This document shows positions 1 through 64,000 of a stretch of 64,000 bases of DNA, one piece after another. Below the pieces are notes generated by a model, which did not search any database, was not told where the DNA came from, and saw nothing but the letters and a program-made list of their open reading frames with translations. A program made the position numbers and the translations under genes. Every line of letters starts with the position of its first letter. Within the stretch, counting starts at the first letter, position 1. Source of the DNA: Amoeboaphelidium protococcarum X5 (taxonomy: Eukaryota; Fungi; Aphelidiomycota); NCBI GenBank assembly GCA_023515725.1, contig JALDTO010000214.1, positions 62,001 to 126,000 of the forward strand. Reading direction: 5' to 3'.

Positions 1-992
1 TTTCCTTCAAACGACCATGCAGGTGCAAAGAGAGCTGCATTCAATCCATACTTCTTTATTAGATTGAAGGCCTACAATATTGATTGCCACGATAAGTTGA
101 ATAAGAAATATACATGTAGATTAATTCTTACCAGATGACAGTTCAATTACCCACCACCGAGCTATCCGCGACCCCACACATCTACACCAACATATACATC
201 TTAAACTCTACTGCCAGCACTCTTTTGAGATATTTCGAGTTACTTCTGGCGCCATGTGTAATTGGTAAAGAAAGCATCGGATACTTGAAAGAATTTGAGA
301 TTATTTTCATTAAGACAATCTTACCAAGCCAGAGAACCATCATGAATGATTGAATCATACCAAATCAGCTTGAATGATGGGTTAGCCTAGTGCAAGAGGT
401 TTTTGAATATAGTCAACCATTGTATAAGTTTATCAACATGGCGCGTCTCGACCGGACTCTCAACATTCACCAGATAACCATCAAACCGGAAATACTGAGC
501 AATTTGAACTAATTTAGTGGCAGTCTCAGCGCAGACAGTCTCATTACCTCCAAAGGTATCGCCATAGATAAGACGAAGAATTTACTCAGTACCAGCCTCA
601 TGTTCAACAATAATAGTTCCGAGACATTGAACGCCATTCTTATGCGTGCACGATGTCCAAACCACAGGAGGTATAGTAAGAAAATGATGTGAGAAGTAGA
701 TAAATATTGAGATATGATTCCAATTCTTAACTGTATATGTAGTGCGCTCGAAATCCGGTTTATCGCTATAATAACCTCCGGGATAAATATCATCTTCCAC
801 GTAACCACCTTACATATCATGACAAACTAATAGATCCACGCCATCTCGCAACTTTTATCGCGGCAACAGTGGAACATGGCAAATGTTATGCTCATCCACT
901 CCATCCAAAGGCTTCCATTTAAGCAATTCAGCGACCGAATTCAAGTATCGGCTTTTAACTTTATTAGATATATTATTCAGTGGCAATATCAT
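1..992 (-). CDS. ENGASE: Cytosolic endo-beta-N-acetylglucosaminidase (GH85), runs off the window start
   Basis: With TAR=Gln one frame gives LVCHDMQGGY...FIYFSHHFLTIPP..W...HKNGVQCLGTII.E and AALFAPAWSFE, typical GH85 motifs. Confidence 0.88.
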
Positions 993-1378
993 TTCTCTAT
1001 TATAAAACTTGCTAAAGCTGCTGTTATGAACAAGCGAAAATGGAAATATCTTGAAACAAAAGCACGCGCAAGCTTTGTTCGCCTTTTCCCGCTCGGACAC
1101 AGCGAAGAGAATGTCTCTCTGTTGACATCTCGGCGCGTTCATTATAGATTTCGCTCCAAGACTTTCCTTTGCAGCTAAAGACGATTGCTCTTGTTTTCTT
1201 CCTGGCAAGACATCAGCAGCAACAACCAAATTGACGTGACGATTTCGGAATGCTTCGATTGACGCGCCGCCCTTCCTCTCTCAGTTTCGCGTGTTATCCT
1301 CGCAGCAGTAGAACTAACTATCATTAACATAGTATTAACAAGTAGTAACCAATTAAAAGTAGAAACAATAAAGCGACA

Positions 1379-2920
1379 ATGTACAACCTGAAGTTTTTGA
1401 GTGCCCCTGTCCAAGATGTTCATCAGCGTATCATTATCGGTGAGAAGAATGTCATCGCCACCAAGGAAGGTGGTGACATGAAGTGGTTGTCCGCTGTCAA
1501 CTTGGCATCAACTAGTACTTCTGGTGTTAAGGCTGTGGTGCAGCGAGCTATTGTCTAGGACGAATCTAGCAGTGCTACATGGTTCCCAGAGTCTGCAGAT
1601 CAACCTCCAGTCACTGTGGCAACTTTTGCTAGCGAGAGAAGCCGTAATTTGGGTGTGATCAGAGGTGACGTTATCACTGAACTATTGCCAAAGCTGCTAT
1701 CTGCCGCTGATAAGGGCAAATCCGTTCTGTTGACTGTAGTGTTGGCTTCCAAGGACCAGGTACACGCTGCCACCACCGCTATTGCTCGTGCTCTGCCTGT
1801 GTACAACAGAAAGACCACATCTTAGGCTGGAAGTGCACCACCATCTGGGACTGTAAATGTCCAATTCGTACTTGCTGATGGTTCATCCTCTGTCGTCAAT
1901 GCTGATGAAGCTGCGCAGTTGCAAATCACTGCCGACTCTGTACGTCTATGTGCCAGACTGGTGGATATGCCTGCTAATGAACTGTCAACTGACGCGTATG
2001 TTTAGGAAGCTAAGCAAGTTTTTGAGCATTTGCAAAAGACTGCCAAAGGTGGCCAAGTGTCTATGAAGGTGATCAGAGGTGAAGAGTTGAGAGATGGTGG
2101 TTTCGGTGGATTATGGGGAGTTGGTAAAGGAGCACCGTTCCCACCTGCTCTGGTTGTACTGTCGTACCAGCCAGAGTCCAAGTCTCAGAAGAAGTCTGTC
2201 GCCATGGTTGGCAAAGGTATCTGTTTCGATACTGGTGGTTTGAACATCAAGGTGGCAAACTTCATGCTCAACATGAAGACCGATATGGGTGGAAGTGCCG
2301 CTATTCTGGCTGCTTTCAAAGCTCTGGTCCAAGGTGGATATAAGAACAATCTGACGGCTTTGCTGTGTATTGCCGAGAATTCGGTATCTGCTGAGAGTAC
2401 CAGACCGGATGATATTTTGAACATGTACAGTGGCAAGACTGTGGAGATCAACAACACTGATGCTGAAGGCCGCTTGGTGCTGGCTGATGGTGTTGCATAT
2501 GCTACCAAAGACCTTTAGCCAGTACCTACTCATTTGATCGATATGGCTACCCTTACCGGTGCTCAGATGGTGGCCACTGGTATGAACCATGCCGCCGTGT
2601 TGAGTAATGATAGCGAGTTTGAGCAGCTTATGGTGCAGAGTGGTAAGGAGAGTGGTGACCTGTGTTACCCTATTCTGTACTGTCCAGAGTTATTGAAGAA
2701 GGAGTTCAAGAGCGATGTGGCTGACATGAAGAACAGTGTGAAGAGCCGCACCAATGCCCAGAGTTCTTGTGCAGGTCATTTCGTTGAGGATCACATCAAC
2801 AGTGAGTGGAAGGGCAAGTGGGCTCACATTGATATTGCTGGTCCAAGTAGCCATAATGACAGAGGTACTGGCTTTGGAACTGCTCTGCTGGTGCGTGCTC
2901 TACGCAAATTGGAAGAATGA
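1379..2920 (+). CDS. M17 leucyl aminopeptidase family (NPEPL1-like)
   Basis: Single frame through TAR codons; VGKGICFDTGG, MKTDMGG, NTDAEGRLVLADG, WAHIDIAG; ends TGA. Confidence 0.92.
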
Positions 2921-3188
2921 TTATATATGCCACTTATAGTAATTAATTACTCGTAGTTCTAACTTATATTGTTGTTATTTATTGTCATGTTTGGTTTAAT
3001 TTAGATATCGTTGACAATAATTGAATCTCTAATCCATTTCAGATTGTAGAGTTTTCAGTATACTATATTTATCAACAGTACATTAACCTCATCGCAACAT
3101 CTTGAAGTCATATCAATAAAGTTAACAGAAAGCTAAAGGAAAATAACTATTATTTTTTGATACAGTATTCTAATAACACAATTATAGG

Positions 3189-6062
3189 TCAATATTTAGT
3201 CCTAATCTCGGCAACTTTGTGTTAGTCTTGTTGTAATCGCTCTTTGTACTCTTGATATAACTCCAGTACATCTACAGAAATGTTGAACAACACAAGATCC
3301 TATTCCACGTCAGCCCTGGTTATCATCTATCCATCATTACTATCATTACACTAATTCTGAGTCTATTAAAGTAACTACCGCTATTCCATCCACCAACTGA
3401 CTAATCCATTGAGAAAAACTTCTAAGCGCCGTCTCCTAGCCTCGAGTTAAGAAGCAGAAAGCTCCTTCATCTTCTCCCACAGTGAAGGCAGAGGGAAGGC
3501 TTGCGCAAGGACAGGAGGAAGTCTGCTCTTCATCAATTTAAAGTAAGCGTGGATTTCCTTAAATCTTCTCTGAACAATCCAGCGACGGGTCAAAGGTAAT
3601 TCATCAATCATACCCGTCTTCGAATTAGTGGAATGATAAGACAGCGTGATGCTAATACTGAATTCATAATAAACCTCTTGTGCATCGTCTTGCACTTTTT
3701 GAATGAACGGAATGTCAACCACTAGATTACTGAACATTTCTGGATGAGTGGCCAGCATAGAGTCAAAGTCCTAAATGACATTCTACTGTGCATCTTGTAC
3801 CTGCTACTGCGGAACTAAGTCCACTTTAGATTATTCTAGACGCGAACTTATAGCTGATTCAAATTAACGCTCTTCTTCATTAACATCGAGCGCACTAACA
3901 ATCACAGAACTTTCATATCCCTAAACAGAACCCTTCGGCTACACACTGCCACCATGGCAAGACTCTTCGCGATCATTGTATGAAGACGACATTTTCGATT
4001 CAGAGTACTGATAGTAACTATCACTAACCCTGCTACTAATACTACTGCCACCTTCTCCAGTGTACAAGGATCTATGTAACGTCATAAAGGTCCCATTTCT
4101 CTTACCGACACTTCTATCACTCTGCAACCGTTCCCGTTATGGTTACCTGAATTCGAACAAATGTGATCTTCCAAACAGGATATGGCATTCATTCTTGAGA
4201 GGTGTTGGACCAGTTATTCGTTATCCATCTATATACACGGGGAACACATCAGGCTCATTCAGCTCGATATCAGGGATATTTCGAAGAATATCAGAATCCA
4301 CAATCTAGTCAACGGCTGGCTCGATCCACCAAGATGAATATTGATTACCAGATGAATTTTAGCTGATTTTCAACTAACTGTCAGTCTCAGAGGTTCGCTA
4401 CCTAACCACATATCTTATTATTGCGTGATGGCCTTCAATGTCCTCACCTGTAAGTATGATATCCTAATCCAAATCGCCACCAATATTATTACCATCTCTG
4501 TTAAGGAAATATATCAACTAATCATCATCATCATCACCATCTGCAGACTAGATCAGAGATACAATATGAGCATGTTTCAATGTGTCATATTCAATCTATG
4601 GACTAGAAGTATCAGTAATGTAAGAAAGTTTACGTGCCACTGAATTATCAAAAGATGAGGCAGCATCCCCATCTGAGACTAAACTCTTCATTTTAAGCTC
4701 GTAATGCTATTATATGGCCAGTTTCTCTTACTCATGCTAATTCAAGACGTTCTATAAATTACGAATGTCCATATCAGCGCTATCCTACTATATTCCACTA
4801 TTCACTTGTCTACCACTTACAGCTTGACTAGATTCATACTGTGCCAGCTTGTTGCGCAGAAATTCAATCTCCTTCTACAGGCCACGGATTAGGCGAGATG
4901 AAGAGTCCTCATTGACTACAGCTCGATTAACTATAGCTTTGGCACGAGTTGCGTATCGCAGTGTCGATAACGTCTCCTCCACATGATCAGAGCATGAAGA
5001 CACCGTGGCAATCATAATAGTCTTGGAGTTGCCCCCCAAAGAATTTTTGAGAAGCCACGTGAGGATAGAGTCTCTATACGGGACAAAGACTTTCTTCACA
5101 GCTGCTGAGGGCACATTTCGATTGATAAGCTTGGAGCGTTCAACTAGAGCTGTAATGACTAGGCCCAGTGCGCTTAGTGACTTGTTAATGTTGCCTCCCT
5201 CCTTTAACCGTTCATTGGACGTCTCACTGACATTACTACGCTCCGACCCAGCCAAATCAACAATGGATATCTGCGACTTCCTCACTACATTGGGTAAGTG
5301 CGAAGATTAGATGTGCAGATAGAAAGTGAGCAGAGAATGAGATCGGGAGCTATTGGCATTAAGACGCGTGCTGGCCATGGTTCTTACTGCATTTCCACTG
5401 TTAATCAATTCCATCAGCTTTTGTAAAGAGTCCACTTTCACCTTGGTAAGTCCCTCAACGTATGGTCCAGTCTTGGGGTGTTCTCTTATTTTAAATCCCT
5501 TCTTTTTATGGCGATCATTATTTCTATCATTGGCCGAGGTACTACTACTACTACTCTGATCAAATAGCAAATCGCGAACCTTCTCATTATAAATCTCCAT
5601 GAATGTCAAATGCAAAGTGATCACAGACTTGGGATCTTTCTAACGGATATCATGAATATTTTGCATTAGATCTCGACAGACGCGAGGAACTATACCAGGA
5701 TTTAGAGAGGTACCAGTGATGCTATACGTCTTTCCACTTCCACTCTGACCGTAGGCAAATACACAAGAGTTGTAACCGGCGAAAGCAGAATCGATCACTT
5801 CTGGTCCGACCTTTTAATACAATTCATCTTACGTGCAATCCACCAGCGATGGTTGACTATTCGTGGAGTCTATGCACAGGTCGAATTAGAATTATTTCTA
5901 CATGCCAGCGGAATTATCTGGGGATGCCACCACCAAGGCCGACCGCTTAGATTAAATCTGTACGGTGGCACTTGTCTATGTCAGCCGCACAACCTATGGT
6001 GGCTACTCTTCCTGGAGCAGTGGTCTCGCTCTTACAAAGACTTTGACCGTGGACTATGCCAT
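3189..6062 (-). CDS. Kinesin-3-type motor with C-terminal PX-like domain (KIF16B-like)
   Basis: [14 protein letters not shown] start; [58 protein letters not shown]; C-terminal [10 protein letters not shown]...FP...[12 protein letters not shown]-like pattern; one frame, ~957 aa. Confidence 0.85.
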
Positions 6063-6346
6063 GATTGTTTTTACAACTTTTTGGTAACTACTGGTGGTAA
6101 ATAATAAGTGATCGATTCTACACGGCTGATTTAGGACTGATGCAAAGGAAATAAGCTGATCTGACCCTGAAAATGTTGCGCGTGATTCCCATTCAGAATG
6201 TGAGTTGATCTCAAAATGAAATTTGATGTATTAAGCTGTTGTGATGTTTCATTATAGACAAATAAATTGTTAGTTTTTGCACAAGCTTAGTTCCTCGTAT
6301 CTTCCTCCGAAGGGATCCCCTCTTCTTTCTGTATTTTAAAAGCTTC

Positions 6347-6916
6347 ATGCACTTGCTGAAACCAATGACACGCTTAACGAGATACTTAACAACCTGTGAA
6401 CCGTTCACACTAGATGAATTGAATCCAGAAGAGTAGTACGCATGTCAATGCCTGATGAAAGAGAATAAAATGTAAATCCCATGTATGTTTCACATTAATT
6501 ACCATGCATATCTTGTAGACTTTGTATTAAGAAGGACCAAGTTGAAATTCTCCACTTTGATACAACGAAATGCTAGAAAGTGAACAGTGACATAACGCGC
6601 CTCATTCATTTATATAAAATGGATAAGGTATCTGCTTCTATATCGATGAAATATTCATCAGAGAATGCTTGTGTAGTAATGTGAAGAACTTGAGTAACAG
6701 TTGACATAACTCACAGAGGCTAATAACAAGTGCATGTAAGAGATGAATCTAAAAGACGCGCAACCGGCTGATCAAGAGATGAAACAATACATCAAGTCTG
6801 TTCATTCATACAATGAAATTAAAGATGCCGCCATGACTCTCATGGGCAGAATAGCTGAATTCAAGGGAGTACCTGTAAAGGAGATGTATTCTGACTACGA
6901 GGCGTTAGATGATTGA
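6347..6916 (+). CDS. SWI5: Swi5/Sae3 family DNA repair protein (probably 2 short introns; start uncertain)
   Basis: Last exon (6677-6916) gives KQYIKSVHSYNEIKDAAMTLMGRIAEFKGVPVKEMY; GT..AG intron 6628-6676; a plausible upstream intron near 6472-6518. Confidence 0.7.
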
Positions 6917-7083
6917 ATTGATCTCGATTAGGAAATTGTTGGAATAAGAGGCTTATATGGGGCGTTGATCAGAATCGTAATGTCAGCAGATATAAAGCCA
7001 CTGTTTAGTACGATTTCTCCTTTCTCTTTACAATTTACATCGTTTTTTCTAGTTTACATCTACGGTATAAAACAACTATCATT

Positions 7084-7557
7084 ATGAAGTCAATTTTGTT
7101 TGCTGTTGTTGCTCTGCTGTTCGCCGCTCTTGCATCTGCTGGTGACTGCAAAATCTTGTTCAACGGGCTGCCTGTTTCAAAGGCTACTGCATGGTAGGCT
7201 GGCTAGCAGGTAAGTATTGGTGGTCAATTCACGAACATGAAGAAGGCTGATGATCTGAATGATTACAAGCTGATTTTGAAGCGCGATAGAATTTTTGGCG
7301 GTGCTTGGACCATCGAAGATGCCGTGTACAGTAGCATCACCCAAGAAGGACTATTCAACGTCACTCTGACTCTGCCTGAAGAAGTTGATGGCGCGTACAG
7401 ATTAAAGTGGAAGAGAGGTTTGAGAACTATTTACTGGACTAACCGCCTCTACATCACCTCTGCCAACTTGACCGTTACTCCAGATTCTCCTGTTTCATCG
7501 CTGAGTAACGTCACTTAAGACTCTGTCGTGTCTGACATTGTCGAGGATGACGACTGA
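7084..7557 (+). CDS. Small secreted protein of unknown function
   Basis: Signal peptide MKSILFAVVALLFAALASA; 157 aa open frame with TAR=Gln ending TGA. Confidence 0.75.
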
Positions 7558-8156
7558 AACAGCATCACAAGAATTTGAAAACTACTAGTGAATTTCTCAT
7601 AAATATAATCATCATTTTATTCTTATCTAGTCTGCGCATTCATTTTGTAAGTTCATCAATCTAAACGTCATACCACCGCATCTCATATTTTCAGTCATTA
7701 CAGCACTCCATTGACCGTACATTACATATGAGAGGGGCGTTTCATATTACATTCGATCGTTTCACAGCCTCATTGTTTCAGAGACACGCGGTTGAAACGT
7801 CGTCCTTTGTCTCCTCTCTCTTTGTTGTTGTTCTTGTTTCTGTCTCCGTTTTACTTTGTATTTTGTCGTTTGAACTGTTCCTTTTAGTCCACAAGTTCAA
7901 ATTACTTAACAGTTGATATATATATTAACACACTTGGCACTCTCCACTCTTTATCCAAGAAGTGCTTTTGTGTTTTAAACCATCTGATATCTGGCATATT
8001 TATCAAGTATCTGGACTGGAACTTCCTTGACTAGTAATCTATCACTGTTGTTCTCTTTCTCTCTATCATTCGTTTGAAGCTAAATTACAAGTAAATGTAA
8101 GTCTAAATGTTACTTGTATCTCATCAAATATTAATGATTATGTATGTAGATAAAGT

Positions 8157-9605
8157 ATGATATCCCGTAGTTCTCGGCGTATAGAAACAAGATCATAAAG
8201 CTAGGTAAGTGAGCTGTGATATGTCTGAATGATCCTTGACGAGACGTTCTCTTGTGTATGTGTAGGCTCAAAGTGCTAAAAGTATTGATGGTTTTAGCAA
8301 CAAAAGTAAAGATTCTGCAGTTCCATCAAAGATTGGTACTACTGCTAGTAATTAGAACAGAACTAGAAAGGCTCTGGGTGATTTGAGTAACGCTAATGGT
8401 ACTGGTGCTAACGCTGCAGTTATAGCACAAAAGGTATTCTGATTCATTGTTTGTCGTCATTCTCTCATACCCATATCGTGTTGTAGTAAAGTATAGCTGT
8501 ATCAAAGGTTGACTAGAAGGTCACAAAGACCTCAATCACTGCAGTCTAGAACAACAATAAAGTTCTGACCAGCAAAGTTCAGGTGTCTGCTACAACAGTC
8601 ACCTCTGCTGCCATTTAATAGAAATAACCAACCAAGCGTCGATCATCAGGCCGTCGTAAAGCTGTAGAGAAAGAGAATGCCACTGCTAAACCAGGAGCAA
8701 GTGCTGCTGTTGATAAGGAAGATGTTGGTGCTGAAAGTAAGAAGCGTCTAGCTCCTCACTGGGATGATCTTGATGCCGAGGACGCCGGGGATCCTTTGAT
8801 GGCCAGTGAGTATGTTGTTGAGATATTTGACTATTTGCGTGAACAAGAGCCCAAGTTTATGCCTAATCCAAACTACATTGATAAGCATGATGAGCTTCAG
8901 TGGAAGATGAGATCAATTCTGATTGACTGGCTGGTTGATGTCCATTTGAAGTTTAAAATGTTGCCAGAGTCTTTGTACCTGACTATTAATCTGATTGACA
9001 GATTCATGTCTGTGCGTACTGTTGCCATGAATAAGTTACAACTGGTTGGTATCACTGCAATGTTTATTGCCGGTAAAGTTGAAGAGATATATCCCCCTTA
9101 GTTGAGTCAGTATGTTTATATCAGTGCCGGCGGATATTCTCATGAAGAGATCTGTAAAGCTGAGCGCTACATGCTGTCTTCTCTGAATTTTAAAGTACAC
9201 AGCCCAGATCCTATCAACTTTCTGCGTCGTTGCTCAAAGGCTGATGATTTTGACATTGAGGCAAGAACTCTGGCCAAGTACCTGTTGGAGATCACCTTGA
9301 TTGATGAGTGGTTCCTAGCATGTGCACCTTCTCTGCGTGCTGCCAGCTCCCTCTACCTGGCTAGATTCATGCTGGACCGTAAAAAGGGAAAGTGGGATGC
9401 TAACTTGATTCATTACTCTGGCTATGAGATTAGCGATATGAAACCGTGTGTGCTGCAAATGATGCATTTCCTATCTGCCAAGAAGGACTTTAAGGCCATC
9501 TACAATAAATATGCGGCCAAGCGCTTTATGAAGTGCAGCAAGTTTGTAGCTGATTGGGCAACATCTCGCAGTGAGCTGAAGGATTGGGGTCTGAAATTTG
9601 ACTGA
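8157..9605 (+). CDS. B-type (G2/M) cyclin
   Basis: D-box RKALGDLSN; cyclin box MRSILIDWLVDVH, KLQLVGITAMFIAGKVEE; introns 8205-8265 and 8434-8486. Confidence 0.92.
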
Positions 9606-10147
9606 TGGCAACATGATACATAAGTGATAGTTATTAGTGGGACGCGCGTTTAGTTGACTGAATTGTAGATGACTGATAATAATGATGATGTACTTTGATG
9701 AGATAATAAAGTGATGTTAGTAACAAACTGTTTTCTTACTTGGCTCTTTGATTTGTCTCTTTAAATGTTGTAAACGTGATGGAATGCAGTAGGTGTTGTA
9801 CTGCAGTAAATGAATTGAAAAGAAGCTTGTAAATATAAACTACGCGGAAACAGCACTTAATAAGAAAATGATATAAAGATGACTTCTCTCAATTTCATTA
9901 AATCAGATTTGGGTATAATCATCCAAAAAATCATGTAATACATGCATTGATCATCATTGAGAAGTCACATTGAGGAAAGAAGAGAGGTAAGCAGAATTTG
10001 TGCGAAAATTTGTCAAACGGAACCTTATCGCGCCTCACGACCAACACCCCACAGCTACGTGCAGTAAACTACTAATGATAATGAGAATGAAGAGCTAAAT
10101 GATGCAAAGATAATATTATATTGAATTACAGTAAAACATAGTCACAA

Positions 10148-10972
10148 TCACTTAAACATAATCGACTTTAATTTATCTTCTCGCTACAAACGCAGCTGCT
10201 ACAGAGAATTCTTGCTTGCAAAGGACAGCATCTGCACAGCCGAGTTCTTTTCAAACATTGGATTAGTGCTGACCAGATCAATACCGCTCTCCTTGCTCTT
10301 CTTCAGTAGCTTTGCATAAGTCAGACCACAGGCATTACAGAGAGTGCGTGCACCATCAGGACCTCTGCGCCACTCTGGAGTTTCATTCACATTGCAAGTA
10401 TGACACCGACGGGCAGCCTTCTCAGCCATGCGCGATTAACGCCTTCTAGATATTTTACCATGATTACTACTAGCCTTTTACTTCTACTGCTACTGATGAT
10501 GCTACTGCTATTGATAATGCTAATATCTTGATTACTCAGTAGTGTTGCCATCCTAGCTACCAGATCTGGGTTAAACAAACATCAGTCTCCCTGATTCATT
10601 CGGATCAAACGATTGCGTGGGGGATGATAGCCCAGACTGTCCACCGACCAGATTCAACAATTACAAAGCATACTGATGCGTATCGCTATCATTACTGGCA
10701 CTGGCACATGATGAACCTGCTGATAAGCTACTTACTTGACCTTACGTTTCCAATTTCATCATCGGAATATCGCCAACCATCTTCAAGCTCGGGAGTTAAA
10801 CATCATGACGCTATTGACCATTAACACACAGCTTATTATACACATTCTCTACAGTATCATTCAGAGTGTTATCACGACTAGCGGACACAGCCTTCTTGCT
10901 AAAGTAAGCATCAGCCTCAAGCAATGAAGATATCGGAAGACGATGCTATGACCAGGGAAGGGGTAACATCAT
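10148..10972 (-). CDS. GATA zinc-finger transcription factor
   Basis: [28 protein letters not shown] (C-x2-C-x18-C-x2-C); Gln-rich tract built from TAR codons. Confidence 0.88.
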
Positions 10973-12375
10973 GTTCAGCTTTGCCTTGTAGGACAACCTC
11001 GGTTACACAGGATACGGCATCTAATACATACTTCCAGAAATACCAGAATTAAGCTTCGATTAACAGAGCGATGAGTTATAAATAAAATGATCAGAATTAG
11101 AGGGCTATAATTATTGCATCTACGCTGTTGTCGTCATATTTATAGGCGGCTTATTCACGCAGCTGCGCAAGCGATCGGAGAAGAGAAAGTCAGACGATTC
11201 CCTCGCCGGCCCGTCATCAACTGAATCGCCTGCGAAACGGATCTAGTGGTCAAACATACCTTGATAGTACTTGAAATCAGAATGCCAACAGTAGGAATTA
11301 GAATGAATGCCACAATTTCAAGTAATCGATAATTGCGTTAGTGAGCACGATGCGCTAGAAAGAAGATATGCTTTTCCAAATGTGATGATTCGGCGCCCGA
11401 GCCGTGGATTACTTAAATTTTTCCAGGGGAGTGAGTCAGTCGCAAAGTCTAGAACAATCCACCGACCGCCGGCACTTTTCTGACTCAATCGACTTTTGCC
11501 GAAACAAGCGAAATTCTCCGGTTCCAGCGGCGAGTGACAAAGTCGCCTGGGAAAAATTTAGGTAATATGATGACTAGATGATTCAGCACTATTGATATGC
11601 CTTACGGCGCACTAGGCCTTGCTGTAGATTAATAGTCACATACTGAGACTCAGATCATAGTTTTGTAATGCACGGTTAAATGATTCGGGATATTTTAGGC
11701 TGAACTTTCACGCACGCACAATTTGTTCATTATTTGCATCCAATCGGCTAATCGAACTTGATCTGTCATTTGCTCAAGTCGGAGTTAAGTAGAACCCCCT
11801 TATTCTATCACCGTGTGCTGGCAAATCTTTGGTCATAACGATAACTGAACCGAATAGGGGTCAAGTTTTCAAATAGTGATCAAAGAGGCTCTTGTAGTCA
11901 TGAAAAGCAGACTCAAAGGAGTTACATATCGCGTCGACAGAACTGAGACAAGTAAATTACAGTCCGTTTCAGTAAAATGTCCGATCAAGGAAAAGTGTTT
12001 TGGACACAAAAAATAATGACGAAGTTTTAAGCACGATACTTCCCTACAACAGATAGTATTAGAACTCGTAATGCGAAGCATACGTGTAATTTGAACAATT
12101 ATAAGTAACTTATGTGACATCTTCTTAGATAATGCCGCAAAGTTCTCTATTTCATTCTCCAGTGATGGAAAGTGCCAATTTCAAAGCCATCGATTTTAGA
12201 TTTAAGTAATCAAGTGATGGATTATAGTAATAAGAATACTTTTCCTATATATTATGTAGTTTTTTGACTTAAGAAATTTTCGAACAGTGCCAAGTAATGA
12301 ATTTCAATTTCATCGTTACTAAAAGCGGCCTTACAGCGGCTAGCAAAATCCAATTACTGACTTGTTGAAAAGGCC

Positions 12376-12382
12376 TATAAAA
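12376..12382 (+). promoter_or_regulatory. TATA box of Fanzor1 ORF
   Basis: CCTATAAAAG ~70 nt upstream of the ATG at 12446. Confidence 0.5.
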
Positions 12383-12525
12383 GCGCCAGACAGTTCACTA
12401 TTTCTTCTTCCTCTTTCTTATCTAACTTCTCATAGATAAGAAGATATGGCAAAGAAAGTAACACATAAATGCAAACTAAATACTGTCTTGAATCTTAGCG
12501 ATGGTGATAAAGAGAGATTGATACC

Positions 12526-12552
12526 ACAGATTCGACTGACAGATTCGACTGA
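12526..12552 (+). repeat. 13-bp tandem duplication (CAGATTCGACTGA x2) that frameshifts Fanzor1
   Basis: Exact repeat; removing one copy joins the ATG frame to the downstream frame. Confidence 0.9.
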
Positions 12553-13508
12553 GCTCAGTGCACCTCACCTTTGCATCCCGTCTGATCTATCTCAGTCTTA
12601 ATGTATGGAATGAAGCCGGCAAGGCACTACCTGAGCTATCTCATTAGCAGTATTTCGCGTCAATGCTGGAGTATCTCTGCAACTCTGCGTTTCATCGTGA
12701 CAATGAACACACGCGAATGCTGGCTGAAACTATCGATCCTGAAGTGCGATAGAGATTGAGGCACGAAAGCCTGATTGGTCCAAATCCTAACCTGTACGTG
12801 TTTCAAGCGCGTAAGATTATTTAAGCTATCACCTGGCATCTGACTGAAACTATATGGGTCTACTAGAAGAAGGTGATTAAAGCTTGAATGGAGGCTTTTA
12901 ATGTAAAAAGCCGAAGGCTTACCGTGTTTCTATAGCTGCTCAACTCTTTGCTGACTGAAAAAGCTGTTAACACGATGGAACACTTTGGGGGCGAGTACTT
13001 GGAGATTAATCCCGCGACTCAGATACATTTGCCTCCTGATTACGATGCTGGTGAAGATGAGGAGACAATCGCGCAATAAGATGCTGCTATCAAGGACGAG
13101 TTGTTGCAATTGTTATAGGTTGAAGAAGTTCGGCACTTGGTGTGCATGCATCGTCACCATTTATTGGATATTGTCACCACTTCTTTTAAATACAGAGCTC
13201 CAAGAAGGAGATACAGTAAAAGAAAAGCATAATCTCCTAGTCAGCTGCATGGACTCATCGGTTTCAAGCGATAGAAATCGGGTAAGCTGAAGTAGCGTGA
13301 TACCCATCACACATACATGCCATCAAGAGCACACCATGCATTTCAGAATCAGGAGGGCTAGAAAGTTTTGGTCCAATATCTGATGTATTTGCGTTAAACT
13401 CTCAAGGAGCTAGGCTTGCCATCATTCAAGATTTTCCCTACTGGTACCGATGTTCCGTGCCACATCTGCTTTGACAATAAAGTTTTGGCTCAGTGGGGAT
13501 TTGAACAG

Positions 13509-13653
13509 CTATACCCTTGATCGCCACGTAGATCTTGCCCGTGTCTTGAATTCCATCGAACTTGACCAATTCATCAACACTAATGAAGTTGTCATATTAT
13601 GGAGGCGGTATACTCGTTGGATCCGGCACTTGAAAAGGTTCTTCTGAAGTCAT
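13509..13653 (-). pseudogene. Truncated 5' fragment of a cytochrome-b5-like heme/steroid-binding (Dap1/PGRMC/MAPR-type) gene inserted antisense in Fanzor1
   Basis: MTSEEPFQVPDPTSIPPPQYDNFISVDELVKFDGIQDTGKIYVAIKGI, broken just before the expected V(F/Y)DV. Confidence 0.72.
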
Positions 13654-15254
13654 ATAGGTGTCACTGTTATAGATTTGGAGAATTAAACTTGGCGGAAAAG
13701 TAAGAGCAAACCGAACAACTAAACAAAATATGATTGACAAAGCACTTTTGTTCCAAAGAGAAGCATGGCTGCCGTTCGACGGCGTTATATTGGAGTTTCT
13801 TTAATATAGAAGCAGAAACTCGGTAAGCAGAGCGACACTACCTATATACTATACTTCTTTACAACTCCTATTATCAAAAAATTCTCATTTCCCATGTTTC
13901 AGCATACGCTCTACACGCCAGTGAAATCCACGTATTCGTATCACGTCTCCTCGCATAGTTTCAGTTTGAAAACACTTTTCAGTGCTGCCATTCTCTCATT
14001 TTAGACGCTATTGTAGTTGCTCGCCTGGGCAATCAGTTGGATGAGGAGTCGGAAGAGGAGGAGGATCAACGGTAATGCATCCTAAGGTTTAAAGTTTTGG
14101 GTCTTAAACAGCGGATGGCTAAATCTAAAAACGTCAGTGTCAGTATCACCTCTGATGGTTTTGCGTGCTCCGTGTCTGTTTCAGATTAAGGTGGGAAAAC
14201 GTATGCAAATGAAGCTTCAGACCTGCAGAGAAAAGCACGAAACATTGACGTGTCTCAAGTAATTGTTGGGGCTTTTGCTTTGGAAAACTGGCGGAATCTC
14301 CAACAAAGATTAGATGGCTCTCGATTGATTGGCGTTGACCCTGGTAAGAAGAACGTACTGGTGTGGGGCGACGACGCGGACGTCGATGGTGCAATTACGC
14401 TAAAAGAAGCCAAGAAGGAGCTAAAAGAAACGGGCCACATATCTGCTGGATACTGGTAACGTCTTGCATTGACTACAGAGTCTGAAGCCCATCTGTTGCA
14501 TATCAAACCAACTGAAATCACGCTGATGGAGTAAGATATGGCCTAATCAAACACTTGCCAGTAGTATCTCGATGTTTACATCAGATATTTTGAGGACGTC
14601 TATGCCTTCTACTCAAGATGATTCCATAGTAATTGGAGATTCTGACGATTTTGCGCGACCAAGTCTGCGTTTGGTAAAGTCATCAAGATGATGTATGGCA
14701 GGCCAAAGCCACCAGTGCCTAAAATCAACGATCGGCGCCGAGGTAAAGCTGCAAAGAAGAGGAAACGCGAACTGCGTAAATATATTGGCAAGTTTTCACC
14801 TCCAGATAAGCCTCCGGTAATTGCTCTTGGTGACGCTGGTGTGAAGCACGTGCGTGGTAATCCTCCTGCTCCGGTGAGAAAACTCGCGTTTGAATTCAGT
14901 CGTCGGACATTGGTAGTTATAACGCCGGAGTTCCACACTAGCAAGCAGCACTCATTATGTCATGCAGATCTTACTGGGAGCATGAAGTGGTGATGAGGTG
15001 TCGACACAAGAAGGCAAAGAAGATACTGCCTGGTCGTCTCCGGGCTTAAACTGTCTGCATCAAAGCTGATGGTCCAGAAATCCTATCGCACGAAGTCCTG
15101 ATCTTTTTAACCGAAGAGTCCAATCAAGATTTGGAGTTTGCCCAAACTGCCAAAACACTGGATGTGACGTCTTTGTAGATCGGGACGTTAATGCTTACAG
15201 GAGTATGGCTCAAATAGTCCGCCATTACGCGATGCATGGTAGCAGACCTTAATG

Positions 15255-15415
15255 GAAATGCCGCGCCGAAAGGCGCGCCTGATATATACAGTAATGTTTG
15301 TCGGACAAACCGATGAAATAGACTGTAAGCCGTTCGTTTTAATAGCATTCTTCCCAGCCGTTTGAATGAGTTATACGGGCGTGTAATAACACCGTTTTAA
15401 TTAAGGCTTAGTACG
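15255..15415 (+). ncRNA. Candidate Fanzor1 omegaRNA scaffold
   Basis: GCGCC-GAAA-GGCGC GNRA hairpin (15263-15276) overlapping the ORF end; GTTTGT-CGG-ACAAAC hairpin (15296-15310); position is that of TnpB/Fanzor omegaRNAs. Confidence 0.55.
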
Positions 15416-15718
15416 TGTGTGCTGTAGTCTAAAATGAACATATAAAACTCATATCTCTGTTTCTGGCCTTCTCGAGGATGTCTAAATGATTAATTTTACT
15501 CAGAGTGGCCGACCGCGTTAGAGTCAGGTGTAGCGCTTGAAACGACAAACAAGCAAGAGGAACGCGTTCTAGAGTAATGCTAAGTCGATTCTATGACTAG
15601 TAAATTTTGTTAAAAGCAAACCATTTGATATCTTGATTAAAAATGTAAGTCATAACAATAATAATAATATTTCAACAAAAATCTAGATCAAATGTGCTTC
15701 TTTACTTCCCTTCCCAAA

Positions 15719-16237
15719 TCAAATTTCGCCAGAATCTTCAACATCGGAGATTACAAATACATCTTCATCATCGCCGTCATGATAAAATTCGGATCTCATG
15801 GCAATGTTGCGATCATTCACCTATGCTCTCTTGTAAGTAAGATCAAAATTTTATCTATCACCTTAAAATTAGTTTCCCAAGACATTATTCGAGCCGGTCG
15901 CCTATCTCCAGCAGAATCCTTTGCACGGTGTTGGTGGAGGCGCAGTGGGCACCTTAGGAGACATCACAGCAAGACTGTACTCAGCAAAAGCCACAGAAGA
16001 GCTTCTATACGAAGAGCAGCATGATGATGAAGATACCGAAGCATCAACGGAAGACTGAGAAGATCTCATGTACGAACCATCAGACTTCTAATGGTCACCA
16101 GAGACAAGTCGATCACCAGCCAATTATCGACTCTATAAACGGCATAGTGCCTACTCTAGAGCAGCAGTATTCAAAGCAGAGCAATCAGAAAACATGTGTT
16201 GTGTATTCAAAGTATTGTGATATTCCTCTACCAGCAT
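15719..16237 (-). CDS. Hypothetical Ser-rich protein (possibly a remnant)
   Basis: 172-codon open frame under table 6; no recognisable motif; the frame extends upstream to a TGA within a GATCA x3 repeat. Confidence 0.3.
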
Positions 16238-16704
16238 TATGACTATATTCAAGTGTTGCAAGATGTGTTTTTATGAGGTGGCGAAGTACGAGCGTGTGAG
16301 TTTCACAAAGAGAAGAGCGATAAGGCGTTCGTTCAGTTTAGATCAGATCAGATCACGTCGAGTCATCAAGGCCGTTTTGAGAAACAGTGGACTGGGGAAC
16401 TCCCAAAATGTATCAACATAATCGATCGTTATGAAAATAACATCACCATCAGTTTGGGATTCTTATGTTTTCGCATCACTTGATCATCAATCAGTCGACA
16501 TCGTTTAACAGTTGATAACTCAAACGGTTTTTCACCGCATTATTTAAAAGACTTGGAACTGTTTTTACTCACACTATTCAGTCGATGTGATTTATTCGCA
16601 TTCATATTCGTTACCAGCTTATGCTTCTTGATAATTCTCGTTTTCAAGATCTACAATCAATCTTCTTTTACAAGTTGATCAATCCTAAGTTCGCTATTTG
16701 TATA

Positions 16705-19700
16705 ATGGAGTTTTCAGCGAAATCTGAAGTATCCAGCAGCGTTCTGCGTTAAAAGCTGGCGCTAAAATCTACAGACACTTTAAGACTTTTAAATAAGGCC
16801 AATCTTGGTGGGAAAGACATCATTTACTTGACATGGTTTCTTTCTGACTTGAAGAAATCCTTTGTGGGCTATGTAGAAATAAACTCCAAAAGTCACTTAA
16901 ACTAGCTGAAGATAGTATACCAACACGCTGGGAATATACATGTATCGAACGTATCAATGAGCAAGAACTAAAAGTTACTCACTCTCAATGTACAAGATGC
17001 TGATTCTTTGCTCCATATAACTTGGCTAATTGAACTTGAATCGCGTCAGAGGCGCGTTTTCTAACTTGGCTCAGAGTCTAACAACGCCTAATTATCATAT
17101 TTCTTGAATGGAAGTACCGCAGCAGAGATAGGTAGTAGATCTGATGAATGTAAATTGCTCTTGACATCCTAGACTGAGTTTGTTGAGGTGTATTAGCTGT
17201 ACGTAAATCAATCTGGCGGCAACTCATGGCAGTTACAAGGCTAGCCTTAACGCGTCAAAACTGTTTGCAGTGACCATATATGGTCGTATTATGATGAAGT
17301 ATTTAGTGCTCTGTTCGTTTTATAGAGAGATGGTAAGGATAAGACGTGTGCCAAGTTGAAGACTATTAATTTAAGTGATAGAGATGACTTTTAGGCGTCT
17401 CCATTGCTTGGAATCGAGACTGTGTTGCCCTTTTAGATCCCAGTGAATTATGCCGATTCCTAAGTCGTTGTGAGGTTTAATCGTGATTTATTTGATAGTT
17501 CTGATTTGATAATTCTTCTTTACTAAAGCAATGAAGGACTTGACGTTGATTGTGCTATCTGGAGAGCGCCATTTGAGGCTGATAATCCATCAGCCATTCG
17601 ATGTCGTGATAATGATGACTCTGATTCTGTGATTGTCTCCATGGCGTTCTATAGAGTGTAGATTTCAGCTAAGCTTGAAGATTGCATATATTTTAATCAA
17701 GATTCCACATTTTTCATAGTGTGCTCGGAGTATTTGCTTTACATATAAAGATCTTTCCTTAGTTGGTATATCAATAGGCTGTCATTGAAGTCTATATGTT
17801 CTCAGGACAATGCAGATATTACGAAGATCTTTGATAAGTAGGAAAGGCAAGTTCCGAATTACTCTGTCATGTATGATTTGTTTTAGAGCCCTTTAATTTT
17901 GGTGGATTCTTTAAGGTCGATCAGCGTAGAGTTTTAAGCTTCGTATCTGTCCCTTGCGTTACAGTTGGCTTAATGCGAGTAATCGCAGCTTCTTCAAATT
18001 CTCAAAGATTGTATATTTCAAAGGGATAAGCTGGACTTGAATAGTTTACTTCCTGCACTGGTATCGAGAATGCTTTAGTTTGAACTTGAAAAGTAAGATT
18101 TTATGGATTGTTCAGTCCAGGCTTAACTTTCCAATTATAGAAAGCTTCCTGATTTCGTTTAGTATATGGATGTGCTACAGAATGCATGTAATATCAAGGG
18201 AATCTCAAAAGCTAATATGGTTTATAATGTTGATATAAGGACATAACAGCTTGATTTCCCTCTTCAATGGTTCCTGTAGGAATCAAGGTAGATGTATCGC
18301 AAGAACGAGATTGGTATGTTGAATGATTGTTCAAAGTAAATCGATGATTTATAATCATTTAAGCGTTAGAGACTGAAACCAGTTAATATACCATAGAAGG
18401 GCATGCTTGGGATGTTAAAAAGTCTGTTAACGAATAGTAGCAGTCAGTCTGCCAAATCCTCTCCTAGGAAGCCATCAAATGTCAATCCTGAAGCTATTCA
18501 AGAGTGCTTTTCTTCATCATCTAACTTATGGGAGACCAAGTATAAAGAGTTCTTGTAGGATATCTTTCAGGAAAGCTAGCCTCTGTCAGTTCAGACATCA
18601 GAGAACGTTTAATCTATTGATCTGTTCTCCTTCAAGAATTATGCTACTCCTAGAGCCATTGCCTCGCCGCTGGTTTTGTCTAGAACCGCGTCTGAGGACC
18701 CTTAGATAAGCCTTAATTAGCCGTCTAAACTGTAAATATACTTCAATTGCCATTAGCGATTAATGAATTCTGTGTTTCGCATAGTTGAAGACCTTTGTGC
18801 TTTCAAAGCGCTGAATGATTTTGTTGGCTGCCAATGTTGGTTATGCGGTACGTACACTTCCAAGGATGTGAATAGTAAAAGGCCCACATCTGCTGCAAAG
18901 ACCTCATAGCTACCATCATCTGTGTCTTTTCGTCACGGTTATGTAAAGTAGGTGCTCAATATCAATACTGGCGAGGGTGTAATATCATAAAAGGCAAATC
19001 CTAACTTATGCATGTAGTTGGAACAATAGTTTGATCTACTCTTCCAAATAAAATGCTGCTTTGATGAACTCGGCGGATACGCACCATCTGCATTTAACTT
19101 TAAGTTTGCGCTCACAGCTCTGCATTAACTATCAAGGGGTGATTTCTTGCAATATCTGGCGGATGGTGTTCTACAGGCTACAGATCAGTTTGTAAATTAT
19201 GTCTGCAGTCAGATGAAGTGCGCTGAAGTAATTGAAGATCTAAACTTTCTCCTATGCTTAATTGACTAGGTTGACAATCTTCATCGAAGACGTAATCTTC
19301 TGCTATCAATCTCTGGCTTTAAATGGATAGTCAACCAGTATCCTGTCAGTTTTGATATGTTGTCAGGTTCGCAATAGCGGAGAACGCGTCAAACTTCTGA
19401 CCGAATGGGTGAAGGTGAAAGGGACTCTGGTGAATTAGATCTTGTATTGTCACCCAGTTTATCAGCAACATTCTCTGATCCTCGACGACGATCTTTGTTG
19501 CAATCGCGGATATCTTCGTCTGTTACTGTCACCTCCAGTGGTCTCACTATATAGCCTACGGTGGGCCGTTCCAACTCTGTTAAGGAGTAGAACAAGCTGG
19601 TACTGGACACGTTTTAACGTGGATTATTGCCTTTCGACCTTGTGTCCTCGAAGAGAGACTTCCTGTGATCTAATCTTATAGTAAAATACATATTATTCCA

Positions 19701-20517
19701 TCAGATGCAATATGATATGTTAAAGACAGTGAAGATAAATGTGCTTTATCAAACGTTGTAGCCTTGTCTTCCTTTACTCGCGTCTGTTCGATCAAACCTT
19801 CTCTCTGCGACTGACATTATAATTTCACAAAGCTCAGATATCTCACTGAATATAATGAGCACGATTATATAACGAATAAAGTATATTATCCAACTCCAAC
19901 AATAGTACAAATCTTTTACAGATGAGGGATTCAAGTATGCTCAGACAGCAATCAATTTTAAGATATCGGCCCTTTGGTTGGATCGCCCCGTGGATGATTG
20001 TCCTGATGAAGTGCGCCAATTGTTCTATGATGATTCTAACAATGAAGCGCTATTAAATCGCGATTAATTGATAGCCAAGTAATGTGAATTATTCGAATAG
20101 ATGATGAATAAATGCGGGAGAATCAGGGAAATTTTGATATAAATGGAATCTACATTGCGTAAGATGAAAGCAACCTTATTCGATACTGATGAGAGGTACG
20201 GGCGAATGGATGTAGTACGTAATACTCAAATCAATATAAAGCGCGTTATTTCTCAGTAAAGAGACGATTTCATATTATATTATTAAGATTATGAAGAAAA
20301 GTGCTCGATATACCACGCTATCGCTTGTTTGCCGTATGATTTATTGTCACCGCATCTAAAACCTGTCGAAGATCATATGAAAATGCAGCCAATAACTTCG
20401 CGAGAGTCTTCAATCGTTTGTCTCTCATTGTGGAAGTAGTCGCCAAGGATTAGTTAATTATATAAAGAAGGTTGTAGTCTGTAAGATGTTTTAAATACTG
20501 CATGTGATAATGAATGA
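16705..20517 (+). CDS. Large protein (~1270 aa), N-terminus resembles gamma-secretase-activating protein (GSAP/pigeon)
   Basis: ATG and TGA in one frame with TAR=Gln; LRLLN...IIYLTW...VGYV and DHIWSYYDEVFSALFVL...LKTI resemble GSAP LRVLN..IIYTY and FVWAQWD..QRLYYI..LKCI segments (from memory). Confidence 0.55.
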
Positions 20518-20645
20518 ATAAAGCTACTAGGATATAAGAATGCATCCACAAAGCAAAGCTTTTTATAACAACACTTTCATACATCAAATATCACGGCCCC
20601 GTTAAACTTTCCACCATAGCTAATAGCATAACATTTTCTCATTAA

Positions 20646-21727
20646 TCACTAATGATTCTCATAGAACGCGTACATTAAACCAGACACACAAGTTGTGATA
20701 AACAACTTAACCGGCAAGTGCGCACCATCAAACAGAGTAGTCAAGCTTCGGTGGCTGGTAACAATAGGACTGCCAGAGAGCAGACCATCAATTGTCAAAG
20801 CCTTGGCCACAAAGTAGAATACAAATAATCTAACCAAGCTGAAAGTCATCATATTCACTGGGCATACGAGACGACCAGCACGGTTGGACAAATTGATTGC
20901 ATAGCCAAACACGGATGGAATTATCACGAAATAGATGAACCAATAAAATAGTGGATACAGAAAAGTCTTACGCTCAAACAGTCCAGAGAACAGAGGCTAT
21001 CTCACATTGATAGCATTAGAATGGCAGATGCGACCACACCATTGAGGTAATGGAATAGTGAACAGGGGTGCAGCAGACCATACAATTTGATTCCAAATCA
21101 ACACGCAAAACTCTACATAAATCATGGTCAGTACAACACTATCCGAGGTCTTGTACTTGTCACGGATATCAGTAAAGAACTGCTTATACCCATTCTTGTC
21201 CAAGTGCTACAACAGGAAATCTATAGCCGTAGCAGGAGTATGAAATCCAAGCCATTCCGGAAATAAAGAAGTTCCACTACAATAATAAAAAATTCACATA
21301 ATTTGAATAAGCAAATAAGAATCTAGCACCTACTTAGAAGAAGCAGTCTGAGACTGAGGTGTGCGAGCGGGGCGTTTCCCACTGCTTACCGGTTTCTTAG
21401 CTGGCGATGGAGTGCCCATAGTTGCAGCAGCAGCAGCAGAGGAAGAGCCTTACGCAGACTCCAATTCCAAAGTCTGAATCCACTTGGAGTCAGTCAACTT
21501 CCCGGTCGACACTAAACTCTCAAAACCGCCATTCTTCTTTGCGTATTCATTAATACGCACCTCAATATCATTCCTCAAGCCATCCGTTGACAGACTCAAA
21601 TGCTCAGCGAGGGCTACACAACGCACAAATTAGGATAGTCAATTAATATCACTCATTCATAGTAAACAACAGAAAACTTACACTACAACTCTCCCTTCTT
21701 CAACTTACTCAATCTTTGATCAGCCAT
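20646..21727 (-). CDS. N-terminal SAP-like domain, C-terminal multi-pass membrane protein (2 introns)
   Basis: LSKLKKGELQ/ALAEHLSLSTDGLRNDIE SAP-like pattern; hydrophobic C-terminal helices; ends TAG-TGA. Confidence 0.65.
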
Positions 21728-22229
21728 TTTTATATCAACTCTTCTCAAAGATAATTTGGACTTTTTTAATAAAGTAAATGTAACAAGTTAAATCAACCAA
21801 ATACCGCACACAATTATGGTTCTACAGTGATATACAAAGAACTATACACACCGGAGGGAAGAGTGGGAAGAGTTAGTTGTTGGCTGAGAGCTGCGCTGTT
21901 GTTTCAAACGAACGAGTGAAACAGAAAGACAAATGGAACGCGCTCTCTTTGTCTATCTCTCTCTCTTTCTCTGAATCGCTTGTTGTTGCGCGAGTTGGTC
22001 AAACACTGCCAGAGTGCACTGCCGCATACTGTAGTTTCGTTTAATGCGAGTATTATATGGCTTTGGAAGGAATAATTGCTCATTTTACAATCATGACAAG
22101 TAGACTAATATAATCCCTCAATATTTGATATAAGAACAACATATAACGCGAAAAAGAGAAAAATAAAAGCCTTATAGTATATAAGTATGGTAATTCATAG
22201 CCACTTCTTCAACACAGAGAAGAGTGTCC

Positions 22230-22790
22230 TCAAACTTTGAAACCACGAGAAGCACGACGACCACGAGCGCGTTCAAACTTGCGTCCCTTACTCTGTACAT
22301 ACGGCTTGGTGTGGGATCCAGGAGTTCCCGGTGGAGGACCAAAGTGCTTCACTGCCTCACGAGCATTCTTACGTCCACGCAGCAGCAGAGTGTTGGCACC
22401 AGTAGGAGCACGCATTGCCAGCTAATCAAAAGTCAAACACTCACCGCCAGCCTTGACAATACGAGCACGCGCAGTCTTGGTGAAGCGCAGAGCACACACA
22501 GTCATCTTTGGCACCTGGAGCAGTCTGTTATCATCAGTGATTGTACCGACACACACAGCGATCTTTCCATCATGTCCACGGTAATATCTAGCCAGACGCG
22601 ACAATGAAAGAGGAGGACGATTGATGCGGCTCATAAATAATCTCTTCAAAACGACTTTATTAAAATTAGCATCTGTTCTGCGAGCCAAGAATCTGTACAA
22701 TTTCACCAGCATAAGCAAGTAGACATTCTTACTCTTTGGCTCAGTTCTGTTGGTGTCCTTGACGTGATGGCGTTTAATATCGATACCCAT
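22230..22790 (-). CDS. RPL18: 60S ribosomal protein L18 (eL18)
   Basis: MGIDI...[10 protein letters not shown]...TFD(TAG=Q)LAMRAPTG...[16 protein letters not shown]. Confidence 0.97.
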
Positions 22791-23006
22791 GATGATTTTA
22801 TTATGTGATTATTAATCGTGAAATACCAGTAAGGAAGGGCTCACTTGGGGCAAATCTGTTAATGCAAACGGGTGCGTCTAAGATTAACACGAAATTTTCT
22901 TTTCGCGTCAAGTTTCTGTAACCGACCGAAGCGCGCTCGATGTTTGATCAGTTTGCACTCTCAATGTGAATATTGATATACCACGATTTATAAGTTTTTC
23001 AGAACA

Positions 23007-23066
23007 AGCGTGATGATGCTTCTACACTTAAATGAATTCAACAATATTGTAAACTAGGTTGATGCT
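23007..23066 (+). ncRNA. Possible box C/D snoRNA
   Basis: Box C GTGATGA (23010), variant D box TTGA, terminal stem AGCG/TGCT; only a short AAACTAG match to LSU CTAGTTT. Confidence 0.35.
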
Positions 23067-23100
23067 ACGTTTATGTTATTATTCTGTGAATTAGATGCAA

Positions 23101-23166
23101 ACTGTGATTATGTTATTTAGTCATGCACCACTCTTAGTCTAGGCATCCGTGTCTCATGTGCTGATT
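23101..23166 (+). ncRNA. Box C/D snoRNA, snR40/SNORD32-like (18S Gm1271 equivalent)
   Basis: C-like GTGATTA, guide GTCATGCACCAC (12 bp incl. one G-U) to conserved 18S GTGGTGCATGGC, D'-like CTTA, D box CTGA at 23161. Confidence 0.6.
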
Positions 23167-23478
23167 ATGGCAATTATGAGTTTGCATTTTATTTTATTAA
23201 AAGATTTTACTTGAATCTTATAGACGAAATGTATGCTTAAATAGCCTTCTATTTTAGTTTCCAGTTATACGATAGCCGTCCTTATATACTGTACGTATTG
23301 GAATCGACGAGTTCTCGTTTCAGTGACGCGTCGCGACTTTAATGATCTCCATTGCAGAGCTCGAAATTGCAGCGTGCTAGCTTTCTCTTAATCCTTTCGT
23401 AACTCACTTTGCCAATTTATCTGTTTTAGAATATCCATATCTTTTAGTAGAGTTAATTAATCTGGAGATATAGAGATA

Positions 23479-26400
23479 ATGTCTACTGTAAATTTTGTGC
23501 AGAATCTTCTGTAAGAATACACTTCCCTGTAGAATGAGTCTAAACGCAAGTCCCCAGAAATAAAGTCACTCTGCGACAAGGTGATTGCATTCTTGTAGTA
23601 GAAGGTGGTGGTTAAGGATAAGGATGCTGCTCCTGTTTCTGCTGATGAGTTGGCCTGTAATGAAGACCTGTTGAAGCCTATATCTCAAGCATTGTCTAGC
23701 AAGTTGTTCAGATTGGAGATAATCGCCGCCAACATTATTCAGAAGCTTGCCTAGTACCGCTGTCTTCCTTAGTCTTACCCGTCTATTGTTGTGCTTCTGA
23801 ATGAGCTGTCAGAGAGAACCAACACTACTGATGTTCATTTAAAGTTGATTTAAATCGTTCTGCCTCTAGTTACTAATTACAATAGTGGTGGAGAGATTCT
23901 GTTTGAACTGATCAATATGCTCCTCCGCCTTGTGCAGACTTAAACTTCTAACGTGGTTCATGGCACCGCTGCTGCTACATTGAGATAGCTGACAATGATT
24001 GTTTTTGATCGCTGTAAAGTTAATGCTTCTGTTGATAATACAAAAGCTGGAGAGTCTGCATAAAGGTCCAATTTCATGTTGAGGTATATAAAGTAAAATT
24101 AGAACCTGTCATCACTCTCCCCTGCTTAGATGGATTGTTATCTGCTGTATCATGATCTCATATCACTTATATCTGGTATTGACACTCCTCTCTGTTTGAG
24201 ATATGAATATATTGACATGGTATTCGGTCTAGACTTGGTTGAGTCTATTGTTAATCACCATCATGTTATGCTTAAATCTGAATAGCAAATGTTATGGCTC
24301 ACGTAGGAACGTCTAATACCGTTCATCGCAAGTTTAATGTCTAGCGGACAAGCGTATCCGCTCCACTTGCGAGCTTTCAGGTTTGGCAAGTTGTTTTTAT
24401 CTCAATTCAGGGATCTGAGTGAGGAGTTTCAGTTGGTAATGACCTTACTGATTGAGATGATGGCGTCATCACAGCCCATTCTATCATTGGAAGTTTTGAG
24501 AGATATCATGTTGGTGAAGCAGAGTCAGTTGGAGTTCATTTAATGTCTTGTAAAGTCTGGGTGTCTCAACAGCACCATTGAGAATGTGACTTCTTGTTAT
24601 TTGAAATCACTGCAGCCTGGTTTTGATTATCAAGTCACTTAGAATCAGTTTAAGCAGTCTCTGCTTGACCAAGTTGACAAGATGTAATAACCTTAGATTA
24701 GTTCATCTTACTTTTGTGCTATGGCTCTGGAGTGTTGGCTTCTGCTGGTAGGTTTTCTCAAAACTATGGCTTATGATCATCTCTTTATACTTCAAGGTGA
24801 AAATGCTGATGTTGATCAAGTCATTAAAGCTTAATCTGGCATTTAGTTTGATGGGAAATCAAAATGCCAAATATCTTAATCATTGTTGTCTTAGTAATAT
24901 GATTATAGTCTGTACCATCAAGTTTTGGTAATGTCTTATACTAGTTTTGTTCGTATATTTGTCCATTCATAGGAAGTCAAGGTTGATGCGGATACTTTCT
25001 ACATTGTAGTATAATGTTTCGGTCATCTCTTAGTTGCTTCTGCCGTTTTGAATGATCGCAGAGTATTTAATTCACTTCTCAGTCAGCTTTCAAGTTCAAT
25101 GATTAGTCTTGAAGTTAGCCAGCAGAGTGTAATTTGTACATTGCTTATGAAGATCTCGCATCAATGCTGTTGCTTTCTGGATATGGATCAATGGGAGTGC
25201 ATATCTCAATCACTGTCATCTGGTGAAAACCGAGGAAATTTATCCGTTCTATGTTAGTGGTCTGCTGTGCTATTGAGAAGAGAACTTTCTAATTTGATTA
25301 GTGGACTGATACGAGCGTGCTTGTATGGATTGCAAATATCAAATACAGACATTATTCAGCGATTGCTTTAACTTTAGAAAAATGTCGCTTTTACAGATAC
25401 AGTTTATAATCCAATGGCGTCTGACACGGCATCTGCGGATGTATCCCAGATGGCGATAGATGTGTCGCCTCTTTCTGCGGCCGATTACTCTAGAATTCAG
25501 TTTGCTGCAGCTAGTTCTGTGGTGCTGATTCAGTCAATCAGTGAAGTCTTGCAGGTGAATCTGGCAAAGTTTCTGTTTGAATCCGCATAAGATAGCTTGG
25601 TTGTGGTTTGGGATCAAGCCTTTGCGTGTCTTGTTCTTATAATGAGACTCAAGATTAGTCAGTCGGACATCAGTGCCCTCGCCAGTACCTAGATATCCAC
25701 TCTAGTGGATAATGTGGCTAATCAGTTGTAGGCTAGAGCTAGGACGAAAGAATTGGATGAACAGAGCAGCCAGAGAGTTGCAGATATGATCCTCGTGCCT
25801 TTAAAGTCTATAATTGTGCTTTCAGCTGCTAATACTGAACAATCTACTCAAGTTCAATTGGTTGGACTCGAGGCGCTGAATAAATTGCTTCAACTTGTCG
25901 GTGCTTACTTATAACCGTCTAGTTACGCTATCGTTCTCGAAACTATTGGCGGTATTTTCCAAGGCGATTAACAGTAGTTTGTGCAAAAGAACATGGTGCT
26001 TTTAATTCGGTCTTCGATGTAAATATTGTAATCTGTATGCTCGGAATATTTATCACAACTGGGTATGGATAATGTCGTGCCTTTGGTGAATCTTATTCAG
26101 AAATTTGTACAATAAGAGGTTGAGGTCAACTGTGCTCTGGTTGGTGTCAATCTAGTTTGGTCAATCTGTGAGCACTTGAAGCAGATTGATTCCCCATTAT
26201 AGTAGAAAATGTTTTGTTTACAGGCTCTGCGTTCTCTCTGCTGTGATACTAATCGGTACGAAGTGAAGCTGACCGCGGCTCAAGTCCTGTTTCGATGCTC
26301 ATCTATGACTTTTGCCAGTGCTTTTGATGCGTCTCAGCTTGTTGGTGTTATTGAGGAGATTTTACTTCCTTCATGTCTGCAACTGATTTAGTATTCCAAT

Positions 26401-28728
26401 GAAAGGATTAGTTAACTTTTGTCTGGAATCCTTGTATCCTCTGACCATCACGCCGAAGGTAATAATTTAAAAACGGCCATCAAGTCTATGGATGAATTTG
26501 TAACCGTATTGAAATCCGGGAATTAGTAGGTAGAGTCTCCCCCTGCTAAAGATAATACCGGTAATAGTAATAAGTCGAGTGAACACAAATTAGAGGCTGC
26601 CGTTAAGCAGTGCTTTGAACTCAAAAACGTTGCTGCTACCAGTTTGGCATAAATTGTTTTGACTAACAGCGAGAAGCTTGTCTCTCTGGGCTCTAAGTAT
26701 AACGAAGTGTTTAATAATGTAGTTGGTGTATTAGAGAATGAAGCTTGTAGCATACGCAAAGATTACGCACATGGCTGTGTACATATGCTTCATGAAAGTG
26801 TATCTTAAAGTCCCTCGTTGATGGAGTTGCAGCTGTTCTTGACTCAAGTCTCGAGTATTTTTAATAAAGATGTTTAGAAGTAAGTCTTTAAACGCGTTTT
26901 TGATGCACTGATGTTCATTGTTCAGACGTTCCATAGTAGGAAGGATGTTTGTATTCAGCTGCTAGAATGCTTGGATTGTTACTCACTAGCAGAGCCGCGG
27001 CTGTTTGAAGTTGATGGTATCTTCTCATATCGTTTGCGAGAAGAGCTTCCTCTCCAGATCTTGAGTTTAATTGCTCAGTGGTGGAATTTGGCGTTTGATT
27101 TAGACTATAAAGTAAGTTCAGATATCCTCAGTGATTTGTTTAAGGCTCTGGTCTAAATTTTGATGATTTACGATTTGCGTTCTACTAATAGTGGTGATAA
27201 CATTATTTTTGAAGTCTATACTCTCAATCGCTCTTAAAGCAATGCTAACAAAATTATTATAAAGACTAAGGATGAGTCCAAACTGACTTTGATATAATAA
27301 ACTGTTCTAAAGTTTTGCTTTGGTAATGATCTGAATGTTGATCAAGATATGATGCTTCCAAGTGCGTCGCGTCTCGGTGTTAATCTGAAAGTGTGCTTTA
27401 GTAGTCTTTTGGGGATGCTGAAGACCTTTATCCCTGACAAAGACGAGCAGTTGTGCGTTGTTGATACTTGGACCGACTTTATGACGCGTTTAGTTTCGAT
27501 TGCTTAAGAGGATCTGTATCAAGGCCTAAGCAATGCCTTCATCGATCAATATTTTGGTCTTTAAATGTACTCATTGCCATCTGGTGGTCAACAGTTGTTC
27601 GATAAGTAGTCTACTTTAATCACTGTTGATGATAACAAGTCTGAAAGATTCTGGAAACGATGCAAGTAACATTCTATCGCCGATATAAAGCCTAATAGTT
27701 ATGTATCATTCTAGAAAGCGTTGCTGAAGTCTATTGCTGATCAGGTTTCCGACCAGTAGTTTTGTTAATTAGTAGTAGAGACAAATTTACAGAAATTTGA
27801 ATTATTCTTATAAGCTGCAGGTAGAGTAGTTGAGCTCCAGTGGGATTATGTCTATACAATGCACCCTGAGAATGCCGAAGATAATGCCAATCATGCTGTC
27901 AAGTTGAATGATTTGGCATCACAAGTTCTTACGAGTGGCATATCTGCGATCATGGCATCTCTCAATGATAAGAAGTATCAGAGCAAGATTTAGACTCTGT
28001 GGAATTGCGTAGCTTAATAATTTGCTGTAATTTGTGGATCTTGTTCATAGTACCCACCTCACTTTGTCTCCTTAGAATTGGTGACAGAAATGGATAATCA
28101 GTTTTTGGCTTATTGCGGTTCTGTAACCAAATTGTTGGTCTCATTTGGTGATTATTGTGACAATGACAGTATTAAGCTAATTCTGCAGTCTCTGTCGGAT
28201 CTATCTGATTTAAGCAGTTCAACATCTTAGTAGGCTATATCTGTGTTATCTTCAGAGAGTGGATTCCAGACATTTACCTGCATTCCGACAAAATCCGAAA
28301 ATTTGGTATACTATAGTCTGGATCTGCTCTTTGATTTGTGCTCTCAAGAATCTAGCTTAAGCAAGTCAGTGCCTAATAGAATTGCCGTTATAGCTTATGC
28401 TCAAGTGATTAGTCGATGCAAGTCTGCTATGAATGCCTGGATTAAAAGAAGCGGCGGTGTGAGTAAATTTCCTCAACCAAGATACAAAGTTAAGGAGATC
28501 AAGTATATTCTGCAGAAGTTACTCAAACATAAGTTGAGTATCAGTTATCAGGTTCCCGATTAGGCCCCTCCTGCGATTAAGGCTTTGTATCAACAGAATG
28601 CCAAGTATCTTCATTTGTTGGAGCTGAACAAGTAGCTGTCTAAACTGACCATGTCCAAAGATCGAGAAATATCGAAACTTGCTCAAGATTGCAATGAAAT
28701 TCTAACTGATATGATGTCCATCAAATGA
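23479..28728 (+). CDS. MON2: MON2 (Sec7-related Golgi/endosome trafficking protein)
   Basis: N-terminal SLQNESKRKSPEIK, TAAATLRQL, NCALVGVNLVW, DTNRYEVK; start and stop share a frame, ~1750 codons. Confidence 0.82.
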
Positions 28729-28905
28729 AATGAATAAAATTTAGTTCTCCTTTTGATATTACTCGTTTACTCTCTCTCAATAGCGATTTTGATCGTATTA
28801 TCGTTAGGCAACCATCTTTAAGAGTGTTGATGAAAACTGAATAAATTTCTGAAATTCTTATTGATCCGATCAAAGCTAAAACCAAAATAATAATATAACA
28901 TTTTA

Positions 28906-30198
<1,293 letters not shown>

Positions 30199-30388
30199 AA
30201 TAGATTATTAAAATTTTTGCTTATTAAGTATTCTTTTTTTAGATTCAATATGCTTATTCCCTCTTGATTGTGAAGCACTCAGAGAGAAATCTACAATAGC
30301 CGGACGAACCTTCTCTTCTTCTCTCCAATTTGATTAAGCAGTATCACTCAATCCCTTATACTAGTAGTGAAATATTAACAGGAACGAC

Positions 30389-32731
30389 ATGACAATGATG
30401 AAAGAGCCAGCGATGGAGTTTAAATAGCTGTTTCCAAAGATGGAGGTGCCAGTATATAATTACATCCAATCTTATATCCAGGATGTTTAAGGTGGCAAGA
30501 GCGGTGTGACTTAGGATGAGTTTATCGACTTTGTCTAACCATTTGTACGCGACCTTGAAGTATCTTTGGACTTGGGAGATGGTTCGCTGGTGGAATAATT
30601 TACTGAGTTCACAACCAAGTTTTATGATCAATATGATTTGAAGGATAAGCAGGTGGTGGAGGAGAGGCCGTAAGAATTGGATGCTATTCTGATGGATCAA
30701 CTGGATCAATTCAATCGCAGCACTCAACTATCTCTATTGACAGCACCCAAGAAGAAGACGGATATTGCCATGCTGAAAGGTAGAGAGCGTAACGTGGCAG
30801 AGATGACTGAGGCCGAGAAGAAGAAATTGTTGAAGGCTGAGCTCAAGTTGTAGAAGAAGTAGGAGTCGCGTAATGGATACGCTCAGTATCAATCGTATGT
30901 TGATATAAAGGGCGATCGCACTGATTACACCAGGTAGAATACAGCGATTGATCCAGAGCTGGCCAAAGGTAAGAGTAGGGATATCAAGCTGGATAATTTC
31001 GATATCTCGTTCGGTGGTAAGCAGATTCTGGAGAGCGCCTCTGTCACGTTTGCATTCGGGCGCCGTTATGGTCTGGTTGGTAAGAACGGTGTCGGTAAAT
31101 CTACGTTGTTGAGATTCATATCGCGGCGTCAGGTGTAGGCCGCCAGTAGTAAAGATGGTGTGCCAGAGTATTTGCGTATCCTGCACGTTGAGTAAGAGAT
31201 TGAGGGCACTGATCAGAGTATTGTGGATTGTGTGCTTGAAGGTGATGTCTATCTCACCAACTTGGTCAGGCAGGAAGCTGATTTGTAAGAGAGACTAAAG
31301 TAGGCGACGTTGGTTAACGATAAACTGTTGACGGAGTAGCTGTCTGATTAGTTGAAGACTGTTTGGACTAAAATGCAGGCCGTTGAAGCAGATAAAGCTA
31401 GATCTAGAGCATCTGTTATTCTAGCTGGTCTCGGTTTTACGGAGGATTTGCAGTAGCGGGCCACCAAGACATTCAGTGGTGGAAAGAGGATGGCTATTGC
31501 TCTTGCTAGAGCTCTGTTTTGCAAACCGGATGTCCTCTTCCTCGATGAGCCTTCTAATCACTTGGATTTCCCTTCGGTGCTCTGGCTTGAAAATTATTTG
31601 AGTGAATGGCCTAACACTTTGGTGGTGGTGTCTCACGATCGTGATCTATTAGATAATGTGTGTACAGATATAGTTCATATGCACAATCATCGCGTTGACT
31701 AGTACAAGGGCAATTATACGGCATTTCTTGGCATCAGGGATGAGCGTAGAAAGAATTAGCAGCGTGAATATGAATCTCAATTGCAATACCGATAGCACTT
31801 GTAAGATTTCATCGACAGGTGGAGATATAATGCAAAGCGTGCTGCCCAAGCTCAGAGTAAGATTAAAATACTCGAGAAATTGCCAGAACTTAATCCCCTG
31901 GAAGATGATGGCATTGATGAAGGAGAGTTGAAGTTGAGATGGCCAGATCCGTCTGATAAGCTTAGTATGCCTATTCTCCAAGCAGACAATGTTAGCTTTA
32001 CTTATGAGTAGGTGAATGATAAAGCAGCTGCAGAACAGCAACTCAGATGGATTTTACGGAATGTCAACTTTTCAGTCAATTTGGATAGTCGTGTTGCCCT
32101 GATTGGAGGTAATGGACAAGGTAAAACTACACTGTTGAAGTTGTTAATGGGACATATGGAGCCAACGAAAGGATACGTGCATAGAAATGGAAAGTTGAGA
32201 ATCGCGTACTTTGCACAGCACCACATTGATGCGCTCGAGGCTGATTAGAATGCCATGCTTGCGTCTCCTGTGTAGTTTCTACATTCCAAATATCCTGATC
32301 AGTCTGAAGAGTAACTACGAGGCCTCTTGGGTCGATTTGGAATAACCGGTGCAACGGCTCTGTAGCCGATGAGGACATTGAGTGGTGGACAGAAGAATCG
32401 TGTGGTGTTTGCACTTATGGCTGCCCAGAATCCTCACATTCTGATATGTGATGAGATCACTAACAATCTGGATATTGCCACAGTCGGCTCTCTGGTGAAA
32501 GCACTTAATCCAAAGACTGGATTCAAAGGAGGTGTGTTGGTGGTCAGTCACGACGCGAGATTTGTGGATGCTGTCTGTAATGAGATGTGGATTGTCGCTG
32601 ATGGTAGTGTCACAAAGTATCATCCAACATCAACTGCTTCCATCTACGATCCTGACAAGATTGAGGGATCTAGTGGTATTATGGAGTACAAGCAAAAGAT
32701 TTTGGATGCAATCAACAGTAAGAAGTAGTGA
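30389..32731 (+). CDS. GCN20: ABC-F ATPase GCN20/ABCF3
   Basis: Two NBDs ([18 protein letters not shown]; [15 protein letters not shown]), [20 protein letters not shown] linker, no TM segments. Confidence 0.9.
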
Positions 32732-33217
32732 TATTTGTGCATTCCCTAATATACTTACGAAATGTGTCATGTTATAATTCACTTTATTATTGTTCAATAT
32801 TAAACTGCCCATATTCAGATCATTTGATATCTTGCGTGTTGAGCGGATTATGGTAACTGTGAACAGAACTTGATAAAGACCTAAAGCATATCTTATACCA
32901 TCTCTATTGGTCCATTTCAGAGCGATCTTGGTAGCCTGGCTTAAGTCTGTCTACGGTATGAGGCGCAGCTAAGTTACGGCCCGCGTATGGACGCGTCGCT
33001 TTACTGATCGACTGAAGAGCCGGGTGTTGGACAACCTTGTTAGTCACTCGACTACTGGTGAGAAAGATTTTTCGCGCAAGACGTGGCGCCTATCGCCCCT
33101 AAGTTTTAAGTGCCGGTATTGCGTGCCTTAAATTGCCGTCTTCCTCTTCACCTAATATTCGCTAACTGATAAACATTCGTCTTGATTATATATCCTTCTA
33201 GGTGAACATTGATTAAT

Positions 33218-33931
33218 ATGAAGACTGCTTTTACTGTAATTGCTCTGTGTGCTGTCGCTTCTGCTATGCCTAGCTGGATGGAGATGCTGGTGTTCAAGAC
33301 TGAGTTGGGCCTGGATCGTCCTCTGTCATCCTATGCCGGTGTTGTCGCTGCTGCTGCTGTCAAGGATGAACTGCCTTTGCCAAAGCAGTACCATGCTAGC
33401 TCGCTGTTCTTCCTCAATACCACCTCCTCGCCTATGTTTTTTGAAGAGTGGATTGATTTTTCTGCTATGAAAGCCAAAGCTAATGTCCAAAGCTAGAACT
33501 TCAATTCCACCCTCTTCTTTGTCGACAGCAAATTGTACAGCTTCTCATAGAAGAACTCTGATGGTGATGTCGACTGTATTAGTTATGAAGGCGATGGCAG
33601 CTCAGCTCCTTAGAAATCTTACAAGTTTGAGCGTACTCAGTTCTATGCTGGCAAATTGGTCGACTCTTACAAGTACTCCGAGAAGGATGGTGAAGTGACT
33701 GATCGCTATTTTGTTGATGTCAGTACCAACGACTGGGTCGCAAAAGAGTTGAATGTTCGCAATGGTTTTTATAATTTAAAGTCTTCCACTTACTACTTTG
33801 ACTTTAACACTGACAAGATTGAGAAGAGCGTGTTCAATATTCCTACTAACGTTGAGTGCAAGCCACAGCAACTGCTAACTGCTGACATTCCTGAGGCTGT
33901 AAAGGAGTATGTGAAGAGATTCCGTTTTTGA
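33218..33931 (+). CDS. Secreted protein, possibly ependymin-related/LolA-fold
   Basis: Signal peptide MKTAFTVIALCAVASA; LPKQYHA...EEWIDF and terminal SVFNIPTNVEC pattern. Confidence 0.55.
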
Positions 33932-34120
33932 GTTCTATCTGGCTAGTTGAATTAATGAATAATTTTGGAAGTTATGAAAGGGAATGAAATATGAGTAATG
34001 AGGAATATTAAAAAATGTAATGCAACTGTAACTTTTACTACTTCTTTTTGTGAGTAACAGCAGCATGGACGTACAGTATAAAGTACTAAAGGCTATCAAT
34101 CCCAAGCTTGTGTCAAGTAA

Positions 34121-35818
34121 TCACACTATATATTTATACGGATTCATGATGTGGTGAGGATCAAAGATGCTCTTGATCTGCTTCATAAAGTGGATCGATT
34201 GAGACGTCTTGCTGTAACCGACATAGTCCCTCTTCATTACACCTAGACCATGTTCCGCGCTTATAGAACCACCATGCTTCTGAGTCCACTCATACACCCA
34301 CGGCTCCAGGCATGATTACACCTTCTCACTATATCCCTTGGCACTAACATTCAAATGAAGATTACCATCGCCAACATGACCATAACCTATAACGTCATTC
34401 ACAATATTATTCTGTTCATGATTAGACTAAAAGATGCCACATGATCGCAGATGTTATTTGGTATCTTCCACAAGCTTGTATAGAACAGGAACCGGCATTG
34501 AAATGTCATACTTGTATACAGCGCCAGATTTAGAGCAAGCCTCTGGAATTCCCTCTCGGATGGACCAAATCTGGTTGGCTTATGCACGATCCTGTGCTAG
34601 CACACCGTCGACTATTACCTGATCATCATCATCCATCATGTCACTGAGAAAAGACTGTAACTTGTCCTGGTCATGTTCCATATTAGATCCCGATGTTTCC
34701 AGAAGAACATAGAAATCCTACTTAGAGTTGACATTGGTACCAACAGATGATGAGACATTCTATGAAGACAATGGAGATCTGACGTGAGGCATCTACTAGT
34801 GCACCATCTAAAAGGCAGAAGAATCGAAAAACTCAAAAGCACTTACAATCTCTGCCAATCGTGATTTGGCCGCCAGGTATAGTTTCTAAACTTTCTAAAA
34901 AGAGTCCAGCTTGAGTAATGCCACATTAATAGATTGAGATAGAGGAGGTGTTAGTATGGACACTGCGGTAATCACCCCTAGATACCCTTCACTGCCAATG
35001 AATAACCCACGCAGATCAAGGCCAGTGTTATCCTTTCGCAGGCCCTTCAAGTCACTTATGACAGTTGCATATTACAAGGATGTATCCTCCGTATCTAAAT
35101 TTGAATTACCGCCAACATTGCTAATGCCGGACGGTACGACAGCTTCAAGTCCCAGTACAGTACCTCTCAAACTTCCATATCTCAGTAGTCTAAGACCACC
35201 AGCATTAGTTGCTACGTTGCCTCCAATTTAGCAAGATCCCTTAGCACCAAGATCTAAAGGCATGACGTGTCCTCTCTCAGTCGCGTAGTCGTTCAGCGTC
35301 TCCAATATACAACCAGCCTGCGCAGTGAGAACACCAGATATCGGATCAAAGTTAATAATCTTGTTCATGAGTGAGGTGGACAGTATGACTTCATCATAGA
35401 CGGGTACACTTCCACCAACAAGACCAGTATTACCACCCTGAGGTACAACGGCCAAGTTTTAATGAGCACAATAACTCAGAATCTGCTGCACTTGACGCGT
35501 ACTTTCGGGCATAACAACAAGCTAACTCTCACCTCGGTACTTGTTCATCCAATCGCAGTTGAATTACTTCAGATCATCAGAATATGCAGCATTAGCTCCA
35601 CCGTTTTACCCATCACCTAAAGAAGTTAAAACCTTAGCACCAATCACCCGACGAAAGTAATCCACATCAGCGCTTTGAAGCTACACACTCACAAGAAGTT
35701 TAAAGACTTTAAAAATAACTACAATGACAAAGACTCTAATGGAAGAAAATACCTTTTTGTAAGCGGCATTACGCGGAATATAGGTAGAACCAAATCTCAA
35801 GCTCTACTTTAGCATCAT
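34121..35818 (-). CDS. D2HGDH: D-2-hydroxyglutarate/D-lactate dehydrogenase (FAD-linked; 1 intron)
   Basis: [54 protein letters not shown]; intron ~35682-35752. Confidence 0.92.
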
Positions 35819-35950
35819 CTTGTAGTCGCCAGTGATTTAAACTTTCCCCCGACAACGTTTCAACCGTTTGGACAAAAACTTGCTGAAGTAGTTGATGCTT
35901 CGTAACAGCGATACTGAACGACCCAAAATTAAGCATTTCACCAGATAGCT

Positions 35951-36481
35951 ATGATATATCACGCATTACTAAGGATAACGACCCGGTTATTCAAATGCCC
36001 GGCAGCTCATCTTCATCCTCTTGACAAGATTTTGTTTAAACAATCTGCTGAGGATATCATTGCTGATTTGGATCAGCTCATTGCCTAGTTGAACACTTAC
36101 TGTGAAAGTGATCAGCTAAATTCACTACAGCGATGGAAGTTGGTGATTTGTGTAAGACTTGCTGCGTACTTTGACTGTAATGTAAAGAATGAGGAGGAGG
36201 AGCTAGTTTCCGTGTTCACTACTCTAATAACAAGGCGTAATAGGCATTTAATAAAAGTTGATTTACGCGTATTAAAAGATATCATGGAAGCTCTTCACGA
36301 GATATTTTATTAGATTTAATCATCTGTGAAGCATCCCGAGTAAAATCTTATCTGCAAAGAATCTCATAGATTAGATGTAGGTGCAAGCGCGGTATAGAAA
36401 CTTGAACTGGGTCCCTTTGACAAGTTATTTGATTTGTAATAGGGTTGTATACTTGACAGTACAGTACATGGAATGAATTGA
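35951..36481 (+). CDS. Hypothetical protein
   Basis: 176-codon ATG-to-TGA frame under table 6; no recognisable motif. Confidence 0.45.
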
Positions 36482-37170
36482 GCAAAGCTGGTGTCTGGTA
36501 GGCATCGCCGGATTGTCAAAATTAAAAAATGGTTGTATGTGGAGTACATCATGAAGATAGATTCTATAAAATGCTCTTAAATATTCCAAAGGAGTTATTG
36601 AATACTACCAAGAAGACAGACCAACAAGGAGAGTATTGGATGATTGAAACACACGAGTTCATAATGTTTAAATATCCTGGAGAAAGGTGTCAACCAACTC
36701 ACTCTATGTGAATATGGTAATGATTATTCATCCAATATATCGTGGTGTCTCTTCCACCGATTACTCTTATATTCTGACGCGTCAATGAGCCTAATAATGG
36801 TTAAGACGTCTGTTACATTCGCGCTTGCATTTAATGTAATTTTAGACAGCCTTATCCTTGGGAAAAGCCTACTACATATCTATAAAATCCGCAGATTATA
36901 GGACAATCTAATTGATGAAACGCGTTCATAGATATTGTATAATTATTTAATCTCTGTATTGCGTATTTTATTGCTTATATCATCTCGATACAGCTAATTA
37001 TCATGAAATTGCACTTTTCAGTGTTGGGTGAAGCATGATCTCCGACAATCGGCGTTCTGCTCCAATTATTACTGAAAATCGTCACCAGCGACAATTAATA
37101 AGTCTACGCGGTCTAGTGTGTAAATCTGTATTATATTGGAAATAATTTAAAATTTCATTTAACTTTGAGA

Positions 37171-38289
37171 ATGCTGACGAAGAAGAACTGGGTGGATCTG
37201 GGCCTCTTAGTTGTTGGTTAGGTGGTTCTTTGGTATGGACTTAAGTATGCTCTGAAGGAATTGGATCCAATGCGTAAGAAGAAGGACCAGAGTGTGCTCA
37301 AGTCCAAATCAATCTTGCAACGACTTGGTCTGAAATCTTCTGCATCCAATGATTTGAATGAATATGAGTAGATTATAGCCACAGAGATTGTTCATCCTGA
37401 TGATTTGAACGTGCGATTCAGTGATATTGGTGGAATTGAGAACTTGATTGAAGATATTAAAGAGACTGTACTCTATCCTCTTGTCCTCTGTTAATAATTA
37501 TAGAATTCTTAATCTACTGATATCCAATAATCCTCGGACGATAGTAATAATGTTAGAAAGTAGAATTCAGGCTTAAATAGTCTCATAAGTCCACCTAAGG
37601 GAGTTCTCTTCTATGGCGAGCCCGGTAATGGTAAGACTATGCTGGCGAAAGCACTAAGTAAAGAGTCTAATGCCACTTTTATTAATCTACACGTATCAAC
37701 TCTGACAGAGAAATGGTTTGGCGAGTCGCAAAAGTTGGTCCATGCTCTATTTAGCCTGGCCAAGAAGTTGTAGCCGTCAATTATTTTCATTGATGAGATT
37801 GATGCCTTCCTGAGGGAGAGGTCCCAGTCTGATCACGAGGTGACTGGGATGATGAAGGCTGAATTCATGTCGCTGTGGGATGGACTACTCAATGATAGTT
37901 AGGATGCTATAATTATTCTTGGTGCAACTAATAGAGCACAGGATATAGATAAAGCATTCTTGAGGCGTATGCCAAAGAGATACTTGGTTCCTATGCCAGA
38001 CAGGTCGGCGCGATTGAAGATTCTTGATGTCATATTGAAAGGAGTGCCTATAGCTGACCGTGATGCTACACTGCAGTATGTCGCTGATAATACTCAGAAT
38101 TGTAGTGGAAGTGACTTGAAAGAGTTGTGTCGTGAAGTGGCACTGATTCCTATGCGTTAAATGTTGAAAAAGAACTAAGGTGATACAGGTGGAGTTTAGC
38201 TGGGTAATGAGGCAGTCAGATAATTAACATTGCAAGACTTTAAATTGTGTCTATCCAAGAGTGGTCTTTAAAGTGAAGATATTGACTGA
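37171..38289 (+). CDS. MSP1: Membrane-anchored AAA ATPase Msp1/ATAD1
   Basis: N-terminal TM; [55 protein letters not shown]. Confidence 0.92.
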
Positions 38290-38381
38290 TAATGAAGGTC
38301 TTCCCTTATCAAATTAAAATTTAAAATCATCCATAATTTACACCAAGTTAAGCAACATAATTACAACTTTAATAATCAAAA

Positions 38382-39773
38382 TCACTCTTCTTTCCCAATG
38401 CTGACACTTTCAGATGCACCAACACCTTGGCCGTCGCCCATCTTCTTCAGATGAGACAGGTGACCTCCAATGGCTTCCCAGTACGTGTCTTTCACTCGGT
38501 AACGGATTCCATACTCCTGACAAGTCTTCATTACGATAGGAGTAATCTCTGGATAATAGTGCTGGCAAATGTTGGGGAATACGTGGTGGATAACCTGATA
38601 GTTAAGAGAGCCGGCAAAGTTAGTCCAAAAGAATGAGTTATGAGCATAATCTTGAGCAGTGACAACCTGCATCTCGGCCCAGTCCATACTGATCTCATTC
38701 TAATCATTAGGTAGTGGCCACTCGACATCATCCACGACATGATTAGCCTGGAACGTCAACGCCAACCAGTAACTGGACACCAGATCCGCAATCACAAAGT
38801 TGATCAGCACACGGGCAACAGACACCTGAGAGAAGAGCAGCGGTACCACAAAGCGGTAGAATACAAAGAACGCCTTACCAGCAATGAACACAGTGGAATG
38901 CCATAACTCTGGAGGATTGACACGGATCGAGTCGTTCTTCTTCTCAATGAACAGAAGATTTACATCCTGCAGACGCACCTTCATTCCAAGGACTCCATAC
39001 AGAAATGGTACAAAGTACTACTGATTAACATATCTAGAATACCAACGCTGTGATGGCTTAATGCGGCGAACGTCAGGATCGCTGGTGGTAATATCAGGGT
39101 CGGCATTGGCGATGTTAGTGTATGGATGATGTCCCAACATGTGCTAATAACACCAATTCAAGTAGGATGCACCGTTAATGAAATCATGCAAAGCCCCGAG
39201 GCATCTCCACACCCACTAGCTATTAGTCATGGCACAGTGCGATGCATCATGCAAAGGCAGTAGACCCACTTGAGCACATGCGAATCCCAGAATTGCAGCA
39301 CATACACCAGACAGTAGAGGAGAACTGGCGATAGAATTAGCGAAGAACTGGCAGTAATAAGACAAAGCGACAGTTGCCAACACAATAGCATAGCGCGCCA
39401 ACATTGACCAATGGAACTTTGGATTCTACTTGGTATCTTTAAAATACTAGTTGATTCTAGTCTTCATGACATTGAAGAACTCGCTGCGACGCTAAAAGAC
39501 TGGCAGTTCATTATTGGACACGCTGCCAATCAGAAACTTGTTCAAAGTCTTCTCAGCTTTCACTGCATTCATGTGATAGGTATCAAAGACCTGGCTAGCA
39601 TCTCGACCAGCTGCCAGCAGAATGACATCCGAACCAGCGGGATGTTTATCGATCCACTGTGTGACATCATACACCTTGCCATGAACTGTGACCCAGGCAC
39701 TCTTTCGGGTGTTGTGCTCAGCGACTTCTTACCAAGTATAGGACTTTAGTGAATCTTGCACTACAACAGGCAT
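38382..39773 (-). CDS. Front-end (Delta-5-like) fatty acid desaturase with cytochrome b5 domain
   Basis: HPAG heme motif; His boxes HDASH, QHMLGHH, QVIHH; DWAEMQV.TAQDY. Confidence 0.92.
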
Positions 39774-40150
39774 ACTACTACAAAACACAGGAATAAGGTG
39801 AAGAGAATTGATGTAATTAAAATCTCAAGACAGAGCAGGGAAAGCGGGTAAGAAAGGCCTTTTCATGCGGCCCGGCGCGATTGCCGATTGTTTGAAATTT
39901 TGTTTGCCGTCATGAATTATTTGAAGTGTTTCTATACTGTACCGTGCTAACACGTCATCTATTGTGTGCTGTCGAAAATTTATTTACTTGAAGAACAGTT
40001 GTACAATAAGCTTTCAGAAAATTGCCAAAAAGCTTCGTGTATTCTATAGTGGAACAAACGGACAAAACAGTCGTGATTGAGCAACTTTCCAACATGAGCC
40101 AATTGTATTTTTCAACGCTCCCTGTATTTGGCAAAGCATCTCTTACCATA

Positions 40151-40168
40151 GTGTGTGTGTGTGTGTGT
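40151..40168. repeat. (GT)9 microsatellite
   Basis: Direct reading. Confidence 0.9.
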
Positions 40169-40507
40169 CACGCAGAGTATCATTTACGATCAAGTGAGAA
40201 TTCTGACTTTGTTCGTGTCACATCAATGATTTCCATCTTCAGAGGGGGGAGGTCAACTAGATCGATTAAAACCTGACTGATTGGCCAGAATGCAATGTAA
40301 CAATCTTTTGCGCCACTCGAATCTGCCTTTGCTCTAATCAGGCGTTGTTTCAAAGCCAATCACAGCTCTGCATTGATTGATCACTAGATCTCTGTACTTC
40401 TAGGCCTAACTTGAATTACTTCTCTTTCTTTATTTAATCCAAAACATTATATAGTTAAAAAATATAATATATATACATAAGTCTTAACAACAACAATAAT
40501 AGTAAAC

Positions 40508-41065
40508 ATGCAATATTAGTTATTTACCATAATCGCGTCTCTTGCTGCTCAAATCTACTCTCAGTCCTATGCAATCAATAATCCTATCAAAGGCACCGTT
40601 TGGAAGGCTGGCGATAACGTCAAGATTGGCTGGGTCAAGGCTGGTGGCAGCGGCCCTTCCACCGTGTCTCTGGATCTCGTCACTGGTGATTCAAACAATC
40701 TGAAAGTGGTGGAAAGTATTGGTGCGAATATCCCTGCTGATTCAGGGTCTTTCAATTGGTAGGCACCTAGCACTTTGCCTGCCGGTGGTGATTACTCTGT
40801 GCGTATCACGGCTGGTGGCTCTGATGTGAATTACTCTCACGCTTTCGTGCTTGAGGGTGGATCGCCTACTGCTAGTAACAAAACTACTAATGCTACTGCA
40901 ACTTCCACCACCAAGAAATCCACTGCTACTCCTACCAATAAGAAGAATGGCACCAGCAGTGATAACAAGAATAGCAACTCTAGCAATGACGCGTCTGAAG
41001 TGATGATGAACCTTTAGTTTGTCGCGTTTGCGATCGCTACTGCCATGGCATGTTATGCTTTCTGA
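40508..41065 (+). CDS. Secreted Ser/Thr-rich, probably GPI-anchored surface protein (Kre9/Knh1-like N-terminal Ig fold)
   Basis: Signal peptide; INNP..GTVWKAG...I.W, GSFNW..P..LPAG.DY, NYSHAF; S/T stalk; hydrophobic tail. Confidence 0.8.
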
Positions 41066-41249
41066 TCTAACTCGCTGGTAGTAGTAAAAGGTCACATTAA
41101 TGGCCCTTATTTAAAGCGGTTTCTAATTTAAGTTTGATTGAATAATGTTATTTTGAATAATAAGCTTCAAACATATTATTTAAGTCTTTTCTTTTATATA
41201 TTCTGTTCATTATTAGTCGATGATTAGGATTCAGCCTGAAGCCGAGTTT

Positions 41250-42119
41250 TCAACCGTCGTGATCATCCAGGTCTTCCTAATCATCTTCTGAAGAGAACAC
41301 TTCATCTTCAAATGCAGACTTATCAAATACGACAACTTCAGACTCATCATCATCTGCACCATCGCTCGTGGCCAGAGCAATATTTCGTTCAAATATTTAT
41401 CTTCCCGTCATCTTGTTCGAATCTGCCGCTATTTGCTGCTACTATCTTTGATGTTTTTGAGCATTGCGCCATGCATTAAACTTCTCTTTCCACGCTCTAA
41501 ACGTCTCTTCTGTTATCGGAGTGCCTGCATTCCTCTTCCTCTCCGCTTCTTACTCTTCTGCCAGCCGCTTCTACTCTTCTTCATGCTTGTGATTATCAAC
41601 CAGCTGCTGAATAAAAGCATCAAGGCCATCTTTGAGATGTTGTACAAGTTGAAAGACACACGGCATCTCAGCGTATTCATGCGCAGATTGCTCTAGCTCT
41701 GTCAGCCATTGACGCGTCTAATCTTTCATCTATTTCCGCATTCTATCAGGTACATTTTCCATCTCAATATGCATTACAGGTGCATCAGATGGATAGCTAG
41801 CACAAAGCGAAAATGCCAGGGAAACTGTTATTTCTAGACAATCCGTCCATTCTGGCGCGTCATCCATACAAATATCCTAATCTGGAGATATTCTTACTAC
41901 AACAACAGTATTATCTTTAATATTCGCGTTCGAGGCGTCATCAACTTGGAGAGCACTTAGAGCGTCAATCAATCGGTCATCTCCATCAATTTATAGCTGA
42001 GAGGCAAAATCTGGATCGAGTTCAACAATACTTTTAGATAATCGAACCACTCTAAGTTCTTCAGGGTATATAGCTAAAAGAGCCTCCAACTCATCTCTTT
42101 ATTCTTACGCGTTATTCAT
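41250..42119 (-). CDS. RWD domain protein (RWDD1/Gir2-like)
   Basis: EQRDELEALLAIYPEE, YPSDAP, MTGRQIFE, acidic tail. Confidence 0.85.
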
Positions 42120-42229
42120 AACTCACTCAAGACAGATGGATAAATTTAATAAGCTTATTTTAAGAGCGATAGATCAAGCCAAAAAAGAAGATACAAGATC
42201 AGGGGAATGACATTCAATTCTACAACTTA

Positions 42230-43018
42230 TCACTTGAAAGATTAGCTGTAAACAATAGGAGCATTATTGGAAAGTTCTTCAATCGCGTCTGTGCATAAAC
42301 TCACCAGCCATTGACGAAGATCAGCGTTAAGTTGAGGATCTGACACTGTATCACTAGTTTAACATCCAGCCTTGACATTATCAAATTACACCTCGATCCG
42401 CTCTTTATAGCCTTCAAAAATTGTGGATACGTTGCTTCCATCCTTATTCAGGAAATTCATTGGAGGATAATTTGCTTTAATAAAATTGCGCAACTAATTT
42501 ATACTTTGATACAACAAGGCCAACTGATGAGCGATGTACTTGTGATTCGGCAGAGTTTGCACATCATGCTTCAGATTATGAGATAGCTACAGGACAGTAT
42601 TTATTAATGTTGATGCCTTTAGGTGCTCTTACAACTCAATCGCTGCATTAACGACATCATCGCTGCCCTTATAATGCTAAGAATCAGGATATAATCTGAG
42701 TATGCTGGTGGGAAACTGCTGATACAATCGACTCTGAGCCACAAAATCTTAAGGACTCAACTTGCACTTGTTCGCCATGTTGCAAATTTGATTCTGAGTC
42801 TCTTAGCTGTACTTGTCATCCTGAAGCGTGAGTTCATACATTGTCAACTGCTTAATTAAACGTTCCACCAGAGGACTGGCAGTATTCAGCGCATTACCAT
42901 TCAGTATAGACTTGGACTCATATAGGGGAGTAAACAACATACTCTTCACCAAAGGTTCAATATTGTCAATACCGCTCAGACAGAACAAGGCTGGCGAATT
43001 TATCAGCGCATTCACCAT
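42230..43018 (-). CDS. Hypothetical protein (262 aa)
   Basis: Clean ATG-to-TGA frame under table 6; helical, contains NHKYIAHQLALLYQ. Confidence 0.65.
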
Positions 43019-43265
43019 TTTATTAAATAAATCTTATACCTATGGTCAGATATCTTCCAAATATAATTATAATGCACAGCGAACGGAATTGTATGAATAT
43101 TATGCCCACAGTGAATGAAGCAACTTGAAACCGCAAAAGGAAGAGCCGCGTTGAGAGCGAGCGCGTTTAAATTATTTCAAGATTTGATCTTTTGTTGTCG
43201 ATGCTAAAAAGGATTAGCTACGGTAGAATTCAAGATTATGAACAGTATTTGGTATATATTTGAAT

Positions 43266-44354
43266 TCAGAGGTATATTTTAATGATGCCATTAGATAGGA
43301 TCATATCTTTGAACGTATCAGCAGATTTAGAAACTTTGTGAATGTACGCCTTCAGACAGTCGTGACAGTACACAACACCAGTCTCTTTCAGCAAAACTTC
43401 ATTCTTGAGCGTGTCTTGCGCGCATATTGGACACTACCTCTTAGGGAACATAGGAGTACTAGGTGGAGGCAGAATTAAACTCTATTTCTGACCCTATTTT
43501 ATCTGTTTATATCCAGTGTCAGTCCACCATTCTGAAAAGTATAGAGCCACGACAGAGAGATTAATTAAAGACCGAGTCCAATCTCGTTTTCCATTTAATT
43601 GTTACTATTACTATTTAGCATGGGAATTAATGTAACGAATACCTGTCAATAAATGACTCAATGACCAATACTTACTCATGCCCACAAAGTATAATAACTT
43701 TACCGCCAAATTACATAATCGCACCACGATACTGATATTGGAATAATGACCTTGTATCAATTTGTAGATAGATCGTTTTGAGCGCAATAACACCAGTTTT
43801 ATAAAATATACCAATTTTTGAAATATTACAGAGTGAGACTACTCTGACAATAGTAACTTCTCTCTAGCACTATACCACGCATCTATCGCTAATCGCCGCT
43901 CATCATAATCTTTCAAGTCTTGCTAATAGCCGTCACACTTAGATACGATATAAGGCATAACAATACTCTGCATGATGTTAATTAACAAGACGCGCCTAAA
44001 GCTATAGCTTTTACGCGATACGCTCCTCTCAATTCCATACAAATGTTCAAGCATCGTGGAATTGTCTTGCAACAACGATCTGCCTTCAACCAATAACTAA
44101 AACACTAAATACAGCTCATCAAACCATAAATTGACTAAAGGTGGAATTTTAAATGGCAGCGATGAAGACGTTGCAGAAGCCATAATTATGTTATTAACGA
44201 CAGTCTTCACCGCCGGTCGCACTAGAGACGTTATGTGTTAATGTGCCATTAAGAGTAGAGGTGACGCCAAATCTGAATCTCCAACATCATCCTCTGATTA
44301 AGAGTCGCCCTGTGTCAGAACTCTATGGTATAACTAATTCAGCAGTGATGTCAT
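43266..44354 (-). CDS. PEX12: Peroxin Pex12 (RING peroxin)
   Basis: SLVRPAV, WFDELY, EHLYGIER, FSEWW, PPPS..P, CPIC...TGVVYCHDC, IKIY C-terminus. Confidence 0.75.
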
Positions 44355-44604
44355 TCTTAATGTACACTATACTATCAATTCTGGAGTAAGCGAAAACTAT
44401 TGCCAGCGATTAAATAACAGACTAGATTAGTTACAATATTAGCCTGTTTCGCTCCTTTCAATCTTGTACTAAGACTTGAGCGAGCGCGATTGTAAGCTTT
44501 TCAGGTGAAAGGAAGCAAAGGAGAAAACATTCGCTGATTGATTGATTGTTTTGAAGGGAAGTGAAAAATTGACTGAATTGGGATTGAGTCAAGATTGTAA
44601 TCCT

Positions 44605-46569
44605 ATGTAGCGGATATATAAATATGCTGGCCTTAGCTTACGTGCACATGGTTGTTAAATGCGGTCGATAAAACTATATGCTACACCCGCTGTAAATTTG
44701 AGAAATGCGCGATAGATTCATCAGTCAAGCACCAGGTACACTGATATAGATTTAGTGAAAAATGGTTAAATCATTGCTAATGCTGGAGATATTAAAGATC
44801 TTGATCAAGAGTCTTTTGTAAAGTAAGTCGAGACTTATAAGATATCTAATGAATACGCGTCTGTAGCGCTGAATCGATTACATTAGCTCACCTTCTCCAA
44901 GAGCATATCAGACAAATATTGCCCTTCATTGGATATTGTTACGCGCGTGTTTAATGATATACCAAAGAAGGATATAGTTTCGTATAATCAGCTATTAGAC
45001 TTTATGGTACTTTATGAAAGACCACATTCTGAATTATTCTCCGTGTTCAAGCGATTGAGGGATGATGGCATGGCTGTTGATAAGAAGACTGTATTCGCTC
45101 TTACCAAGGGCCTGTGTAACTAGTAAAGATTTGATATGGCTACTCAGATATTTGATCTGGTTCATAAGGATTAGAATATTGTCTCAGTTGGTGCAGCAGA
45201 TTATTTGATTAAATCGCTAATAGACAAGGCATCTGATGACTTTGTCAAGCGTGAATTCCGTATGGACCTGAGTAAGAATCCGCATATCATCTCAGCTAAT
45301 CGGATACTGGAATCTGTACTGAAAAGTTAAAATATTAGTCTTGATTTACAGTTACTTCATACTATAATATATGGTCATGCGCGATTACGTGATCCTCAAG
45401 GATGTATCAAATGGTTGAAAATTGCCCACAATTTGGTGTAGAGTTAGTAGATTAAATCGTCGTCCACGCGCAAACATCATCCAGAGTCTGCATTAACTCT
45501 TTTGTATAATTCACTTCTGGATTGTTACCGAATGTCTGGCGATAAGATGGCTATGCTCAACTTGTTGGCGATTATGAAAGAGAGCAAGTAGATGAGGCCT
45601 AACGCGTACTCTTATGGAGTGATTTTGAAGTATTTGGCTCAGTCTCATGATCGCGATGCGAATTTAAACAGTATCACAATGGAGATGCAATCGCTGAAAA
45701 TTAAGCCCACTATAGATTTATACAATGTATTGTTATGGAACTTTGCCATACGTGGACGCGTTGAGAAAGTTGAGGCCTTGATTGAGAGGTTGAAGAGTGA
45801 CGGCCACGAGCCTGATGAGAAGAGCTTTAACTCGCTGATTGTTGCACGGTGTGCTCGGGCTGGTATGAACGGGACGTCTTATAGAGATGTTATTAGAGTT
45901 CTGAGGCAAAGTGACAAGTCGACTAAACATTCAGCTCTCCTGATGAAGAACGCCGAGACTTATTACCAGATGCTTGACAAATCTATGAATCCCGCATCGA
46001 AGAGTTTAAACTATGCTTTACTATCCATGATCAGGTGTAAATAGTTCCAAGATGCTGATAGTTTAATGTATCAGGCCCTCAGTCGTCACGAATAGCATTA
46101 GTTGTCGCGTCATAATGTCAAGTCTTCTGATGACGAACAGATTGCCGATACCAACACTTTAAATATGGCGATACTGCTTCGTTAGCATTAATCGCAGTCT
46201 ATGCAGGTGTATGAACTGTATCAGACTGTGCGATAGCTGATTAAACCTGATGATGGTACGTACTATCTGATTCTGAAATAGCTTCATAACGACAGCAGGC
46301 ACGAAGAAATCGGGAGCGTAATTATGGATATGGTCAACTTGCGGTAGAAGTACGGTCTTTATGGATCAGTTGTTAAAGATGGCTCCGATTTGGATTATAT
46401 TCTCCAGGTGATACGCCGCAAATATCACGCTAAACTGCTTAATCCGGCTCTGGTTGAGGATATTGACTGGCTCAGGAGCGGTAAAGTATTAGCCCAGGAT
46501 AAGTGGAAGCCTCCTGGTGAAGCATCTGACAGTGATTAATAGTCTTTAATCAGTTCTCCTAAAAGATGA
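44605..46569 (+). CDS. Mitochondrial pentatricopeptide repeat protein
   Basis: Basic presequence; PPR motifs PNAYSYGVIL, PTIDLYNVLL, PDEKSFNSLI, PDDGTYYLIL. Confidence 0.85.
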
Positions 46570-46655
46570 TGTTTTATACAGTATATACATTATAGACTTG
46601 AAAAATAGAATAATACTAATTTATAAATGCTATTCATCAATCAAAATTACAAATT

Positions 46656-47189
46656 TCATTTCTTGGATTTAGGAAGCTGAGGTCCTATGAGAGGTTTGTC
46701 GTTGTGTAAATGTCCATCTAAGCCTTATTGTAATTAAACTGCTATCGCTGTCTTTGTAGTAATGCTAATCGATTCTGTAGTACCATCCCAGAGCACAGGC
46801 TTTCTTTTATGCGCGTTACTATGACCATCACTAGAATTCATAGGGATTTGGGTAGAAGATGATTGAGATTATGCAGCAAATTTATCATTGCTATCACCAG
46901 ATTAAAGATGAGATAGAAATTGATGCACCTACGTGCCATCATCAAGCAAATTGCTAGACCGCCCACCTCGCCTATCCAGTTCAATCTTCTTTTACTATGC
47001 CCATTTAGGATCGAGAAGTTCTATTCTAAGATGCTTATTAAATTCAGATTCTTTAATGTTTTATTAGCAGTTTGGACATTTCACAAAGATGATGCGTTAA
47101 CTCGCATTAGTATCTTTCGATTTCCGATCACTCTATAGCGGTCCAGCATTTTTCTTAGCCTTTGGCACGTATTTTTACTTGATCTTCAT
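46656..47189 (-). CDS. Short SF3A1/Prp21-like protein lacking SURP domains
   Basis: MKIKQKYVPK...KCPNCQQNI...HLRIELLDPKW.QQK...VLWDG; only 177 aa. Confidence 0.7.
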
Positions 47190-47573
47190 AGTTCTATCTT
47201 ATTTGAGTAATAAATCCCAAGTATTTGATATGGCTAAAAGTCGCGACTCAAAATATCATCCTCTGCCAGGAAAGATGAGGAGAAAAGGCGCGTGGCGTTT
47301 TTAACTGAAAGATGCATAAGAAGGAAGCTTTACGGTAATCTACTGTACATGCTGAAATAGAATATGATCGTAGCAAAATTGATCATGTCTCGTGAGTGCT
47401 ATAATTCAAAGATCTTAAATTGCTAAAATCACAAGAAAGAAATGGTACAAGTTTCAATATTATTATTCATTGCGACAAGTCCTCCTTACAATGACGAATC
47501 ATCATCATGGTGAAACGACCGCGCCCAAGTCGGTGAGTCAAAACGCAGATTCAACCAAGATCAGCGAAATCTC

Positions 47574-48914
47574 ATGTTAAGAGTCGGCTCTGTGACGCAA
47601 CTTGATCTCTCTCGTTACGTTAAGTACGAGCATCTTTTAATCTGGTCGTTATTCTACTCAACCAAACAATTGTGCGATAATAATCAGAAGCGAGTAAGTA
47701 TGACAATTCTCAAAACTAATCTAAATGATCCTCTGCTGTCTACGAGTGATTTTGGTGACAAGCACAAGTATTACAATTTGGTAAAGGCTGCGTATGCACG
47801 CTTGTAACAATACTATGGCGAGTCAGTGGATTGGAAAGTTGAGGGTGATGGTAAGTAGACCAAGATCTATACAGCGCAGTTGAATGATTAGCCTAGTCCG
47901 GCGTTGAATCGTGTTATTAGAGCAGAGATTGATTTGTCTGGATATCAGCTGTCCGCCCTGGATCTGATTTCCACTCTGGTGTATCCATCTGTTAAATGCT
48001 AGTGGGATCCTGTATTTGAAGACTCTAGATTCCATGAGATTCTAAATACTAAATCCGTTCTAGGAACTGCTCTGGTCAAAGGCATCTGGCCCATTACAAG
48101 CCGCGTATTTCCCGGTCTTGCCACAGTGATGTACAATCCACAGTATGGTCCAGATGGTAGTGGAGAATCTACGCTGTGCTTCATATGCTCTGTCGATGAT
48201 TTCCAGTATGGTTCATAGGTGGCTAATACATTGACACCGCAGGAGTTGAGTAAGCGAACGATTGCCACAATCAGACTGGCCAGTTTCTATGTGACTCGTC
48301 TTGGAGATGAGTTGAAACTGAGTATGATGATGCAGATGGATCCCAAAGGTATGGTCTCTTATGTTATGCCACTAGCCACCAAGTTTATACCTCGATCAAT
48401 GATTGATGCAGCAGATTTTGCGGCGAAGAATGGTGGCCCTCCGATGCTTCTCGATTTGTCATGGTCTTCTACTGAGTAGTAATTGTAAGAAGAAGTAGCT
48501 CTATCAAGTATTATTAAATACATTGACTACATCTAGTAAGAAGGATAGTTATTGATAAAGTTTAATCCTGGCCTTAATGGCAAGATGACGTTGATAATTC
48601 GCGTTGAATTCAACTGGGCTTAGAATAGAGAGTCGCTATTCATTAACTCTAATGGCAGAGTTGATAATGATTATGAAGGTGGTCCAATTCAAATTACATT
48701 AAAGAAGGATCAACATAATTGCTTAGTTAAGCTTGATGTCCTGTTGAATGGCGATATGGAAGATGAGTTGCATTTATCCTTGTCCAAGTATGAGAAAGGA
48801 TTGACCAACTTTGCACATCACCTGTAGATCAAAAAGCAGTTCTTTGATCAAGTAACGCCAAAGGTTAATAATAAGACTTTTCAAGATAATTTAGCTTTAC
48901 AATCTGAATAATGA
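47574..48914 (+). CDS. START/SRPBCC lipid-binding domain protein 1 (start may be 47700)
   Basis: KCQWDPVF, KGIWPITSR, MQMDPKG, NGGPP. Confidence 0.8.
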
Positions 48915-49225
48915 AGTTTAGTATAAATAAAGGTTTGAAACATCTTGCTTCTGCAATTGCTCTGGTGTTCTTCTGTATTGAACTGTGGTTTATTAACGTT
49001 TGATGGTTAGCCACTGAGCTCCTCTAAACTAATAGAAAGAATATGAAGACTATCATTATTTCATCGAACACACTTGCCATAAATATAAGTTTAATCCTTC
49101 TAATATAAAAAATACTGTACATCTTTCACTGTTCAATTAGGCGACGCGTTAAAGCCACAGCGACGAGTTTCATCTTTTGTCACTATAGCATTTTATTACA
49201 AATCAGCTATACCTCAGCGATAAAG

Positions 49226-50416
49226 ATGTCAATCTCAGATAGTAATGATGACCGTGTGATTGAAAAGAGTTTACTGGACAGAGCGCAAGCTATATTCTAA
49301 TAGTATATGCAATTGAGACAGGAAATGATGGAGCAGTAGCATGTTCGCATCATTGATGGTGTGGTGAAAGTGTACAAGAAACCTGTTGTTAATCACCCCA
49401 CTGGCATAGTCCTCGGTGTCGCTGAGTATCCTCTGTATAATAGTGCTTTAAAGTCGGATGCTGCAGCGAACACTTCTGATAACAATTGCATACATAACTT
49501 GGAAGATTTTATGGCCATATTCCAATCATCCGGTTGTCGCATGATCTGGGATGAAATGTTCAATGGAGCTGATCTGATTGAAGCCTTCTCTCTCGACTGT
49601 AAAATTGCACTATCCAAATCTAAGGCTGTATGGCCTGTTAGTCCGCGCGATCTGCTGGTAGGCGCTGTATCTCTTCAAGTTCCATCTGATGCAGGTGATG
49701 GTTCTACATCTATTACAGCAGGCTCTAGTAGTTCTCATGGTGTCAACTTAGTCGCAGTCGGTTTCTCTCTACCTGAACAGCAAGATCAATAACCCACCTG
49801 TCCAATAGTGAAGGATGAATGGCGTCAGTTGAAGGCTGATTCTAGACACGTGAGAGCCTGTCTTGATATGGGTGTTATGCATTTGGAAGATTTGAAGAAT
49901 GGGTGCATGCGCGTCTCCTATATGATCTAAACTAATCCTAATGGTAGCATTCCCTCCTGGATTATGGATACCGTGAGCTCTTCGTTTCCGATTTCAGTGA
50001 GCAATATTGCTTCATACTATCATAAATACGGATTCCCGCCGTATGTCAAAAGTACGGGTAGCGGATTGAAAGTTCTGACTATGGAGTATGTTCATAGCAC
50101 CAACGTCTTTGAGTGCAGTTTCAAAGTGTTATTGGCTGACAATTGCTGGTTTACTTTACGCGTTGATTGTGTCAAATACGCGCCATAATCTACAATTGAC
50201 ATTAAGGTATCAGGTAATCCTCATACTTGTCAGATTGTCCGCACTGACAAGGTTGGTAAAGAGCTTACAGTCACTTTTGATGATGGTATCAACACTGGCG
50301 ATACCGTGAAAATTCATGTATCACCACCTCCTGTCACAAATAAGAGTAATCTGGAATCATCAATGCAATCTACTACTATAATGGTTAATGGTAAAGAGAT
50401 ACAGGCATAAGATTGA
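49226..50416 (+). CDS. START/SRPBCC lipid-binding domain protein 2
   Basis: CRMIWDEMF, KAVWPVSPRDL, HVRA, IQTNPNGSIPSW, YGFPPY. Confidence 0.85.
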
Positions 50417-50469
50417 GAAAACATAATTGTTCATATCGATTCATATCAATTCAAATAAGTTAAAGATCT

Positions 50470-52830
50470 TCATTTCTTGGTGGCATTGGTCTTGACTCCA
50501 AGCAGCTAATTGATCTCATTCAAGCGAGTTATCATAGACTCCTCTTGCTGGAGACGGCTTTCCAAATCTTTAATTTCATTCTCAACTGTAGTCTGCGCCT
50601 TGTCATTGTTCAACTCTGTCCACTCCCAGCTCTTATCTTCGCCTTTCAGTGTGAGCAGATACTTGTGATACTTGAACAGTGACGGCTTATGACTTATGGT
50701 GATTAGCGTGATACCAAAGTCTTGCGCTCTTTAATACATGAGGCCCTCGACATCTGTACTAACAGCAGATGTTGCCTCATCAAGAATGGCGAATGGTGGA
50801 CGGTGATAGAACAATCTGGCCAAGTTCATTCTCTGCTTCTCTCCACCACTCAACACATCTTTCCATTCCCTCACAGCATCCCATCCACCTTCACGCTCAG
50901 GCAGATAGTCTAGATGCACAATTTCTAGGATTCTCATCAAATCTTCATCAGTCCTACCAGAAAGCTGCATATTAGTACGATTATGAGGATAGATCACCTG
51001 ATCTCTCAAAGAGCCAATCGACAAGTACGGCCTCTGGGGGATCGCTACAACATCTACATCAAGTGGTCGGTTCAGTTTTCCTTTAAACACTGGCCATAAG
51101 CCGCAAATAACTCTCATCACTGCACTCTTACCAACACCATTCGATCCACTGATCATCAAGTGCATACCTGGCCAGATGTCGAAATTAACATTCTTAACTA
51201 ACAGATCCCCAGAAGGAGTAACAACTGGCACCTACTACAACGAGACGCCATTGTAACCCAACTCAACCGTACCTTCAATGCGATCAATAAAAAACTTTTC
51301 TTCATCTTGTAGAGTACCATTTTCCAAAGAAGATAGTAATGAGGCATTAAGAGCCTTCTTCTAATATCTTTACACTTTCAAGTCATTCAAAACAGTCATC
51401 AGTTCATATACACGGCTAGTAAAGCCAGCAAGTTCAGCCATTTCCTTATAAGAGTACATTATTCTACCACCTGCATCTGCAAGAGATATCATCAAGCGCT
51501 TGTTGGTAATAAAGCCCTACGTCCTAGAGCCATGACTACTATTAGAAGCATCTCCACTAACAGCTATACCGGCCAGAGAAGGGAAGAACACGGGCACAGA
51601 GCAGATTAAAAGTCCCACGGCACTCCATGCGTATTTAATTATAAAATCTTCAAACATGTTGTAGAATATTCTGATTCTGAAGATACGATTGACGTGACGA
51701 ATCAAAGTCTTATAAGTCTTGTCCAAGATGCCATGTTCCCTCTTGCCTCCATCATAAAAAGCAATTTCCTCGGCATTAGTAATCAATCGACCATGAGCTC
51801 CTCTAAAGTCTCCTTCCAACTTGGCTTCCACAGCAGCCAATTTACCAAATCCAGGAGTAGCCTTTCTCAGCAACCACGCCGTAAACTGGTAGTTGACAAA
51901 TATGAACGCCATACCAACAGAGCCAATCGATCTGTTTAGCTGATAAGTAAAGATGGCAGTGTCCAGGATAGGCTTGGCAAGATTAGAGTACAGCGAAGCA
52001 AGAGCATCACAAAACCGGGCGACATCATTACAAATCAGCTAGTCAGGACCAGTAATACGATTATCCAAATTGAGTAACTTGTAGTATATTAAATCCTCAA
52101 AGTACAAATTGTGGAAATAGGTGGTCAGTCGAGTTCTGAAAGCAATAGCCATCTTGCTCTACAAATAACGAATCATGGAGTTGGTGTATGTAGCAGGCAC
52201 AGCGATGGCAAACCAATAGCCAAGTCCTACTAGGAACTGCTTTCCATTTCCAGACACAATATCCTTTACAATTCTACCATCGATATTAGCAACAACGACA
52301 CTGAGCCAAGTTCTCAACACCAGGAACAGTCCTTATACGGCAATAAAAGCAGCCTCTTTAGATCTCCAACGGGGAACGATAATCTTTAAAAGAAGCTGCA
52401 ACTTACGATAAAACTATTTATCAACAGACTACTTCTTCTTTTTGGTCATCTTTTCAACTTGAGCAGCTTTATTCAAATTATCCATGCTCTCCTCTGCAGC
52501 CACCGGATCATCCTCGTTCTGAGTCAGCTTAGAGGGATCGACAACCAACTGGGCATCCTCTTAATACTCCATCAACTCTGCAGCATTCAGGTGATGAGCA
52601 AAACTTTCCAAACGTTTCCTTCTCTCACTATAAAATCCAGTCTTCTCATACCTACTCTTGATATAACGATATATCCAAGGACTAGAAAGAAGAACAACCA
52701 ACAGAGCAAAGTTCTTCTTTCTATTCTACCGGATGGAGGCAAGAAACGCAGCATATGATGGTGGGCCAGCCGGTTATGAAGCAGCTGTAGCTCTCAGAAA
52801 AGACTATATAACTTGAGGTAATTCATTCAT
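50470..52830 (-). CDS. Peroxisomal long-chain fatty acid ABC half-transporter (ABCD/Pxa family)
   Basis: EAA-like [57 protein letters not shown]. Confidence 0.93.
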
Positions 52831-53046
52831 AGTCTTGACAATTTGATATACAGTAATAGTTTAAGTGAACGGAATTCAGCAAGCCGAGACTCGAGATGCT
52901 GTACCATAAGAAAAGAGAGAACGATTGTAGAAATCCAAAATGTGTGACGAAGAACGAAACGAGAGATCGGGTGAATCGACAATCGAGAAAATTCAACATC
53001 TCACTGACTCTCTGAGACTAAACGTTCATTAAATATTAATGCAGGA

Positions 53047-53991
53047 TCATTTTTGTGCGTTGAAACGCGTCATATTATCGCACAGTGTCTGTAGTTACTC
53101 CGAGATGGTGTTATCATTATCAACGCTTGTCGCCTTATCAACACCAAACTCTCCAATAGATTTCAGCAAACCTGCATCCAAGTTCTCTTCAATCCACTTC
53201 AGACACGCGTCACTATGCGTCATAAGAGTCCATATGTGTATGACCTTCACCAATAACGGTTTTAACACCTTTGACTTTGCATTATCACCGTTACAAACTG
53301 AGAGGCAATTTTACACCAGGTTCAAAAGTAACTGATTCCCGCCGCTCAGACTATACAGCTCTTGTCCCTCTGCATTATTGCTCAGCATACTGGACACAAA
53401 GAACAGGTACTTCTTCAAAACTGAAAACTCCTCATCTTTCAGTTCTCCGACCAATTAAGGTTATAGTAGTTAATAAGAGTGAACTAAAGCTGTCAATCGA
53501 GGCAGAATATTGTCAATCAGAAACTTCTTCTTGATAGAAAATTCATTGCTGCACAGACACCCAAAAGTCCAAACGACATACGCCAGAAATTCTTAATTGC
53601 TCTCTTGTAAACAGTCAAGTAGCTTCAAGTGCAGACCAGCTTTGACAAAGTTCTTTGCATTGTCAACAGACTCTGCCATCTCTTGCAGGTTTGCACACGC
53701 GTCAACGCGCGCATTCATAGACTTGGAGCTATCGATCACCGTGTCCAAGTACTCTTTCATTTAAACAAAGCTAGACTTGCCCATCAGAATCTCGACCCAC
53801 TTGGTGTCTAACTATGGACGCGGCGTTGGGTAGCGATTAATCTCCTGTCCACTCTACTGCTACTGTCTTGACGCAGGATCGTCATCACGGCCCAGTTACT
53901 AAATAGCAGTGCTCCACTACAGCAATTAAGTCATGTCCAACTTTCTATGACTCAGCGATTCCCACTCTTACTCAGCTTCCACTCTATCCAT
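53047..53991 (-). CDS. FES1: Hsp70 nucleotide exchange factor Fes1/HspBP1
   Basis: QLLQWS, LDTKWVEILMG, MKE, NLQEMAESVDNAKNF..GL, followed by ARM-like repeats. Confidence 0.8.
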
Positions 53992-54242
53992 ATGCTATTC
54001 GATAATATTTGATGGGATTTGATTAACGCGAAAGAAGTAGAATCTCTTGAAATTTATACTTGATCTGAATTTCTAAATGAATGGGAAAACTGGGTGAAAA
54101 GTAAAGAATCGCGATCAATGATCAAAGGCGCATTGTTTGACGTACCGTTTCAGTTTAGATTGATCATTTAAAAATCATCACTTTTTATCTCTCTTTCAAC
54201 AATTGAAATTTAATTTATCTTCACACTGATAGCAGGTCAAGT

Positions 54243-54611
54243 ATGATGGAAAGAGAAGAAGTTAGTAACGAGGTGGAAGAATTCTCAAATATTGGTGAAG
54301 TGGAGATTAAGGAGCAGGATAGATTGTTGCCAATTGCTAACATTATCAGATTGATGAAACAGGCACTGCCTCAGACGGGAAAGATATCAAAAGATGCCAA
54401 AGACACCGTTTCAGAATGTGTTTCAGAATTCATAATGTTCGTCACTAGCGAGGCTGCTGATCGTTGCGTGCAAGAAAAGAGAAAGACTATCAACGGAGAA
54501 GATTTGCTGTGGGCCATGTAGACTCTTGGATTTGAATTCTACGTTGAGCCACTTAAAGTGTATCTATCCAAGATCAGGGAAGCTCAAAGATCTACCAACG
54601 TTAGAGAATGA
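54243..54611 (+). CDS. HAP3: CCAAT-binding factor subunit NF-YB/Hap3
   Basis: [45 protein letters not shown](Q)TLGF. Confidence 0.93.
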
Positions 54612-54772
54612 ATGACTTTAAGATTTATGTATTTGTTTTACTTTACAGCGTCGTAATCAGACTTTTCATAGCCGCTCGAGTCTTTTCTCACAAAACTTTA
54701 AAGAACGTCCTTCCCTTATATAATCGTGCGTCCTTTTATTTATCACTGAACTGACTGGTAAAGCTAGATAAA

Positions 54773-55627
54773 ATGAATTAAAACCAAAAGGGTGGAATAT
54801 TCGCAGAAAAAGTTGGAAAGTTACTGGAGAGTTACAAGCCATCGACTGAAGAGAAGGAGTAGCTGTAAAAGTTGGCCAGAAATGTTGCATTGTGGGGATT
54901 TGGTGGTACGTTGACCGGGTTTGCCGCAATACTATTCTTGACTAGACAGCCTAAATTCATGAAATTAAATCCACTTGTAAGACTCGGTACTTTAGTTACA
55001 GTGCCAACGGTGGCTACCAGTTTCGCGATTACCTACTCAACTAACAAGAATCTGGACAAGTTTTTGCATATGCCACGGGAGTAGAGTCGTCTGGCGTATG
55101 AGTTTAGGAAGATTGTTGATCAGACGCGGCGTGAAGGTGGATTTGTGCCGTATCGGTTCAGAGGTGTTACCTTTGAAGGCGATAGTTTTGCAGATGAGAC
55201 TAATGCCAGTGAATATGATATTATTGGTTAGGAAATGGCTTAATTTGACAAATATAGTGATGGAGATGAGCTGAGAGATCAAGAGAATGATTACAGTCGT
55301 GCTAACAATACACGTTCATAATAGAATAAAAGCAGCTTTGGCCAACCTAGCGGGAGAAGTAAATGGGACGAGATAAGAAGACAGGCGTAATAGCAATCAA
55401 ATGGTCAAGATTAGTTTTAAACTGCTGATGGTGATGAAGATTAAGAGACCAAGGGGCGATTGCAGGATTTGTTTGGAGTTTCCTCTTAGAGAATTGAAAA
55501 TGATCAAGAAGTTGGCGGATAGTCTAAAAGTGGCTCGCGTAAAGTCAAGTCCTAATAGCAGTAGGATTCTTTAGATAGAAACATCAAGCGTAATAAATAC
55601 GGCGATCCTATCATCGAGGAATAGTGA
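54773..55627 (+). CDS. Membrane protein, OCIA-domain-like
   Basis: Two hydrophobic helices, then SKWDEIRR and C-terminal KRNKYGD motif reminiscent of OCIAD1. Confidence 0.5.
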
Positions 55628-55870
55628 TAATCTTTTATTTTACAAAAGTTCCTTAAATAGCAGATAAGTTTTGTCTAATAGTAATTGATTGTAATGGGTA
55701 TTTTCTTCCATTGAAACTAATAGGTTGGGGTCAAGGGTCATGTTTGTGACTTACGAGTTTAACGTCCGATCACCGGGGGGTTGAAACTATTTCAGGCCTG
55801 CGTGATTACAATCGTCGAAAATGAAGCGCCACAATCTTTACTTCGTCGAAATCGAGATAAAGTTACAAAC

Positions 55871-56241
55871 ATGCCTAAAGTCGTGCGCTTTGATGAGAAT
55901 GTGAGAATCAATTTCATAACTCACGATGCTACTCATCGATCGAGTCTGAAATAATCTTCCTCTTCTGTTTCAAAAGCAAGCACTGTATAAAATTATGGAT
56001 GTCTCATTGCTGCAGGAGAAGATTACGATGCTATAAGCTGAATTGGAAGCAGAAAAACACCAGAATCAGCTCTATCTATAAAGGAATTATTGATAATAAA
56101 AATGTTCAAATTGCGTCTCTAAAGCAGTACACGTCGACAATGGAGTCGCGTCTCAAAGCTGTCCAATAATGTGAAGATATTGCAAGTCCTCAATCCATTG
56201 CGTCTAAGCCTATAAGCTTAGATACAGAATTCAAGGAATGA
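55871..56241 (+). pseudogene. Frameshifted small coiled-coil ORF remnant next to the Fanzor2 3' end
   Basis: MPKVVRFDENV start; heptad-like segments continue across two frame changes. Confidence 0.3.
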
Positions 56242-56329
56242 GATAATTATGTACGAGGTTGTTCGCGACGATGATTAAGCATTAGGCTATAGTGAATCGG
56301 TTTAGGAGAATAGAAAAATATATATTCTA

Positions 56330-56545
56330 CGGTACCAGGTAATGCGCTCCTTTATATTATCACTTTTTGCAAGGATGCGTGTCTTTTATTTCAAAATGTA
56401 AATAAATAATACAGTTGCTTTTACAGCCAAATATTGAAACAAAACAATTCTCGCGCTCCATGTGGGTTAATCGATCATTGGTACACTTTAAAAAAGCTCC
56501 AGCAATCTTTTCATTGGGGTCCCCACATAGCCCCTTAATAGCAGA
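56330..56545 (-). ncRNA. Candidate Fanzor2 omegaRNA scaffold
   Basis: ATGTGGG/CCCACAT pairing (56460-56466 with 56522-56528), GGGG/CCCC runs, repeated GGAGCGC, directly 3' of the nuclease ORF. Confidence 0.4.
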
Positions 56546-58884
56546 GTAATAGTATAGTACGAGCATAACGATAAGCAATTACAAAACACTTCTATGATTT
56601 AGTGATCAGATGTTAAGCAAGGCGCAATAGAGTCTCTTGCAAGACCTTCATAATGGACATCACGAACTCCTTGTATAGTGTCTAATCCGCTTAGTTCGCA
56701 GTAACCAATTTCACTTCTTCCTTAGAAAAACTTCGAGACATAACATTATATGATCCAACATTATCCCGATATGCACGAAAATCACCCAACATGAAGTACT
56801 CATCAGCACCAAGACAGTTGTGTAGCACATTCTGAAACGGATGTTGTTTCGACGTAAACTCCTCCGTTGTCACGAGCACTTACTTTCCAGATCTATTTAT
56901 ATTAGCTTATGCCATTGCAATAAGTTTCATACGACACTTGTAATGGCTAAACGCCCATAGAGTCTTCCGCGTATTTTTATGGAGAATATGCCCAGAATTT
57001 TATTAACCACGCGAGTGTGTTACCAGTACATCGGCCGTATCACTTAGAACGGGAGGTAGATTCAAACGCTTTCTCCGTTTCTTCACCATCTTAATAGTCA
57101 GAAACTCGGGAAGAATGATTAGATCATAATGCCGCATCAAAAAGTTGCCAATTCGGTTATGCAAATTCGATACATATGCAGAGAATTTGGTGTAAGCACG
57201 ACTAATGCCAATCAATATCAGTGGGAACAACATTATTCTTTGATTACTTCCATGTGTGCCATAATTCTTTCTTCTACGCTTTAAACTCCGCCAGACTCAA
57301 TTGTCCATTCTGTAAAGCAGCTGCGCGATTATCCATCTAATCTTTCAGAGACTATGCATTGGAAATCTATTCACTCTTATTCTTATATAGCTACTTGAAA
57401 TCAGGCGCAATCGCAATGAATGACCTGCGATCCAAATCGAAGACGGTCATGCTCACTCTAACACCTGGATCCACCGAGCAAGTGTTTCCAGTTTAACGGC
57501 AACGCGCATCACGGCGGCTTATAAATGATCTAGCACCTTCAAGATTCTCATCTGCATTATTCATATCTTGCAGTTGCTAGTCATACCAATCAGTGAATGG
57601 ACCTTATATACAGGAGGCATCATACGAAACAATCACAAAGAACTTTTTTCTTCTTTTCACGAGCTTGAACTCTCTTCCTCTGCCATAGCCAAACTTGATG
57701 AAACGGGGCCAGTAGTCAATCTTGCCAGGCTCTTTTAATAGAGTATCTTTGGCATACAGTTTCCCAAAGCTCTTGAGGAATGAAGGCAGTAGGCGGACGC
57801 GATTGCTATCTGGATCTACACGTGCATCTTACGCTTGAAACTGGAGCATCTAAAACTAATCATCATCTCTATTTGACATAAAGTTGTAGTCTTTGATATC
57901 ACCCTTTGTATACTTCTCATGAGCCGCATAGTAATACGTGCGAGTCGCATTAATAATCTCATCTTGCACTGTAGATGGCATTCGCATCCAACGCAATCTT
58001 GGGTCGTAATCAGGCACGCGGCACTTTTTGGCTTTGACTCAACTTAGCGCAACATGGTTCCTTAGCGCTTGTATTGACACCTTTTCTCCTTAATCTCTGG
58101 AATCATTCAAAATGTTAATGATGAAATTGACCATTTGAAACTTGAGATCCAGCCATTCATTGAATTTGTGTATGAACTTCTTATCAGGGAATATACGAAT
58201 ATTAATCGAGCGTATCTGATCATACTGATTCAGTTCGGCAATCTCTCGCCGATTTTTCATCTTGCCGATTTTTGGTTTCATGTTTTCCAACGCCACTAGA
58301 GATTCTTCCGAAAGCTGTAGCACTTTCTTCTTCTTCTTCTTCTTCAAACTCTTAGATGACGACTATTACTGCTTAGATTTCCATTTAGCCATTAGAGAGT
58401 CTGTATCTGATGCAATCTACTGATTCCGCATTTTGGATTCAATGATATTCTCAATTTAATGCTGCACCTGACTAAAACTTTACTTCTCCTGGCTCTCACT
58501 TACGTTTTGTCCCATGTCTTTACGATTCAAATTAGGATTGAACTTTGCTGTTAAGGAGTGTTCTGTTTATTAAGATTACGGTATTTGCCAGTCCTTGTCA
58601 GTGCATTTTAACAACAGTCGTTAATTGAACGCGTCTGTGTTGCCATTCCAAACATAATGTCCAAACCATTCAGATTTAGTATTATACCAAGGGGCAAATA
58701 CTGGAGCAAATGCGGCAAATGATGATGCGCCAAGTTCTTTGACTATCCGAATATCAACTTCATTGATCACCTTAGCACACACGGAGAGAAATCCGGGAAT
58801 ATCTTGATGATATGCTTAAGTTTTGAAATCTTCTAGTGCTGTCTTTGCAGCCGCAGATAATTCACGTTTTTGGCTTGGCTACAT
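56511..58884 (-). pseudogene. Fanzor2 / IS607-TnpB-type RNA-guided nuclease, disrupted
   Basis: RSINIRIFPDKK..KFNEW, RuvC-I CSVDPGVRVSMTVFD, RHYDLIILPEF..KMVKK, TRKTLWAFSHYK, RuvC-II TEEFTSK, RuvC-III YRDNVGSYNV; in-frame TGA 58039-58041; frameshift near 57200-57260. Confidence 0.87.
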
Positions 58885-59032
58885 TTTCAAATGATCAGTA
58901 TTGCGATGAAAGAATTAGAACACTGTCAGTAAGCATTGAATACAATGCAATGATGAGATGTGACACGACCAGTCATCATTTCATTGTGATATCAATGAGG
59001 ATGGTCGCAGCTTAAAACCACTCAGGAGTTAT

Positions 59033-59062
59033 AGGTATTGTTAAGGTATTGTTAAGGTATTG
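59033..59062. repeat. 11-bp tandem direct repeat (AGGTATTGTTA x2.7)
   Basis: Direct reading; ~150 bp upstream of the Fanzor2 ATG. Confidence 0.85.
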
Positions 59063-59295
59063 AGACAAGCTCAGAAGATTGGCAATAAAGTAAACGAGTA
59101 ATTAGATTATTGACTTGTATTGAAGAGTATGTAAAAATATATAGAATCTCATTGATAATCGTATTTAAAATAAGACTAACTATCATACAAATACTTTATG
59201 GATAAAAAATTTCAAAAGGACTTGGTGCACGCACGAATGATTGATCCGCTCCAATTCTTTCAACTAAAACGACTAAAGAACTTGACACGCGTATT

Positions 59296-61061
59296 ATGAG
59301 AGTAATCTTAGCCATCATATTAAGTCTCCTTGTCGGTGTGGCAGTTGCCATATTCCAAGATCAAGTCGGCGTTATTGACTGGTAAGTATTTATATTCACC
59401 GTTGATGTGATTTGTTCATGTACTTGATTGTGAGTAGGCGTCAGAGGTTCCTTAATGACGATGTCCAGGGAGAGAGAGGCAAGGATGAAGTGTAGTTAAT
59501 TGCCGAACTGGTTCCTCTCCCAAAGCCTGCCTACTTGGAGAGGCATTATTAAGCTGAGCCAGGCGTTGGATTGATTAAGAATATTTTATAGAGATGGAAG
59601 TTTCATTGGGATCAGTTGGTGATTAGTTCACAGCTGATGGGCACCGGAAAGCTACACGCGTTTAATACTTCAGATCGGGTTGACAGCGGCATTAGTGGTA
59701 ACAGATTTGGTCTTAATCAAATGATTATTGCTGTGTCGAATAGTGGTAAAGTTCGTGGTGTTCACTCTGAGACTTCTAATGTCCAGTGGGTGGTCCAAAT
59801 GTTTCCCACGTCCATTAAAGATGCTTGGATATGTCCGCAGTAGGACAATGAAAGCAGTCGTCACGGGGTTCGTATTGTCATGAAAGGATCTGATAAAGAG
59901 GCATTTACTGGTATTATTGACTATGTTAGCGGGGAGATATTTGATCAACGAAGCTATAATCTGAATGTTAACAAGGTAATATGCTCTCAGAACGGTTTAA
60001 GAATTATTACCGAGGATGGCCAAGTGGAAGTTGTTGGAATGGAGGCTGCATAGTCCGTTCCTGTAAACTCTTTCTACCTGCGTAATGAGAGTAATACTTT
60101 ATATGGAGTGCGTATGGAAGGTAATAAGGAATTGGTAAATACTTGGAAGTATCAACTACCGCCAGACAGTGTTGTTGCTCAAGTGGCGACGCGTAAGTTT
60201 GATGAAGCAATCTCATCTATTGGTTTAGTTCTGGGTAATCGCAGAGTATTGTACAAGTATTTGAACCCCAATCTTGTTGCTGTGTTATCTCACGACAAAA
60301 AGTAGAGGTTGAGTGTGGACATTCTAGATGGTGTGTCCGGACGCCTGCTTCATCAAGCCGTACATGACAACTTTGTACCACTCGGTAACTCTGTGCATGT
60401 TGCATTGTCAGAGAATTGGATTGTCTACTCGTATGCTGGCAATGTGGGAAATTAGAATTGCATGACACTAATTAACGTGTTGGAGCTGTATGAATCTGAC
60501 AAGGTGGATGTGAAGATGTCAGAAAGTGGGCAATTCTCTTCATATTCTGCACCATTGCCACATGTGAAGAGCGAGAGTTTTGTGCTTGAACAGTTTGTGA
60601 GTGCCCTTGGTATCACATAGACCAAGTCAGGCATTACTCTGCGTGACGTTATCATTGCCACCAATGGCGGCCAGGTGATAACTCTTCCCAAGCTGATTGT
60701 AAATGCCAGACGTCCTCATAAATTGGCGTCATTGTTGACTGCTGAAGAGAAGGAGGAAGGCCTGACTGTGTACGCTCCTCTAATCCCAGATAACGCGCAG
60801 AACTACTTGAGTCACAACTTGCGTTTGGAAGGTATAAGAAAGATTGTGTGTCGCCATACTGACTTAGAGTCCACCTCCTTAGTTGTCGCCTATGGTACTG
60901 ACATGTTCAAAACTCTTGTGACTCCATCGAAAGCATTTGATATACTTGGACCTGAGTTTTCAAAGTCTAGCCTTTTGCTCACTATGCTGGTACTCTTCGT
61001 GGGAACTGTTGCCGCAAAGTAGTATGCCAGCAGGAGAAAGTTGTATTAAGAGTGGAGATGA
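59296..61061 (+). CDS. EMC1: ER membrane complex subunit 1 (short form; 1 intron)
   Basis: Signal peptide + IFQDQVGVIDW; GNRRVLYKYLNPNL, SENWIVYSY, LESTSLVVAYG.D, PSKAFDIL, TM, terminal W; intron 59382-59438. Confidence 0.92.
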
Positions 61062-61282
61062 ACTATATGAACTATAAGACTTTGCGATTAGTCACATTTA
61101 TATAAGACTTTTATTTTGAATTAATTTTTAAAACACATACTTACCAAGTATAGAGAGGTAGTACGGTTGATCAGTTTTAATTAAGCGCGAATCCTAACCT
61201 GCATTGACGCGCTTCATCAGTTAACCTAAATTTAAGTCACATATCAAAGAATTATTATCTATTACGGGACAGAAGATGACAA

Positions 61283-62098
61283 TCACGCTGAATCTCCTCC
61301 ACTCTAATCCTACTTCTTGCTAGCCTTACGTCTGCGCTAAGCACGAGTCTACTTGAGCCTCTTCTTGTACTTGTGCTTGTTCATCTTCTTTCGTCTCTTC
61401 TTCAGGACACTGTCAGCCCTGTAGACTACCGCACTTTGATCTGACGGATATTGGTAGTTCAATTTTTCACCATCTTCAGCATTATCAAAAGACTCAGACA
61501 GCCATGATCCATTCTATTTCTCGACATTCCACTTGGACTACTCGTAGTTCTCCAATAGAAGTTTGCATGATGGCGCGTTCGCTAGGGAGGATGCACCCAG
61601 GGATAATCTCTTCAAAGATTGATCTGCATTATTATTTGACGCCATGAGATCCAGTTGATTATCAGAAGATTACAATTTCTCTAGTAAATTCATAGATACT
61701 TCCATCAATTTATCCTCATCCTCAGCATCCAATTGCACAAACGCATCATCGCAATGATGTCCATCGGCGGCGTCGATCATTACCTAATCTTCATCCTCAT
61801 CGACAGAAACCGTCTAACTACTAGGCTACCCATCATCTCCGTGAATAATTTCAACCTGTAATGCAGCAGGCACTTATTACTAAAAGCTTTTCGCCATAGA
61901 GAGAACGATGGCATTTCTTGGCCTCATAGCAGGGAGTGGGCGGAACTAGGAGAACAATATGTCACTAGCCAAATCCTGCTATTGAGGTCGACCAGATACA
62001 GTTCGCTGCACTGTAAAAGCATTTCTTCTCGATGATAGCTGAGATGCATATCGCCTTTAAGCTAACGACAAAATACAAGATAATCTGGATTATATCAT
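61283..62098 (-). CDS. Mitochondrial ribosomal protein mS38 (Cox24/AURKAIP1 family)
   Basis: Presequence-like start; ADSVLKKRRKKMNKHKYKKRLK. Confidence 0.85.
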
Positions 62099-62705
62099 CT
62101 CAATTACAGAGTATGTGGTTATTGTTGTTGATGCTTTTTAACCTGAATCAATCTGGGCGAAAGAAAGAAGGAGGAAAGAAAGGTTTAATCAACGACGAGA
62201 GAGACAGTCCTCACAAGAAGATTTCAGATCGCTCGTCGCAATAAAAAATTGTTGGAGCTAATTCGTATTTACTTAAAAGAGCATTATCAACACTCACTTT
62301 TAGTATGCTCAGAAGAATTATAGTCACGATGTGAGAACAAAGTTACAATTAGCTGATTGAAATCCAAACGCATCTTCACATAAGAAGCTAAACTCAATAT
62401 GACTCACATGTCATACACGCCGTGTACACAGAGAGAAACAAGTCGCGCTCTGCTATCTTATGTTATGCTGACGATGTAAGACTGCGTAATGTATGATACT
62501 TAGACGGCATGGTGATGAAACTCTCAAAACAAATCTTTGACGCGTGAGTCTTGGCCGTCGCCGAGTGATTCCATCAAACAAATCTCATCACCCGGTTGCC
62601 ATTTAAAATTGTTTCAACTGTCAGTCCTCCCTCTCTTCTTAACTATTACGATATCTGAAAATCTGATACATTTATAAACTTGTTTGCTGTTTTAATATCT
62701 ATTCC

Positions 62706-63422
62706 ATGATGAATTTCAAAGTTGTATTGGTTGCTTTTGTGGGCTTATTTAGCGTGGCTGAGGCTGGTGTCTTTGGTATCTCTACTCCTAACACGGCAAC
62801 TCAGGGCGACAATCTGTTCCTTAGCTGGCGTTATCAAGAGCAGGATGGTGCATCGGATACGATTCAGTTTCAGATTGTGAGTGGTCCTGCAGAGAACATT
62901 GATGTCGTTGGTTAGCTGTGTGAGGATCAAGAAATCTTTGTCAGTGATCTGCAAGTATCATGCACATTCCCTTTCATTGAACCAAAGTCTGAGTACGCTA
63001 TTCGCTCTGTGCAACAAGTCAATGGTTAGAATTTGTATGCCTACTCTGGTCGCTTTGCTGTCAGTGCTGGCTCCACTACTTCCACATCAACTAGTACCTC
63101 ATCTGACGCTTCTTCCTCTAGCAGTAGCAGCAGCAGCTCTTCAGAAACTGTCACCACGTCAACTTCAGAGGCGAGTGAAACGGTTTCAGACGCGTCCATC
63201 ACCACTACGCCATACTTCACCTCTGTGATCATGACTACAAGCATCATGTCCGATTCTACCAAGGTGAAGACTGTCATGACTACCGGAACTACAGTTACTC
63301 CTACTACTTCTGTAAATGCTACTGCCGAAGGTAATGACGTAAACAGTTCTTCCAGTTCTATTAACGCGCTCCTGTCTATAACTTTTGTGGCTCTGTCCTC
63401 CGCTTGGATGTTATTGCTATGA
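62706..63422 (+). CDS. Secreted Ser/Thr-rich, probably GPI-anchored surface protein
   Basis: Signal peptide; ISTP..ATQG...LSW, YAYSGRFAV; S/T stalk; hydrophobic C-terminus. Confidence 0.8.
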
Positions 63423-63601
63423 GATGCAAACTTTTGATACGATGACCAACACTGCATGAATATGATACGAGATGAATTGAGTAATGAGATTGACATTTTT
63501 AATCCTTATTCTACTTCGTGGATGATGACAATCTCTGTTTTTGTTCTTTGATTCGATCACCGAAAGTTATCTCAAACTTTTAGTCATACGACCGATTAGT
63601 T

Positions 63602-64000
63602 ATGAATCTTCTACATGCATCTTATAGACATCCGGTGGCTCGTGAATGGTAGAAGCAGTACGCTTTTAAAGCTGAGAATATGATGTACCCAGTGTTTGTG
63701 ATGGATTAACGCGATTCTAAATAAGAGATCGAGTCAATGCCTGGTCAATATCGCTACGGAATAAATAATGTTGTGGTGGAACTTGAACCGCTGATTAACA
63801 ATGGCTTGTCTTCAATTATACTCTTCCCTGTGGTGACTGATAGTTCTATCAAGAGATCAGACCCGTCCGCTGCTATAAATTCCAATCATCTGTGTGATGT
63901 GATACCTTTGATCAAAAAGGCTTATCCTAAGCTTTTTATCGCTTGCGACGTGTGTCTCTGTGCGTGGACTGACCATGGCCATTGCGGCGTTCTGGATAAA
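63602..64000 (+). CDS. HEM2: Delta-aminolevulinic acid dehydratase (porphobilinogen synthase), partial
   Basis: HP..REWQ, MYPVFV, SMPGQYRYG, ACDVCLCAWTDHGHCG zinc site. Confidence 0.93.

Follow-up and report, generated by a model that had tools for sequence, protein, structure and literature searches.

A probable young, non-autonomous transposon of IS607 descent carrying a zinc-finger-less Fanzor2-clade nuclease in the aphelid Amoeboaphelidium protococcarum

The published signature of Fanzor nucleases consists of a DPG motif, a shifted glutamate and an RD motif (PMC10711439), and in the mimivirus protein ApmFz2 (structure 9B0L; PMC11832414) it is accompanied by a C4 zinc finger, a structured N-terminal domain and a right-end pseudoknot. 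ApmFz2 is the best profile and fold match of the family described here, which has the same three motifs, N-terminal domain and pseudoknot, but differs in its length (743-745 aa against 520, at about 16% identity), in the lack of the C4 finger and of a TnpA in the element, in its nuclear location in a genome where TAA and TAG encode Gln, and in its predicted target motif (A-rich plus G instead of GGG). IS607 elements and cyanobacterial pro-Fanzors (PMC6188088, PMC10711439, 10.1101/2023.11.20.567912) resemble it in having no true terminal inverted repeats, an asymmetric and imperfect subterminal repeat, an invariant G flanking the right end, within the RNA scaffold, and, more variably here, a GG-rich left junction. 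The closest relatives of the family carry an IS607 TnpA; unlike IS607, the present element has a dead tnpA frame, duplications of 1-10 bp with left-end microhomology, and a preference for A-tracts. IS607 itself is reported to make no target duplication (PMC6188088), and its TnpA tolerates unmatched cores and fixes a G at +1 of the right junction (10.1101/2023.11.20.567912). Other Fanzor carriers are more distant. The Helitron2-borne Fanzor1 elements CRe-1/2/3 of Chlamydomonas (PMC3627910) are likewise non-autonomous and have precisely defined 3' ends and, behind a homopolymer tract, duplications of varying length, but they encode Fanzor1, are often 5'-truncated, insert after TTTT with duplications of 7-19 bp and share their ends with known Helitrons. 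The Fanzor2* proteins of molluscs and Chloropicon (PMC10711439) have also parted from the IS607 TnpA, but they travel in cut-and-paste transposons with terminal inverted repeats and fixed duplications, neither of which is found here. Lastly, TnpB branches such as RIIIr-4 (PMC10691335) have lost the C4 finger and kept the catalytic site; these are prokaryotic and belong to a different clade, whereas the loss reported here maps to a eukaryotic subclade (aphelid, Tilletia, metagenome). Our search, confined to papers readable without subscription, retrieved no publication on a Fanzor in Amoeboaphelidium.

The window (the whole stretch analysed, 64,000 nucleotides of A. protococcarum X5 contig JALDTO010000214.1) contains on its minus strand a TnpB-like ORF that begins with an ATG at 58884 and is read with genetic code table 6 (TAA/TAG = Gln). 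The gene piece matched A. protococcarum entries among the NCBI proteins at 99%, which is consistent with that code. Comparison with other copies assigned the ORF to 56648-58884 and disclosed three lesions: an in-frame TGA (58039-58041), a 4-nt insertion causing a frameshift (57209-57217) and a 1-nt insertion (about 56652-56654) just ahead of the family stop codon. A preliminary description of the locus had pointed to 58040 and ~57230, in agreement with the first two, and had believed that there were only two lesions. Because the third lesion shifts the reading beyond the natural stop at 56648-56650, the ~790 codons then read from 58884 to 56511 exceed the natural protein of 743-745 aa, and positions 56511-56647 are in fact the 3' non-coding omegaRNA region, outside the coding sequence. 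The TGA is unlikely to be a sequencing error, since copy L010, at another locus, has it together with two more variants, which the two copies would share by common descent or gene conversion; the two frameshifts were private to the window copy among the copies compared, and the read data consulted for them were collapsed Logan contigs.

Motif alignment placed the RIFP strand that starts the TnpB-like WED/REC core at 58186-58197, behind 229 codons (~230 aa in the preliminary description, which had also correctly placed the three catalytic residues), RuvC-I DPG at 57463-57471, the shifted RuvC-II glutamate with the zinc-finger-less motif (EEFTSKQHPF) at 56835-56864 and the RuvC-III (Y)RD, here YRD, at 56763-56771; the canonical RuvC-II glutamate position (57102-57113) reads LPEF. 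The poly-Lys run, an (AAG)n microsatellite at 58324-58344, lies ~42 codons before RIFP and not, as had been thought, just ahead of it. Its length varies from 4 to 22 codons among copies and it falls in a disordered stretch of the AlphaFold model (pLDDT under 50 at residues 166-191). Most Fanzors have a nuclear localization signal (PMC10530073), which makes such a role plausible for the run. Elsewhere in the window, at about 12.9-15.2 kb (12890-15200, plus strand), there is indeed the Fanzor1-type gene reported before; it is decayed and interrupted by several TGA stops and by frameshifts. Of its two CxxC pairs, the first is altered as well (TSKQHSLCH) and the second kept, and tblastn gave no match between it and the L021 Fanzor1 family. 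The A. protococcarum genome holds at least 36 further TnpB zinc-ribbon matches above the Pfam cut-off, which point to several other Fanzor families.

Aligned copy ends define a mobile element of about 2.78-2.79 kb (56459-59248, minus strand) with the left end (G)GCGGATC and the right end ...CCCACAT, after which comes an invariant G. The preliminary description had overlooked this element, its omegaRNA and its junctions. The genome contains at least 23 full-length copies with 92-99% identity, the mean identity among the copies read being 99.2% and the read depth ~30 times that of single-copy flank; these counts are approximate, as some loci may be assembly artefacts. Examples are one locus that appears twice (L006/L015) and head-to-tail partial copies abutting N gaps (G000 C244:154859-156676 and C154:389715-391482). 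A full intact ORF was present at 8 of the 19 distinct loci read, and is thus carried by at least eight, while one more locus differs only at the C-terminus. The preliminary description had called the gene recently inactivated, which is true of the window copy and false for the family, and the intact paralogues that it proposed to look for are numerous. Within the young family pN/pS is near neutral (0.86), against 0.35 in comparison with two divergent copies, and fourfold sites are saturated with respect to a sister family at 48% identity; the last two results show, at the level of sequence comparison, that the ORF has been under purifying selection between subfamilies. The sister Fanzor2 (738 aa) is intact and single-copy (L068:4320-7376; G000:C179:334124-336337), occupies the same place in two assemblies (99%) and is absent from the C235 homeolog.

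That the gene is of Fanzor2 type and IS607 ancestry, as first proposed, is supported by profiles, fold and motifs alike. A profile built from 21 relatives matched ApmFz2 9B0L best in the PDB (E 7e-26) and matched no Fanzor1 structure, SpuFz1 included; relatives were encountered in metagenomes as well as in Tilletia and the chytrid Borealophlyctis. The structure prediction suggested in the preliminary description was run on a natural intact copy (P0042; AlphaFold, pLDDT 78.9): 9B0L was the best match in both Foldseek and VIA-align (Z 16.2, rmsd 4.3, 406 aligned residues), and SpuFz1 was absent from the fold matches of either program. Best matches therefore fall on a Fanzor2 and not outside TnpB. 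The link was visible only by profile or fold, since single-protein phmmer against the PDB returned nothing and Pfam detected no TnpB family, PF07282 included, in stop-free pieces of the window gene or the full sister protein. Protein searches were made with pieces of the window protein and with the natural database proteins P0042 and P0003. SVDPG was found in 19/19 copies, the shifted glutamate lies six residues ahead of the zinc-finger position and replaces the canonical one, and the D-E-D triad is invariant in the 19 copies and the clade. As for Fanzor1 features, SpuFz1 is not matched and a pseudoknot is present; the protein is closer to Fanzor2 and pro-Fanzors than to Fanzor1 or canonical TnpB. 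The phylogeny, also proposed earlier, contained a single Fanzor1 row on a long branch, and so supports subclades and not a root.

The missing zinc finger is a property of the lineage. Every copy has TSKQHPF in place of the C4 finger between TS and RD, none retains a CxxC, and the sister family also lacks these cysteines. Most relatives keep CxxC..CxxC, but Tilletia P0023 and metagenome P0006 read TTKQHPF and form one zinc-finger-less clade with the two aphelid families (support 98/97); the loss is therefore old and inherited, and its explanation by decay of the window copy, which the preliminary description had left open, was rejected. A separate loss was seen in the pro-Fanzor-like P0075. As it lacks the C4 finger of the 2013 Fanzor motif, the protein is filed as a derived variant and not as a canonical member. 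The Tilletia sequences belong to a 31-member cluster across species of that genus, including a zinc-finger-less relative in the basidiomycete Tilletia controversa (L071), and their patchy spread suggests horizontal transfer.

The N-terminal part of the protein has a different history. In ApmFz2, residues 53-130 form a domain, unseen in other TnpB structures, with two roles: completion of the RuvC fold and binding of the pseudoknot (PMC11832414). Residues 63-723 of our model align to residues 53-518 of the 9B0L chain, and 9B0L is the only structure that aligns from residue 63 (chain residue 53), TnpB and Cas12f chains doing so only from about residue 221; the structure match and the motif alignment thus place a structured N-terminal domain (RuvC-R) in the predicted model. 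In the window it spans 58492-58809 (minus strand) and is homologous to a frame overlapping IS607 tnpA in relatives. In L069, L070 and L078, the frame one base off the Fanzor N-terminus is an open IS607 TnpA catalytic domain free of stops, which in L078 matches cyanobacterial IS607 transposases, and it is likewise open in L075 and in Rivularia L079. The TnpB frame of the latter (L079:2487-4307) is open across the whole tnpA gene, its annotated start missing about 200 codons; in Moorena (L081), a single stop falls close to where the overlap ends. The Fanzor frame retains similarity in the aphelid family (z 3.6), its sister (8.2), Tilletia (14.6) and L072 (12.6), against z under 2 and 4-6 stops in the tnpA frame, which in the window copy has 5 TGA stops. 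In L077, the N-terminal motif persists although the resolvase gene is separate and on the other strand. Compared directly, the family N-terminus and the overlap frame of Borealophlyctis are weakly similar (E 0.002), and homology between these two rests on intermediates and the structure match. These comparisons show that the domain corresponds to the reading frame overlapping tnpA in relatives; from them we infer that it probably arose by overprinting on the older gene, tnpA, and was kept after the death of the latter. It would outlive tnpA because, like RuvC-R in ApmFz2, it would complete the RuvC fold and bind the pseudoknot. The extension was also considered as a new eukaryotic addition, rejected by its match to the ApmFz2 domain and the overprinted frame; as a new domain or a serine recombinase fusion, dismissed because the sequence is that of the other frame; and as the cover of a live tnpA in the other frames of the element, rejected because that frame is dead. 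In the papers searched, all of them outside subscription, there was no statement of a tnpA-overlap origin for the Fanzor2 N-terminus.

At the right end, the 189-nt 3' region (56459-56647, minus strand) is a predicted omegaRNA scaffold. Its final 8 nt (56459-56466), which are also those of the element, form a pseudoknot with the loop (56522-56529) of a hairpin at 56517-56534, ~70 nt upstream. The pairing extends over 7-9 bp with different letters in five sequence groups, every one ending in G, and is kept with changed letters in the sister family, L069, L070 and L072. Such compensatory changes show, on sequence grounds, that the pseudoknot is conserved, with the qualification that MAFFT lost the register of distant RNA ends, that pairing was read without a formal pair count, and that ends were assigned by eye from the pairing itself (L069, L070), by homology and the empty site (L068) or by the contig end (L072). 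The folding energy of the whole 3' region was no better than that of shuffled sequences (z 0.85). A pseudoknot and a fixed right-flanking nucleotide have been described for IS607 TnpB and Fanzor2, and by the same rules (PMC10711439) the predicted guide would be the flank after the invariant G (56439-56458, minus strand).

The ends have no true terminal inverted repeats but an imperfect subterminal inverted repeat (about 14/18 nt) at unequal distances from them: the right arm (56470-56486) stops ~10 nt inside the element, and the left arm (59225-59246) has a 4-nt insertion private to the window copy. Right junctions are exact, with a G in 26/27 and a free second base, while left junctions are GG-rich but variable. 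Targets consist of an A-rich tract followed by G, which in the window lies at 59252-59261 (minus strand) and is the predicted TAM side. The first 1-10 bp of the right flank recur at the left junction. The summed duplication was 62, against 34 +/- 3 in shuffled pairings (maximum 47 in 20000), and duplications of at least 6 bp occurred in 4/19 against 0.05 in shuffles; for duplications of at least 2 bp alone the excess was not significant (13 against 10, P 0.06). This junction set leaves out the left ends of 3 full copies, most junctions of the 1.17-kb family described below, and nested inserts. Where the repeat is long, it takes the place of the initial bases of the left end, at a point of microhomology. 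In the window copy, the duplication is GGAGCG, with the right copy at 56454-56459 and the left one at 59247-59252 (both minus strand), where the last GCG doubles as the left end of the element. No gap is needed to fit the empty homeologous site L064 to this 6-bp duplication, and an empty allele matching the window site was present in a biofilm run; the single-copy sister element obeys the same junction rule with respect to its empty homeolog on C235. The L064 junction was read directly from the sequences, both intergenic stretches holding unrelated inserts: L064:3480-4050, ~25 nt from the empty site, has inverted ends rich in GGTCC/GGACC, and window 55752-56440 is unrelated to the homeolog. 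We also observed that 52% of 27 right flanks have a CpG no more than 8 nt from the junction, against 20% of comparable window sites.

A non-coding family of 1.17 kb, with at least 13 copies that are 79-93% alike, has both ends in common with the Fanzor2 element, and the junction rule held in the three copies read. It was found at L060-L062 and, in G000, on C57, C69, C137, C146, C155, C207, C211, C214 and C264, and it also has the 3' part of the omegaRNA. It may be both a non-autonomous element and a donor of guide RNA ('ghost'). Two wider pairs of these ends, on C207 (8.7 kb) and C214 (3.3 kb), were considered as autonomous parents and rejected, as they are 1.17-kb copies split by inserts; that of C207 (G000:C207:35815-43309) is ~7.5 kb long, contains Helitron Rep hits and leaves a 7-nt overlap of the halves.

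We consider it probable that the element is a young, non-autonomous, IS607-derived transposon with a Fanzor2-clade nuclease and an omegaRNA at its right end, of which the window copy is a dead member; this judgement covers the whole reading, the proposed steps of its movement included. The mobiliser is a separate matter. The preliminary description saw no serine recombinase in the window, and rightly so: the tnpA frame is dead, and genome searches with two family models and three related proteins as queries detected no TnpA, although they were made without a eukaryotic positive control and the tnpA genes of relatives have introns. No end-to-end (circle) joint was seen in four runs of collapsed contigs, which drop rare forms. 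An IS607-type serine transposase that is missing from the assembly, recently lost or too diverged is still, in our estimate, the single likeliest candidate, with a chance somewhat short of even. A Helitron-type HUH Rep/helicase acting in trans could instead mobilise the same Fanzor2 cargo, as has been suggested for the Fanzor1 elements of Chlamydomonas: variable duplications and asymmetric repeats fit the description of CRe (PMC3627910), the genome has five Helitron Rep hits, and a hairpin ends ~14 nt ahead of the right end. We nevertheless regard this as rather unlikely, given IS607 ancestry, a target tract that is A-rich plus G and not T-rich, the lack of a CTRR end, 5' ends that are nearly always complete, and the fact that the sole Rep inside a pair of these ends belongs to a nested insert splitting a 1.17-kb copy. 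Variable duplications, an exact 3' junction and 5' microhomology are also typical of target-primed reverse transcription, and a transcript copied into DNA at a nick, by the reverse transcriptase of the host or of a LINE, with the left junction closed at microhomology, would account for all three, as well as for right flanks that resemble the left end slightly above background (2.8 against 2.4 of 8 nt, P 0.04). There is no poly(A), no carried-over 3' flank and almost no 5' truncation, and a left subterminal motif conserved in the unrelated non-coding family points to a DNA end-binding protein, for which reasons we find this route improbable.

A slimmer chance still goes to movement with no transposase at all, in which host repair would copy the element into sites opened by Fanzor itself. 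Blank TnpA searches, an ORF selected between subfamilies and repair-like left junctions are in its favour, but guide-directed choice of new sites was rejected, as right flanks are not alike (mutual best match 7.8 against 7.5 +/- 0.24 shuffled), and insertion occurs at the TAM edge, whereas the RuvC cuts of known TnpB and Fanzor nucleases fall far from the TAM. Moreover, TnpB is dispensable for IS607 transposition (PMC6188088). What probability remains falls to other enzymes. Across these routes, there is a doubtful but appreciable prospect that the lineage has left IS607 chemistry, keeping the overprinted domain, losing tnpA and the zinc finger, and moving by a route undescribed for OMEGA elements (exact right-end joining at A-tract plus G and a repair-finished left end) through a borrowed non-IS607 enzyme or the nuclease and host repair. 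The protein, too, could be read otherwise, namely as a catalytically impaired, binding-only factor (an RNA-guided repressor or a mere hitch-hiker) in which zinc-finger loss ended cleavage. While the universal lack of the finger and near-neutral variation among young copies would suit it, we give this little credence: the catalytic triad is invariant, the zinc-finger-less region is still modelled by AlphaFold as a beta-hairpin (pLDDT 70-90), and large TnpB branches without the finger are thought to be active (PMC10691335).

Returning to the probable reading of an IS607-derived transposon with a nuclease, intact copies would make a transcript whose 3' part is the omegaRNA, with a guide taken from the flank, and the nuclease would cut alleles that lack the element and have an A-rich plus G TAM, whether on a homologue or a homeologue. 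Repair templated by the filled allele would then keep or spread the element, in a genome where homeologous duplicates would often make an empty allele available. We infer this cutting and repair step, taken from TnpB/Fanzor biology (PMC13565253), by analogy. Jumps to new sites would need an end-binding enzyme in trans; an IS607-type TnpA would join the right end exactly at the target G, and host repair would often finish the left junction at microhomology, giving rise to the 1-10 bp duplications.

The single broken copy of the window is of little weight alone. It is a long-standing question how TnpB/Fanzor elements without a transposase multiply, and the culturable, polyploid A. protococcarum makes it testable, since it has more than 20 recent copies, some with intact ORFs, as well as homeologous sites that are empty and a non-coding family with the same ends; it also offers a natural zinc-finger-less Fanzor2 with a predicted A-rich plus G TAM. 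New results are the right-end pseudoknot, the junction pattern checked against empty sites, the partner family and the tracing of the N-terminal extension to a frame overprinted on IS607 tnpA. The last of these suggests a possible origin of this Fanzor2-specific domain in a second frame over the transposase gene. Some annotated cyanobacterial pro-Fanzors would then lack up to about 200 N-terminal codons, as in Rivularia, and, if true, this would be a clear case of an overprinted domain that became a structural part of a nuclease and outlived the transposase.
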